From the human T2T-CHM13v2.0 reference genome, Homo sapiens: DNA of 64,000 bases. The translations under genes and the position numbers were made by a program. Below are positions 1 through 64,000 of the stretch, in pieces. A model generated the notes under the pieces. That model ran no database searches, was not told the DNA's origin, and saw only the letters and a list, made by a program, of their open reading frames with translations. Positions within the stretch are counted from its first letter, which is position 1. Each line of letters begins with the position of its first letter. The stretch is from NCBI RefSeq assembly GCF_009914755.1, contig NC_060933.1, one strand, 5' to 3'.

Positions 1-660
1 ACTCAACTAATATTTATTAAGCCATTTCTATGTGTTAGATTTATAAATATGAATCTTATATTTTAGAGAGGAGGATAGTAGACAAGCAAAAATTTAAAAT
101 TTTAGTCTGAACTACTACTGTGGAAGAAGTTAAAAAAGGAGGGTGACGTAAGAGATAGTAGCAGGTTGGGGACTGAAAGGAGCAAAACTGTAGATTGGGT
201 AGTCATGGAAGTTGGTTTTTAGGAGCTGACATTTGAAAGGCGAGAAGGGGCTGGCTAGGAGAGCAGCTGGGGGAAAGAAAGAGGCATGGCAAGGAGAAGG
301 AGGAACAAGTTCTCAGATGCTAAAGAAGGAACCGTTTGCTGTGTTGGTGAAACGTGAAGGAAGCCAGTTTGGCTGGAGCACAAGGAAGTGCAGAGCAAAT
401 GATGTTCGAAAAGAGGGCAGGAGCCAGAGCCAGATCCGCAAGCCAAGGTGCAGAGCTTGGATCATAGTCTAAGAATAACAGAAAACTGTCAAAGGATTTT
501 AAGCAGGGGAGGGGCTTTCTCTGGTTTATCTTTCTAAAAGATTGCTTTGGTAGTTTTGAGGAGACTGAATGCAAGGAGAGTATAGTTGTAAGGAGCAGTT
601 AATAAATGACAGTGGTCATGATGGTGACAAAGAGGAAGGACAGATATGGAAGAGATACAA
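1..660 (+). mobile_element. Degenerate L2 fragment(s)
   Basis: L2-like motifs (tatttattaagccatttctatgtg; aaggattttaagcagggg; ttttgagagactg). Confidence 0.55.
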
Positions 661-1820
661 ATAAATTTCTTCATGCATAGTTTTCTGAGACCCCATCTAA
701 CTTGTAAATTAACTTAAAACAGACTTTTATTAATAATCTGACTATGAAATTCTTCTCTAAGAGGGGAAACATTTTAAAGTAAGTGGCAAGTTTTATGCAA
801 AAATACTTTCTATGTAACATTGTTTATCATGATGAAATATTAGGAGCAGCCCAAATGCCTAATAGTAGGGGCTTAGTTAAGAAAATTATGATGCATAAAA
901 ATAATATTTTTGAAAAATTCATTGACATAAAAATGTTTAGAATGTGATGTTAAAAAATGAATTCAGGTTGGTAATGAAGGGAGGAAAGGCTATAGACTTG
1001 GAGTCAAGAGTGTTTATGGAATATGTGTGTGTGGAGAGGACTTAGGAGGGGGATTTCTGGTGAATGATACAGAAGTAAAGATGAATAGGTAAAGCTATAC
1101 GAAATTTCAAGTAACCCTAAATGCCTTACCCAGAACAAACATAAGATTGCATGTATTCATTCCCTGATGCATGCCATCTGAACTTTCCAAGGTGGTCTAC
1201 ATTCAGCCTTTTATCAGGTCTTCACAATAATCTTCTGATGTAGGGCTTGGCATCCTCATTTTACAGAAGAGGAAACTGAAGTTCAGGGAGAACCAATGAT
1301 ACTTCCAAAGTCATGCAAGTTAAAACTGACTTGGGCTGGGATTAGCACTCAGACCTGTCTGACTTTAAGGTGACTGCTCTGTATCACTACAAAATGGTTT
1401 AAACCTGGGGTTTCCCATATGAGTTCCAAAAACGAATTCCATCATTTTCTTCTGCCTCAATTTGTGATCTGACAGCTTAACATGTAGAGCTTGGTTTTTT
1501 ACAGGATTCAAGATTTTACAAGATTAAGAATTAGACATCCTCTCAACAGATAGCAAACATCTACTATGTGTCAGGCACTGATTTAGGCCAGGAATGTAAA
1601 ATAATAAGACAATCCCTACCTTCAAATAACTCTCTGTCTAGCTAAGGAAAGAGCCAGACAAAAGACAATGATATCACACAAAAATGAATCTAGTGCTTAA
1701 TACATGTATAAAGGAAAGCTGGGAGGATTCAGTGAATTGTGACTGTGACAATCAACAACGTCTTCATAGAAATGTGCCATGCATGTTAAGCTTGAAAAGA
1801 CAGGTAGAATTTCATTAGTG

Positions 1821-1858
1821 TATCAGGTTGGTGCAAAAGTAATAGCACCAACATAATA
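1821..1858. mobile_element. Internally deleted MADE1 (Hsmar1 MITE) remnant
   Basis: tatcaggttggtgcaaaagtaat...gcaccaacataata: both Hsmar1-type termini with TA flanks, middle missing. Confidence 0.75.
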
Positions 1859-1859
1859 G

Positions 1860-2095
1860 TACATAGTCGTTAAGTTAAAAGGTTTGAGACTCAGACTGCC
1901 AGGTTCTCCCTGGCCCCACCACTTACTAGAATGTCCCCTCAGACAGATTACAATAGCTGTTTGTACCTTAGTGAAATTATCTGTAAAATGGGAATTACCA
2001 CTGTACCTGCTTCATAGGGTTGCTGTGAGGATCAAATGACATAAGATGCATATATCATTTAAGCTGTTTCTTGGAATAAGTTAAGAGTCAATAAC
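1860..2095 (+). mobile_element. MIR
   Basis: MIR core (ctgtaaaatggg...cctgcttcatagggttgctgtgaggatcaaatga). Many further MIRs across the window are not listed individually. Confidence 0.75.
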
Positions 2096-2344
2096 CCTTA
2101 GGGGCCAGAGAGGTGGTTTCATGCAGAGAGCATGGCATGGGAAACAGCACTGAGGACAGAGCACAACAATCTAGGAAAGACAGTGGAGAATAGAGCTCTG
2201 TGTGGCTTTGAGTGTCATGTTCATAGCCTGAACATGTGTGAAGGTGCTAGATAACCACTGAAGCTGTGGGAAAAGGGGGATGACCTGATCAGAGCCAAGT
2301 TACAGGAAATGGAGAAGTGAGAGGCAAGAAGAGGAGACTACTAG

Positions 2345-2388
2345 TTTTTCTATCTACTCAGCTAGAGACTACTGAGTAGATAGAAAAA
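2345..2388. repeat. Perfect 17-bp inverted repeat with 10-nt spacer
   Basis: tttttctatctactcag (2345-2361) / ctgagtagatagaaaaa (2372-2388). Confidence 0.95.
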
Positions 2389-2453
2389 AAAATGGTTTGG
2401 AAATTAAGCAGTGACAAGTTGATTTCCTTCATATACGAAGTCACATAGATGGT

Positions 2454-2658
2454 AGAAGAAGAAAGAAGGGATGAAGAGAAGGAGGAGGAGGAAGAGAAGT
2501 AGGAGGAGATGAAGATGAAGGAGGAAGAGATGTAGAAGGAGAAAGAGGAGGAGGAGGAAGAGGAGGAGGAAAAGGAGGAGGAGGGGAGGAGAGAAGAGAA
2601 GAGAAGGAGAAGGAGAAGGAGAAGAAGCAGCAGCAGAGGAAAAGGAGCAGGAAGAAAA
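2454..2658 (+). repeat. GA-rich low-complexity tract ((GGA)n/(GAA)n)
   Basis: About 200 nt of almost pure purines. Confidence 0.95.
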
Positions 2659-3253
2659 TATCTGCTTTTTAATAAATGCTGGGTTAGGCACTGTGCTGAG
2701 TTATTCTTACAACCCTGTGAGACAGGAGTGGCTTGGAGAAGTAGAGTGATTTGCCCTGAGTGACATAGCTAGGTAGCAGCAGAAACAAAAGTTGAATTAA
2801 TTCTATCTAATTTACAATACCACTCTTGATCATTCTGTTATTCAGCCTGCTAAAAAGTAGGCGCAGACCCCTGTTTCTGGCTCCCAGACTGAGGATGTCT
2901 CCTACTAGAATGTTCTGCCACTTTGTACTCTCTGACCGGCAACAACTTAAAGAACATCTACTTTGCAGAGGTCCTGGTGCTACACACTTTCCATATATAG
3001 TTGCTAATCTCAATCACTGTAAAATTTATACTATCCATTCTCATTCTCAGTTGAGGCACCTGGGGCTCAGAGAGGTTAGCTCTGGGTGTAGGGAGCATAG
3101 GTCTGCAGCCTCCAAGGGGATTTATCAGGGAGAAAGTGGCACAAGTTTTATGAGCACAGGGAAGCAAGGGAAGAATGCACAGATCTCCCTAGCATCTTTG
3201 GAATCAGAGGACAACCTTCTGACTTCCTGGCCAGATGTGCCAGGAGGGCCTAC

Positions 3254-3406
3254 CTCGAGACTTGCTCCTCCGCTTCCTCTTCCCTGCCGATGTGCTGCGC
3301 AGGGGTGGTTGCAGCTGACCGATCTCGATGGGCGTGTTAGCGCGGAAACTCTCCTTGAACTTCTGCATCAGGGACTCCACTGTCTCCTGAGTCGCCTCAG
3401 CTGCTG
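3254..3406 (-). CDS. ASTN2: Astrotactin-2 internal coding exon (probably exon 4), 153 nt, symmetric phase 1-1
   Basis: Minus strand reads tag|CA GCA GCT GAG GCG ACT CAG GAG ACA GTG GAG TCC CTG ATG CAG AAG TTC...AAG TCT CGA G|gtaggc. Acceptor AG at 3408-3407, donor GT at 3253-3252. The peptide EATQETVESLMQKFKESFRANTPIEIGQLQPPLRSTSAGKRKRRSKSR matches human ASTN2 as recalled. CpG-rich relative to flanks. Confidence 0.93.
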
Positions 3407-3420
3407 CTATAAGGTAGCAA

Positions 3421-3513
3421 TGGGGCTGAGGTTAGGGCTTGAGCCCACCCTCAGCCCCTAGAGCACTGGGGCTGAGGTTAGGGCTTGAGCCCACCTTCAG
3501 CCCCTAGAGCACT
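3421..3513. repeat. 46-bp tandem duplication (2 copies, 1 mismatch), each copy an inverted repeat
   Basis: tggggctgaggttagggcttgagcccacc(c/t)tcagcccctagagcac at 3421-3466 and 3467-3512. Confidence 0.97.
3431..3435 (-). promoter_or_regulatory. Predicted branch point (CTAAC; branch A at 3432, 26 nt upstream of the exon)
   Basis: Plus-strand gttag = minus CTAAC, fits yUnAy at a typical distance. A second copy lies at 3477-3481. Confidence 0.7.
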
Positions 3514-5529
3514 AGACCTGGCCACCCTAATTCCTTGAAACTCCCTCCCTGACCCATTGAAGATATAGAATCAAAACCTTGCAGTCTAACTGCAGATGTA
3601 TCTGTTGGATTACATACTTATGTATTCAACATTTACTACGTTCCAGGTACTGCTCTAGGCCCTTGAGACTAGAGGGCTTGGTCGTGAAATGTGAGACACA
3701 ATTCATTATTCAAGTAATTCTTAGTTCAGTAGGAGACATATCCAGACAATTCTAACATTGTGCAATATTTTTGCAATAGAAGAGTACAAAATTCCAAAGG
3801 ATCACTGAAAAGGGTCATCACACCCATCTGAGAATCAAAATAGGCTTCCAGAAGGAGGCAATATTTAGGATGAGACCTTAAAGATGAGTAAGAATTAGTA
3901 AAGAAAGCAGGATCAGGGTGAGGTTGGACAGACCAGAGAAGACAGCGTCCTGGATGGAAGGAGAAGCATGTGTGATGATCTGAAACGAGAAGGAGCACGG
4001 ATGCTTGAGCATTGGAAAGTAATTTATGGTAGTTACAAGAGAGCTTGCAAAGAGGAGGCTTATGGGAGATGAGATTGGAGTGATAAAGACATCTGGTAGG
4101 CCACATTTAGGAGTATAAATTTTATCCTAATGGCAAAAGGTATCACCAAAAGGTTTTAAACAGAAAATCTATGTGTTCAAATTAAATCACTTTGAAAACA
4201 ATCACTAACTAAAGTATGGAGAATGCAAACTGAAGGAGGAAAGGAGGCCTGGACTGAGGCTTTGGAAGTAGCCAGTCAAAGGCAATGGTGGTCTGAACCA
4301 GGGCAGTGGCAGCGAAGGTGACACAATATCTTAGGAGACACAACCACAGTACTGTGGATATGTCGATCACTTAGCAACATATACCCATTTTATTGAGGGG
4401 ATGTTGAAGCCCCAAAACACAATATATGTCTTGCTCCAAGATAGGAAATGGCAGAGTCAAGCCTTCTAACACCTTGTCCAATATTCGGTTTGCACCAATA
4501 CCTTCCAATGAATTGTTAGTAGCCACATTTCCAAAAAAGTTTCAAAGTTGAAACTGGTAGAAAGTTCAGTACATGGAGAAAGTAAGGTCAGAAGGGCAGA
4601 GAGAAAAAGTTGGAAGATAAAAGGAAAAAAATAACAGAAAAGCTTGAGAAGGAAGGAGGCAACATAAAAGGCAAGAAGAGAAAACCAAAAAGAAGAAAAG
4701 AAAAATTGCTGAATAGCCTCAGTGCCTTTGTTCTGAGAAATTCCCAAAGACAGCCCTGACTTTGAAATCTTCAAACTCATCCCTCCCTCCATCTGTGTCT
4801 CCAGAGGCTGGGAAATTTCTTCTTCAGTTTGAGCTAGCTGCTGTCTGATGCCAAGAGATGGGATGTGCCAACAATTTCTGTTTCTTTGAAGGGGCTTCAT
4901 CAGACTAGACAAAGAAGGCTCCTGAACAACCCAGTACCCATTTCTAAGGCGCTCCTGTTTTCTCAGGGAAGCTTATCAGGTTAGACAGATGTGTCTGCAG
5001 AGTAAGTCAGACCTAGAGGGCTTGTTCTGGTATTGGGTTCTGTGAGAAGTCCCATCTTGAGGGTTATAGGGAAAAGGTATGATTGCTAAGGTAAAAAGAC
5101 AATTGACAATACAAATGAATCATGTGGTGGCATTGGTTTCCTCATCTGTCTCCCTTGCTATCTCTCTCCACAGATATCTTAATTAGGTGTACTTGAAGAA
5201 ACCAAGAAGATTCCAGACATGGGGTCCCTTCTTCAAGCCTGGGATGAAGAATCCTTCAGCTATAGCCTGCAGTATGACTCTGAGAAGCAATGTCATGCCA
5301 AGTTTTGATTCCGTAAACCCAGAGAGAAAAGTGCTTTGCCCAATAGATGGGCTATACTTTGGTCAAAAGTCCAGAATAAGCCACAGTTTGGAATCCTCGA
5401 AGGGAATGACCCACACAGGATCTGTCAATATTCATTCATTCATTCATTTCTCCACTTATTCATTGATTCATTCATTCAACAGAATTTACAGAAAAAAACA
5501 TTACATACCAATGCTGAGAACCAAAGACA

Positions 5530-5865
5530 TAGCTTAGCTTGGGCTACCATAACAAAATATCATAGTCTGGTTGTCTTAAACAACAGACATTTATTTTTTT
5601 CACAGTTATGGAGGCTGAAAGTCCAACATCAGGGTGCCATGGTTTTGGTGAGATTTCTCTTCCTGGCTTACAGATGGCCACCTTCTCCTCCCTGTGTCCT
5701 CACTCGGTGGGGGAGCAGGGAAAGAGAGAGAGAAAGAGAGAGAGAAAAAAAAAACCTCTCCCTTCCTCTTTTGATAAGGCCAAAGTTCAATCAGATCAGG
5801 GCCCCTTCTTATGACCTCATTTAACTTTAATTACCTCCCAAAGATCCTATCTCCAGACACAGTCA
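5530..5865 (-). mobile_element. MaLR LTR (MLT1 family)
   Basis: ccataacaaaatatcatag...cttaaacaacagacatttatt...ggaggctgaaagtccaacatcaggg...tatgacctcatttaac. Confidence 0.8.
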
Positions 5866-5867
5866 GC

Positions 5868-6228
5868 CACGGATTGAATTGTGTTCCCTCCTTCCCCAAT
5901 TTATATGTTGGAGCCTTAACTCCCAGTGTGACTGTATTTGGAGGTGAGGGTTTTAGCAGGTAATTAAGGTTAGATGAAGTCATAAGAGTGGGATCCCAAT
6001 CTGATAGGATAGGTGGCCTTATAAACAGGGTAAGAAAGAAAGACCCCACTCTCTTTCTATGGACACAGACTGAGGGAAGGCTGTGAGAGGACACAGTGAG
6101 GGGTGGCATCTGCAGGCCAGGAAGAGGGCCCTCACCAGAACTCGAACATGCTAGCACCTTGATCTTGACTTTTCAGCCTCCAGAAGTACGAGAAAATAAA
6201 TTTCTCTCGTTTAAGGCACCCAGTCTAC
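5868..6228 (+). mobile_element. MaLR LTR (MLT1A/B-like)
   Basis: ggattgaattgtgttccc...tatgttggagccttaactcccagtgtgactgtatttgga...aataaatttctc. Confidence 0.8.
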
Positions 6229-6315
6229 AGGTTAAGCTTCCCTAATCCGAAAATCTGAAATCCGAAATGTTCCAAAATCTGAAACATTTTGAGCATGGAC
6301 ATGATGTTTGAATGT
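6229..6315 (+). mobile_element. Tigger4a/MER46-like DNA transposon fragment
   Basis: caggttaagcttccctaatccgaaaatctgaaatccgaaatgttccaaaatctgaaac. Confidence 0.75.
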
Positions 6316-6325
6316 TATTCTCTAA

Positions 6326-6445
6326 GGCAAGCTTGTCCAACCTGCGGCCCAGGGGCCACAGGCAGCCCAGGACAGCTTTGAATGCAGCCCAATGCAAATT
6401 CATAAACTTCCATAAAACATTATGAGATTTGAATTTCTTTTGCTC
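6326..6445. mobile_element. MER30-like hAT fragment
   Basis: ttgtccaacctgcggccc...gcccaggacagctttgaatgcagcccaa...aaattcataaact. Confidence 0.7.
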
Positions 6446-6588
6446 AGAAGGTAGAGAATGATTGATAAGGGAAAAGGAGGGATTAAGGATGACTCCTGGG
6501 TCTCCTGGCTTGCACAGATACGGATGACAGTTCCTCAGTAAGAGGAGGAACACTGTAAGAGATGACATTTGAGAGGAGTGAACACTAG

Positions 6589-6893
<305 letters not shown>

Positions 6894-6894
6894 T

Positions 6895-7040
6895 CTTTTT
6901 TTTTAAAAACTTTTATTTTAGACTCAGGGGTACAAGTACAGGTTTGTTATGTAGGTAAACTGTGTGTCATGGGAGGTTGGTGTGCAGAGTATTTTATCAC
7001 CCAGGTAATAAGCATAGTACTTGATAGGGAGTTTTTCTAT
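6895..7040 (-). mobile_element. L1 3' end fragment
   Basis: ttttattttagactcaggggtacaagtacaggtttgttatgtaggtaaactg. Confidence 0.75.
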
Positions 7041-7256
7041 ATGGAAACCTCAGAATGTCTTTGAGACATCTAAGTGGAGATGCTGGGTAGACAGTGAGTT
7101 ATGTGGATCACACATGCACAGGAGAGAGCTGGACGCTCTGGAGACTCAATACCCGCATTCCTTGGAAAAGGTAGACAGTGAATGTGGGTAGTGGCTGAGA
7201 ACATGAGCTTCTGTGCTGGCAGAGCAGAGGCAGCAGAACCTGTACTCATTCCTAGC

Positions 7257-7718
7257 TTGTGCTGGCTGTTCTCCATTTACACTCCCAGATCCACCCTTCA
7301 CCCTCTGGGCTGTGTCACCCGCTCCTTGTTAGATGGCTACTAGTTGGGTTTGGCCCGTGGGATGCCCCAGAAAGATATGGGAGGAATTTGAAGGTATTTC
7401 TTTCCTTGTTCCTTTCCTGTTTCAGTACCATGTTTCTGACAGAGACTGAGATTCTCAACAATTACAGCTTTCTGCCCAGTGTCCCTTTTCCACAGTCCCA
7501 GTTCTCACAGGGTCCAATAAAACCATGTCTCCCTGCCTTTTCAGTTCTAGGAATCAGTAGTGGCTTCCTGACATTTCTTGTCCTGGTACCTTGAAATTCC
7601 TATGTTGATTCTTTTTACTTTGCCTACACCTCTATAAATAGCCACTTCATTGAATTCTTTTTAAAAAAATCCCATTTGAAGATGTGTTCTTTGTCTAGCT
7701 GGGACCTTGACTGATATA
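7257..7718. mobile_element. ERVL LTR (LTR33-like)
   Basis: Ends in gctgggaccttgactgatata; internal ctagttgggtttggcc motif. Confidence 0.5.
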
Positions 7719-8579
7719 TCATTCAGCTTCCCTCTCTTTTTTTTCATGGCTCTGACATTCAGCAATTCCTAAAGGTCAGCCTCTTTCCATTTTGCAATTT
7801 CTGTCTTCTTTCTTCTAAGCTGATACAGATTTGAGTGGCTGGGAAAAGAAGGCACACAGAGAAGGAAGGGGTGATCCCCTGAGCTGCAAGGGTTTCTAAT
7901 CCCCACTGTAGCAAATCCCATCCATCTGTTTGGCTGCTCTTGCCTCAGTGACAGTGCCAAGAGCCCAGGCAGACTTAGAGGGGGAAGTGCTTTGCAAACC
8001 TCTCCATGGCCAATTTCATCCTGCATACAACTCCCCCTATCCCTGATCCCTCCCGACCCCATTCAGCAGCTCTATCGATATCAGTATATCAAGTTGTCCA
8101 AACAAGCCACATTACCTCCTGGTACCCGCTGAGCTCTGACTCCCCAGAGCGGCAAAATGCTCACCCATCGCCTGGATGAATGCAACAGATGCTGCTTGAT
8201 CTGAGCATCGCGGCAGGCCCAGGAAAGGGAGGGAGAGGAGGGGAACACTGCCTCTTTCTAATTGACATATAAGAGATTGTCAAGCTTAATGGTAATAAAC
8301 CACTGGGGCCTAAGGAAGAAAGCCCTGGTCCCCAAGCCAAGCTAGAGAGAGAGGACAGGAAAGGAAAAGACAGGATGGAAGAGGAGAGAAAAAAAAAAAA
8401 AAAACAAGAATAAAAGAGATAACTGTGCTCAGTAATAAAGAAGAGAAGACAAGAAAGAGGGGGTCTAAGATGAGTGGGAAGAAGCAGAGAGGCAGAACAC
8501 AGAAGGGAAGGACTAAAAAGGACAGGCGAGGAGACATGGAAAAGAAAACAAGAAAAAGAAGAAGGCATAGAAGTTCATG

Positions 8580-8978
8580 GTGAGGGATACAAGACTACAA
8601 ACTGGGTTCAGTGTATACCGCTCGGGCAATGAGTGCACCAAAATCCCACAGATTACCAGTAAAGAATTTACTCATGTAATGTAATACCACCTGTTCTATG
8701 AGAAAAAAAATTAAAAGGATAGAAGGACTAAGTTCTAGTGTTCTATAGTGCTGTAGGGTGACTGTAGTAAACAATAATTTATTGTATTTTTTCAAATAGC
8801 TAGAAGAGAGGATTTTGAATGTTCCTAACTCAAAGAAATGACCAAGCTTTGAGGTGATGGATATGCTAATTACCCTAATTTGATCATTGCACATTATGAG
8901 CATATATCAAAATATCATACCGTACCCCATAAGTCTGTACAATTATTATGTGTTCATTAATATTATTTTTAAAAATAA
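8580..8978 (+). mobile_element. Two adjacent L1 3' ends (L1PB-like, then L1MA-like)
   Basis: ctacaaactgggttcagtgtataccgctcggg...; gaggtgatggatatgctaattaccctaatttgatcattgcacatt. Confidence 0.8.
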
Positions 8979-9148
8979 GGGATAAAAGGGGGTGGACCCT
9001 GAGTCATTTTGCAAAGGCATAAGTGTTGTATGGGTTTCCAGATACCAGGCAAGCCTTAGCTTCTACCCTGGAGAAGAGGCACTACACATTATGTCTACAC
9101 TGATACTCAAAAACTGTACACTTAAACTGTATATTTAAACTGTCATCC

Positions 9149-9527
<379 letters not shown>

Positions 9528-10559
9528 TCACATTTCTTGAGCACCAACTTTTTGCTAGGTAGGGAGCCTGGTATTTCCTTATGGTTTCTCACTTGTTCCC
9601 CCTAACAACCTGGAAAGTTAAGTATTAATAATTTCTGTTCAGAGATGAGGATAGCAAGACTCAGAAATGTTACATGGTTTTTCCAGGTCATGCAGCTTAG
9701 GGACGATAGAACTGGGATTTGGACTCAGGTTATGGTGACTCCAATGCTCTGGCCTTATCTGTTGCTGCACTCTATAAGTACTCCCTCTCTGGTTGGCTGG
9801 AGATGGGTATGTTAATCTTGGAGTTTGGATGTGACATTTCTGGGCCTGGATGGTGGCTCTGATAGCTTAGCTCCTCTTCAGATCATCTAGGCAAAGAGCC
9901 CTAGGAAATCTGGTGCTGCCTGAAACCAGTGAGTGGCTTGACTTGATTGGAGATTAGCCTGTTATGCCAGTGGACCCTTGCTCAAGACTGTCCACCATGG
10001 AGGTTCCAGGGTTGACCCATGTCTCACTGCAGAACTGTACTAAGAGAACCAAGAAGCAAATGGACATTGACCATATTGCCTAGTGCAGGTGAGAAATCTC
10101 ACTCGAGTTCCAGTATCAACTCTCCATGTGCATGGCCTTGAGTTACTTCTTTCACTTTTGCAACCCCTGGTATCCTCCTCTGTAAATGTCTGCAGGGTTC
10201 TTGGGACGATTAAATGTAATTATGTACAAAAAATGTCTAACAGAGCTTCTAGAACATAGTAAATGCTCAAGAAAGAGTAGTCATTACTCATCTTTCTCTC
10301 ACTAACCTGTCAGCTTCATGACATTTCATTTAACTCATTCTTTCTCATTCATTTTGAAATTTTTGGTGTCATAAAATAGCCACTTTGCAAACTTTCTTAG
10401 AAATTATACATTCCCCCTTTCATTCAAATGTGAAAATAGAGGCACCAAGAGATAAACTCATCATAAAGTTAGCAGCAGACCAAGGTCTAGCACTCAAATC
10501 TCCTATTCCACTACTCCTCCCTGCTTTCCCAAGTTTTAGGATAATTTTAACCTCAGATC

Positions 10560-11415
<856 letters not shown>

Positions 11416-12619
11416 ACCTCAGTTTGTGTCCTCGGGCTTTGGACTTTGCACAGTCAAATGCCAGGACTGGGGACAAGGTGATAAGAGAAGACATCTTAGT
11501 CCTAAGGTACACCTAAGCTGGGAAGACCCAACATAAATGCAAAAAAAACCATCCAATTTGGAAATTGTGAGAGTCCATTCATTGCATACAATATTCCATC
11601 TTATATAGGAGTCACCTTTTCCTGAAAATACTAAGAAAGAAAACAACAAGCAACTAGCGTTCCTTAGGCAGATGAGAATGCTTCATGACTAGAATAAATT
11701 TAAAACCCAAGCACACATTTTTAAAAAATGGCTCCCTCTTTCCAACTCTCAGGGGTAAAAATTGATGGATTGAATTTTCTCTCATTTTAGTTTTTCCTCC
11801 TGCACATTTTCTTAAACCTTTGGTGCCTGGCATAGCTTATCTTCAAGCAAGCGTCTGCAGACAAGACAAATGAACAAAAAGGAGCAAATATAAATTGGAA
11901 AACTTGGGAATAGCCTTTTCTTATATACAAGATCTTGGGCCTGTCAGTTAATACTGCAGACTTGTAGGGTGGTCATGATTTCTGCTAGGAGAACTGCATT
12001 GAGTTTGAATGATGGAATTAAATTTAGCGATATTTTTCTCTGTTCTGTTAAAAACACAATACCTTCCAGGTTCTCTGGAGCTGGCTTCACAGTCCCTAGC
12101 CAGAACACAGATGGTCTCTAAGATTCCCTCCGGTTCCATCATCCTGTGTTCCTAAATGTAAATGAATGTGCTTTCATGAAGATGAATGCAATAAATACAA
12201 TTGCATTCTTCAGTACGCAAAACACTTTCACCTCCCTCAACTAATGTTATCCTTACAAACTGAACTTCCACGTTACAGAGACCAGAAAGGTAATGGACAT
12301 CCCAAAGGTTGGGCTGGAGTTGATACTATAGGCCCACAAATCCTTTTTGAGGAAAAAAGGGTCAAGTAAGTAGACATCTTCGGTCTAAGGCTTCTGGGTC
12401 ACTTCATTACCACCTTGATAGCAATGTGCAGGAAGCAAAGGCTTTGAAATCAACCACAGTCTCTTACCAGCTGTGAGACTTGGGCAAATAACTTAACACT
12501 CAGAGTCTCAGCTCTCCTAACTGTTAAAATGAGGCTTGCAATTCCAAATCTAATAAGCTGGTTTAGGATTAACTGAGATGCTAAATGCATATCAGAGTGT
12601 CTGATACAGAGTAAGCACA

Positions 12620-13074
12620 TTTTTTAAGAGACAAGACCTCATTCTGTCACCCAGACTGGAGTGCAGTGGTGCAGTCATATAGCTTACTGCAGCCTTGAAC
12701 ATCTGGCCTCAAGTGATCTTCCTGTCCCAGACTCCTGAGTAACTGGGACTATAGGTGCATATCACCACGCCTGGATAATTTTGTTTTTAAAATTATTTGT
12801 AGAGATTGGGCCTCACTATATTGCCCAGGTTGGTCTTGAACTCCTGGCCTCAAGTAATCCCTCACTCAGCCTCCCAAAACACTGGGAATGCGGGTGTGAG
12901 CCACCACACCTAGTCAGAGAATGAGTACATTTTTATTGTGCCAAGAAAACATTTTTAAAAAGAGATGGAGTCTCCCTACGTTGCTTAGGATAGACTCAAA
13001 CCCCTTGGCTCAAGAGGTCCTCCCACTTCAGCCTCTTGAGTATCTGAGACTAGAGACATGCCACCATGCCGTGC
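12620..13074 (-). mobile_element. AluJ (about 12620-12914) plus a diverged Alu monomer/FLAM (about 12952-13074)
   Basis: Diverged Alu dimer, followed by agagatggagtctccctacgttg...gccaccatgcc. Confidence 0.85.
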
Positions 13075-14914
13075 TATTGACAAAAGAAAAAAAAACAAGT
13101 AACAAAAATCTTAAACCATTAGTCATATAGTCATAGCAAATCCAGATTTTCTGCTCAGCATGGACAGTGGAATCCAATAATCCAATGAGAATCAGAGTCA
13201 CTAGCCAAATTCCTCCCTCCCAGATCTATCCTGTCCATGACTTCAGAGGAAGGCCACATCATATGGCTCAGAACTCCGTGGGAGTAGAGCCACCTATACC
13301 TTACAATGGAGTTCTTCATTCAATACCGTTAGTGGATGCTGTATCCAGGGCCAGGCACTGGGGACACAGTGATAAAATGAACACTGTCCCTTTTTAAAAC
13401 AGGACACTGTTTAGTGGAAGAGGGAGGTAAAGATAATGAAAACAGAGTGTGCTAAATGCTTAGGTAGAGAGCAAAGCATCATAATACTGAGAACCTGTCT
13501 TCTAACTCCTTTTGCAAGGAGAAAGGCTATGAGAAATTTCCAGAGAAAGTACCAATTGCTCAGAGCCTTAAATAAAGGATGTGGAACTCGGGAAAGATGA
13601 CAGAAAGAGTATTATGAGCAAGAGAAAGGGGCAAGGTTTATACAGAAAGTTCCACACACTTTGGTTCCCCTGGAGCTTAAAGTGAGAGACAATTTTGTTA
13701 CCAAGAGAATTCATCTTCAAGCTAGGAAAGAGAGCCTGCTGTTTTCTACCCAATCTTACTTCTCTTCCAAGACCCTCATTTAAAAATTCCACTTCTTTTC
13801 ATAGCCCTACTGCCTGGCCCCACTCTCCTTTCTGACATCTGTTACTGTTATCCCAGATACCCTGGGTGCAGCGAGAGCAGAGTGTAGGGATCTGGACAGA
13901 CTTGGGCTTGAGCCTTCATTATATCTCGAACTCATTATGTGACTTTGGGTAAGTTCCTTAAATTCTTTAAGCCTCAGTTCCTTCTCTGAAAAATGTTGAG
14001 CATAAATCTCCCTCAAGAATTGTGGGGTTTCTTCTTTTGGTAGTGCTAAAATTCAATGTAATAATATAAGCAAAGTGCTTAACACACTACCCAAACTGGA
14101 TTAAGCAATCAACTAATTAAAGCATTTATTATCATTATTGTTATCCGGCTTAACCTAGATAAGCCTGCGGAGGGTCTTGCACAGAGTCAAAGCTCAATAA
14201 ATACTAAGTTCTCCATTTCCCTTTGGGGTAACCGATCGCCTTTGACTCACTGTTGTCCTTTCATGTTCAAATTTTACTATCCTTCCTGGATCCTGTAACA
14301 TTCAGGGTTTTCATCTCCATTCTACTTCATCCAGTCCCATTCATGGTTACACCTTGGATCTTGCCATAATTTGGAATCTGGATGTGGCTGCAACATTAAT
14401 TCCAAAGACACAGCTTCTGCTCATGGTCTTCTGTCTGCTCTCATATCTTGCTCTTTCATGCTTATCAAGTTTCTGCTTTGACCTCCAAAAGATCACCAGG
14501 TCCTGAATTTAGGCATATTGTGTCAAACACTTGGGAAAATATAAAACTGTTGCTGACAGATTTATATTAAACTGTTACGTGCCAGAAAAAATTGTTTTTC
14601 CAGCAGCTAGTTGGAAGAAAGGGGAGAACCCCACTCTCTTACTTTTAATTCCTTCCTTTCTTGAAATTTTACTTCCTCCAAGTTTCACTTCTTCCCTAAG
14701 AACTTGAAGTTCTCAGGTGATTTGTTACCAGGATTCATCTAAATGTACCATTCCTATTTTCCAAGTCTATCTCAGTATTCAATCACAATAACACTAATAA
14801 CATTTACTGTTTATGGAGTGTTTACTACATGACAGTTATTAGTTTAAGGTAAATACAGCCATCATTTTATGTAATCCTCATAATGTCCATGGTACATGGA
14901 AGTATCTGCCTCAT

Positions 14915-15400
14915 TTTTTTACCCCCAATTTCAAATCCACATTGTTGCTTCCTCAGTATAGATAGAGTACACTTCATTGCCCCTTGACTTGGGCTTGGCT
15001 GTGTGACTTGCTTTGGTGAATGGTATGTGTAGGGAACTCAGGATGTGCTAGTTATGAGCCTGGGCTTCAAGAAGCATCACATATTTCTACTCCCACACTT
15101 GCATCTGACACCACCAAGAGGAAGGCTTGTCGCAGCTAGTGTGCTAGATGAAGAAGGAAGAATGACTCAGGGTAGACTCACAGCTCTGCAGCATGGAGCA
15201 GAGTCACCTTAACTCCTACAGCCTGGGTCCTTGACCCTAGCAAATCTGTAAATGATGAGCAATGCCTGTGAGATGAGAACAACACTTCATTCTATCCTCC
15301 TTTCTATCCTCAGAACTAATCAATATTTATTATTTCAGGACACTAAGATTCTATAGTTGTTTGTTACGTAGCATTGTTGTGGCAGTGACTGACTGAAACA
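14915..15400 (+). mobile_element. Old MaLR LTR (MLT1H/J-like)
   Basis: ccttgacttgggcttggctgtgtgacttgctttgg...gttgtttgttacgtagcatt...gactgaaaca. Confidence 0.65.
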
Positions 15401-17411
15401 CAACCCTTCAAGATACATATCATTATCTCTATCTTATAAATGCGTGAGTGAGGCAAACAGAGCTTAATTAATTTTTCAAGGGTCATACACAACCTTAGAA
15501 TAGCAGAACTGCATAAATATCCTCAAATACTACTTTAGGGCTTATTTTGCAGTGGGAACAATAAACATGATTTAATAAATTGACTTCCATACAGAAGAGG
15601 GTGAAATAAATGGTCCTCCTCACAGCCACCTTTCCTTTAGACCACATTAGTGATAATTGTGAGGATGATCCAAGAATTGACAATCACCTGAAACTAGAGG
15701 TATCCCTCGTCAGTGGCATTAGAGACTGTTAACACATCCATTCACAGTTTTTAGAGTTGAGCTATGCTTGCCGAATGAATGAACACATGTTTCCAGGCAT
15801 GTATGACCAGGCACTCAATGAAGGGTATAAAAATATGCATTGTGACAAGAGTATATTACTTACCCATAATATGGCTGGGAATGGGGATGAGGAGAGAGCA
15901 GAATGTGGAATCTGTATAAATTCTCACTACTTCAACTGTCAGATTTTCCACCCATCTTCTTTGAAACTAAGGCAAATCTTCCCAGTGCAATAGGGTGGTT
16001 ATAAAATTAAACATATGTAAGTCAACTATAACGAATGGCAGGGATGTTAGAGCAAAATTAATGCAGCCACATTATAAATATGTCCTATTTCTCAATATTA
16101 AACTCTTAAAAATAGACTGGCTAAATATATAGACAATAATGGATTGAGGCTAAGTTGGCGTTACTATGAGGCTTGGGATTTTCCATTTAATGGCTTATAA
16201 TTTCCATTTCCCATTTCTACATGACAGTAAGAGCAGGCTGGCTTCATTATTCATGATTACATGCCGTCACCATCAACAAAAACACAAGCAGGAAGCTAGA
16301 GAGTAACATTTGGGGTGTAGCAGAGGATCCTGAATTGGAAACTCAGCAGATCTGGAAGCAGAAGAATGGCACTCAAGTTCCATGTTAGTTGCTGTGTGAC
16401 TTTGGACACTTCACCAAGCCTCTCTCAGCCTCAGGAAATTAAAACTACTGTGACATGTATCTTAAAGCATTTGGTAAGCTAGGTCATTATAAAAGTTTGC
16501 AATATTATCACTTCATTTTTACTAGTAAACCCTAGTTACAAATTCTGCTTAACACATCCTTAATTAAACAGTATACATACAAAAGGATGAGATAAAACAA
16601 ATGGTTAAAACATGTGAAAAATTATTTTATTATTATATACATCAAGGTCCAAATCCTGGTTCTGCCTGTTAGCATCTGCTTACCCTTGAGTACAATGACA
16701 TTGATGTTCTGAGCCTCTCAGTTGTCCTTTGTTTACTTAATGGGGATAAAGATATATATAATAAGGATTTAAATAAGAAAACTGTAATATCATTCACTCA
16801 TTGTGTGTTTAGTGTTTACTCTACACCAGGCACCATTACCTCATATGCCACTCACCACAAGCCTAGGAAGTGAGTGACATTATGGAGAGAGCCCATAGCT
16901 TGTCTGACTTCCATGATCTTAACCACTCTGAAATACAGGAAGAGGAGCAAAAGAAGAGTGTGGAGGGAACAGAGAAGAGATCAAACTGTGGAGTGCTGGA
17001 CTGTCCCAAGCATGTATGGAGGCTGCTGTATAGATATGGGGTCCCATATGCATCCCAGAAATTGTTTCTATCCCATGGTAGATAATCCTGAATTGTCTTC
17101 TTCTTTTCCTTGTTTTGGCCCTGGTTAAAACTGGCTCAGCTAAATATTATAGATAACTCCTTTCTTCTCTATCCCCTTCCCAAACAGCAGCCAAAAAACT
17201 GAGCTAAGGCAGTAGAGAGGACAGGAAATCATGTCTTCAGCAGAGCAGAACAAATTCCTTCTCTGATGTTTTTTGGTGAAATAATAGAGATCCATCCTAG
17301 GGAGCCATTTGCACAGGGAGCCTGCATGTACGGGTGGACGGGTCTTGAAGAATGCTCTTATATTGCTAATGTGCACAATGAGGTAGAGAAATGTGATAAA
17401 AAGAAAGAGAC

Positions 17412-17443
<32 letters not shown>

Positions 17444-18294
17444 GCTGTGATAGAACCTCAAAACCAAGCCCCTCTCTGTGCAACACAGGAGACTCTGATA
17501 ACCTCAGAAGGAAGCTCACACTCCAGGCACTGTTCTGATAAGGGTTACAGACTATCAAGTGCTATCTCTCTTCTCTGAGTATCCTCCTCCTCTTCCTTAT
17601 CCTTTATCTGTCACCTATGGATTTAAAGCTCCAGACATTGGACCTGAATTAGAGGTAGGTTTCCAAGCAGACTTTTTTGCAGTCCACACCAATAATGTAG
17701 ATTTTATAAACACATTCAACTGGACATTTTTCCTTCTCTCCTAACTTTTCATTCAATTATCTGGGCATCAGAGAGATCAATATGAGTTAACAGTAAGGTG
17801 ACCACTAAAGTCTAGAACCAAGAAGAGCACAGCTTTACTCTTCATTGCTCAGACCATACCTAGGAGTGTGTTGAGAGATGAGTGTTACATTAAGCATATT
17901 ATTAACAGAGCAGAGTAGGTCCAGATATGAGAAGCTAGTCTGACATGGAAGATTGTAATGGTATCATGAGGAACTACAAGACTCTAAGGGAGTAGAAGTT
18001 AGCTGCCTTCAATTAAATGAAGGGCTATAGTACTAGCACCACTTCTAATATTAATGTTTAACATGTGTATTGCTATAGCTGCACCCCAGGCTCCACGATG
18101 CATGCATTATGTATGTTATAATTACAAGAACTAGTATCTTTTGAGTGCTTACACTGGGCCAGACATCTGCTAAAGGGTTTTGAAGTTATAATTTCATGAC
18201 ATTCTCTATGATGCTGCAAAACAAACACTATTTATAACTCTCTTTAACAGATGGGAAAACTGATCCTGAGAGAGATTAAGGCTCTTGACTAACA

Positions 18295-18493
18295 CAGGGT
18301 TTCTCAACTTTGGCACTATTGACATTTGAAGCTGGCTAATTCTTTGCTGTGGAAACTGTCTGATGCATTGTAAGGTGTTTAGCAGTATTCCTGGCCTCTA
18401 TCCATTAGACTCTAGCAGCCCTCTCCCCAAGCTGTGACAATGAAGAGTGTCTCTAGATACTGCCAGATGTCCATTCAGGTTGTGAACCAATGG
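18295..18493. mobile_element. MER20 (hAT-Charlie)
   Basis: cagggtttctcaactttggcactattgacattt...gcattgtaaggtgtttagcag...tgtgacaatg. Confidence 0.85.
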
Positions 18494-21400
18494 ACTAAGG
18501 TAACAACTATTATTTTATGAATCTACATCTAGAGATTCCTAACTAAGGAAAGAAGACCATGAAGAGGTGTTAACTGGGTGCAAGCCGGCAGTGACATCAC
18601 TTTGCAAAAATGAAAACAAAAAACCCAGAAGAGATTAAAGCATTTGATAAACGTGAACTAAAAGGCAGGTCAGACCACTGACAATGCTTCAAGTCCATTA
18701 TCCTGTGAATTTAAAACTTGAGGTTATTTTTATTCTGTTTTGCAGTAACTGTGGTTTAGTAGTTGTAGAGGAAGATGAAAATCTTAATTTGAAATGTCTT
18801 CTCCTTAGCAGAAGCCTGAAGAAATTCACCTTGCCTCAACATGTATGAGGTTAGGAAGGTGCCACTCCCAACTCCATTTATTCACTCCTCCAGCACATAC
18901 ACACAGACATACAGACATACACCCTCTTGTCCATGCCTCTGGGCTCAAAAACAATTGATCTGATTCGTTATCTAGCTCTCCGCAGAAGAAAGCTGAGATA
19001 CAATAGCAAGTCATCAGCTGTGCAGCAAATTGGCAAGTTTCCACTGGTTTGTAATAAGTTAATGATGCCCAAGAAAGGAAGACATAGACAGGAGGGAAGC
19101 CCACAGCCTCCCACCTGTCTCTTTTCATGGCCAGAACATCTATCCCCTAAGCTGTATTTGAACACAGAGGAGGGAAGCAGAAAGGAGACATGCACATCTC
19201 TAGCAATTAGAGACTGGAAGGAAAAAAGACACATGGATCCAAGTTAGCAGGAAGCCTGGTGGAAGCCAATCATCCTGGTGGCATTTCAGAGTCAGTCCTC
19301 AAAAGAGCCTCATGCAAGGAATTATACCAAGATGAAGTTAAATTAAAGCTGGACTGAGTTGGGCTGGACATCAAAATGAATTCTTCAATTAACTTATATG
19401 ACTCAGGCACTGAAATAAAAATGAAAAGGGGGAGAATATGGACTTCCATATCCAGAAAGCCAAGTCAGATCTATCTGTCTGGGTGACTTTAGCCTTCATC
19501 TGCAAAACAGGGACTGAAGCAACACTTGGATGTTGAGTATGGTATATCAAAGAAGAATGAAAGGTTTTCTTAGGTGGCATACATAAAGATGCAGAAGTAC
19601 AAACTCATTTTCAGTTCAGAAACTGATGAGTTATTTAGTATGACTAGAGTTCAGTTTTCCTATAGGGTTGGTGCTATAGATGAGAAGGAGCGAATGACCC
19701 CATCGTGATGAGGCTTAAATGCCAAGCTACACATTTGAAGTTTAGTCTGTATAACATATATAAGAAGACTTTCATCAGAAGAGTGACACTGTCAGAGATA
19801 TACTTAAGAAAGATCAGTGTAACTATAACTATGGAACAAGGATCTTAGGGAAAAGAATGCATCATGATAATAATGATGAAAAGAGCTGCAATTTATTAAG
19901 CCACATGGCATGTATTGGCATTTAGCACAGTGCCAGTAACTGTGCTAGGCATTTTACCTGAATTTCCCAATTTAATACAACAGTGTAAGGTAAATACTTA
20001 TACAAAATAAAAAAATAGAAAAAATTAAGCCTATAATTAAAGTTGTGCTCAAAGTCTCAATAGTAATTATACGTGTAGTCAGGGTACTAACCCAGTTCCA
20101 CTGCTAGTGACTATGCATTTATTCAAATAAACTGTGCAAGTCCAGATACAAAGATACAGATTTTGACTATAGCAGTATCAAAGGAAATAGAAAACAGGAC
20201 ATGCATTTAGAAAAGATATGTTTAGGGGTTAGAATGGGCAAGAATGAAAGGACTTAGATATGAATTGGAGGAGACAGGAAGAAGTCAAGACTGCATTCTA
20301 ATTTTCCCATTTGGAATGCTATATAAGTATGATTTGAGAGTTAACTATATCCCGATATATCCAGAAGTTGGTTGGATGTTCCCCTTTGCAATTACAGACG
20401 GATGACTTGTCATTGATATGTTCCTTACTATGATCAACTTGTCTACAGAACTAAATCAAAACTTTCACCACAGAAAATTTTAAAATGTCATGGCATGAAT
20501 AAATTTCCACATTTCCCTATCAGTATCAGTGAGTGCATGGCAGAAGGGCATTGGGTGAGGCCACGTCCTAGACTCTGGGATTTTGTCAAGACTAGAAGAT
20601 TCAGGCAGATAGCCAGGAAGAACACTGGTGAAATGTGCAGGGGGGCTTGTGGAAGACTGAACTTGAAACTTTGGTAAACAAAATTTATGCAAATATTTAC
20701 ACTGTCCTATTAAATTTGCTTATCATGAATCTCTCTGTGGCTTTGACCTACCAGGTAAGTCAAATCCTTGTGGTCTCACTGCTTTTCTGGGACAACAGAC
20801 ATTGCACTCACTCTGATCTTCACTGCTTGCCCACCTTCAGCAAAGTCTCCATCCCTTTCTGCATCCTTGTCCTCTTGGATGTACCTGGCCCTCCCTACCT
20901 CATCCTCTCTCCAGTCACAGTCCTCATTCACTTCCAAGCTAATTGTCTCCACTGGTGTATGCAAACGAACCATTTATGGGAAATGCCGTGGAATGTTAAT
21001 TTCATTTGAAATTGGGTAATTGCAAAAAGTGCTTCCACTTTTTTATTATATAGAATGAATAAGTATTGTATTAATAGTGCCATTTCCAATTATGACCACT
21101 ATCGCAGGCCTGTCGTCTGCTAACTGTGGGTTATTTTTCATGGAGCATTTTTCTGAACAGTTTTTTTAAAATCCCCCCTTCTTTGCACCATTGTAATTAA
21201 GATAATGCAGAATAATTATAAAAACATTGGAAGCTCAAATGCCAGCATAGACTATCCAACTAGTGCTGCATGCTTATTCTAATTTCTCAAGCGAAAAAGA
21301 AAAAGTGTTGGAGTCTACTGAGGAAGGCGGATGAAGGTTGATGAAGTCAGCAAGAAATTGGCCAGAACAGCTCAGAAAACCTGGCCAGAGCCCATGTGTG

Positions 21401-21719
21401 GGGAGCTGAGCTTGATTAGATATTTCTAGAAAGCAACCAGGAAGTGTGCTAAAGATTTTTGGGTATTGAAAAAATATTTATTGAGCATCAATTCATTATT
21501 GAGTTGTGTGCCACCATGCACAGCTAAATTTTGTGCATCTACTGTATATCAGGTGCTTGATATAGATGATCTGATTTCCCCATCAAGACAACTTCATGAG
21601 ATTTGTTTTTTATTACCATTTGACAGATAAAGAAACTAAAAGTCTAAGACGTTAAGGAAGTTGGACAACTTGAAAAACCAGAATTTGCAAGCTGAGATTT
21701 AATCCTCGATTCTACTCTT

Positions 21720-22125
21720 AGCTAGTTATGGCAATTAGCTAGTTATTGCTATTAAGAACCACTCCAAACAAGATTGTATTCATCAATGTGTTTGTGGGTA
21801 AAGTGGAGGTCAGATTAGTCTGGCTAGGCTCAGTTTTGCTCCAAGCTGCAGATTGAGTTCAGGTTTACTTCATGTCTCACATCTTCTTTAAGCCAATGGA
21901 CTATGTGGGACATATTCCCACAAAGATATGAAAGTCACAAGAAGGATACTCCACTATGAAAATGCATTTAAGGCCTTCGTTTGTGTCCTACCTACTTACA
22001 TCTTAATGGTCAAAGTAAGCCAGATGGCCAAGCTCAACATCAATAGGATGGGAAAGTGTACCCTGCCCACAGTGGCCAATGGGGAGTGAATATTTGCCGA
22101 ATGGTAATCCAAGCTATTAAATAAC
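21720..22125 (-). mobile_element. Old MaLR LTR (MLT1 family)
   Basis: ggtcaaagtaagccagatggccaagctcaacatcaataggatgggaaag...gtgaatatttgccgaat. Confidence 0.6.
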
Positions 22126-23158
22126 ATACCTATAAAATGTTTCAAGTTTCTACAACACCATGAAAATCACACAGGATCTAAGTTCCTAGGGTGCAGGGGT
22201 CCAGTCAAAGGGAGGCATCTGTGGTGACACAGAAGTGGTATAGTATTATGTGACCTGGAGCAAGGTAGTTCCTCATTGTCACTTTTCCCATCCATATAAA
22301 TCACAATAACACAGGACCAATCTCCCTAAAATGGCCACTAGAGGGTGACTATGATGCCTATAACAAGTTTTAAGAAATGGAATGCTTCTTTGTATGCTCA
22401 TGTCCTATCAACTTGTTCTGCTTTATTCTTCATTAAACATATTATATATTTATTTTTATTATTTTTCCTCCCTTGAGTTTCCAAATGTATGCTAAATGAA
22501 TATAATGACTTTCTATTTCATTAACTTTTATATTGCCCATACCTAAAACACTGACTAGAATGTAGTAGGCACTCAGTAAGATTTCTTAATAAGTGAAATG
22601 CAAGGTGTGCAAACCCCAGCTTATAAATATCCTGTATATGTAACACAAAGAATGATACAAAGAACTGAACTTGCACTAACTAGGTACTGTCTTGACTCTG
22701 AAGAAAGGACAAGGTTTTGTGAGAGACACAGTGGGATGATGAAGATCATAATGGGAAGAGATGGTGATTTCATGTTGGTACTAATGATAATGGAAATTAT
22801 AAAGTACACACACACACACACGCACACATACACACACACAAATGGTCCCTCAACTTGAAATCAAAAGTAGTGATGACATTTTCTGAGCTGTGAAATTTTG
22901 GCAGATCTTTTAACCACTGCAATTCTCAAGGGATCTTATCTATGTAATTGGTTTAATAATATAGACTGCCAGAATATCTCAAGTCTCTGAGATAACATGT
23001 TAAAGCATCTGACACAAAATATATGTAGCTACCAGGATGATGATGATGGTGGTGGTGGGGACAGTGGTAGTGGTAATGATGATTAGCATTCTCTTACCAT
23101 GTTGTTTTTCTTGGGAAAGGAACACAAAAATAACTCTTGTGAAAGTAAACAGAATTAA

Positions 23159-23560
<402 letters not shown>

Positions 23561-26500
23561 AAGAGGAGGCTTCTCTAAAGACTCTTAAAGACTATGTAAG
23601 ATTCATATATGGGGAGATGGAAGAGCAAAATTCTGGCAAGGGGAAACAAAGCAAGAAAATCTACAGAGAGAGAAAAGGGCACAGGTAACAGTTACAACTG
23701 TCCAAACAATTTTCACACATTTTTCTTTTTCTTTTTTTTTTAGAATCTTTAGATTTATCTTAGCAATTCCAGAGTTACTATATTAGTTGATTTCTATAAT
23801 AGCCATGTATGACATATAGGACAGTTTATATCACCACTTTATAGATAAAGAAACAGAGACTCAAAGAGAGTGCATAATTTAACTTTGTAGCTGGGTGAAA
23901 AATGGAAATTTCAGCTCAGACCTTGAAGTGACACATATCAGAAATCAAAATGAGTTGGAGGTAGATCACCCAATAGATCATGAGAAAAGCAGATAGATAA
24001 GAACCAGTTAGTAAACTATTAAACTTTTTTATCCTATCAGGGGAAGAACAGGTAACTTTTGAAGAGATGATTTATAGAGGATTTTTTGGGAAACAGCATT
24101 ATTGTGAGCCTCACCTCCTCCTTCCTGGAGGTGAGTGCCTGCTCTCTTGGCAAGTGTAGAGAGAAGGGTTCTCTCAGGACTACTCACGGAGCTTCACTTG
24201 TGGTCCCTGGCCAGTGATCTGGTGTCCAGGTTTACACCAGGGAAATGTATGGAATGAGATGGGCTGGCCAGCTGCTCTGGTGAGAGCAAAGCAGAAGTAT
24301 CTGTGTAGGCATTCGCTTATATGCCCAGAGCATTCTCCAAGGCCCAGGTAGGATGACAAACCAGAGAAAACAAGCATGTGGTTAAAATACAGAAGAGCTA
24401 CTAAAAACAAGGACTCTAAGCCAGACTGTATGAGCTCCAATCCTGGCTCCTCCACATACCAGCTGTGAGATCTTGGGCAAGTTCTTTAAGCTTTCCTAGC
24501 CTCGGTTTCTGTATCTGTAAAATCTGTAAAATTCAGATAATAATTGTACTGTTGTACAAAGGGTGTTGTGAGGATTAAATGAGTAAATATAGGTAAATCA
24601 TTCATTACATTGTAAGGCCTATGCATATGTTGGTTAGTTATCAAAATCATCCTAAATTCCGTGGAATAAGGATGCCTGGAGGGGTGAACAGATCTCATTA
24701 GAGAGAAGCCAGAGAAATTATTGGATTCATAGAATGAGTGAATGAACACATGGGAACATGCATGCATCCAAACACATTAAAGAAACCTCAGAAGAGAGAT
24801 GGGTAGGAACAGGGACTGGTTTCTAAGGAGACCAGGAAAATGCTCCCAGACAAAGATCTTTAATGTCTACCGGGATCACTGAAGTTGAAGTCAGGTTATG
24901 AAAATGCCAGTCAACCTTTCCTGCTCCTCATACCTTTCTCTGCCAGGCTCCATCTACACGGAAGCCCCAGAGGGGTTACAAACAGTAGCTAAAAAGTAGG
25001 GGAGGAGGTAAGTGACAAAGAGAAAGCAAGCAAGTTTCACCTGCCTTCCTCAGCTCCCAAGACAGCTACAACTCCAGTTAGGGGAGCAGAAGGGAGGCCC
25101 ACCTTTGAGTGGAGACTGAAAGGTTGGCAAATATATGGCATTGAACATCTCTGAATTGAGACTGTATTTTGTACATTCAGTAAATGCTGGACTTTGTATT
25201 ACCTAATGCTGATCAGAAAAGTCACAGGACTGCCAAGTTTTCATCCAGGGGCAGAGGAAAAACTAATGCCATAATACTACTCAACAAGTATAAAGGGTGA
25301 TAGGAAATAAGAGTAAAGATGCTTTGTGACTGCATCACATGGGCCATTCCTGGACAGCATACTGGGTTACAACTTTCTCATACTATTTTTGTAATACTTA
25401 CTATTTTATTACATTTATACAACTTTTTTTCACTCTAGCCAGGGCTTTTAAATAAATCATCACAACCAATCCAGATAAAAATTACTTAGCATGGAAGTGG
25501 CAGAATTTGACTTGAGTCTACATCTCCCAACTCAGGAACCATTCTCCCTACCATGAGACAATCGATATATACAATTTATGAGTCTAAATAATGCATTTTT
25601 CCCTTTAGTTCACACTTGGATTGACCATTAATAAGTCTTTTTTCCCCCAACGGGTTAAGTACTTTTGCTATATATTCCCATTTTATTGTAGACTTCCACT
25701 CTTGTAACACTTTTCATAGGTGCAATGATGTGTGATTGCTACCAATTGAAAATGACTTCCACACAGGCAAAGGCCATATTTGTATAACTTATGACTCTCC
25801 AGCGACCAGCATAGTGCCTGGCATATAGCAGGAACTCACTATATGTCTGATAAATGAATGAATAAATGGATTAATCATCATTTTCACCATCAGTTTCAAA
25901 GCACTGATCTTTTTGAGTTCAGTGATTTTTTGATTGATAAACAATTGGTTTCATGCATAAAGATCTGTCTTGAAATATATTTTCAATTAAAACATTACAT
26001 CCACTGGGTTTTAAAATCAGTTTTAGAAGCATCCACTTTTAGAGGTATGTGAAACCTTCAAAATCATGATTTTCATATGGGGAAACTGAGTCCCAGAAAT
26101 TGAGAACAACATTGAGACAAGGTCAGGATGAGAATGCAGGCAGAAATCTGCCCCTAAGTTCAGCACTCTTTCTGTGACATCCAACTGGCTGAAGAACCCT
26201 TTGGCCCTGTATAGCTGATTGTTTTTATGGATTCATACTCCAGGGTATCACCTGGTGAGACTGTCATTGGGTGTAAATGAAAAGTGAACAGAAGCCTGGA
26301 GGAAGCTTCCACTCTGGCATAAATAAAGGAGAGCAGAATCCTAGCCTAATGTTGTATGAAGTTTGGGGAAAGATCAATAGCTATTAAATCAAAACAGCCT
26401 CCTGGTCTCCTTAAACCCCTGCCCCCCAATCCCCTCCAGGTAGCCAGCAGGCTCTGAAGTGTGTTATTCATGGGTAGATTTGAGGTTGTGAATGAAGCAT

Positions 26501-29500
26501 CCTTATGAAACATGGGCCTGAGCTGAAGCAGCGAAGGTTCCTCAGGGCATAAAGATAGGGATCTCTGACTTCTCCATGGGATGTCAGGCTTTGGTGAAAT
26601 TTTCCTGGCACATGCCTGACCCCTGCTGCTGTGAACTTTGCTGGGAGCCTACCCATCCCTCACTGGGCATCTGATTCTCAGCAGGTGTTCAGGAGGACAA
26701 ATGGTGATAGCCAAGTTGAATGAATGCCCTCTCCATGTGGGCACTGTACTAAGTGCATGGATGGATCATCTTTCACTTCTCCCAATAACCTGATGAGATA
26801 AATAACTTCTTATTATGGCCATTTTACAGTTGAAAAACCTGCAGCTCTAGAAGGCTACCACACTTCCCCCAAGAAGATATGGCTGGTGTAGGGTAGATGA
26901 AGTATTTGAACATACAGTCTGACTTCAGAGCCCACACTGACAACCACTGAGCTTTGTAACTCCTACAGCTCACATGGTGGCAATATTTGTTTGGGGAGGT
27001 CATGGCCTCTCAACACACCTCCCTGATGCTGCCCTGCCTATTCCATCCCTCTCCCGCCATTTGCATTTACACTGACGTAGAGTGTATGAGTCTTTTGATG
27101 AACACTTACAACATGCCTTGTATGATTTTAGTTCATTACAGTCAGTACTTTTCTTCAGTCTCTGCACAGTAGGTATTGTTACATCTGCCTTACAGAAGAG
27201 CAAATGGAGGCTCAAGAAGGTGAAATATCTTCCTGAAGGTCATCTGGGCAGCAAGGGGCAAGGCTTAGATTCTGAGTTCAAGGGCTGGGCTCCTTTCAAA
27301 GTGCTTGAGTGGAGCCCTGCCTGACTGACCCAGATTGAAGTGATTCCCATACCTCTAAACTGCGGCTCCTCTTTTCCTGATACTGTCTTCATGGAATGCA
27401 GAACTGCGCAGCACGGAAGTCCAACAGTTAACTCATGATAATGGATAGTTACTTGTGTCATGAGACTTTGGGGTCCTGAGAGTGAGGGCCACCTGTGTTC
27501 ACTCTGCATTCCACACAAACCCTTAGCCCAGCACCCAGCACACTATAGATATTTAAAATTCCAGTGGCAAAATGTCATCCTCTTTCTCCATAATTTCAGC
27601 TGTGAGTTACGGAGCAAGTCACTTCATGCTTCTTAAACTCTACTGTCCATGTCTATCAAAATGAAATAATACCACCTCCCTATAAAATTGGTTGTATGGT
27701 GAAATGAGGAACTAAATGTAAAACATCTATTATTAAATAGAATGCCTTATGCAAAGTAAGTGTCTAGTAAAATAAAACAAATACATTAAAAAGCCGTTAT
27801 CATAGGAACATCTGCACCTGAAGCAACCCATTGATTATCTGAGGTTTCCAAACCTGTGAAACATAATCATGGAGTAAAAAGTATCTCTGGAAAGAAATAG
27901 AAAACAAATAATCCTGCTTATTAGTAATTATATAAGACAGGTCTTAACTTAGTTAACTGGTTTTATGGTACACAGACATTGAGGCTTATCAATAAAATTA
28001 ATAATAATGATGCTGATGATAATACCAAGCATCTGCATAACATTGTATAATTCTAGAATGTTCTCATTTATAGTAACAGTGGAAGGGAAAAAGAGACACA
28101 AAAAACAAATATGCAGGTATGGAGTCTGAAGGGTCAGGTCACAAAGGAGAGCCCAGCAAATCCTCCGGTATGGCTCCCCTGTCTCTCTCCTCTTCAGTCT
28201 CATCCTTTCTAACTCATCCTTTCCGTTGTAGTCAATTTGATCTGCCAAAAATTCAAATAGAATCTTATAATTTATCTGTCTAAAGACTCTTCATGACTTT
28301 CCACTGCTTTTAGAACAAAGTCAAATGCTTGCACATGGCTTGCAAGGAAGGCCCTTTACAGCCTGGTCTATAACAGCCTCTTCATCACTTGCTGCTATCT
28401 ATTCCTTTGTGAAGCAAAACAAGCCAAACCTAACGTCTCACAGCTCCTTCACATATAATTTTCTCTTTCACTTCAAATACTTCCTATTCCTCATCTCCCC
28501 TAGCTAAGAGCTACACATCCTTCAGATCTCTGATTAGCTCTCTGCTACTCAGATAAATCTTTCCTGACCCTCTGCAGTAAGTGGATCCCTTTGTTAAATG
28601 GCAGCATCTAATTATTCCCTCATAACATACTCTTATTATTCAGTATCTTCTTCCCCATAGACTGCAAACTCCCCTAGGATCAAATAAGATATTCCATATT
28701 TAAGAACCTGGCATGACACCAGGAATGCAACATGATGTTTGACTTCTTTCCTCTCTTAGACTCAGTTTCCTCAAAGGGATAATTATGTTGACAACATCCA
28801 TTCTTCCTGCCATACTGGGCTGGTATGAAAATAAAAGGACATATAAAAGAGTAATGTTAAAATTCCCAATTGCTATTCATTTAGCAGTGATATTTATCTT
28901 ATTTTGTAATTTAGAAAGATGATCTACAAAAGCAAAACCAAAGTAAACCAAAAGATAATTCGAAATTTTGATAGGTAAGATTAGGAAAAATACCATCAAT
29001 GGGATCTGAAAAAAACCTCAAAATACTTCGAGCGAAACACACGATCTATATTGATTTGTCTATAATGCTCTATCTCTGTCATCTGTCATCAGTTTATCTA
29101 TCTATCTACCTATCATCCAATGTTGATCACACCAAAACCTTTTTTTTCAAAACATTTCCTTAATTGTTAAATTTTTGTGACTTCAAAGAAAAGTGAAATC
29201 CATATAATTCTGAGTCATCTACAGTTAAATCATTAAAACATTACTTTTTAGTGGTCAGGAGATTTTGAGATGATTTGAATACATTTCCTAAAACCATTAT
29301 CTTCTTCTCTCTTCATTTTAACCACCCTTCCTAAACACAATGCCACACTAAGGAAATGAGCAAAATCAGAATACAACAAACGCTCAAAATACTGTGGGTG
29401 CATGAACTCATAAAACATGAAATAACTTTCTGGGAGTTGGAAATATTGGCTGAAAACATCATTTTCTCTTTTGAACCTGAATGTGATGGACAAAACCAAC

Positions 29501-30258
29501 TGAATCAGGGAAAAAAAATATCTATTTAGTACATTATCAAGCATCTATGATAAACCAGGCTCTGAACAAGGAAGACATTGACTCTAATCTCAAGAACTTA
29601 TGTTACAGAAGTAGAGAGAGACATCAAGTAATTTCATGAATGCCATGCACTGCACTGGACTCTCTGTGAACATGTTACAGGTAAATCTGATGTTATCTGG
29701 GATGTCAGCAAACGTTTTCCTGAGTAAAGAATATCCAAGGTAACATATGGCTTGACTTTTAGCCTAAGAGCAATGTTTTATAGCCATGGAGGTGATAAGA
29801 ACTGATCTAAATTTTAGAGAGGTTATCAAGGTGGCTTTGAAGAGAAAGAAACCCAGGGCAGTGGGCAGTATGATGGGGTAGAGACCATTTACAGAGGCCA
29901 CTAACCAAGTCAGCTTCTTTGAGACTCAGTTTTTTTCACCTCTAAAATGGAGGTTACAATCCTTCTTTCTCCATTGCAGAGTTGCCTGGAGGAGATAAGA
30001 GGATAGTGGGAGGAACTAAGAAGCTGGTGGGAGGAGCTAAAACAATAGGAGGGAGAGCTCTAAGGATGATGGATGAGCTAAGAGAATGATGAGAGGAACT
30101 ACGAAGATATGGGAAGAACCAAGAAAATTATGAGTGTGTGAATGCTTCACAACCTGAAAATGCTGTGCATGTTAAATTAATGGGAATAAAATGTACTTTA
30201 TCAGTGTCTTCACTTCCACAAGGACATGGATCCTGTGATGACCTACGGTCACACACCT

Positions 30259-30416
30259 TTGATGAAGTATGAGAGTTTTTAACTTACATTTGGAGGTGAG
30301 GGTTCTGTACCCTGAGATCCTAATGAAAGCCAGAGCATTGATGAAGTATGGGAGTTTTTAACTTATATTTGGAGGTGAGAGTTCTGTACCCTTGAGATCC
30401 TAATGAAAACCAGAGC
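30259..30416. repeat. 79-bp tandem duplication (2 diverged copies)
   Basis: ttgatgaagtatg(a/g)gagtttttaactta...gagatcctaatgaaa(g/a)ccagagc, starting at 30259 and 30338. Confidence 0.93.
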
Positions 30417-33369
30417 CTTTATTTTTTTAGAAAACTGCTTAGTGTAGAACAATGCCTATAATCCTCACCGATTTCCAGACACATATGCCCTGTAATCAAT
30501 CCAGGGACCTCATGTTAGAAATTTCAGGTTTAGTATAAAGCCCTCAGTCATTACAGCAGTTCTTTTCTAACTTGTCAGATTATAACTCATAGTAAAAAAT
30601 ACGCATTTAATATTTCTAGCCAACTGAACAAAAGTTGCATGAAGCAGTAATATTTCCTATTCTCTCCTGCTATATTGTTCTCTATTTAATGTTATTGCAG
30701 TTTGTTTTTTTCATGATTTTAAATGCTGGCTAAGACTTATAAATTGAACCTAACTTGTAGTGCGAAAAACAATGTTTAAAGAATGACAAGCCTATTTTTC
30801 AGTTTTGCCTCTATCTGTTAATTGCAGGGGCAATCTTGGACAATACACATCTCCTCTGAGCCTCAATATCCTCAGCTGTAACATGGGGATAATAGCGCTT
30901 ACCTGAAAAACTGAGACAATTAAGGTAATACTATAAGAAATCACTACGCAGAAATCATGGCACAGACTAGGTGTTCAATAAACTGTAGTGATTATAAATA
31001 GAGGTTGCTAATGGGGGAATTAGAGCATAGCTAAATCTCTCTTGCCTGAGGGAAAATAAAAAGGAAGAAGAAAAAGAAAAAAAAAAATCTCATTCATTTT
31101 CCACCCAGGGGGTCTTTCTGTCTTCCAAATGTAGCTATTTGCTGTGGGGAGAGGAACTCAGTCCAAATGCCTCTGTTTGCTGTGACAGGATTTATAAATA
31201 AGTAAAACGCTTTATCAAACATTTATAGTTGTGTGTGAATCCGAAAAGAAAAAAGAAAGGAAGAGGCACGTGGGCTTGGGGTTTATTTATAGTGACTCTC
31301 TGCTTTTCCCTTTCCTGCCACAATTGCACAGCTTAGCTTTCATTTGCTTATGATTGTTCTTGGATAAACTTCACTTCCAAACAGAGGGTATTAATTATTA
31401 AAACACAGACCAGATAAAACAGCCCATTCTGTTCCCCCAAACAATGACAGGATGATGCGGCAGAAGGAAGCCACTAGAAAAAAGGGCAGAGAATTGCCAA
31501 CACACGCTTTCAAACAGAGTCAATCTTTGGCAAAACTCATGTTAACGAACATTCTGTGGGCGCCTACTATGTGCAGCTTGGAGGCTACGTCAGACATGGT
31601 GGGGTGGGGCAGGGGGCTGGTGTGGGGAGGGAAGGTTTCCATGATGAATTAGAGACAGCTTTTAATTTATATCCCAGTGAAGGGAGGGAGTTCCCAACAA
31701 AAGCAAGGAGGAGATATGTAAACACCAAACTCTAAGAGAAAGTGCCTCTGAACAAAGTGCTTTGGGAACGGCATAACAGAGTACTTCCTCTTAGGAGGCA
31801 TCCTGGTCTTGGAAGGAGAGCAGCTCTGGGATCTGGCTATCTTGGGTTTGAATCCCTGTTCCAGCACATCCTACCTCTGTGATCATGAGCATGGTCATCT
31901 CTTCATGACACAGGTGTGGTTATACCTCTTGGGGAAGGTCATTGTGAGGACTAAATATGAAAATTCATGTGAACTGCTAGACACACTGCATATAATCATT
32001 AAATAGCAAGTATTTAATAGTAATAAGATTCAGTTTGGCACATAGTAGGCACTAAATAAATCTCATACTTCCTTTCCTTTGCTTGAGAGTCTTAATTCAA
32101 TTTCAATTGCATCCACCTTCCAGCCACTCCAAATACAATGTGCTTGTATATCATTGACATCCTCTGTTTCCCATTGTGTGTCTCATCCTTATATGACCTC
32201 AGTTGCAATCTTCTTCAGAACTTATCTATTAATTAATGTATTCATCCATTAATATTGATTGAGCACCTGCTAGGTGACAACACTGATGAAGGCACTAGGG
32301 ATTCAATGAAGAAGGAAGACAAAATTTCTACCTGCATGAAGCATGCTTTCTAATGGGGCAGAGAGCAATAACTGCATCAATAAGTAAAATATAAGCTTTG
32401 TCAGATGATGCTAAACACTAAAGAGAAAGATCAGGCAGGAAAAAGAAGCATGAATTGCTGGAGTGAGTGCTATTTAAAATGAGAAGGCCTGGGGAGACCT
32501 TATGGGGAAAGTAACATGTATGCAGAGACTGAAGAGGTCACAAGCAGCCAGGTAGGTATTTAAGAGAAGAGTGTTCCAACAGAGAAGACAGCAGATGAAA
32601 CACCTTGAGGCAGAAGCAGGCTTGGCCGTATCCCATTTCTCATTTTAGTCTTCAGAAAAGAGGCAGGGAGCAGAGTGATTTGATTTTGCAAAACAACTCT
32701 GCTTTTCCCACATACTAATATAAGCAAGCCATACCTTGCCAGGTATCGTATCCATTGTCCACATTAGGTTCCACAAATACATGTACCAAGAGACAGATGC
32801 CTAGATGTGTTCTGCCCCTTCTTTATGTGACAGGGCAGCATGGTTCTAGGCTGGGCTCAAAGTTGCTGGGAACCGCATCATTACCACCAACCATGCCATC
32901 CTGAGATCCTGAGCTCTCCAAGGATGAGAGCTCTCAGCGACATCCCATAGAATTTGGACTAACTTCTCAGGATGCTAGCACTTTGCAGGAGGAATTTAAA
33001 TAAAACTAGAAACAAACAAAGGCAAAAGAAAAAAAGAAAAGAAAAGAAAAGAAAAAATATTATGAGGAAGCACAGAATAGAAATATTCTCCTTTGCCCAA
33101 CTAACTGAAACATTTGCAGGTATGCAATGCCTCACAGAGTACAGGTACAGGGTTAGTGTCATGTCCAAAGAGTAAAGGCTCCAGAGAAAGCCCTGCCTGC
33201 ATGGGTTCCTGGCCTAGCTGTGTGACTGCAGAAGGGTTGTTTAACCTCTCTGTGGATGAATCTATAAAATGAAACTAATAACAGTACTTTTCTCAAAGCA
33301 CTGGTGTTAATGTAAAATGAGTTATTTGAGTAAATGTCTAACCTAGTACCTGGTATGGAGTAATCTATT

Positions 33370-33741
33370 TGATATGGTTTGGCTGTGTCCCCACCCAAAT
33401 CTCATATTGAATCATAATCCCCATGTGTCAATGGAGGGACCTGGTGGGAAGTGACTGGATCATGGGATCGGTTTCCCCCATGCTGTTCTCGTGATAGTGA
33501 GTGAGATCTCATGAGATCTGATGGTTTTACAAGGGGCTCTTCCCCCTTTGCTCCTTCTTCTCTCTCCTACTGCCTTGTGAAGAAGGTGCTTGCTCCTTCT
33601 TCACCTTCGGCCATAATTGTAAGTTTAAGTTTCCTGAGGCCTCCCCAGCCATGTGGAACTGTGACTCAATTAAACCTCTTTCCTTTATAAATTACCGAGC
33701 CTTGGGCACTTTTTATAGCAGTGTGAAAATGAACTAATACA
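33370..33741 (+). mobile_element. Solo MaLR LTR (THE1/MSTA-like)
   Basis: TGatatggtttggctgtgtccccacccaaatctc...gaactaataCA, with 5-bp TSD ctatt/ctatc. Confidence 0.9.
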
Positions 33742-33759
33742 CTATCTAAACATTAGTGT

Positions 33760-34380
33760 TTAAAAGAATGACTATATACATTTTAGTAAATTCATATAAG
33801 GGGACACTATATCGTAATTAAAAAAAATTATCAATACTTGCAACAACATGGATGAATCTCAAACATGATGTTTTGAGTGAAAAGAAGGCAGACACAAAAT
33901 AACGCATCTGTAGGATCGCATATCTATGAAGCACAGGAAATATCAATTTATGATCTAAGAAGCCAGAGTACTGTTTACTTTTTATGGGTGGACATGGTCT
34001 AGGAAGGTACAAAAAAATGAAACATAAGGGGTGCTAGAATTATTCTATCATAAGGCTGCCCAGCAGAACTTTCTGTTACAATGACATTGTTCATATTCTA
34101 TGTTGTGTGATACAGTAGGTACTGTAGAATAGGCATATGCTGCCACCGGGTCCTTAGAATGTGGCTTGTTTGACCAAAGAACTGGACTTTTAAGTTTAAT
34201 TAATTTTCATTAATTTTAATTTCAAAGGCCACTGTATCGGGAGGCACAGATCTATATGTTGGTCTGGGTGGTGGTTACTTGAGTATAGGCATACATAAAG
34301 AAAACCAAGAATACATTTAAGTCTAGTGCAATTTATATGCACTGCATATACTTTATTGAGTGTTACCTTTTAAAAATTAG
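33760..34380 (+). mobile_element. Old L1M 3' fragment interrupted by a MER3-like element (about 34055-34250)
   Basis: gcaacaacatggatgaatctcaaacat...gatct...ggtctgggtggtggttac; cagaactttctg...aattttaattt. Confidence 0.65.
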
Positions 34381-35099
34381 CTATGACTATTAATCTACAT
34401 GCATCACCTCATACATTCCTCACACACTTGAGGTAATATAGAGAGGAAAGTCCCCATTGTCCCCATTTGTGAACTGGTTCAGCTGTGGCTCAGAGAGGTG
34501 GATGTGATCTGGGAATGGTCACGTGGCTTGTGAATCCCAGAGTGGGTAACATTTCTATCCAAGTTTTCTCTCACGAATGGGAAAAAGGCAGTGTAAAATA
34601 ACCTGCTGAGATGATTTCATTCAACAATTCATTCATCAAGGGCATACTGTTTGAGTGCCAGATGCTGTTTTAGATGCTTAAAAGAAAACACTGGACAAAA
34701 GGGAAAGTTCTGGTTTCCATGGAGCTTTCATTAGGAATCTTTGCTCATCCCACACTTTGGCCACCCCTTGGGTCCCTTACCTGAAGTAACTTGACCATGG
34801 GCCAAATTGTGTGAAATCAGACTCAACTAAGCATTCGCAGTTACCTATGCTCTAGATTTGACTCCTGCTTCCTACTGGAACTACCTAGGCTTCTTGTTCT
34901 TCTAGACTTAGATTTTCTCATTTATAAAATAAGGAAAGGGATAAAAGAAGACATACAGGAAAAATACTAACTAGCATAAAGGCAAACAGCATGTATGGCA
35001 ATAAAGATTCTTATTACTTAATTGTAAAACACCAATTACTTACAAAAAAATAAATAAAACCACAGCAATCCAAAACTTCATTCACTTAGCAATCTGGCC

Positions 35100-35996
35100 C
35101 CAAAACAAGAAAGCAAAACCTGTTAGAAACAAATGAAATTCACCAATCTTGAGTTTGAATGAAAGATTTTTGCACATCTGTCTTAAAAGCAACCGTAACT
35201 ACAAAAAAATCAAGCAGGCAAAAAATTAGATATAGAAATTTGGTCAATAAAAGTAACAGGTAGTATCTAATGGTTACACATGAAATGTTTTGTCCATTAA
35301 TTAGAAAATGTACAGTGTTTCTCAAACACACAGAAACTATTTATAAAAAGTAGCCATGCTCCAGGGTACAAAGTAAACCTAACAAATAGCCAAGAATTTA
35401 ATAGTACCCAGAACATATTATTTAATAAAATACAGTAAAATTAGTGTTAATAACAAAAAGTTTTCTAAACATATGCCTGGAAATGTAAATAAAAATGTCC
35501 AAATAATAAACAAAATAATAAAAAAATAGAATTAAACAACATGCACGCTACATAGCAAAACTTGAGGTCTAGAGATAAAGAAACACTTCAGAGAAAGTTA
35601 TACCATTTGATGCAAATATTGTTAAAAAGAAAGATTGAAAAATAATCATCTAGGCATTTAAGAAGTTAAAAAAGAATGGCAATAATAATAAAGAATGTAG
35701 AATAAAGAAAATATGATAAAAATTAATGATATAGAAGAGAAATAATATAGAATATCAACAAATCATGAGCAAAGTTTTTTTAAACCTTTTATCACTACGT
35801 CTTGCTCTCTCTCCTTTACTCTTACTAAAAAACAGAAACCAAAACCAAGAACAAAAAAAAACACTAATAAAATAGATATAATATAACACCAACAAGATTG
35901 ACAGACAAGGCATAAAAACAAAATCTCTGGAATTAAAATGAGGACAGAATTATAGATGTGGTAGAGACTTGGGATATGTATAGCTAGCTAGCTAAC

Positions 35997-36033
<37 letters not shown>

Positions 36034-38400
36034 TAGATAGACACACAACCATGAATACACATACTTATTTATCACAGGTATACAAACACACATGCATATA
36101 TAATACTATCTGCTAAATATTTAACAAATAATATTAAACAACACAAGACAATATGTCTATAAATGAGACAACTTAGAAAAAATAAGTGAGTCTCAGGAAA
36201 ATAACAAATACTAAAACAGAGTTAAGAAGAAACAGACAACTAAAATAGCCATATAAATATTTGAACCAATAGTCAGAAATTACCATCTAACAAATAGACA
36301 AACATCAAACAAATAGACTTAAGCATAAATTCTAGCAAACTTTATGAGATATACCCACTTCACATAATAATTACATATACAAATATTTATACACAATAGC
36401 ATGACAGCACAAGAAGGAAGGCTGTGTAAACCTCATGTTTTATGAAGCTAGGATAATGTTGATATTGGAACTTAACAAAGATGTTAAAAAACGTAAGGAT
36501 AGTTTACTAATAGAAACGACAGTAATACACTACACAATCAGGTTAAAAGAGAAGACATCACCTCACTTGATGCTGAAAGAGTATTTAATAAATTGTAATA
36601 TCCAATCACGGCTTGAAAAATGATTAGTATATTAGGAATAGAAGGAAAATTTGCTGTCAAAAGTTTACTAACATTTACTATTTGGTTATCTAACAAAAAC
36701 CTAACACTCTATCATTATGATATATTATGACATATAGTGATAGAGCTTTAGTTTTATTTTCTTTAAAGTAAAGTACAAGAAAATGGCATGCTCTGCCATC
36801 ATTTTTCTTCAACACTGAATGGGAGGCCCAGTCTGGAAGAGCATTAGAACAAGATAATTCAAATACAAGATACAAAGATTCGCAAGACTATTAATGGCAA
36901 ATTATGTCATTTTTTCCACATGAAAATTTAAAAAAAATCTAGAGGCTAAAAGTAATAAAATAATCACATCTTCTGGCTTCAATCAAAGAAAAACTGATGT
37001 TCTTATACACAAGAAAGGAACAATTAATAAATGTAATACAAGTGAAAAGATACAATTTGCAACAGTTGCAGAAATAGTGATGCTGGTAGAAATTAGATAC
37101 AACTAAAAGTCTGTGATATATGTATAGATAAAATGTTTAGATGTTTAACTCTATTCATAGCCATACAAGAAGGCTCAAATAAAGAAATATATTATTTCAT
37201 GGATGAGAAGTCTAAGTTTTGTGAATTTTGCAAGTGAGTCTGTAAATTGAATGTAATCCCAATCCCAGTGACAGCAAGCCTTTTCATAAATAAGACTTTA
37301 TCTTAAAATTCACACAGAAGAGTAATGAGAGAAAAATAGCTAAGACATTTACAGAAGAAAATGAATGAGGGAGTCCTGCCCTTTCTGATACCAAGATATT
37401 ACAAAACCATAATAACTAAAAGTAGCATGGTACTAGAACAGGAGAGCTCAGAAACTGACCTCCAGATACACGAGGACTTGTCCTATGACAGTGGTGTCAT
37501 AAATCCATGGAGTAAGAATGGACTCCAGATAGTGAACTAGGACAATTAGCTATCCATGTGAAAAACTAAAGCAAACAAAGTCCATGGTTAAAGACTGAAA
37601 TGTTTACAAGCAAAATCTTAAAAATTTAGAAGAAATTATAGGTGCATAACTAAGACACTAGGATAGTAAAAAATTCTAAATTCCTCAGTTATTCACAAAA
37701 AGTATAAACTACAAATGAAAAAAACATTGTAGAATTAAAATGAAAATATTCAAAATTAGGAAATGATTTTCTTAACAAAACTAAAACATAAGTCATAGAT
37801 TGGAAGAAGATATTTTCACATGACAAAGGCCTACTTATGTTTTTAAATATGATTATTATCAATATTTATAAGGAACATTTACTAATCAGGTAAAAAAAAA
37901 ACCATCATAAAAATATGCAAAAGATATAATCAGGATTGAAAAAGAAAGAAAATTTAATATAAGGAAAAATGTTTAACCTCATTATTATCTTTGACATGCA
38001 AATTAAATAATCATTGAAGTTATAATTTCATATCTTACAGAATGGCAAAATATAATAAGGGTTGTCGAGAATTTGGGAAAATGAGAGATTTTATTCATTG
38101 CTGGTGGAGTGTGGTAAGATAAAAAATTTAAAAGCACAGGACACAGGACAATCTTAGATAAGATTATGATACCATATATAAAGTAAAAGTATAACTATCC
38201 AAATAGGTTAGAAATATCAACCTTTGTGTAGTAAGAAACAGAATCAGTGAAGTTGATTAGCTATGTGTAATTTAACATTTTAAATGTAAAAAAATCCGAT
38301 GTATACCACAAAATATTTGTATTCTCATTTGGGTGGTTAGAATATATGTAATTATATTTACTTTATTGCATGATAAAAGTAATTTGTAACTAAAAATAAA
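35100..38400 (+). mobile_element. Highly degenerate L1M (ORF2 to 3' region) with a (GATA)n microsatellite at about 35998-36042
   Basis: A-rich, with L1 ORF2-like remnants (ttttatgaagctaggataatgttgata; aggaatagaaggaaa; tattacaaaaccataataactaaa; gacatgcaaattaaa). Confidence 0.75.
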
Positions 38401-38511
38401 GTACATTTTAGGAGTATTTTAGAAAAGATTTAATTGAAGAAAAAAAAAGATAGATATGAGGATGTAAAGATGAAGCCAAGGGAAAGATCAGCGCTAAAAT
38501 TTAACTTACAG

Positions 38512-38792
38512 TGCCAGGTACAGTGGCTTACACCTCTAAACCCCACAACTTGGGAGGCTGAGGTGGGAGGCTTGCTCAAGGCCAGGAGTTCAAGACCAGC
38601 CTAAGTAGCATAGCAAGACTTCATCTCCAAAAAATTGTTTTAATTAGCTAGGCATGATGGTGTACTCCTGTAGTCCCAGCTACTTGAGAGACTGAGGTAG
38701 GAGATTGCTTGAGCCTATGAGTTGCAGTGAGCTATGATCACACCACTGCACTCTAGCCTGGGTGACAGAATAAGACCTTGTCTCTAAAAAAT
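38512..38792 (+). mobile_element. AluJ
   Basis: gccaggtacagtggcttacacct...gcagtgagctatgatcacaccactgcactctagcctggg. Confidence 0.9.
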
Positions 38793-41620
38793 AAAGAATT
38801 AATACATACAATGTCTGGTATATTTCCTAGAGTTTCTGTTTCAAATTAGACTCTGAGCATTCTAGCAGACAGTACAAACATGGAAAACTTGTTATAGTAT
38901 TCAGATGTCTAAAAAGTTTAAAATAACCATCTGGCCAAAGAACAGTAATCCTGATTCTGGTTTTTGAGGATAATGTTCCTATTTCATAACCTGTGTGAGT
39001 TATTAAGTAACAGCCTCACCCAGACCCTCTATGAAATTAGAGTGAACTACAATGAGGTCTAATGATAAAAACAGTACCTGTATAGGCCAAGGAGTGTCTA
39101 AACAGTTTATGCTCTGTAACTAACTTAATACTTACAGCTAGCCTTGTTTTATTATTATCACCATTTTATGCATAAGGAAGCTGAGGGACAAATCAGTTAA
39201 ATAACTTGACTCAGTCCTACAGCTGTGAAGTGGAGAAACCTGGAACAGAATGCATTCTCTCCACCGCCCGGTGTTAATGTCATCAAGGCAAAGTCAGCTT
39301 CACAGAAATAGTTTCATCATCTCCAAGTAAGATGGTCCAGGTGTGTCTGGGACCTTAGAATTGTGTGACCAAAGCTATAGATTCCCTCCCTCAGAAACTA
39401 AAGGTACCCAATGTTTTGCAAATATTTTCAGTGTAAAACTCAAACATGGGCCCCACATTTTAAAAATCCTACTCTAGAAAGGAGTGAGCAAATTGCATCT
39501 TCTCAGTCATTGATCTATGTATCTACCTGTTCACCATGGGGCATCCTTAATTTGGGAGGATTGCTAATATAATTAACATAGTAGGAGTGCACAAGAACTA
39601 CTAGTTGTGATTAGAGTCATCATTTTTATTATTGTTATATGCAGCAACCTGCGACCTGTTCTCTCAGCTTCCATGTGTGGCCTCTAATCCTCCATGCTTC
39701 CTTTAGTGGTAGGTGGGGCCCCTTCAGGAATAAATCTGAACTTGTCCATCCTGTGCCTCATTTGTTCCACACTCTACAAGGGCTTCACACTTAGAGGAGA
39801 ATCCCAGCTCTTTACCATCAACTCCAAGGCCCCGTGTGATCGGGCCCTGTCTTAGGTCTCCAATCTCACCATCTATAATTCTCACCTTTTCTTACCCACT
39901 CCATCCTATTGTCCCTTGTTGTTGGAATCTATCTCAAAGCCTTGCCTTATTTCAAATACTCTCTTGTTCTCTGATAATCTCTCTGACTTAGCAGTGCTTC
40001 ATCCCTTTCATTCTTTATTCTCTCTACTCCATCTTGACCCTTATCTCCATCCTTCATGAATGTTTTTATGAATGCATTCATGTAACAAATGTCCATGCTC
40101 TCCACTAGAATGAAAGCTCCACAAGGACAAGTACTGGTCTATTTTGAGCACTGCTGTGTCCCTGCTACCTGAAAGGCACCCAGCAGAGAACAGACACTCA
40201 ATGAGTGTCAGTGAACAGAAGGAAAGGAGATGGGTAGGGAAGTGAGTTGGTTTTTGTGATGATAACTTTTGGATACTGTTTTGGACAGATCTGTGTGCCC
40301 AGTTTTGAAGTAGATTGGTTTCACCCTCAAGCACTTAAGGACCAGAGATATATGTCCAACAGGAGAGGCCAGCATAGACAAAAATCAGCAGCAAATTCCC
40401 CAACATCCCTCACTAACTGCTCCAGGGCAGGCAATGAAAGGACAATGGATAAGCGCTCAGAGGGACAAAATCAGAGGGGGCAAAGTTCTAGGATCTCTGC
40501 TGGCAGGAAAAGTGTGGAATTCTGGCCTGCCTATCCTGGCATAGAATCCTCACCACTCAGATCCAATTAGCAAGGGCACAGAGAAGACGCAGGCAGGGAA
40601 ATCAAAGTGCCAAGGGCTGGCAAAACATCATCTGCAGGGGAGAAGGCTGGGCCCAGCTGGGCTGCATAGAGCGGCACCAGCCCTAATTAAGTTATTAGAC
40701 ACACATGGCTGCAGCCAGGGTGTTCCTGGGCCCACCACCACAGACAGTGATGGCTCTGTGGGAGGCTGCTGACTCAGGATTCCAACTGAGCTCCCTCCAG
40801 CCCTCTCATAGCCTGTTTTTCCTTCTCCTTTCTTCCTTTATTCTTTTGTAAACATAGTAGATGAAGCGGATATTCCCTGAGAGTAGTAACAGAGATAACG
40901 TACGTGCACACAATCCTTAACAGTCTATATGACACACCATTAGCTCATTTCTTTTATTTATGTATTCAGCCAATATGTATTGAAGGCTTACTATGTGCCA
41001 GGAAATATCCCATGTGCTGATTACAGAGTATGTGTGAACAGACTTAGAATTCCAACCACCAGAGCTTTCTTTCTACTTTGGGAAGGACAAGACTATATAT
41101 GTACACAGCATATGTATGTATGCATACATGTATATAAATATATATAATGATATGCTGATATATACATATTTTCACATATATATGCTTATGTGGGGATATA
41201 TATGTGTGTGTGTGTATGTATATATATCCACATATCTTCTATATATAGTCATCTTGAGATAAGTAACCCAGCTTGTTGCCGTTTCCATCTCCCACATGGT
41301 GAACCAGTCTCCAAGAGGTAAAATGGATTACTTAGGATGACACCATCCTAATAGGAGACCCCATCATTTGTAACACTAGGGAAGGGATTAGCAATATTCT
41401 TCTGGCTCCTAAAAGGAAGTCTCTCTTCTTCCTCTTCTTGGTTGCTTCTCCTTCTTGCACCTCTTCCTTGCCCCCATCTCTTCTCTTACCTTTGATAAAT
41501 AAAAGTGTAATGTAACGACATGAGGGCTTCCCTCCTATGCTTGTTTCTCTCCTATGCTTGCTGTACTCCAGGACTGCTGGGCCTAAAGGCACAGGCAGGG
41601 CCTTTCTGCCTGATTCTGAA

Positions 41621-41669
41621 AGACCCCACTGCAGATCTGTCATTCAGACCCCACTGCAGATCTGTCATT
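41621..41669. repeat. 25-bp tandem duplication
   Basis: agaccccactgcagatctgtcatt(c) x2. Confidence 0.95.
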
Positions 41670-42488
41670 TCAGGCTGCTGAAAGTTGGTGTTTAGGGACT
41701 TACTTTACCCCCAATCCCCTGGTTTTGCCATTTCCTTACCTCAGACATTACCCTCCCTATTCAAGGATGTAGGATGTAGGTGATGGATGATGCTTCTGAG
41801 ATCATTGGTTCTCATTTGATAGATGGGAAAACTGAGGTCCATCTAAGGGCATCCAATTCAAATGGCAGATCTGCAGCAAAGCTTTGAATAAAATGCAGGG
41901 AGGCCCATTTCCAGATCAGTGCTGTATCATCTCTTGGAGCATGCTAGCTCTGCATCTCTCTTTTGATTCACAGAGTAGTCTTCCATTCTTGATCTCTCTG
42001 CCTTTTTTCTGATCTAAGTTTGTGCCACCATGTTAAATGATCTTTCTGGGAGGAAGACTATCTGGGCATGACACTTCTCAGTTAAAAGTTTTCAGTGGCT
42101 CCCTGGGGCCTCCCAGATAAAGTCCCAGGACCCTGGTGATCTGACCCATCTCTTCCTCTACAGTCTGCTCTTTCTGTTCATGTTCCTTTGTTGCCAGCCA
42201 CTTGAAACTTCTCACAGTTCCTACAATGTTTTCTCCCTGTTGCCTTGGGACCTTTACACATCCCCTTTCCCTTGCCCCTGGGTTCACTGATGAGCTTATC
42301 TTCAAATTCAGCTCAAATGTCTCCTCTTGAGGGAAGTTCTCATCCACATCGTCAGCACATTTGAATGCCATTTCCTCTGTGATCCTGGAATATTTGTTCA
42401 TATCCATATTTCAGCACACTCACAGCAATCATTTATTGACTGCTTACTATGCACCGAGCACCATTCTAAACAACTGATCTGGAGTATC

Positions 42489-43061
<573 letters not shown>

Positions 43062-46000
43062 ATGATCTGGAGTATTTCAATTATTCTTCACAGCAATGTA
43101 TAAGCTGAGAATGCTCACATAACTATTTCAGAGATGGGGAAACTGAAGCCCAGAGATGTCAAATAACTTGCCCCAGGTCAAAGAGCTGGTAAGTATCAGA
43201 GCTAAGATTGGGTTCTGGCAAATGTCTCAAATACATTTCATACTGCTGAAATTGCCTGTTTACTCAACTCTCTTACACACAACCATAAACTTGTTGAAGG
43301 TATTAATCCCTCTATAACCTAGCACTTAGCACAGTGACTTCATTCTGTACATGGAGTGTGCACTTTGTAAATGGCCACCGAGTGAACAATACAAGACTCT
43401 CTTCTATTTTATTTTATAGCATGCTAGACAACAGGATAGCACAGTGGCAAAAAACACAGACTCTGGAGTCAGACCCAGGTCCCAATTGTAGCTCTACCAC
43501 TTCCTGGTGCTTAAAGCAGGTCCTGTTTTGCCTGGTCTGTTTCACAGGGCTAATGATGATACCATATGGAAAAATCATGTGTATTAAATAAAGAAATCCA
43601 TAGCAAGTACAAAGCATAGCACTTGGATCTCAATAGACAGTAGATACTCAGTGTTTGTTATAATGGCCGTTATCATTCACTGTGTTCCTTCCCTTACCCC
43701 TTTCTTTCTTTCCTCTCTCTTTCCTGCTCACCTTAAGCAAGAGGCGTCCTCTCAGCAAGACTCGTTTGGGATTCGCAAAAGCTGAGAGGGAGCATGACTT
43801 CTCTGGCCCACTGAGCCCAGTGCCCTCCTTCCCCACCCCATGCTGCCACCTTCCAGCTGTGAAATGGTGTCCCTGCTCAACTGGGCCCCAAAGCTGTCAG
43901 GGGGCTGCCAATTTCACAGTTCACAAGGCTGCTGTTCCCCCCGATTAATGGGGTGCCAGCAGCCATGGGCAGGGCTCTGATACCAGTCATATGGGCTCTC
44001 TCTCCCCTGCCCACACTTCCTGAGGAAAAGAGAGCAGGCCAGCCTCATGCATATTTATGTAGGGAGAGAAATGATTTTGTACTGCATGCCTTCCAAAAAA
44101 AAAAAAAAAATAAGATTTCACCCAAGTCCCAGGCATTTCCCTGAGTGAACTCAGCATGCTTCAGGGAAGAAAACGACACAGACACAGACACACACACACA
44201 CACACACAAACACATACCCCACAGATGCACACATGGCATAATGAAAAACTGAAAACACTTTATATACCACTGATCTGAGCAGAGTGTTCTCACACCAAGG
44301 ATGACCCAGGAGACACAGGAGATATTAAACCCTAGAGCATGGACAGAATTATTTTGAAATTAATCCAGTTCCACCCTATAGCTCTAGGGAAATTAGAACA
44401 GATAAGGTCCAAATGTAGCCGGGCACTCAAGGCCTGCCCCACCACCTCCTAATCACTGCTTTTGTCTACAGCATTCCTGACCTCAGACTAAGCTGTTCTC
44501 TGTTCCTTGTATAAGCAATCACTTTCGGTGGTATATGCCATAGTGGGGCAGAAGAAAAGCTTTCATCTTAGGGCAATCCCAGTCCTTCTGTTCCAGTTAC
44601 AGAACGTCTTAAAAGCCACTTCAGCTTGCAGTGTCTCGGTGCCCCCATCTCTGTGTCCTAGAATAAACTGACCCAGGCTTCCTCACTGTGTTTGAGCCAC
44701 ATTGGCCTTCTAGGCCATTAAGCAAGCCAAGTTTTTATTTCAAGAGACTCTTCCTCATATTGAAACATCACGTTGGGCCCCACAAATACAGACAATTATT
44801 ATTTGTCAATTAAAAAATAAAATAGAACTTTTAAAAAGATCACTTTCTCTGTTCTTCAGTTCATTTGGTTGAACGCTACATACCCTTCTAATTCCAGCTT
44901 AAATCTTCCTTCCTCAGAAAGGCCTTCTTGAACAGCCAAATTGAGGTCAAGTATCCCCTTTCTTCTCCCAGAGCATGCAGTATGTTTCCTTCCTGGCAGC
45001 TTTGTGTTAATTAAATTAGTAATTGTGTGATAAGTTGGTTCAAGTCTCCAGTCTCAAGTCTGATTTTCTCATTAGAGGATAGCATCTCTGAGGGAAAGGG
45101 TCACGCCAGCACTTTCACTGCTCTGTCCTAATGAGTATTTGGTAAATGAATGAATGAATGAATTGCTGAGTAGTTGAGAGAATTAAATAAAGAAGCATAT
45201 AAAGCACCCGATCTATCTGCAGAGGACTTGCTCACAATGCACTATAATAACTAACATTAATTGACCCTTTTTCTTGTGATAAGCACTCCTTTAAGCATTG
45301 TGACATGTATTAATCATTTAGTCTTACATAAATTACATCATTTGTTCTTACAACAACTCGGGTATCCACATCCTTATTGTCTCCATTTTAGAAACGAGGA
45401 CAGTGAGAGGAAGGGGAGCATTTACTAATTTGCCCAAGGTTATACATAGCTAGTAAGTATCAGTAAATTTCAGGAGTTGACCTAGGTAGCCTAGTCCCAG
45501 AGTCCACATTTCTATCCACTACTCTCTAGAAAGATATTAGTTCCATCCCTTCACCTTCCCTCTCAGATATGTTCAGGCTTAGATACCTTGGTTGAAGACT
45601 TTGTCTTCCACAAAGCCTTTCCTGATTTGCCAGCCTCACTCTATTACATCTGAAAACCTACATCCCCCTTTCCCACATCCATGCATAGAGAGCTGGGGTT
45701 ATGAAATGCAGCCCTGATATCAGAATATCCTCTACTGCCCTCCCTCTGGATCTTTTATGGGTGGAGCAAACCTCATTTTCTTGCAATGTGAGGACACAGT
45801 CCAGAAATTGCTTTCTCCTCTGGGGTCCTACAGGGAGACACCCAGCCCTCAGAACCAAGCCAATTTAACACTCAGGAGAACCCTCTCCTCCTGGAATATC
45901 CATCTGACCTCCTTTCTGAGATAGCTACAGGTTAAGAGCCAGAAGAAGGTGTAGAGACCTCACAATCCATCTGCCCACATATAAACAGGCTGAGGCCCAG

Positions 46001-48127
46001 GGTTGAGAAGGACAACTCAGGCAACAGACACGCTGAAGGCACAGCCCAGGCTCTCTCATTTCTACCTGACTGCCCACCCTCTGTAGCATACTGCCTCCTC
46101 TCCCCTGGAGCAGAGCCGGGGGTATAGCAAGCAGACACTGCCAAGGACATAGCTGGAGCTGTGCCGAGCCAAAGCAGGCAGACTGTCTGTCCATGGGGCG
46201 AGGCTGCTTCCTGGGGTGATGAACAGCGCCAATCAGGCAGCACTTAACGCAATTATAATGAAGTAGATGCATCTGTTCTCCGAAGGCTTCATTCACCAGG
46301 GAAATCATGAGGAAGTGATATCTCTGTCTGCCGACCTCCTTGGGACACTCTCAGGGACAGTCCTGGAGCCAGGAAGCTGTTGACATGGACTGGAGACTGG
46401 CCTCAGCCATCTCAGAATGACAGTGACTGACACCCTTTATCTCTTTTGCATCATTTCTGTAAAAGGAGCTGTCAGTAGATAAGAGTTCGCATGAGAGAAT
46501 GTCTTCCTCTTTTCCTGGTTTTTCTAATAACCTCACCCCCTACATACACTGTTGGTCATGCCTGCAAGTCATATGGCACTGAGTTCCAACTCAGCTTCCA
46601 CTGATTTTAATGTATATCCACACCCCACAGTTCCACTGAAGAATGCAGGTTTAGACCAGCAAGGAAGGGTCCAAGCTGTTCATGATACAGATGGGAAGAC
46701 TGAGACTCAGGGAGGAGATATGACTTTCCCAAGATTATTACTATTTGTGTCAGGTGGCCTCTACACCAGATTGTTCATATATTATTGCATTTCATCCTGA
46801 AAATAACCTGAGAAGAGTCCAACACTATTAAAAGCCAGCTTCAGAGGTAAGGAATCCGAGACTAAAAGAGGTTAGTTACTCTGTCCACGATTGAGGCACT
46901 GTATGGGCACACGATTCATACCCACATCTGCCCATTCCACACCCATCTTGCTACTATCCATCATCCCAGAAAGCCCTGACGTTATAGATTGGCTTTGGTT
47001 TATAGACTAGTGTGTCTATAAACATTTTGATAAGCTAAAAGTTGTTTAAATCCTCTTCTTTTTTACATTTATTCCTAGTGCTATATATGAAAAGAATCCT
47101 GTGGTGAATTGCTTTTGTAAAATGAAGAATCATTTAGGAAAATAATCTGTCACTTCCTGATTTATTTCTTTGCTAAGCTGAGCTTTTCACAAATCAGTCT
47201 CCTTTGAAGCAAGGCACACCAGCCCTGCTCTGGGCAGATGGACTCCCTACTATTCTGGACAGGATATGATGTTTGAGGATCTGCCACATTCACAGATGCG
47301 TGCTTTAGTAAAAAGGAGCTGCAGATGCTTCATAACCTAGAGTGTGGCTTGCTAGGTACCCCAAGACTCCACCATCCTGATAAAGCTGATAGGAACAGAG
47401 CTCTATATCTGCACAGAGTCAGATAGTTCCAGATTAGCTTATGGATGGTGACGTCTCCTGGTGTGGGGATCTCCTCACTAGGGCATTCAGTATTGGATAT
47501 GACAAATTCTTTCATGGAGTGCTTGAAAAGAAGGCATGAGAGAAGAGTCAGAGGCAGGCAGAGCATGTCTCACAAGGAATGGAGATGGGCTAGGCACAGA
47601 AGCTGTGAAGCAGTAGAAGCCATGGGCATGCAGAGGTTAGGAAGCATAGAGAGGTTATTTCCAGGTGGGAGCCAAAGAGGAACAGAGAAAAAGAGGCCAA
47701 GATTCATGAATTTAGCAGAGCTACTTGAGGCAGAATCAATGAGCCAATTGCTGTTATATCCAATCAATAGTGTATCTCCATGAAGCCTGAGACTGTTTCT
47801 GATCATACCTGTCCTTGTGTTCCTCAAGGAACAGAAAGGTAAAGGAAGTACGGGAAGCAGAGTTATTGGTGAAAAGAGAGAATTTCAAGGTCACACAGAC
47901 CTAGCTTCAAATCCTGGGTCTAATACAAACCAGGTACATGACCCTGAGCTAGTTACCAGAGCCTCCTCTGCTTCGGTCTCCTCATCTGAAAAAGGGAGTG
48001 ATTAGAAGTAATGACCATATCAATTTTTTGAAAATTTTATGCGTAATTATTTATTAAGTACTGGTCACACAACTTGGCCCATATAGAGTAACTAATATTA
48101 CTCCTATTTCTACTAAAAATAAATCCT

Positions 48128-48507
<380 letters not shown>

Positions 48508-48711
48508 TTAAGGCATTTAGGTAAGTCTTCCATTGATTCATTTACTCACTTGTTTTATCAATTCACTCCTCAATTATTTATTTGCTTTCTATACAGTGCC
48601 AGGCAATGTTCTAAACAAGAAGCAGACAGCATGGGACAAAACAGACACAATTCTTAAAGATGGACAGATAATACTTATAATGGGTCAAATGGTGGCAAAA
48701 ATTATAAAGAA

Positions 48712-49018
48712 GGCCGGGAGAAGTGGCTCACGCCTGTAATCCTAGCACTTTGGGAGGCCAAGGAGGGCAGATCATGAAGTCAGGAGTTTGAGACTGGCCT
48801 GGCCAACATGGTGAAACCCCATCTCTACTAAAAACACAAAAATTAGCAGGGCGTGTTGGTGCACGCCTGTAATCCCAGCTACTCAGGAGGCTGAGGCAGG
48901 AGAAACTCTTGGACCTGCAAGGCAGAGGTCACAGTGAGCTGAGATTGTGCCACTGCACTCCAGCCTGGGAGACAGAGTGAGACTCCATCTCAGAAAAAGA
49001 AAGAAAAAAATAGAAAAA
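48712..49018 (+). mobile_element. AluS
   Basis: Full-length Alu about 250 bp downstream of the AluY, same orientation. Confidence 0.93.
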
Positions 49019-49260
49019 TTAAGGTAATGGAGAACACAGTGTGGTGCATGTGTGTATGATTATGTACATTGTTTTATTTTTTATTTTATACAGGCTGGTC
49101 AGGGAGGGCCTTAGGGTGCTATATGAAGAAAAACCTGAAGGAACTGGGGGAACAAGCCATGCAAAGCCCTGAGGAAAGAACTGTTCAGGAAGAGAGAACA
49201 GAGATGCAAAGGCCCTGAGATTGATGAAGATGATGATGATGATGCTAAAAAATAATGATG

Positions 49261-49690
49261 TGCTATGGTTTGAATGATTGTCTCCTCTGAAACTCATGTT
49301 GAAAGTCAACCCCCAATGTAATAGTATTGAGAGATGGGGCCTTTGAGAAGTGATTGGATCATGAAGATTCTGACCTCATTAATAGGTTAATCCACTCATG
49401 CATTAAAGGACTAATAGATTAATGGGTTGTCATGAGAATAGGTTAGTTATCACAAGAGTGAATCTGTTTTAAAAACTAGGTTGGCTGTCTGTCACGAGTC
49501 TCCCTGGTCATGTGATGCCCTGCGCTGCCTCAGGACTCTGCAGACAGTCCCCATCAGCAAGAAGGCCCTCACCAGATGCAGCCCTCCTACCTTGGACTTC
49601 CCAGTCTGCAGAACTGGAAGAAATAAATTTATTTTCTCCATAAACTACCTAGTCTCAGATATTCAGTTAAACAGAAAACAGACTAAGACA
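49261..49690 (+). mobile_element. Solo MaLR LTR (MSTC-like)
   Basis: TGctatggtttgaatg...aaactcatgttgaaa...aagaaggccctcaccagatgcag...gactaagaCA. Confidence 0.85.
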
Positions 49691-49834
49691 CAATGGAACA
49701 ATAACATTGCTATCCTACATCTGTGTAGTATGTTACAGTTACAAAAAGCATTCACCTTTATAATTGTTTGTTCCTCCCACGTTCTTGTGAAACTGGAATC
49801 TCCATTTTACCAATGTGACAACCAAGGCTTGGAG

Positions 49835-50025
49835 CAGGGTTTCTCAGCCTTGATTTGATAGATATTCTGAGGTGGGTAATTATTTGCTGGGGTTGGGGGG
49901 CGGTCCTGTGCATTGTAGAATGTTAAGCAGCATCCCTGGCCTAACCCCTCCCTAGTCATGACAAAAAAAAATGTCTTCAGACATTGCTAAAGGTCTCCAG
50001 TGAAAGATGTGTGTGTGTGTCTGTG

Positions 50026-50077
<52 letters not shown>

Positions 50078-50110
50078 GAAATCACCCCCGATCCTGGTTG
50101 AAAGTGACTA
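49835..50110. mobile_element. MER20 containing a (TG)n(GA)n compound microsatellite
   Basis: cagggtttctcagcc...gtcctgtgcattgtagaatgttaagcagcatccctggcc...cagacattgc; microsatellite at about 50008-50077. Confidence 0.8.
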
Positions 50111-53100
50111 GTTCAAGACATCAATATGTCGAAATTAGTGAGTAGGTAAGGAGATAAGATTAGAATCTGACCCATATCCCCTAGTCAGGAAAGTTTAAGA
50201 CCATCACCCTTTCCATAGCATGAGGAGTTTTCCGAAGTTGCCTGCGTATATTAATACTGGAAGGTGTCATGTAGTTTATGGGGGTGGGGTGGAGGAGAGT
50301 GAGATGAGGAGACATAGTGGGGCTATCATCTCCATTTTCCAGTCACTGGCCTCTACTTCAGTATGGAATAGCAGCTAAGGGAGCAAGATGCCTGTCTCCT
50401 CACTGCTGTGTTGTTGCTGGATGCCGAGGAAACATCGTAGCTGGGAACTCTTCAGAAACCAAGCTCCTGTCCTGCCAAAGATGTTAACCACCCAGGATGG
50501 CTTCTAGCCAAGTTACAGGGGTTCAGCATTCATTCCACGGATGAGAAAGCATGCATAGATGAGAATAAACAACTTGTTTAAGGTACTACAGTTTTTAAAT
50601 GTGGAGAAGAAAGGGCACTCAATAAATGTCTGACTTGGAAATGCCAAGGAATAATGATTCTATGGGCTACTGACTGTAAAAGCATCCACATTTTGAGAGT
50701 CCCGTGGGAGCCAGGTACCCGTGGGAATTATCTATTTGCAGGCAGGTCGGTGGCCTCTCTAACCATGCTCAGTGGGCAGCACTACATCTACCTGAGCATC
50801 AGTGAGTGCCCTTTCCCCAGAGCGTGGAGTCTGAGAATGGCCGTCCATTCTCACCAGGACTTCATAATTCTAGTGTCCCCTCCTGTCCCCACCTGGGACA
50901 GTGGGTAGAAGGTCCTGTCTGCCAGACATCCTAACCTCCCAGATAGGAGACTCCTACATCCTGAACAATGTCTTATAAAAGGACACAAAAAAGGTGAGGA
51001 TTGTAAGCTGTAGAGAAAGAAAACAACGGCACTTAAAAGTGCTCAGGAGATAGGATCAGGAGAACTGCTGTTTACCCACTACCCACTAGGCAGCAAATTA
51101 GTCCCTTCCAGTCAGGGATATATTCATTTGCCCATTCACCCATTCATTTTAAACATATTTAGCAATCTCCTATGATGAGTCAAGACAAAGGCATGGGCTG
51201 GAACATGGATAGAAAGGAACTCCTTCAGAAGTGGTGTGGTTGAAACGTTAAGATGGCATTGACTAGAAACAGAATGTCCACATCAAAGCCACCATTCCCC
51301 ACAAACGCTGCATCCCCCATACACCCAGTATTAACTTGCTGTGTAACTTCAGATACCTCTCTCCCCTCCCTGGGTCTCTGTTGAATGAAATGAATATTTC
51401 AGACAACATGTCAATAATAGCTTCCATTTCTTGAGTCAAAACACTGTGCTATTTTATATATATGATTTCCTTAATTCTTACAAGAATACTGCAAAACAAG
51501 TAATCCCATTTTAGAGGTGAGGAGGTTGAATCTCAAAAGTATTAGTAAGGTGAAACTGGACCCCGGTGTGTCTGGTTCAAGAGTTGGGCATCTTAACTAC
51601 TTTATCCTCTGCTGTCAAAGTTCTTAAAGGTCTCTTGGTCTCTGATCTGCTGCCAGCCTCTGCCTGGCTGGTAAAACAAAACTCAAGGAGTTGAAAGAGA
51701 GTGGTATCCTTTCCTAGACTAATCTGTGCATCCCTACCCTTATACTAATGGAGAGTGAAGATACATACCTTCTAGAAAGTCTTAAAGATCCTAAGGCCTC
51801 CCGCTCTTGCTACACAAAATAGGAAGTGAATCCATTGTTCCTGTATACTCTGGGTTCCCACTGCTCAGATCATAAGGGCTGTCTCAATTTCTCCTTCCTC
51901 TGGGAGATGTGAGTTCCAATCTCTCAGGAAGGAGGGAGAATTTAGGTTAAGGAACTTAATCAGGTGGTGTTCCTGATGAAGTAGAGAGAGCAGCCCTTCC
52001 AAAGCAGTTGCTACCACTCAGCTCCTGCTAAGTGCTGGAAGGCACAAGAATGGGCCTAAGGTTTTGAGATCCTTCAGTCACCAAGTGAGGCAGAAATGTG
52101 AATTTCTATGTGAAATTTTCCAATTTATATATATTAACAACTGAATTCAAAAATATACCCTGTAGGCAAGCAAAAACAAAACAAAACAAAACATTATGTA
52201 GGGGCTAAATTCTGCCTGTGAGTTTCCATAGTACAATCTCTATTCTCTGCTCTCGTTAGTATCCTCGCTTCTGAGTTGCAACTCTATGTCCAAATCACTC
52301 CTTCTCAGTTTGGCCCTAACTGTTTACCACCTTTGCAAAAATTCATTCCCCCATTTTCCAATGGCTTTTCATGTCACTCACAGGAAGAGTCAGTGTCCCT
52401 TTCTATCAGGCTCTACATGACTTTCTTACCACTGCTCCTATAACCCAATTTATTCTAGTGCTCTCTCTCTCAATGCTACTCCTCCCTATTCCTCTAGTGC
52501 TCCAATCACACTGGTGCCAGGGACCTTTATACCTGCTGTTCCCTCTGCCCAAAAAGCTGTTTCCTCAAATATTCAAATGGCTTGCCTCTTCATCTCCTGT
52601 AGATCAGTTTTCATGTGTTATCTGATCATTAAGACCTTTCCTGAGGGCCCTAATTCCCTCCTTTGTTTTCTTTCTCCCCCATTGCAATTATTATCATTCA
52701 TTATTATATATCTAATATATACATATATTTTGTTCATTTGCTTATAGTCTTTCTGTGCTAGAAAGAAACTGCTATAGAAATTGACTTGCATATATCTTAT
52801 TTATTGCTTTATCTTCAGTGCCTTAAATAGTTCCTGACACACAGTAGGTACTTAATTAAAGCTTGTTGAATTAATGAATGAAAAATAGATGAATAAATGT
52901 TACCTTATTTAACAAATGTGTATGGAGACTTCCCAACAGATATTGAGCTAAACATGTATCAAGAACTTTAAAACATTCAGACCATTTGACCCAATAATTC
53001 CACTCCTGGGAATATACCCTGAGGAAATAACACAGAATAGTGAAAATGAATTTAAGACTAAAAATGGTTGTTGATGTTGAATACAAAATAGCAAAAAAAA

Positions 53101-55220
53101 AAAAAAAAAAGCTGCTAAAATGTCCATCAATAAATACATTATGAAGCAGTCATGAGATAGAATTACATGCATGTTGAAATACTTATTGTATAATATTAAA
53201 TAAAAATGCAAGATAGAAAACAATAATTTTTCACTTTCAATATATAAAAGGGAAAAGACAGAAAAAATTAGTAAAAAGTTACTGTGGCTATTCAATGGGG
53301 CATACAAAAAATTGCTAATTTATACTTTACTTTCAAGTGTTCACTAATGAGCATGCATAACTTTTATAATTAAGAAATATTAGATAAAATAAGGACTGAT
53401 CATACTTGTGGTAGTAGTGATGAATTTAGCTCTACAGTGGATAAAGATATCAAATCCAGAGGCAGGCTGGTTCTTTGTCAGAGGCATTGAGGTTGAGCTG
53501 TCCTGGACTTTCTTTGTCAGTCAGTTCCCCACTGGGTGAGCTCCAGCCATTTCAAGGGAGCCCAGGACAGGAGGTACAAAGTCCCCTGACTGCTGGGAAA
53601 CTGCTTCAGCTCTGATCAATCAGAGAACAGTCGCTTCAGCCCCTGACATTTACCAAACCTCCTTCAACCTCATCTGTCACTATGCGGTGGTACTGCCTTG
53701 CCAGCCACAGTCTAATCAAGTCAGAATGTGCAAGGGTCCCCAGAGATAAAGAGAAAGCGGGGCTCTGAGGGAGTAGGGAGAAAGGAGAGACAGGGAGATG
53801 GAAAAGGATCATGAGGGAGGAGGGGAAGAGCAAATGTTCAGAGCATGCCCGTTTGTTTTGCTATCATGGCAATTAATGCTGGGAAGTGACATTTTAAGGG
53901 GCTCTAGTGACAACTTTGGTGACATTCCTGTTTGTGATTCCATGACAAATCTCTGTCTATATCTTATTTTAGAGAGTGTAGAGACAGCTCAGAGGATGGC
54001 TATCAGGGGATGCCAAGCTCCTGTCTGTTGGAGGCATTGCTGCTGCCTGCTTTGCAGAGCCTAGGCATTTAGACACCAGGGCCAAACGTCCAAGAGGAGG
54101 CACCAGCTAAGAAACCAAAGCAAAAAAGCCGCAGAGGCAGGGTCTGGTCCAGGATGGCCTTGTGAACTCCACCATGTGGTACAATTAATTGGAGCAAAAA
54201 ATGAATGCTCTGCCATTCTACAAGTGACATTTGGTTTGTCAATCAGTGGCAAAGAAAAAAAAGAAAACTCAATTCTGAATACTTTCCAGGCTGGCTAGTT
54301 CTAAGGAGCCTATTTTCAAACACAGATATTGCCTCCTTGTTTTCTAAGAAGTCCTAAGATGAAAATTAAATAGAAATAAATTAAGCTCAAATTTTACAAG
54401 CTGAGAATTAGAAGAGATTACTTAAATTGTGTCTGATCTCTCCCCATGCTATACCATTTTGACAAATGTCTACCTAGTCTTGTTTGAATACTTCCAAAGA
54501 GTAGTTCATGATCTTTCAGATTAAGAGGGGGAGAGCAATGTAGATATAACAAGTTGTTTACCAAATAATATTCAGGATGTCACAGGGATAAATACAGTGT
54601 GGCAAAACAAAGAGAGTACTGAACTTGAACTTAAGGGATGTGGGTATAAAGTACAATTGCACCATCAAACTCTCTGTATTTCATGGATGAGTGACTTAAT
54701 GTCTCAGAGCTGGAACAAGGTTCTGTGTCTCTCAAAAGGGTTCAATAACACACAGTTTATCATATAATGTTTATGAAGCCATTCTATAAATGTTAAAGTG
54801 CTGTATAAATTAAAGCAGCTATTACCGTTTTATACCCTTCTTAACTGTGACCTTTTAGGGAAAGACTATTCCCTATTTTGCTATGTATGTCTACATTAAA
54901 CAGTCTTCAGCACACAGTGGGTGATGGTAAACATTTGTTAAAGAAATGAATATGAATGAATGAACAAATGAATGGTGAGGAAGAGGTGTACCCAAAGAGA
55001 AGAATCAGGAAGTAAATGCAATCCTGTCTCCCCCTGTGGCTGTGGAGATGGCTAATGAAGGAACAGAGGACACAGGACAGAACTATGAGCCTTCAGGACA
55101 TTTAAAATGCAAAATTCAAACATCACTGGGAATAGGGAGAGGACAGAGGCAACATGGAGAGGAAAGAGGCAGTTTGGTATAAGGATGTCAAGGCACTTTG
55201 ATGTTAAGAAAGTCATTTCT

Positions 55221-55535
55221 GGCTGGGCGTGGTGGCTCATGCCTGTAATCCCAGCACTCTGGGAGGCTGAGGTGGTTGGATCATGAGGTGAGGAGATCGA
55301 GACCATCCTGGCCAACATGGTGAAACCCTGTCTCTACTAAAAATACAAAAATTAGCTGGGTGTGGTGGTGCACACCTGTAATCCCAGCTACTGAGGAGGC
55401 TGAGGGAGGAGAATCACTTGAACTTGGGAGGCAGAGCTTGCAGTAAGCCAAGATGGTGCTACTACACACTCCAGCCTGGTGACACAGCCAGATTCAGTCA
55501 CCAAAAAAAAAAAAAAAAAAAGAAAAAGAAAAGAA
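55221..55535 (+). mobile_element. AluS
   Basis: Full Alu flanked by aagaaa(g/a)tcatttc TSD. Confidence 0.93.
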
Positions 55536-58500
55536 AATCATTTCCAAATTTTTCTTCTTTTCATCCTGGAGGGCCTATGTTTCAAAAATAATCCCACATG
55601 CAACCACTTTAAAGCAGTCTTGCTTTTGTCAAAACAATTCTGCCCATTCTATCTTCCCCTTGCCCTGCACGTGCTCCTGGCAGCACCCTCAAGGCACTGT
55701 CAAATGGGAGCTGCTGTTAGTAAGGGAGTTCCCCAGGCTCTCTGAAAACTGGCATCTGGGGCCTCAGAACAGAGTATGGCTTAAAGATGGGCAGTAATTC
55801 CCATGCAGGGAGCAGAGGGCAGGGTGTTGTTGTTGTTGTTGTTTTTCCTTTCCCCAGGGAAGATAGAGCATCGCACAGAAATAAGATAAGATCTGAGGCA
55901 CAAGGCACAAGAAAGGGCAGGTTGAGCACATTTCATAAGAGCAAATGTGGAAATGATGGGCCCAGTGGCCTATAGGGTTGGGTAAAAGACACAAGTGGCT
56001 GGCCATAGAAATGGCAGGGGTAAGACCTAAAACCCTCATGTGGGCCTTGCCTGGCTCAGGTACCATTTCCAGTTCCTCCACCAACCCCTCAAACTGAAGC
56101 CCTTGAATTATCTTCATCCTTCAGATCTCTGGGAAAGAAATGTCTCCTGCAAGCCACCTCAGATCCAGTTGTCATGCACCTGTTCCCACTGTGGCCTCTG
56201 GCACTTTATTAGCTCCTCTAAGAAAGAGGTTTTTAAACTTAAGGTTATGACCCACTCTCAAACTGTGAAATCAATTCAGTGGCTCCATCAGCATTACAAA
56301 AATGCCATCAAAAGAATAGAAGCTATCAGAACATGGTCCCATGTAATGACAATGTGTATTATTTTGCAAAACTTATTTTAGAGATGTGCGCACACACATT
56401 CACACGTGAATATGTGCAGGCTCACTGTATAAAACATAGTTTTGATTATGTCTGCTGTTCAACGTTGTGGATAAACATAGCTCTAAGAGACTTAGCTTGC
56501 TGACATCTAAGCTCATGTCTTTCCTCTCCTGCTCATATAAATGGACAGGAGTAATACATGTTGTGTTATCTCCAGCACATGCTTGGACTTGGGTATCAGA
56601 TAAAGCTGGGTTCAAATTCTGGTTCCATTATTTGTAGTTGTATAAATTTGAGATGATATCTAGATTTTGATAAGGATAATACATTCTTTATGAGATAGAT
56701 GCAAAGATTCAACAAATCATTGACTTGAAAATGCCAAACAAGATTTGTCCAGTGCAGAGAAAAGACAAAGAACACATAGAGGTTACCAATCAGTGGAAAG
56801 ACTAAAATATCCATCAGTCCATTCATTCATTCATTCATTCACTCATTTATTCCTCTATCCACTGACCCAGCATATTTATTAACACCTGCTATGTGCCAGG
56901 GATTGTTTTAAGCACAGAACAAACTTGGTACTGATCTCATGGAACCTTCAGCCTACTTAGATAATTAAAATACTTAACAAATCCAAATAATAAAAAGTAC
57001 TATTACAAGAACAAATAGTAAAGTTGACAGAAGACAAAAGAGAGGAACTCACATAGAGAAAAGAGGTTTGTCTGAAGAAATGAGATTTAAACTGAGATCA
57101 GAATGATGAGAGAGAGCCATCCATGCCCTGACAGATTGGGGAAGGAAAGAGGGTAGTTTTCCAGGCAAAGATAATCATGGCACATACAAAGGGCATAGGA
57201 GAAGAAGGTTAGCAAGTCTGAAGAACAGAGAAGAGGCCATTGTGTCTGGAGCATGGAGGGCAACTTTAAGTTGGGACTGTTGTGACTGGAGTGATCACAA
57301 CAGAGTGGCTGCAGTGTGGAGAAGGGAGGAAGAGGATGGGATAAAAGCAGGAAGACCAATAAGTAGGTATGTGAGGATGAGGTAATTGTGGGGATGTCAG
57401 GAAGATTGATGTGGCTTGAAGAGGAATGGACGGTCATAGGGTGGGAAGCAGGGGTGAAGGCGAGGAGTCTGGAAACTTAGGCTAGAGCCTTATTGTGAAG
57501 AAGCTTGAACACCAAGATAAGACATTGAATAAGGTGTTGACTCTGAAAGAGCTCTGAAAATTCATGAAATGCTACACAAAGATGAAATTTACATGACATT
57601 CACAGGGGGTGTCAGAAGGGTGAGTTAACAAACAGCTTCTCTGTTTCTGACACCCTAGAGTGATCTATTGACACCAAACATGAGTTCCCTGCACCCTTGG
57701 GGACCACTCGAAACACTCCCAAACAATAGGATCTCCCTGCTGCAAAGTTCCTTCTGCCAATTTAGGAGCTCAGAATTACTGTGTAACAGCTTCCTTCTTC
57801 AGGGAACACATGTTGATTACCTATTTTTTATTCCCAGATTTGTGAGTGAAGCAAGCCCATGGTTGCTGTGCATTAGCTCTCCCTAAGCTTTTAAGAGCTC
57901 ATTGCCGTCCCAAGGATTACGAACCTCAGTGTGGTGTAGTGAGTTCAAATCCCAGCTCTGCATCTTACTACAATAGCTCTCATGTTGGAGTTTTCACCTG
58001 ACTCAGCCATACTCCAGCTGTGTTACCTTGAGCAAGTTACTTAACCCCTCTTTGCTTTGGTCTCCTCCTCTGTACAGTAGGGATAACATTAGTACACACC
58101 TCATAGGGTTATTGTGAGGTATAAATGACACAATTCATGGCAAGTTCCCAGAAGAGTGGTAGAAATCAGCTGTTGTCAGCAGCAGCAGCAACAGTATCCT
58201 AGCCTAATCAATCCTTCCATCCATCTTCTACTCAGGATTAATTACAAATGGCTTAATGAGGTAATGTACAGGACAGCAGCTGGCTTCCCCACAGGCACTC
58301 AATAAAAGTCCCTTGTCCCTTTCTACCAACAAGCATTCCATTCAGATTTCTTGGACTGGGATCCTGAGAAATAGCAAGGTTCAGTCTACTGGTCCCATGT
58401 CCCAGAGATCACAATGCCTTCCTATCTATCACTGTCGGCCATTGCTGGTATTTAAGGGTATATCTCTCTTCTGCCTCCACCCTAGATTCTAAACTGAGGC

Positions 58501-58978
58501 AGGAGAGCAGAGAAAAGCTTGCATACTGCACACTTCACCAAAAGAATCATTTTTCATGGTAACTATGAGGACTGATATTTTACAAAGGAAGGCATTTGGA
58601 CCAATGTTAACTGAGGGAAAAAAACAAACAAAAGAGAAAATTATGCATATAAAATGATAACAACGATATAGATAAAGACCAGAAGCACCCACTATAATAT
58701 AAGAACAGTCAGTTTGATGGGGTAGTGGGTTGTTTGTGTAGATCTGTGTAGAAAAGCATACCCAGCTCCCCTTGAGAGAATAAAACAGACTTTTTAAATG
58801 GATATGCCAGCATTTATCAAACTTTCAAATGCATGTGCCTTCTGATGCTGTGATTCTGATTTTTGGTACACATCTGTCCTACAGAAATATTCTCATGCTT
58901 TACAAGAATAGCTAGCTAGGTATACGTACAAAGATGTTTGTTGACCCATCGTAAGTGCAGAAAATTAAGATAATGGTC

Positions 58979-59218
58979 GGATGTGAGGGCAATCTGGCTG
59001 TGACATCTGTCACCCCATTGATCACCAGGGTTGATTCAGCTGATCTGGCTGGCTAGATGGGTGTCCTCTTCCTCCCTCAATGCTCCATGTGCATCCCTCC
59101 TGAAGCTGCGTGCTCGGTTGAAGAGGATAACCATCTCTGACAGAGGATGACTGGTCTTTAGTCAAGGGTATATGAGTAGCTGCACTACCCTACCAGAACC
59201 TCTAAACAAGCTCTCAAG
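58979..59218 (+). pseudogene. 7SK snRNA retropseudogene (RN7SKP family), 3'-truncated at about nt 240, no poly(A) tail
   Basis: GGATGTGAGGGCAATCTGGCTGTGACATCTGTCACCCCATTGATC...AAACAAGCTCTCAAG matches 7SK with CpG decay. TSD aagataatggtc at 58967-58978 and 59216-59227. Confidence 0.95.
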
Positions 59219-60277
59219 ATAATGGTCAACAATAGAGGGTTGCAAAGTTTGATATATTTGGTATGTTCTTAGCATGTGATCCAGCAGTACAGACTTCAGT
59301 GGGAGTAAGGTAAGTATGCATGGCTGACTTGAAAAGATACTTTCTATATACATTGCTTAATAAACTATCAAATTGCTGCAGAATGATATATGTGGATGAG
59401 ATAACCCCACTGACTCCATTAATATATATGTAGGTGCAAGTGTGTGTGTGTATACACAATTATATACACTGATACACACACATCCATATACATATGTATG
59501 TATGTTATGGCTATATTGGAAAATGCCAGAAGAATATAAATTAAATAAAACAATATATTAGCCTTTGGGTCCTGTCAGTGGAATAGAATGAACAGGCAAG
59601 GGTAGAACATTTAGTTGTTGCTTTATATAATACAAACTTCTTTTTTTGTCTGAAAGGTCTTTATTTCATGTTAATTATTGAAAAATATTTTGCTGGGTAC
59701 AGAATTATAGATTGGTAATTTTTTTCCTATAAGCACTTTAATGATGTAATTCCATTGTTTTCTGGCTTTAATAATTGCTAATGAAAAATTAGTTGTAAGT
59801 CTAATTTTCTTCTTTGAAGGTAATGTATCTTTTTCTTCTGGCTGTTTTTAAGATTTTTTTTTCTTTGTCCTTTGTTTTTTAACTGCCTGAATAAAATGTG
59901 CCTATGTAGTTTTTTTTTCCTTTATTTCTTCTAAACAAAAGGGGGGTACATACACAGAATGTGCAGGTTTGTCACATAGGTATACATGTGCCTTGGTGGT
60001 TTGCTGTACCTATTGAGTGGTCCTCTAAGTTCCCTCCCCTCACCCCCAACCCTCCAACAGGCCCTGGTGTGAGTTAGTCCTCTCTCTGTGTTCATGCATT
60101 CTCAATGTTCAACTCCCACTTATGAGTGAGAACATGTGGGGTTTGGTTTTCTCTTCCTATGTAAGTGTGCTGAGGGTGATGGCTTCCAGCTTCATCCATG
60201 TCCCTGCAAAAGACATGATCTCATTCCTTTTTATGGCTGCATAGTATTCCATGGTGTATATGTACCACATTTTCTTT

Positions 60278-60374
60278 TCCTTTTTTATTATACTTTAAGT
60301 TCTGGGATACAAGTGCAGAATGTGCTGGTTTGTTACATAGGTATATATGTGCCATGGTGGTTTGCTGCACCCAT
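60278..60374 (-). mobile_element. Very short L1PA 3'-end insertion nested in the host L1
   Basis: ttattatactttaagttctgggatac...gctgcacccat, with 15-bp TSD taccacattttcttt at 60263-60277 and 60375-60389. Confidence 0.9.
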
Positions 60375-61920
60375 TACCACATTTTCTTTATCCAGTGTAT
60401 CATTGATGGGCATTTGGGTTGGTTCCACAGCCTTGCTATTACAAATAGTGCTGCAATAAACATACATGTGCATGTATCTTTATAGAATGATTTATATTCC
60501 TTTGGGTATATACCCAGTAATGAGATTGCTGGGTCAAATGGTATTTCTGGTTGTAGATCCTTGAGGAATTGCCATCCTGTCTTCCACAATGGTTAAACTA
60601 ACTTACATTCCCACCAGCAGTGTAAAAGCATTCCTATTTCTCCATATCTCATCAGCAACTATTGTTTCCTGACTTTTTAATAATTGCCATTCTGACTGGC
60701 ATTAGATGGTATCTCATTGTGGTTTTGATTTGCATTTCTCTGATGATCAGTGATGTTGGGCTGTTTTTCATATGTTTGTTGGCTGCATAAATGTCTTTTG
60801 AGAAGTGTCTGTTCATATCCTTTGCCCATTTTTTGACAGGGTTGTTTTTTTCTTGTAAATATGTTTAACTTCCTTGTAAATTCTGGATATTATACTTTTG
60901 TCAGATGGGTAGATTACAAACATTTTCTCCCATTCTGTAGGTTGCCTGTTCATTCTAATGATAGTTTCTTTTGCTGTGCAGAAGCTCTTTAGTTTAATTA
61001 GATACCATTTGTCAATTTTGGCTTTTGTTGCAATTGCTTTTGGCATCTTCGTCATGAAGCCTTTGCCCATGCCTATAACCTGAATGGTACTGTCTAGGTT
61101 TTCTTCTAGAGTTTTTATGGTTTTGGGTTTTACATTTAAGTCTTGTTTCCATCTTGATTTAATTTTTGTATAAGGTGTAAGGAAGGGGTCCAGTTTCACT
61201 TTTCTGCATATGGCTAGCCAGCACCATTTACTGCAGAGAAGATTCTTTCCCCATTCCTTTTTTTGTCAGTTTTGTCAAAGATCAGATGGTTGTAGATGTG
61301 TGGTGTTATTTCTGAAGTCTCTGTTCTGTTCCATTGGTCTATATGTCTGTTTTGGTATCAGTACCACGCTGTTTTGGTTGCTGTAGGCTTGGAAGTAGCA
61401 TAGTTTGAAGTCAGGTATTGTAATGTCTCCAGCTTTGTTCTTTTTGCTTAGGATTGTCTTGGCTACATGGGTTCTTCTTTGACTCATGTGAAATTTAAAG
61501 TAGTTTTTTTTTTTCTAATTCTGTGAAGAATGTCAATGGTAGTTCGATGGGAATAGCATTGAAGCTATAAATTACTTTTGGCAGTATGGCCATTTTCATG
61601 ATATTGATTCTTCCTATCTCTGAGGATGAAATGTTTTTCCATTTGTTTGTGTCCTCTCTTATTTCCTTGAGCAGTGGTTTGTAGTTCTCCTTAAAGAGGT
61701 CCTTCACATCCCTTCTTAGCTGTATTCCTAGGTATTTTATTCTCTTTGCATGGGAGTTTTATTCTTTTTGAATGGGAGTTCATTCATGATTTGGCTTTCT
61801 GCTTGCCTATTCATGTAAAGGAATGCTTGTGATTTTTGCACATTGACTTTGTATCCTGAGACTTTGCTGACATTGCTTATCAGTTCAAGAAGTTTTGGGG
61901 CTGAGATGATGGAGTTTTCT

Positions 61921-62132
61921 TTTTTTTATTATTATTATTTTTTAAATTTTATTATTATTATACTTTAAGTTTTAGGGTACATGTGCGCAATGTGCAGGTT
62001 TGTTACATATGTATACATGTGCCATGTTGGTGTGCTTCACCCATTAACTCGTCATTTAGCATTAGATATAACTCCTAATGCTATCCCTCCCCCCTCCCCC
62101 TACCCAACAACAGTCCCCGGTGTGTGATGTTC
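61921..62132 (-). mobile_element. Younger L1PA 3'-end insertion nested in the host L1 ORF2
   Basis: ttattatactttaagttttagggtacatgtgc...ccctcccccctcccc...gtgtgatgttc, with TSD gatgg(a/g)gttttct at 61908-61920 and 62133-62145. Confidence 0.92.
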
Positions 62133-62620
62133 GATGGGGTTTTCTAAATATAAAATTATGTCATCTGCAAACAGAGACAACTTGACTTCTTCTCTTCCTA
62201 TCTGAATACCCTTTATTTCTTTCTCTTGCCTGATTGTCCTGGCCAGAACTTATAATACTATGTTAAATAGGAGTGGTGAGAGAGGGCATCCTTGCCTTCT
62301 ACTGGTTTTCAAAGGGAATGCTTCCAGCTTTTCCCATTCAATATGATATTGGCTGTGGGTTTGTCATAAATACCTGTTATTATTTTGACATATGTTCCAT
62401 CAATATCTAGTTTATTGAGAGTTTTTAACATGAAGGGATGTTGAATTTTATCAAAGGCCTTTTCTGCATCTATTGAGATAATCATGTGGTTTTTGTCTTT
62501 AGTTCTGTTTATGTAATAGATTACATTTATTGATTTTCATATGTTGAACCATCCTTGCATCTCAGGGATGAAGCCGACTTAATCATGGTGGATAAGTTTT
62601 TTGACGTGCTGCTGGATTCA

Positions 62621-62896
<276 letters not shown>

Positions 62897-64000
62897 TTAC
62901 TGCCTCAATTTCAGAGCTTGTTATTGGTCTATTCTGGGATTCAACTTCTTCCTGGTATAGTCTTTGTAGGGTGTATGCATCCAGGAATTTATTCATTTCT
63001 TCTAGATTTTCTAGTTTATTTCCATAGAGGTATTTATGGTATTCTCTGACAGTAGTTTGTATTTATATGGGGTCAGTGGTGATATCCTCTTTATCATTTT
63101 TTATTGTGTCTATTTGATTCTTCTCTCTGTTCTTCATTAGTCTAGCTAGCAGTCTATCTATTTTGTTAATTTTTTCAAAAAACCAGCCTCTGGATTCGTT
63201 CAGTTTTTGGAGGGTTTTTCATGTCTCTATCTCCTTCAATTCTTCTCTGATTTTAGTTTGCTCTTGGCTCTCTAGCTCTTTTAATTGTGATGTTAGGGTG
63301 TCAATCTGAGATCTTTCTAGCTTTCTGATGTGGGCATTTAGTGCTATAAATTTCTCTCTTAACACTGTTTTAGCTGTGTCCCAGAGATTCTGGTATGTTG
63401 TCTTTTTGTTCTCATTGGTTTCAAAGAACTTCTTGATTTCTGCCTTAATTTCATTATTTATCCAGGAGTCATTCAGGAGCAGGTTGTTCAATTTCCATGA
63501 AAATGTGTGGTTTTGAGTGAGTTTCTTAATCCTGAGTTCTAATTTGATTGCACTGTGGTGAGAGAGACTGTTTGTTATGATTTCAGTTCTTTTGCATTTG
63601 CTGAGGAGTGTTTTACTTTCAATAATGTGGTTGATTTTAGAATAAGTGTCATGTGGCACTGAGAAGAATGTATATTCTGCTGATTTGGGGTACAGAATTC
63701 TGTAGACGTCTACTAGGTCCACTTGATCCAGAGCTGAGTTCAAGTCCTGAATATCCTTGTTAATTTTCTGTCTCGTTGATCTGTCTAATACTAACAGTGG
63801 GGTGTTAAATTCTCCCACTATTATTGTGTGGGAGTCTAAGTCTCATCATAGGTCTCTAAGAACTTGTTTTATGAATCTGGGTGCTCCTGTATTGGGTGCA
63901 TATATATTCAGAATAGTTAGCTCTTCTTGTTGAATTCTTCCTGTTACCATTATGTAATGCCCTTCCTTGTCTTTTTTGATCTTTGTTGGTTTAAAGTCTG

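What the first reader, a model, noticed from the sequence alone, without database searches (positions are those of the whole stretch)
3401..3513. Duplicated hairpin burying the branch point of the ASTN2 cassette exon: candidate structural splicing switch
Seen: in pre-mRNA sense (minus), 3458-3422 reads GGGGCUGAGG-GU-GGGC-UCAA-GCCC-UAA-CCUCAGCCCC. This is a perfect 10-bp GC-rich outer stem plus a 4-bp inner stem. The consensus branch point CUAAC (A at -26) lies in its 3' arm, with UAA in the internal loop, and the stem also covers part of the short pyrimidine-rich stretch before the AG. The whole 46-nt unit is duplicated with one mismatch, creating a second branch point at -72 and a second 5' arm that can pair across units. 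Inference: folding competes with SF1/U2 binding and tunes inclusion of the 51-aa exon. The near-identical duplication looks recent, so it may be lineage-specific or copy-number polymorphic and act as a splicing QTL in a neurodevelopmental gene.
Basis: partly seen in the sequence, partly recalled or inferred. Interest (0 to 1): 0.85.

Follow-up and report, generated by a model that had tools for sequence, protein, structure and literature searches.

The report
Duplicated hairpin at ASTN2 exon 4
A very stable, tandemly duplicated RNA hairpin sits directly in front of an alternatively used ASTN2 exon and covers its likely branch point, so it may weaken use of that exon, but nothing here shows that it does.

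Summary
On the minus strand, 3458-3422 is a perfect 10-bp GC-rich stem plus a 4-bp inner stem (-31.1 kcal/mol, z -6.4). It is the most stable of 63,960 41-nt windows in this 64-kb stretch. CUAAC (A at 3432, intron -26) is the only yUnAy motif in the usual branch-point zone. Its 3' end and the first 10 nt of a weak, C-rich pyrimidine tract lie in the 3' arm. The 46-nt unit is duplicated (3416-3513) and is unique in CHM13. The exon (3254-3406) is ASTN2 cassette exon 4.

- At equilibrium the two units are predicted to form one long cross-unit hairpin. It is nearly isoenergetic with two local hairpins.
- Removing one unit in silico changes branch-site opening energy by only about 1.4 kcal/mol.
- Exon 4 skipping also occurs in mouse, so the alternative splicing is old.
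- Of 272 other chr9 3' splice sites, 4-5 are equally structured, and most of those are used in all annotated transcripts.

My best reading is a standing structural attenuator of a weak 3' splice site, a candidate new member of a known kind. Age, copy-number polymorphism, sQTL status and real branch-point use could not be tested here.

The parts
3254..3406 (-). ASTN2 exon 4, a 153-nt in-frame cassette exon. It encodes a cytosolic-loop peptide that ends in KRKRRSKSR.
   Evidence: RefSeq rows: included in NM_001365068.1 and NM_001365069.1, skipped in NM_014010.5. Reading frame. Mouse exon 4 skipping from PMC4587951 and PMC9511766.
3407..3408 (-). 3' splice-site AG of intron 3. It is predicted to lie in a weak 6-bp helix (3420-3415 with 3409-3404).
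   Evidence: Sequence. Folds. P(unpaired) of the AG is 0.09 in the 447-nt context.
3409..3421 (-). The part of the pyrimidine tract not covered by the big stem (AUUGCUACCUUAU).
   Evidence: Sequence. Between branch A and AG there are 17 pyrimidines in 23 nt (7 U, 10 C). The longest pyrimidine run is 4 nt against a control median of 7; 16% of controls have a run this short or shorter.
3422..3458 (-). Proximal hairpin: a perfect 10-bp outer stem (3458-3449 with 3431-3422), a 4-bp inner stem (3446-3443 with 3438-3435), a UCAA loop, and a GU/UAA internal loop.
   Evidence: I2; -31.1 kcal/mol, z -6.43. Lowest of 63,960 windows.
3431..3435 (-). CUAAC branch-point consensus, with A at 3432 (intron -26). 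An AG at 3427-3426 lies 5 nt downstream of the A.
   Evidence: It is the only yUnAy between -8 and -71. Actual branch use was not mapped here.
3459..3467 (-). Linker AGUGCUCUA between the units. It forms the apical loop of the long hairpin. Its AG (3467-3466) follows the distal branch motif and C-tract, which makes a pseudo-3' splice site 59 nt upstream of the real one.
   Evidence: The matching place after the proximal unit reads AU, not AG. A 59-nt extension would shift the frame and meets an in-frame stop.
3468..3504 (-). Distal hairpin, the same as the proximal one except A at 3496, which gives an A.C mismatch in the outer stem. It contains the second CUAAC (A at 3478, intron -72).
   Evidence: I4; -27.3 kcal/mol, z -5.22. 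Six AGs lie between -72 and the real AG.
3416..3513 (-). Tandem array: 46-nt unit, 2.1 copies. The whole array can fold as one hairpin of about 83 nt (3504-3422) in which the distal 3' arm pairs with the proximal 5' arm and the distal 5' arm pairs with the proximal 3' arm.
   Evidence: TRF and direct repeat D1. Long hairpin -68.9 kcal/mol, z -5.40. Middle helix P 0.997, outer helix P 0.77. The unit occurs nowhere else in CHM13 at 3 mismatches or fewer.

Best explanation
This is a unique-sequence, GC-rich 37-nt palindrome at the 3' end of the 72.8-kb intron 3 of ASTN2. It was tandemly duplicated as a 46-nt unit, most simply by replication slippage at a hairpin-forming site.

In the pre-mRNA it folds either as two local hairpins or as one long cross-unit hairpin. 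The two states are nearly isoenergetic. In both, the proximal 3' arm is base-paired. That arm holds the last base of the only consensus branch motif and the first 10 nt of a weak, C-rich pyrimidine tract.

The most likely effect is a standing structural handicap on recognition of the exon 4 3' splice site by SF1/U2AF/U2. Together with the poor pyrimidine tract and a small helix over the AG, it would keep this conserved cassette exon from being constitutive and make its inclusion depend on unwinding.

The duplication probably adds little to that handicap. What it does add is a second fold, a second branch motif and a pseudo-3' splice site.

Shown here: the sequence anatomy, the predicted stability and its rarity, cassette status, and uniqueness in the genome. 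Inferred: folding in cells, use of the -26 branch point, and any effect on inclusion.
For: - Perfect stem and fold statistics. The hairpin is the most stable of 63,960 local windows.
- P(unpaired) of the 3' arm is 0.025 in the 447-nt context with two units and 0.024 with one.
- Opening energy of -31..-3 is 25.8 kcal/mol against a control median of 9.9. Only 4 of 272 controls are as high or higher.
- Last-60-nt MFE is -32.2, and only 5 of 272 controls are as low or lower.
- There is a single yUnAy motif in the usual branch-point window.
- The longest pyrimidine run is 4 nt against a control median of 7.
- The exon is skipped in one RefSeq mRNA and in mouse.
- Proof of principle from the literature: enclosing a branch site in a structured aptamer inhibits splicing and causes exon skipping in vitro and in vivo (PMC2275289, abstract read). 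[quoted passage not shown]
Against: - There are no experimental data of any kind for this locus.
- The exon is in the RefSeq select transcript, so the site is used efficiently enough.
- Of the 8 control 3' splice sites with MFE of -31 or lower, 6 are used by all annotated spanning transcripts. These are SLC34A3 10 of 10, AJM1 1 of 1, FBXW5 4 of 4 and 6 of 6, NDOR1 4 of 4 and CARD9 2 of 2.
- Among 220 controls with at least 2 spanning transcripts, strong predicted structure did not go with alternative use. The fraction used by all transcripts was 0.71 for 24 sites with MFE of -25 or lower, against 0.64 for the other 196.
- The controls come from gene-dense, GC-rich regions with short introns, so they are not a matched set.
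- There is no covariation evidence. The single difference between the units breaks a pair rather than preserving one.
- Human branch points are degenerate, so a non-consensus site outside the stem may be the one used.
Confidence: 0.5

Rival explanations
1. Neutral by-product. The palindrome and its duplication are slippage products in an intron. Helicases and hnRNPs open the stem on nascent RNA, and exon 4 is alternative for other reasons, such as the weak pyrimidine tract or distant regulators.
For: - Equally strong predicted structures sit at 3' splice sites used in all annotated transcripts. Such structure is found at 4-5 of 272 control sites.
- Mouse also skips exon 4, and a mouse intronic SNP about 100 kb away shifts the isoform ratio (PMC9511766, passages). 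Regulation from elsewhere therefore exists.
- The single inter-unit difference disrupts a base pair.
- The palindrome also folds as single-stranded DNA on both strands (-17.2 and -15.8 kcal/mol, z -6.2 and -5.0), which fits a slippage origin.
Against: A 14-bp hairpin of -31 kcal/mol with a 4-nt loop can fold as soon as it is transcribed. It covers the only consensus branch motif next to a weak pyrimidine tract. It is also the single most stable local fold in 64 kb, and it sits exactly at the only coding exon in the window.
Confidence: 0.33
2. The duplication itself is the functional novelty. It creates a two-state fold (two hairpins or one long hairpin), a second branch motif and a pseudo-3' splice site that acts as a decoy. 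Copy number or conformation would then tune exon 4 inclusion.
For: - The two folds are within about 4 kcal/mol of each other (-62.0 against -65.8 in 96 nt).
- The MFE flips with the length of context folded.
- The findpath barrier is about 31.6 kcal/mol, so either state could be trapped (this is a heuristic upper bound).
- The unit junction reads branch motif + C-tract + AG.
Against: - Branch-site burial is almost the same with one unit or two (12.2 against 13.6 kcal/mol).
- The -72 motif has 6 AGs between it and the real AG.
- No annotated transcript uses the pseudo-site.
- No literature on copy-number variation or an sQTL here was found.
Confidence: 0.1
3. The long hairpin (about 83 nt, about 33 bp) is a substrate for a dsRNA-processing enzyme, either Microprocessor cropping or ADAR editing. 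Either would compete with or alter the adjacent 3' splice site. Alternatively, the element is mainly a protein platform: UAGGG occurs three times and UGCU three times.
For: - The long hairpin has a pre-miRNA-like shape. Rfam lists 16 miRNA-family matches out of 19 weak matches over 3418-3506.
- UAGGG occurs at 3529, 3506 and 3460 against 0.09 expected per 134 nt.
- The motif meanings (hnRNP A1, MBNL, Drosha flanking motifs) are recalled, not tested.
Against: - All Rfam matches are far below the gathering score (best 26.8 bits against 100).
- No miRNA is annotated anywhere in ASTN2.
- The motifs are short, and two of the three copies of each are simply the duplication.
- No small-RNA, editing or CLIP data were available.
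Confidence: 0.05

Closest known systems
Branch-site or pyrimidine-tract sequestration by local pre-mRNA structure. Examples: engineered theophylline-aptamer branch-site switches (PMC2275289); the F8 intron 15 structure that hides a pyrimidine tract, and branch sites hidden in stem-loops, as summarised in PMC11802352.
   Same: A stable local structure encloses the branch motif and part of the pyrimidine tract just upstream of an exon whose inclusion is variable.
   Different: No experiment supports this case. The stem (-31 kcal/mol) is not ligand-controlled. It is duplicated, and it has an alternative long fold.
Splice-site stem-loops that balance isoforms (MAPT exon 10 and SMN2 exon 7 5' splice-site hairpins, as described in PMC11802352)
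   Same: The idea is the same: a hairpin at a splice signal holds a cassette exon at intermediate inclusion in a neuronal gene.
   Different: Those hairpins act at the 5' splice site and on U1 binding. This one is at the branch site and pyrimidine tract, and its function is untested.
Intronic tandem repeats associated with splicing (spl-TRs; PMC10078293, search listing and abstract start only). Also the F7 intron 7 37-bp minisatellite that repeats a splice site (PMC1557585, listing only).
   Same: A tandem repeat next to a splice site duplicates splicing signals, here a branch motif and a pseudo-3' splice site.
   Different: There are only 2.1 copies. Polymorphism and any association with splicing are unknown. 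ASTN2 does not occur in the main text of PMC10078293 (occurrence count 0), and its supplementary tables were closed.
Splice-site-overlapping pre-miRNA-like hairpins and mirtrons (recalled from memory, no paper read here)
   Same: A hairpin of pre-miRNA size lies 15 nt from a 3' splice site.
   Different: There is no family match at threshold, no annotated miRNA and no small-RNA evidence. The intron is 72.8 kb, and the hairpin does not end at the splice site.

Membership tests
Splicing-signal-sequestering RNA hairpin | A local structure far more stable than chance | tested here: met
   z -6.43 with 0 of 200 shuffles as stable. Rank 1 of 63,960 windows. Top 5 of 272 (MFE) and top 4 of 272 (opening energy) against other 3' splice sites.
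Splicing-signal-sequestering RNA hairpin | The structure encloses the branch point or pyrimidine tract that is actually used | tested here: inconclusive
   It encloses the only yUnAy motif between -8 and -71, and 10 of the 23 nt between that A and the AG. Real branch-point use was not mapped, and published branch-point tables are in supplements that were closed.
Splicing-signal-sequestering RNA hairpin | The structure forms in cells | not testable with these tools
   No probing data. Only thermodynamic predictions.
Splicing-signal-sequestering RNA hairpin | Disruption changes splicing and compensatory mutation restores it | not testable with these tools
   This needs a bench experiment.
Splicing-signal-sequestering RNA hairpin | Pairing conserved, with covariation, in other species | not testable with these tools
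   No non-human vertebrate genome is reachable. Within the genome there are only two copies, and their one difference breaks a pair.
Polymorphic minisatellite / splicing-associated tandem repeat | Head-to-tail tandem copies | tested here: met
   TRF: period 46, 2.1 copies, 96% matches, score 182.
Polymorphic minisatellite / splicing-associated tandem repeat | Copy number varies among people and is associated with splicing | not testable with these tools
   Only one assembly is available. The searches 'ASTN2 + sQTL' (2 papers) and 'ASTN2 + tandem repeat' (56 papers, 15 listed) showed nothing on this site in titles or abstract starts.
Dispersed repeat / MITE-like palindrome | Other copies elsewhere in the genome | tested here: not met
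   The 114-nt query matched only itself. The 37-nt unit at 3 mismatches or fewer matched only the two local copies. No masked repeat of 100 bases or more lies between 2702 and 6580.
microRNA precursor / mirtron | Match to a curated miRNA family, or an annotated miRNA | tested here: not met
   Best Rfam match is 26.8 bits against a gathering score of 100. No miRNA row within ASTN2 in RefSeq.
microRNA precursor / mirtron | A short intron whose ends are the ends of the hairpin (mirtron) | tested here: not met
   Intron 3 spans chr9:129335407-129408211, which is 72,805 nt. The hairpin ends 15 nt before the AG.

The most novel reading that the evidence does not exclude
A primate- or human-lineage duplication turned a simple branch-point-hiding hairpin into a bistable element: two hairpins, or one dsRNA of about 33 bp. 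The element carries a decoy branch site and a pseudo-3' splice site. [quoted passage not shown] In mouse, an edited intronic Astn2 SNP shifted the same isoform ratio and reduced tameness (PMC9511766). The element would then be a structural splicing QTL in a neurodevelopmental gene.
Probability: 0.08. Interest if true: 0.75.

Novelty: new member of a known kind. Interest (0 to 1): 0.36.

Why it matters
ASTN2 is a neurodevelopmental gene. [quoted passage not shown] What sets that ratio is not known.

This element gives a concrete, cheap hypothesis. One very stable hairpin covers the only consensus branch motif, so a handful of point mutations, or an antisense oligonucleotide against one arm, should move exon 4 inclusion if the model is right.

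If the 46-nt unit also varies in copy number, it would be a natural allelic series. If the stem turns out to be inert, that is useful too. It would show that a -31 kcal/mol hairpin over a branch site can be tolerated at the end of a long intron.

Tried and rejected
- Transposon or dispersed-repeat origin: rejected. There are no other copies in CHM13 and no masked repeat here.
- Known RNA family: rejected. Rfam gives only sub-threshold, generic hairpin matches.
- Exon-looping partner: no copy of either 10-nt arm (1 mismatch or fewer) lies downstream of the exon among the matches below coordinate 12000.
- ASTN1 as an internal comparison: the exon 4 peptide finds no ASTN1 exon. The search returned only the exon itself and a chr3 match at E 1.67, which I did not examine.
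- Binding motifs near the exon: no GCAUG within 300 nt on either side. YCAY and UCUU/CUCUCU are at or below the window rate.
- Cross-species conservation and dating: no tool reaches a non-human vertebrate genome. My only estimate is a hand calculation from 1 difference in 46 nt and a recalled substitution rate of about 0.5e-9 per site per year. It centres near 20 million years, with a Poisson range from under 1 to over 100. 'Recent' is therefore neither shown nor excluded.
- A larger 3' splice-site control set was planned (60 loci), but only 20 loci of 10 kb were obtained.
- Literature: searches found no paper on this hairpin, on a repeat at this site, or on a human sQTL for exon 4. One search listed only 25 of 10,879 papers, so it is not a clean negative. 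Supplementary tables (branch-point maps, spl-TR catalogues, sQTL lists) were closed and may hold relevant rows.

Full report
**What is in the sequence.**

Read in pre-mRNA sense (minus strand), the last 110 nt of ASTN2 intron 3 are, in order:
- a 9-nt linker AGUGCUCUA;
- a 37-nt palindrome;
- the same linker;
- the same palindrome;
- AUUGCUACCUUAUAG, followed by the exon.

The proximal palindrome (3458-3422) has these parts:
- a perfect 10-bp outer stem, GGGGCUGAGG with CCUCAGCCCC;
- a 4-bp inner stem, GGGC with GCCC;
- a UCAA loop;
- an internal loop of GU opposite UAA.

CUAAC occupies 3435-3431. Its second A (3432) is intron position -26.

The distal palindrome (3504-3468) differs at one base, A at 3496 for G at 3450. 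This puts an A.C mismatch in its outer stem. TRF reports period 46, 2.1 copies, 3416-3513, 96% matches. In the register there are two differences in 46.

**The exon.**

Window 3254-3406 is exon 4 of 23. It is included in NM_001365068.1 (the select transcript) and NM_001365069.1, and skipped in NM_014010.5. It is 153 nt, in frame, and its peptide ends in a basic cluster. Intron 3 is 72,805 nt (coordinates).

Two mouse papers report the same event (passages read). PMC4587951 describes frequent constitutive skipping of Astn2 exon 4, giving an in-frame loss of 52 residues in the cytosolic domain. PMC9511766 describes isoforms a and b that differ by a 156-bp exon 4. It reports that an edited intronic SNP, which the authors suggest may influence splicing about 100 kb downstream, shifted the a/b ratio by 20-30% and reduced tameness. 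The alternative use of this exon is therefore at least as old as the human-mouse ancestor.

**Is the hairpin more than chance?**

- The proximal unit folds at -31.1 kcal/mol (z -6.43; 0 of 200 shuffles as stable). The distal unit folds at -27.3 (z -5.22).
- I folded every 41-nt window of the minus strand of the whole 64-kb window. This place is the lowest of 63,960 (-31.3; mean -4.8, sd 3.5). The next distinct place reaches -26.2.
- Perfect inverted repeats of 10 bp or more with a loop of 3-25 nt occur as 18 arm pairs in roughly seven or eight places in the window. This is the only one with 80% G+C arms.
- The unit is not a dispersed repeat. A 114-nt BLAST query matched only itself. The 37-nt unit at up to 3 mismatches matched only the two local copies in CHM13. 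No masked repeat lies here.
- Rfam gives 19 weak matches. Sixteen of them are to miRNA precursor families over 3418-3506, all far below threshold (best 26.8 bits against a gathering score of 100). I read these as a generic long-hairpin shape.

**How it folds with two units.**

With both units present, the minimum-energy fold is not two neighbouring hairpins. It is one long hairpin in which the distal 3' arm pairs with the proximal 5' arm and the distal 5' arm closes onto the proximal 3' arm (-68.9 kcal/mol for 120 nt, z -5.40).

In a 447-nt context the pair probabilities are as follows:

| Helix | Probability |
|---|---|
| Middle cross-unit helix | 0.997 |
| Outer cross-unit helix | 0.77 |
| Each local hairpin | about 0.002 |

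The two states are close in energy, -62.0 against -65.8 kcal/mol in 96 nt. A findpath estimate puts the barrier between them at about 31.6 kcal/mol. This is a heuristic upper bound.

Folding successive 5'-to-3' prefixes gives this order:
- The distal hairpin forms first.
- The minimum-energy fold switches to the middle helix once the proximal inner stem is present.
- It becomes the long hairpin at 3422.
- It returns to two local hairpins when the context ends at 3407.
- It is the long hairpin again at 3390.

The element is therefore predicted to be bistable. Which state forms in cells would depend on kinetics.

**What is buried.**

In either state the proximal 3' arm (3431-3422) is paired (mean P unpaired 0.025). 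That arm holds the final C of CUAAC and 10 of the 23 nt between the branch A and the AG.

The branch A itself is unpaired in the local-hairpin state (0.99 in the one-unit model). It is mostly paired in the long hairpin (0.15).

A further small helix, 3420-3415 with 3409-3404, covers the splice-site AG (P unpaired 0.09).

In the last 200 nt of the intron the only yUnAy motifs are at -26, -72 (its duplicate) and -165. One AG (3427-3426) lies 5 nt after the -26 A. From general knowledge, that is too close to a branch point to be used. Six AGs lie after the -72 A.

The pyrimidine tract is poor. It has 17 pyrimidines in 23 nt, 10 of them C. Its longest run is 4 nt, against a median of 7 in controls.

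**Controls that temper the finding.**

I obtained 20 gene-dense 10-kb stretches of chr9. The 20 stretches hold 275 annotated 3' splice sites with 60 nt of upstream sequence. I dropped 3 that do not end in AG, leaving 272. Their mean G+C (0.588) happens to match the query (0.583).

| Measure | ASTN2 exon 4 | Controls |
|---|---|---|
| Last-60-nt MFE | -32.2 kcal/mol | 5 of 272 as low or lower |
| Opening energy of -31..-3 | 25.8 kcal/mol | median 9.9; 4 of 272 as high or higher |

The ASTN2 site is therefore in the top 2% or so, but it is not unique.

Of the eight control sites with MFE of -31 or lower, six are used by every annotated spanning transcript. Among 220 sites with at least two spanning transcripts, strong predicted structure did not go with alternative use (0.71 against 0.64 used by all). 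The control set is biased towards short, GC-rich introns, so it is not a matched comparison. It still shows that predicted structure alone does not make an exon alternative.

**Does the duplication matter?**

I removed the distal unit in silico, inside a script and without printing the result. P(unpaired) of the 3' arm was unchanged (0.024). The opening energy of CCCUAAC changed from 13.6 to 12.2 kcal/mol, and that of the whole branch-to-tract stretch from 23.4 to 22.0. Thermodynamically, one unit already buries the site.

The duplication adds three things:
- the second fold;
- a second branch motif;
- at the unit junction, a branch motif, a C-tract and an AG (3467-3466).

The last of these forms a pseudo-3' splice site 59 nt upstream of the real one. 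Using it would shift the frame and meet an in-frame stop. No annotated transcript uses it.

The palindrome also folds as single-stranded DNA on both strands (z -6.2 and -5.0). This fits an origin by replication slippage.

**Age.**

One difference in 46 nt gives only a very loose age. My hand estimate with a recalled rate centres near 20 million years, with a range from under 1 to over 100.

**Other readings.**

- UAGGG occurs three times (3529, 3506, 3460) against 0.09 expected in 134 nt. UGCU occurs three times (3511, 3465, 3419) against 0.73 expected. By recall these resemble hnRNP A1 and MBNL motifs, but two of the three copies of each are simply the duplication.
- There is no GCAUG within 300 nt of the exon.
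- No miRNA is annotated in ASTN2.
- The exon 4 peptide has no detectable counterpart in ASTN1, so the paralogue gives no comparison.

**Comparison with what is known.**

Hiding a branch site or pyrimidine tract in local structure is an established way to reduce exon use. An engineered aptamer that enclosed the branch site inhibited splicing and caused exon skipping in vitro and in vivo (PMC2275289, abstract). [quoted passage not shown]

The ASTN2 element fits that kind by anatomy and predicted stability. The defining functional tests could not be done here: branch use, folding in cells, mutational rescue and conservation. I found no paper that describes this element. Supplementary tables that might list it were closed.

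**Verdict.**

A structural handicap on the exon 4 3' splice site is the most likely effect (confidence about 0.5). A neutral slippage product is a serious rival (about 0.33).
- The claim that the duplication itself is a recent, polymorphic splicing switch is untested. It is weakened by the one-unit calculation and by the conservation of exon skipping in mouse.
- This is a candidate new member of a known kind. It has moderate interest and a clear set of cheap experiments to settle it.

Noticed in passing
window 2345-2388: A perfect 17-bp AT-rich inverted repeat with a 10-nt loop lies in ASTN2 intron 4, about 870 nt downstream (mRNA sense) of exon 4. Its 41-nt fold is -23.2 kcal/mol.
   Followed up: no
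window 3456-3482 (minus strand): The junction between the two repeat units reads branch motif + C-rich tract + AG (AG at 3467-3466). This is a pseudo-3' splice site 59 nt upstream of the real one. The matching place after the proximal unit reads AU. Using the pseudo-site would shift the frame and meet an in-frame stop.
   Followed up: partly
window 3404-3420: A small 6-bp helix (3420-3415 with 3409-3404) is predicted to cover the 3' splice-site AG and the first exon bases. P(unpaired) of the AG is 0.09.
   Followed up: partly
window 3456-3529 (minus strand): There are three UAGGG motifs (starting at 3529, 3506, 3460) against 0.09 expected per 134 nt. There are also 12 GGG runs in the upstream 300 nt against 3.5 expected. 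By recall UAGGG is an hnRNP A1-type motif. Binding was not tested.
   Followed up: partly
window 3254-3280 (minus strand): The exon 4 peptide ends in the basic cluster KRKRRSKSR. According to PMC4587951 and PMC9511766 the exon encodes part of the cytosolic loop. What the cluster does was not examined.
   Followed up: no
window 42505-43062: SNORA70C (42927-43062) lies directly beside the RPL10P3 pseudogene (42505-42881) on the same strand, inside an ASTN2 intron. The layout suggests a retroposed fragment of a host gene carried together with its snoRNA. This rests on the annotation only.
   Followed up: no
window 19083-19123 and 43924-43964 (minus strand): These are the next most stable 41-nt local folds in the window (-26.2 and -25.5 kcal/mol), both deep in intron 3.
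   Followed up: no
L025 (G000 chr3:146023662-146023793): A weak match to the exon 4 peptide (E 1.67, 37% identity, one stop inside), most likely chance.
   Followed up: no
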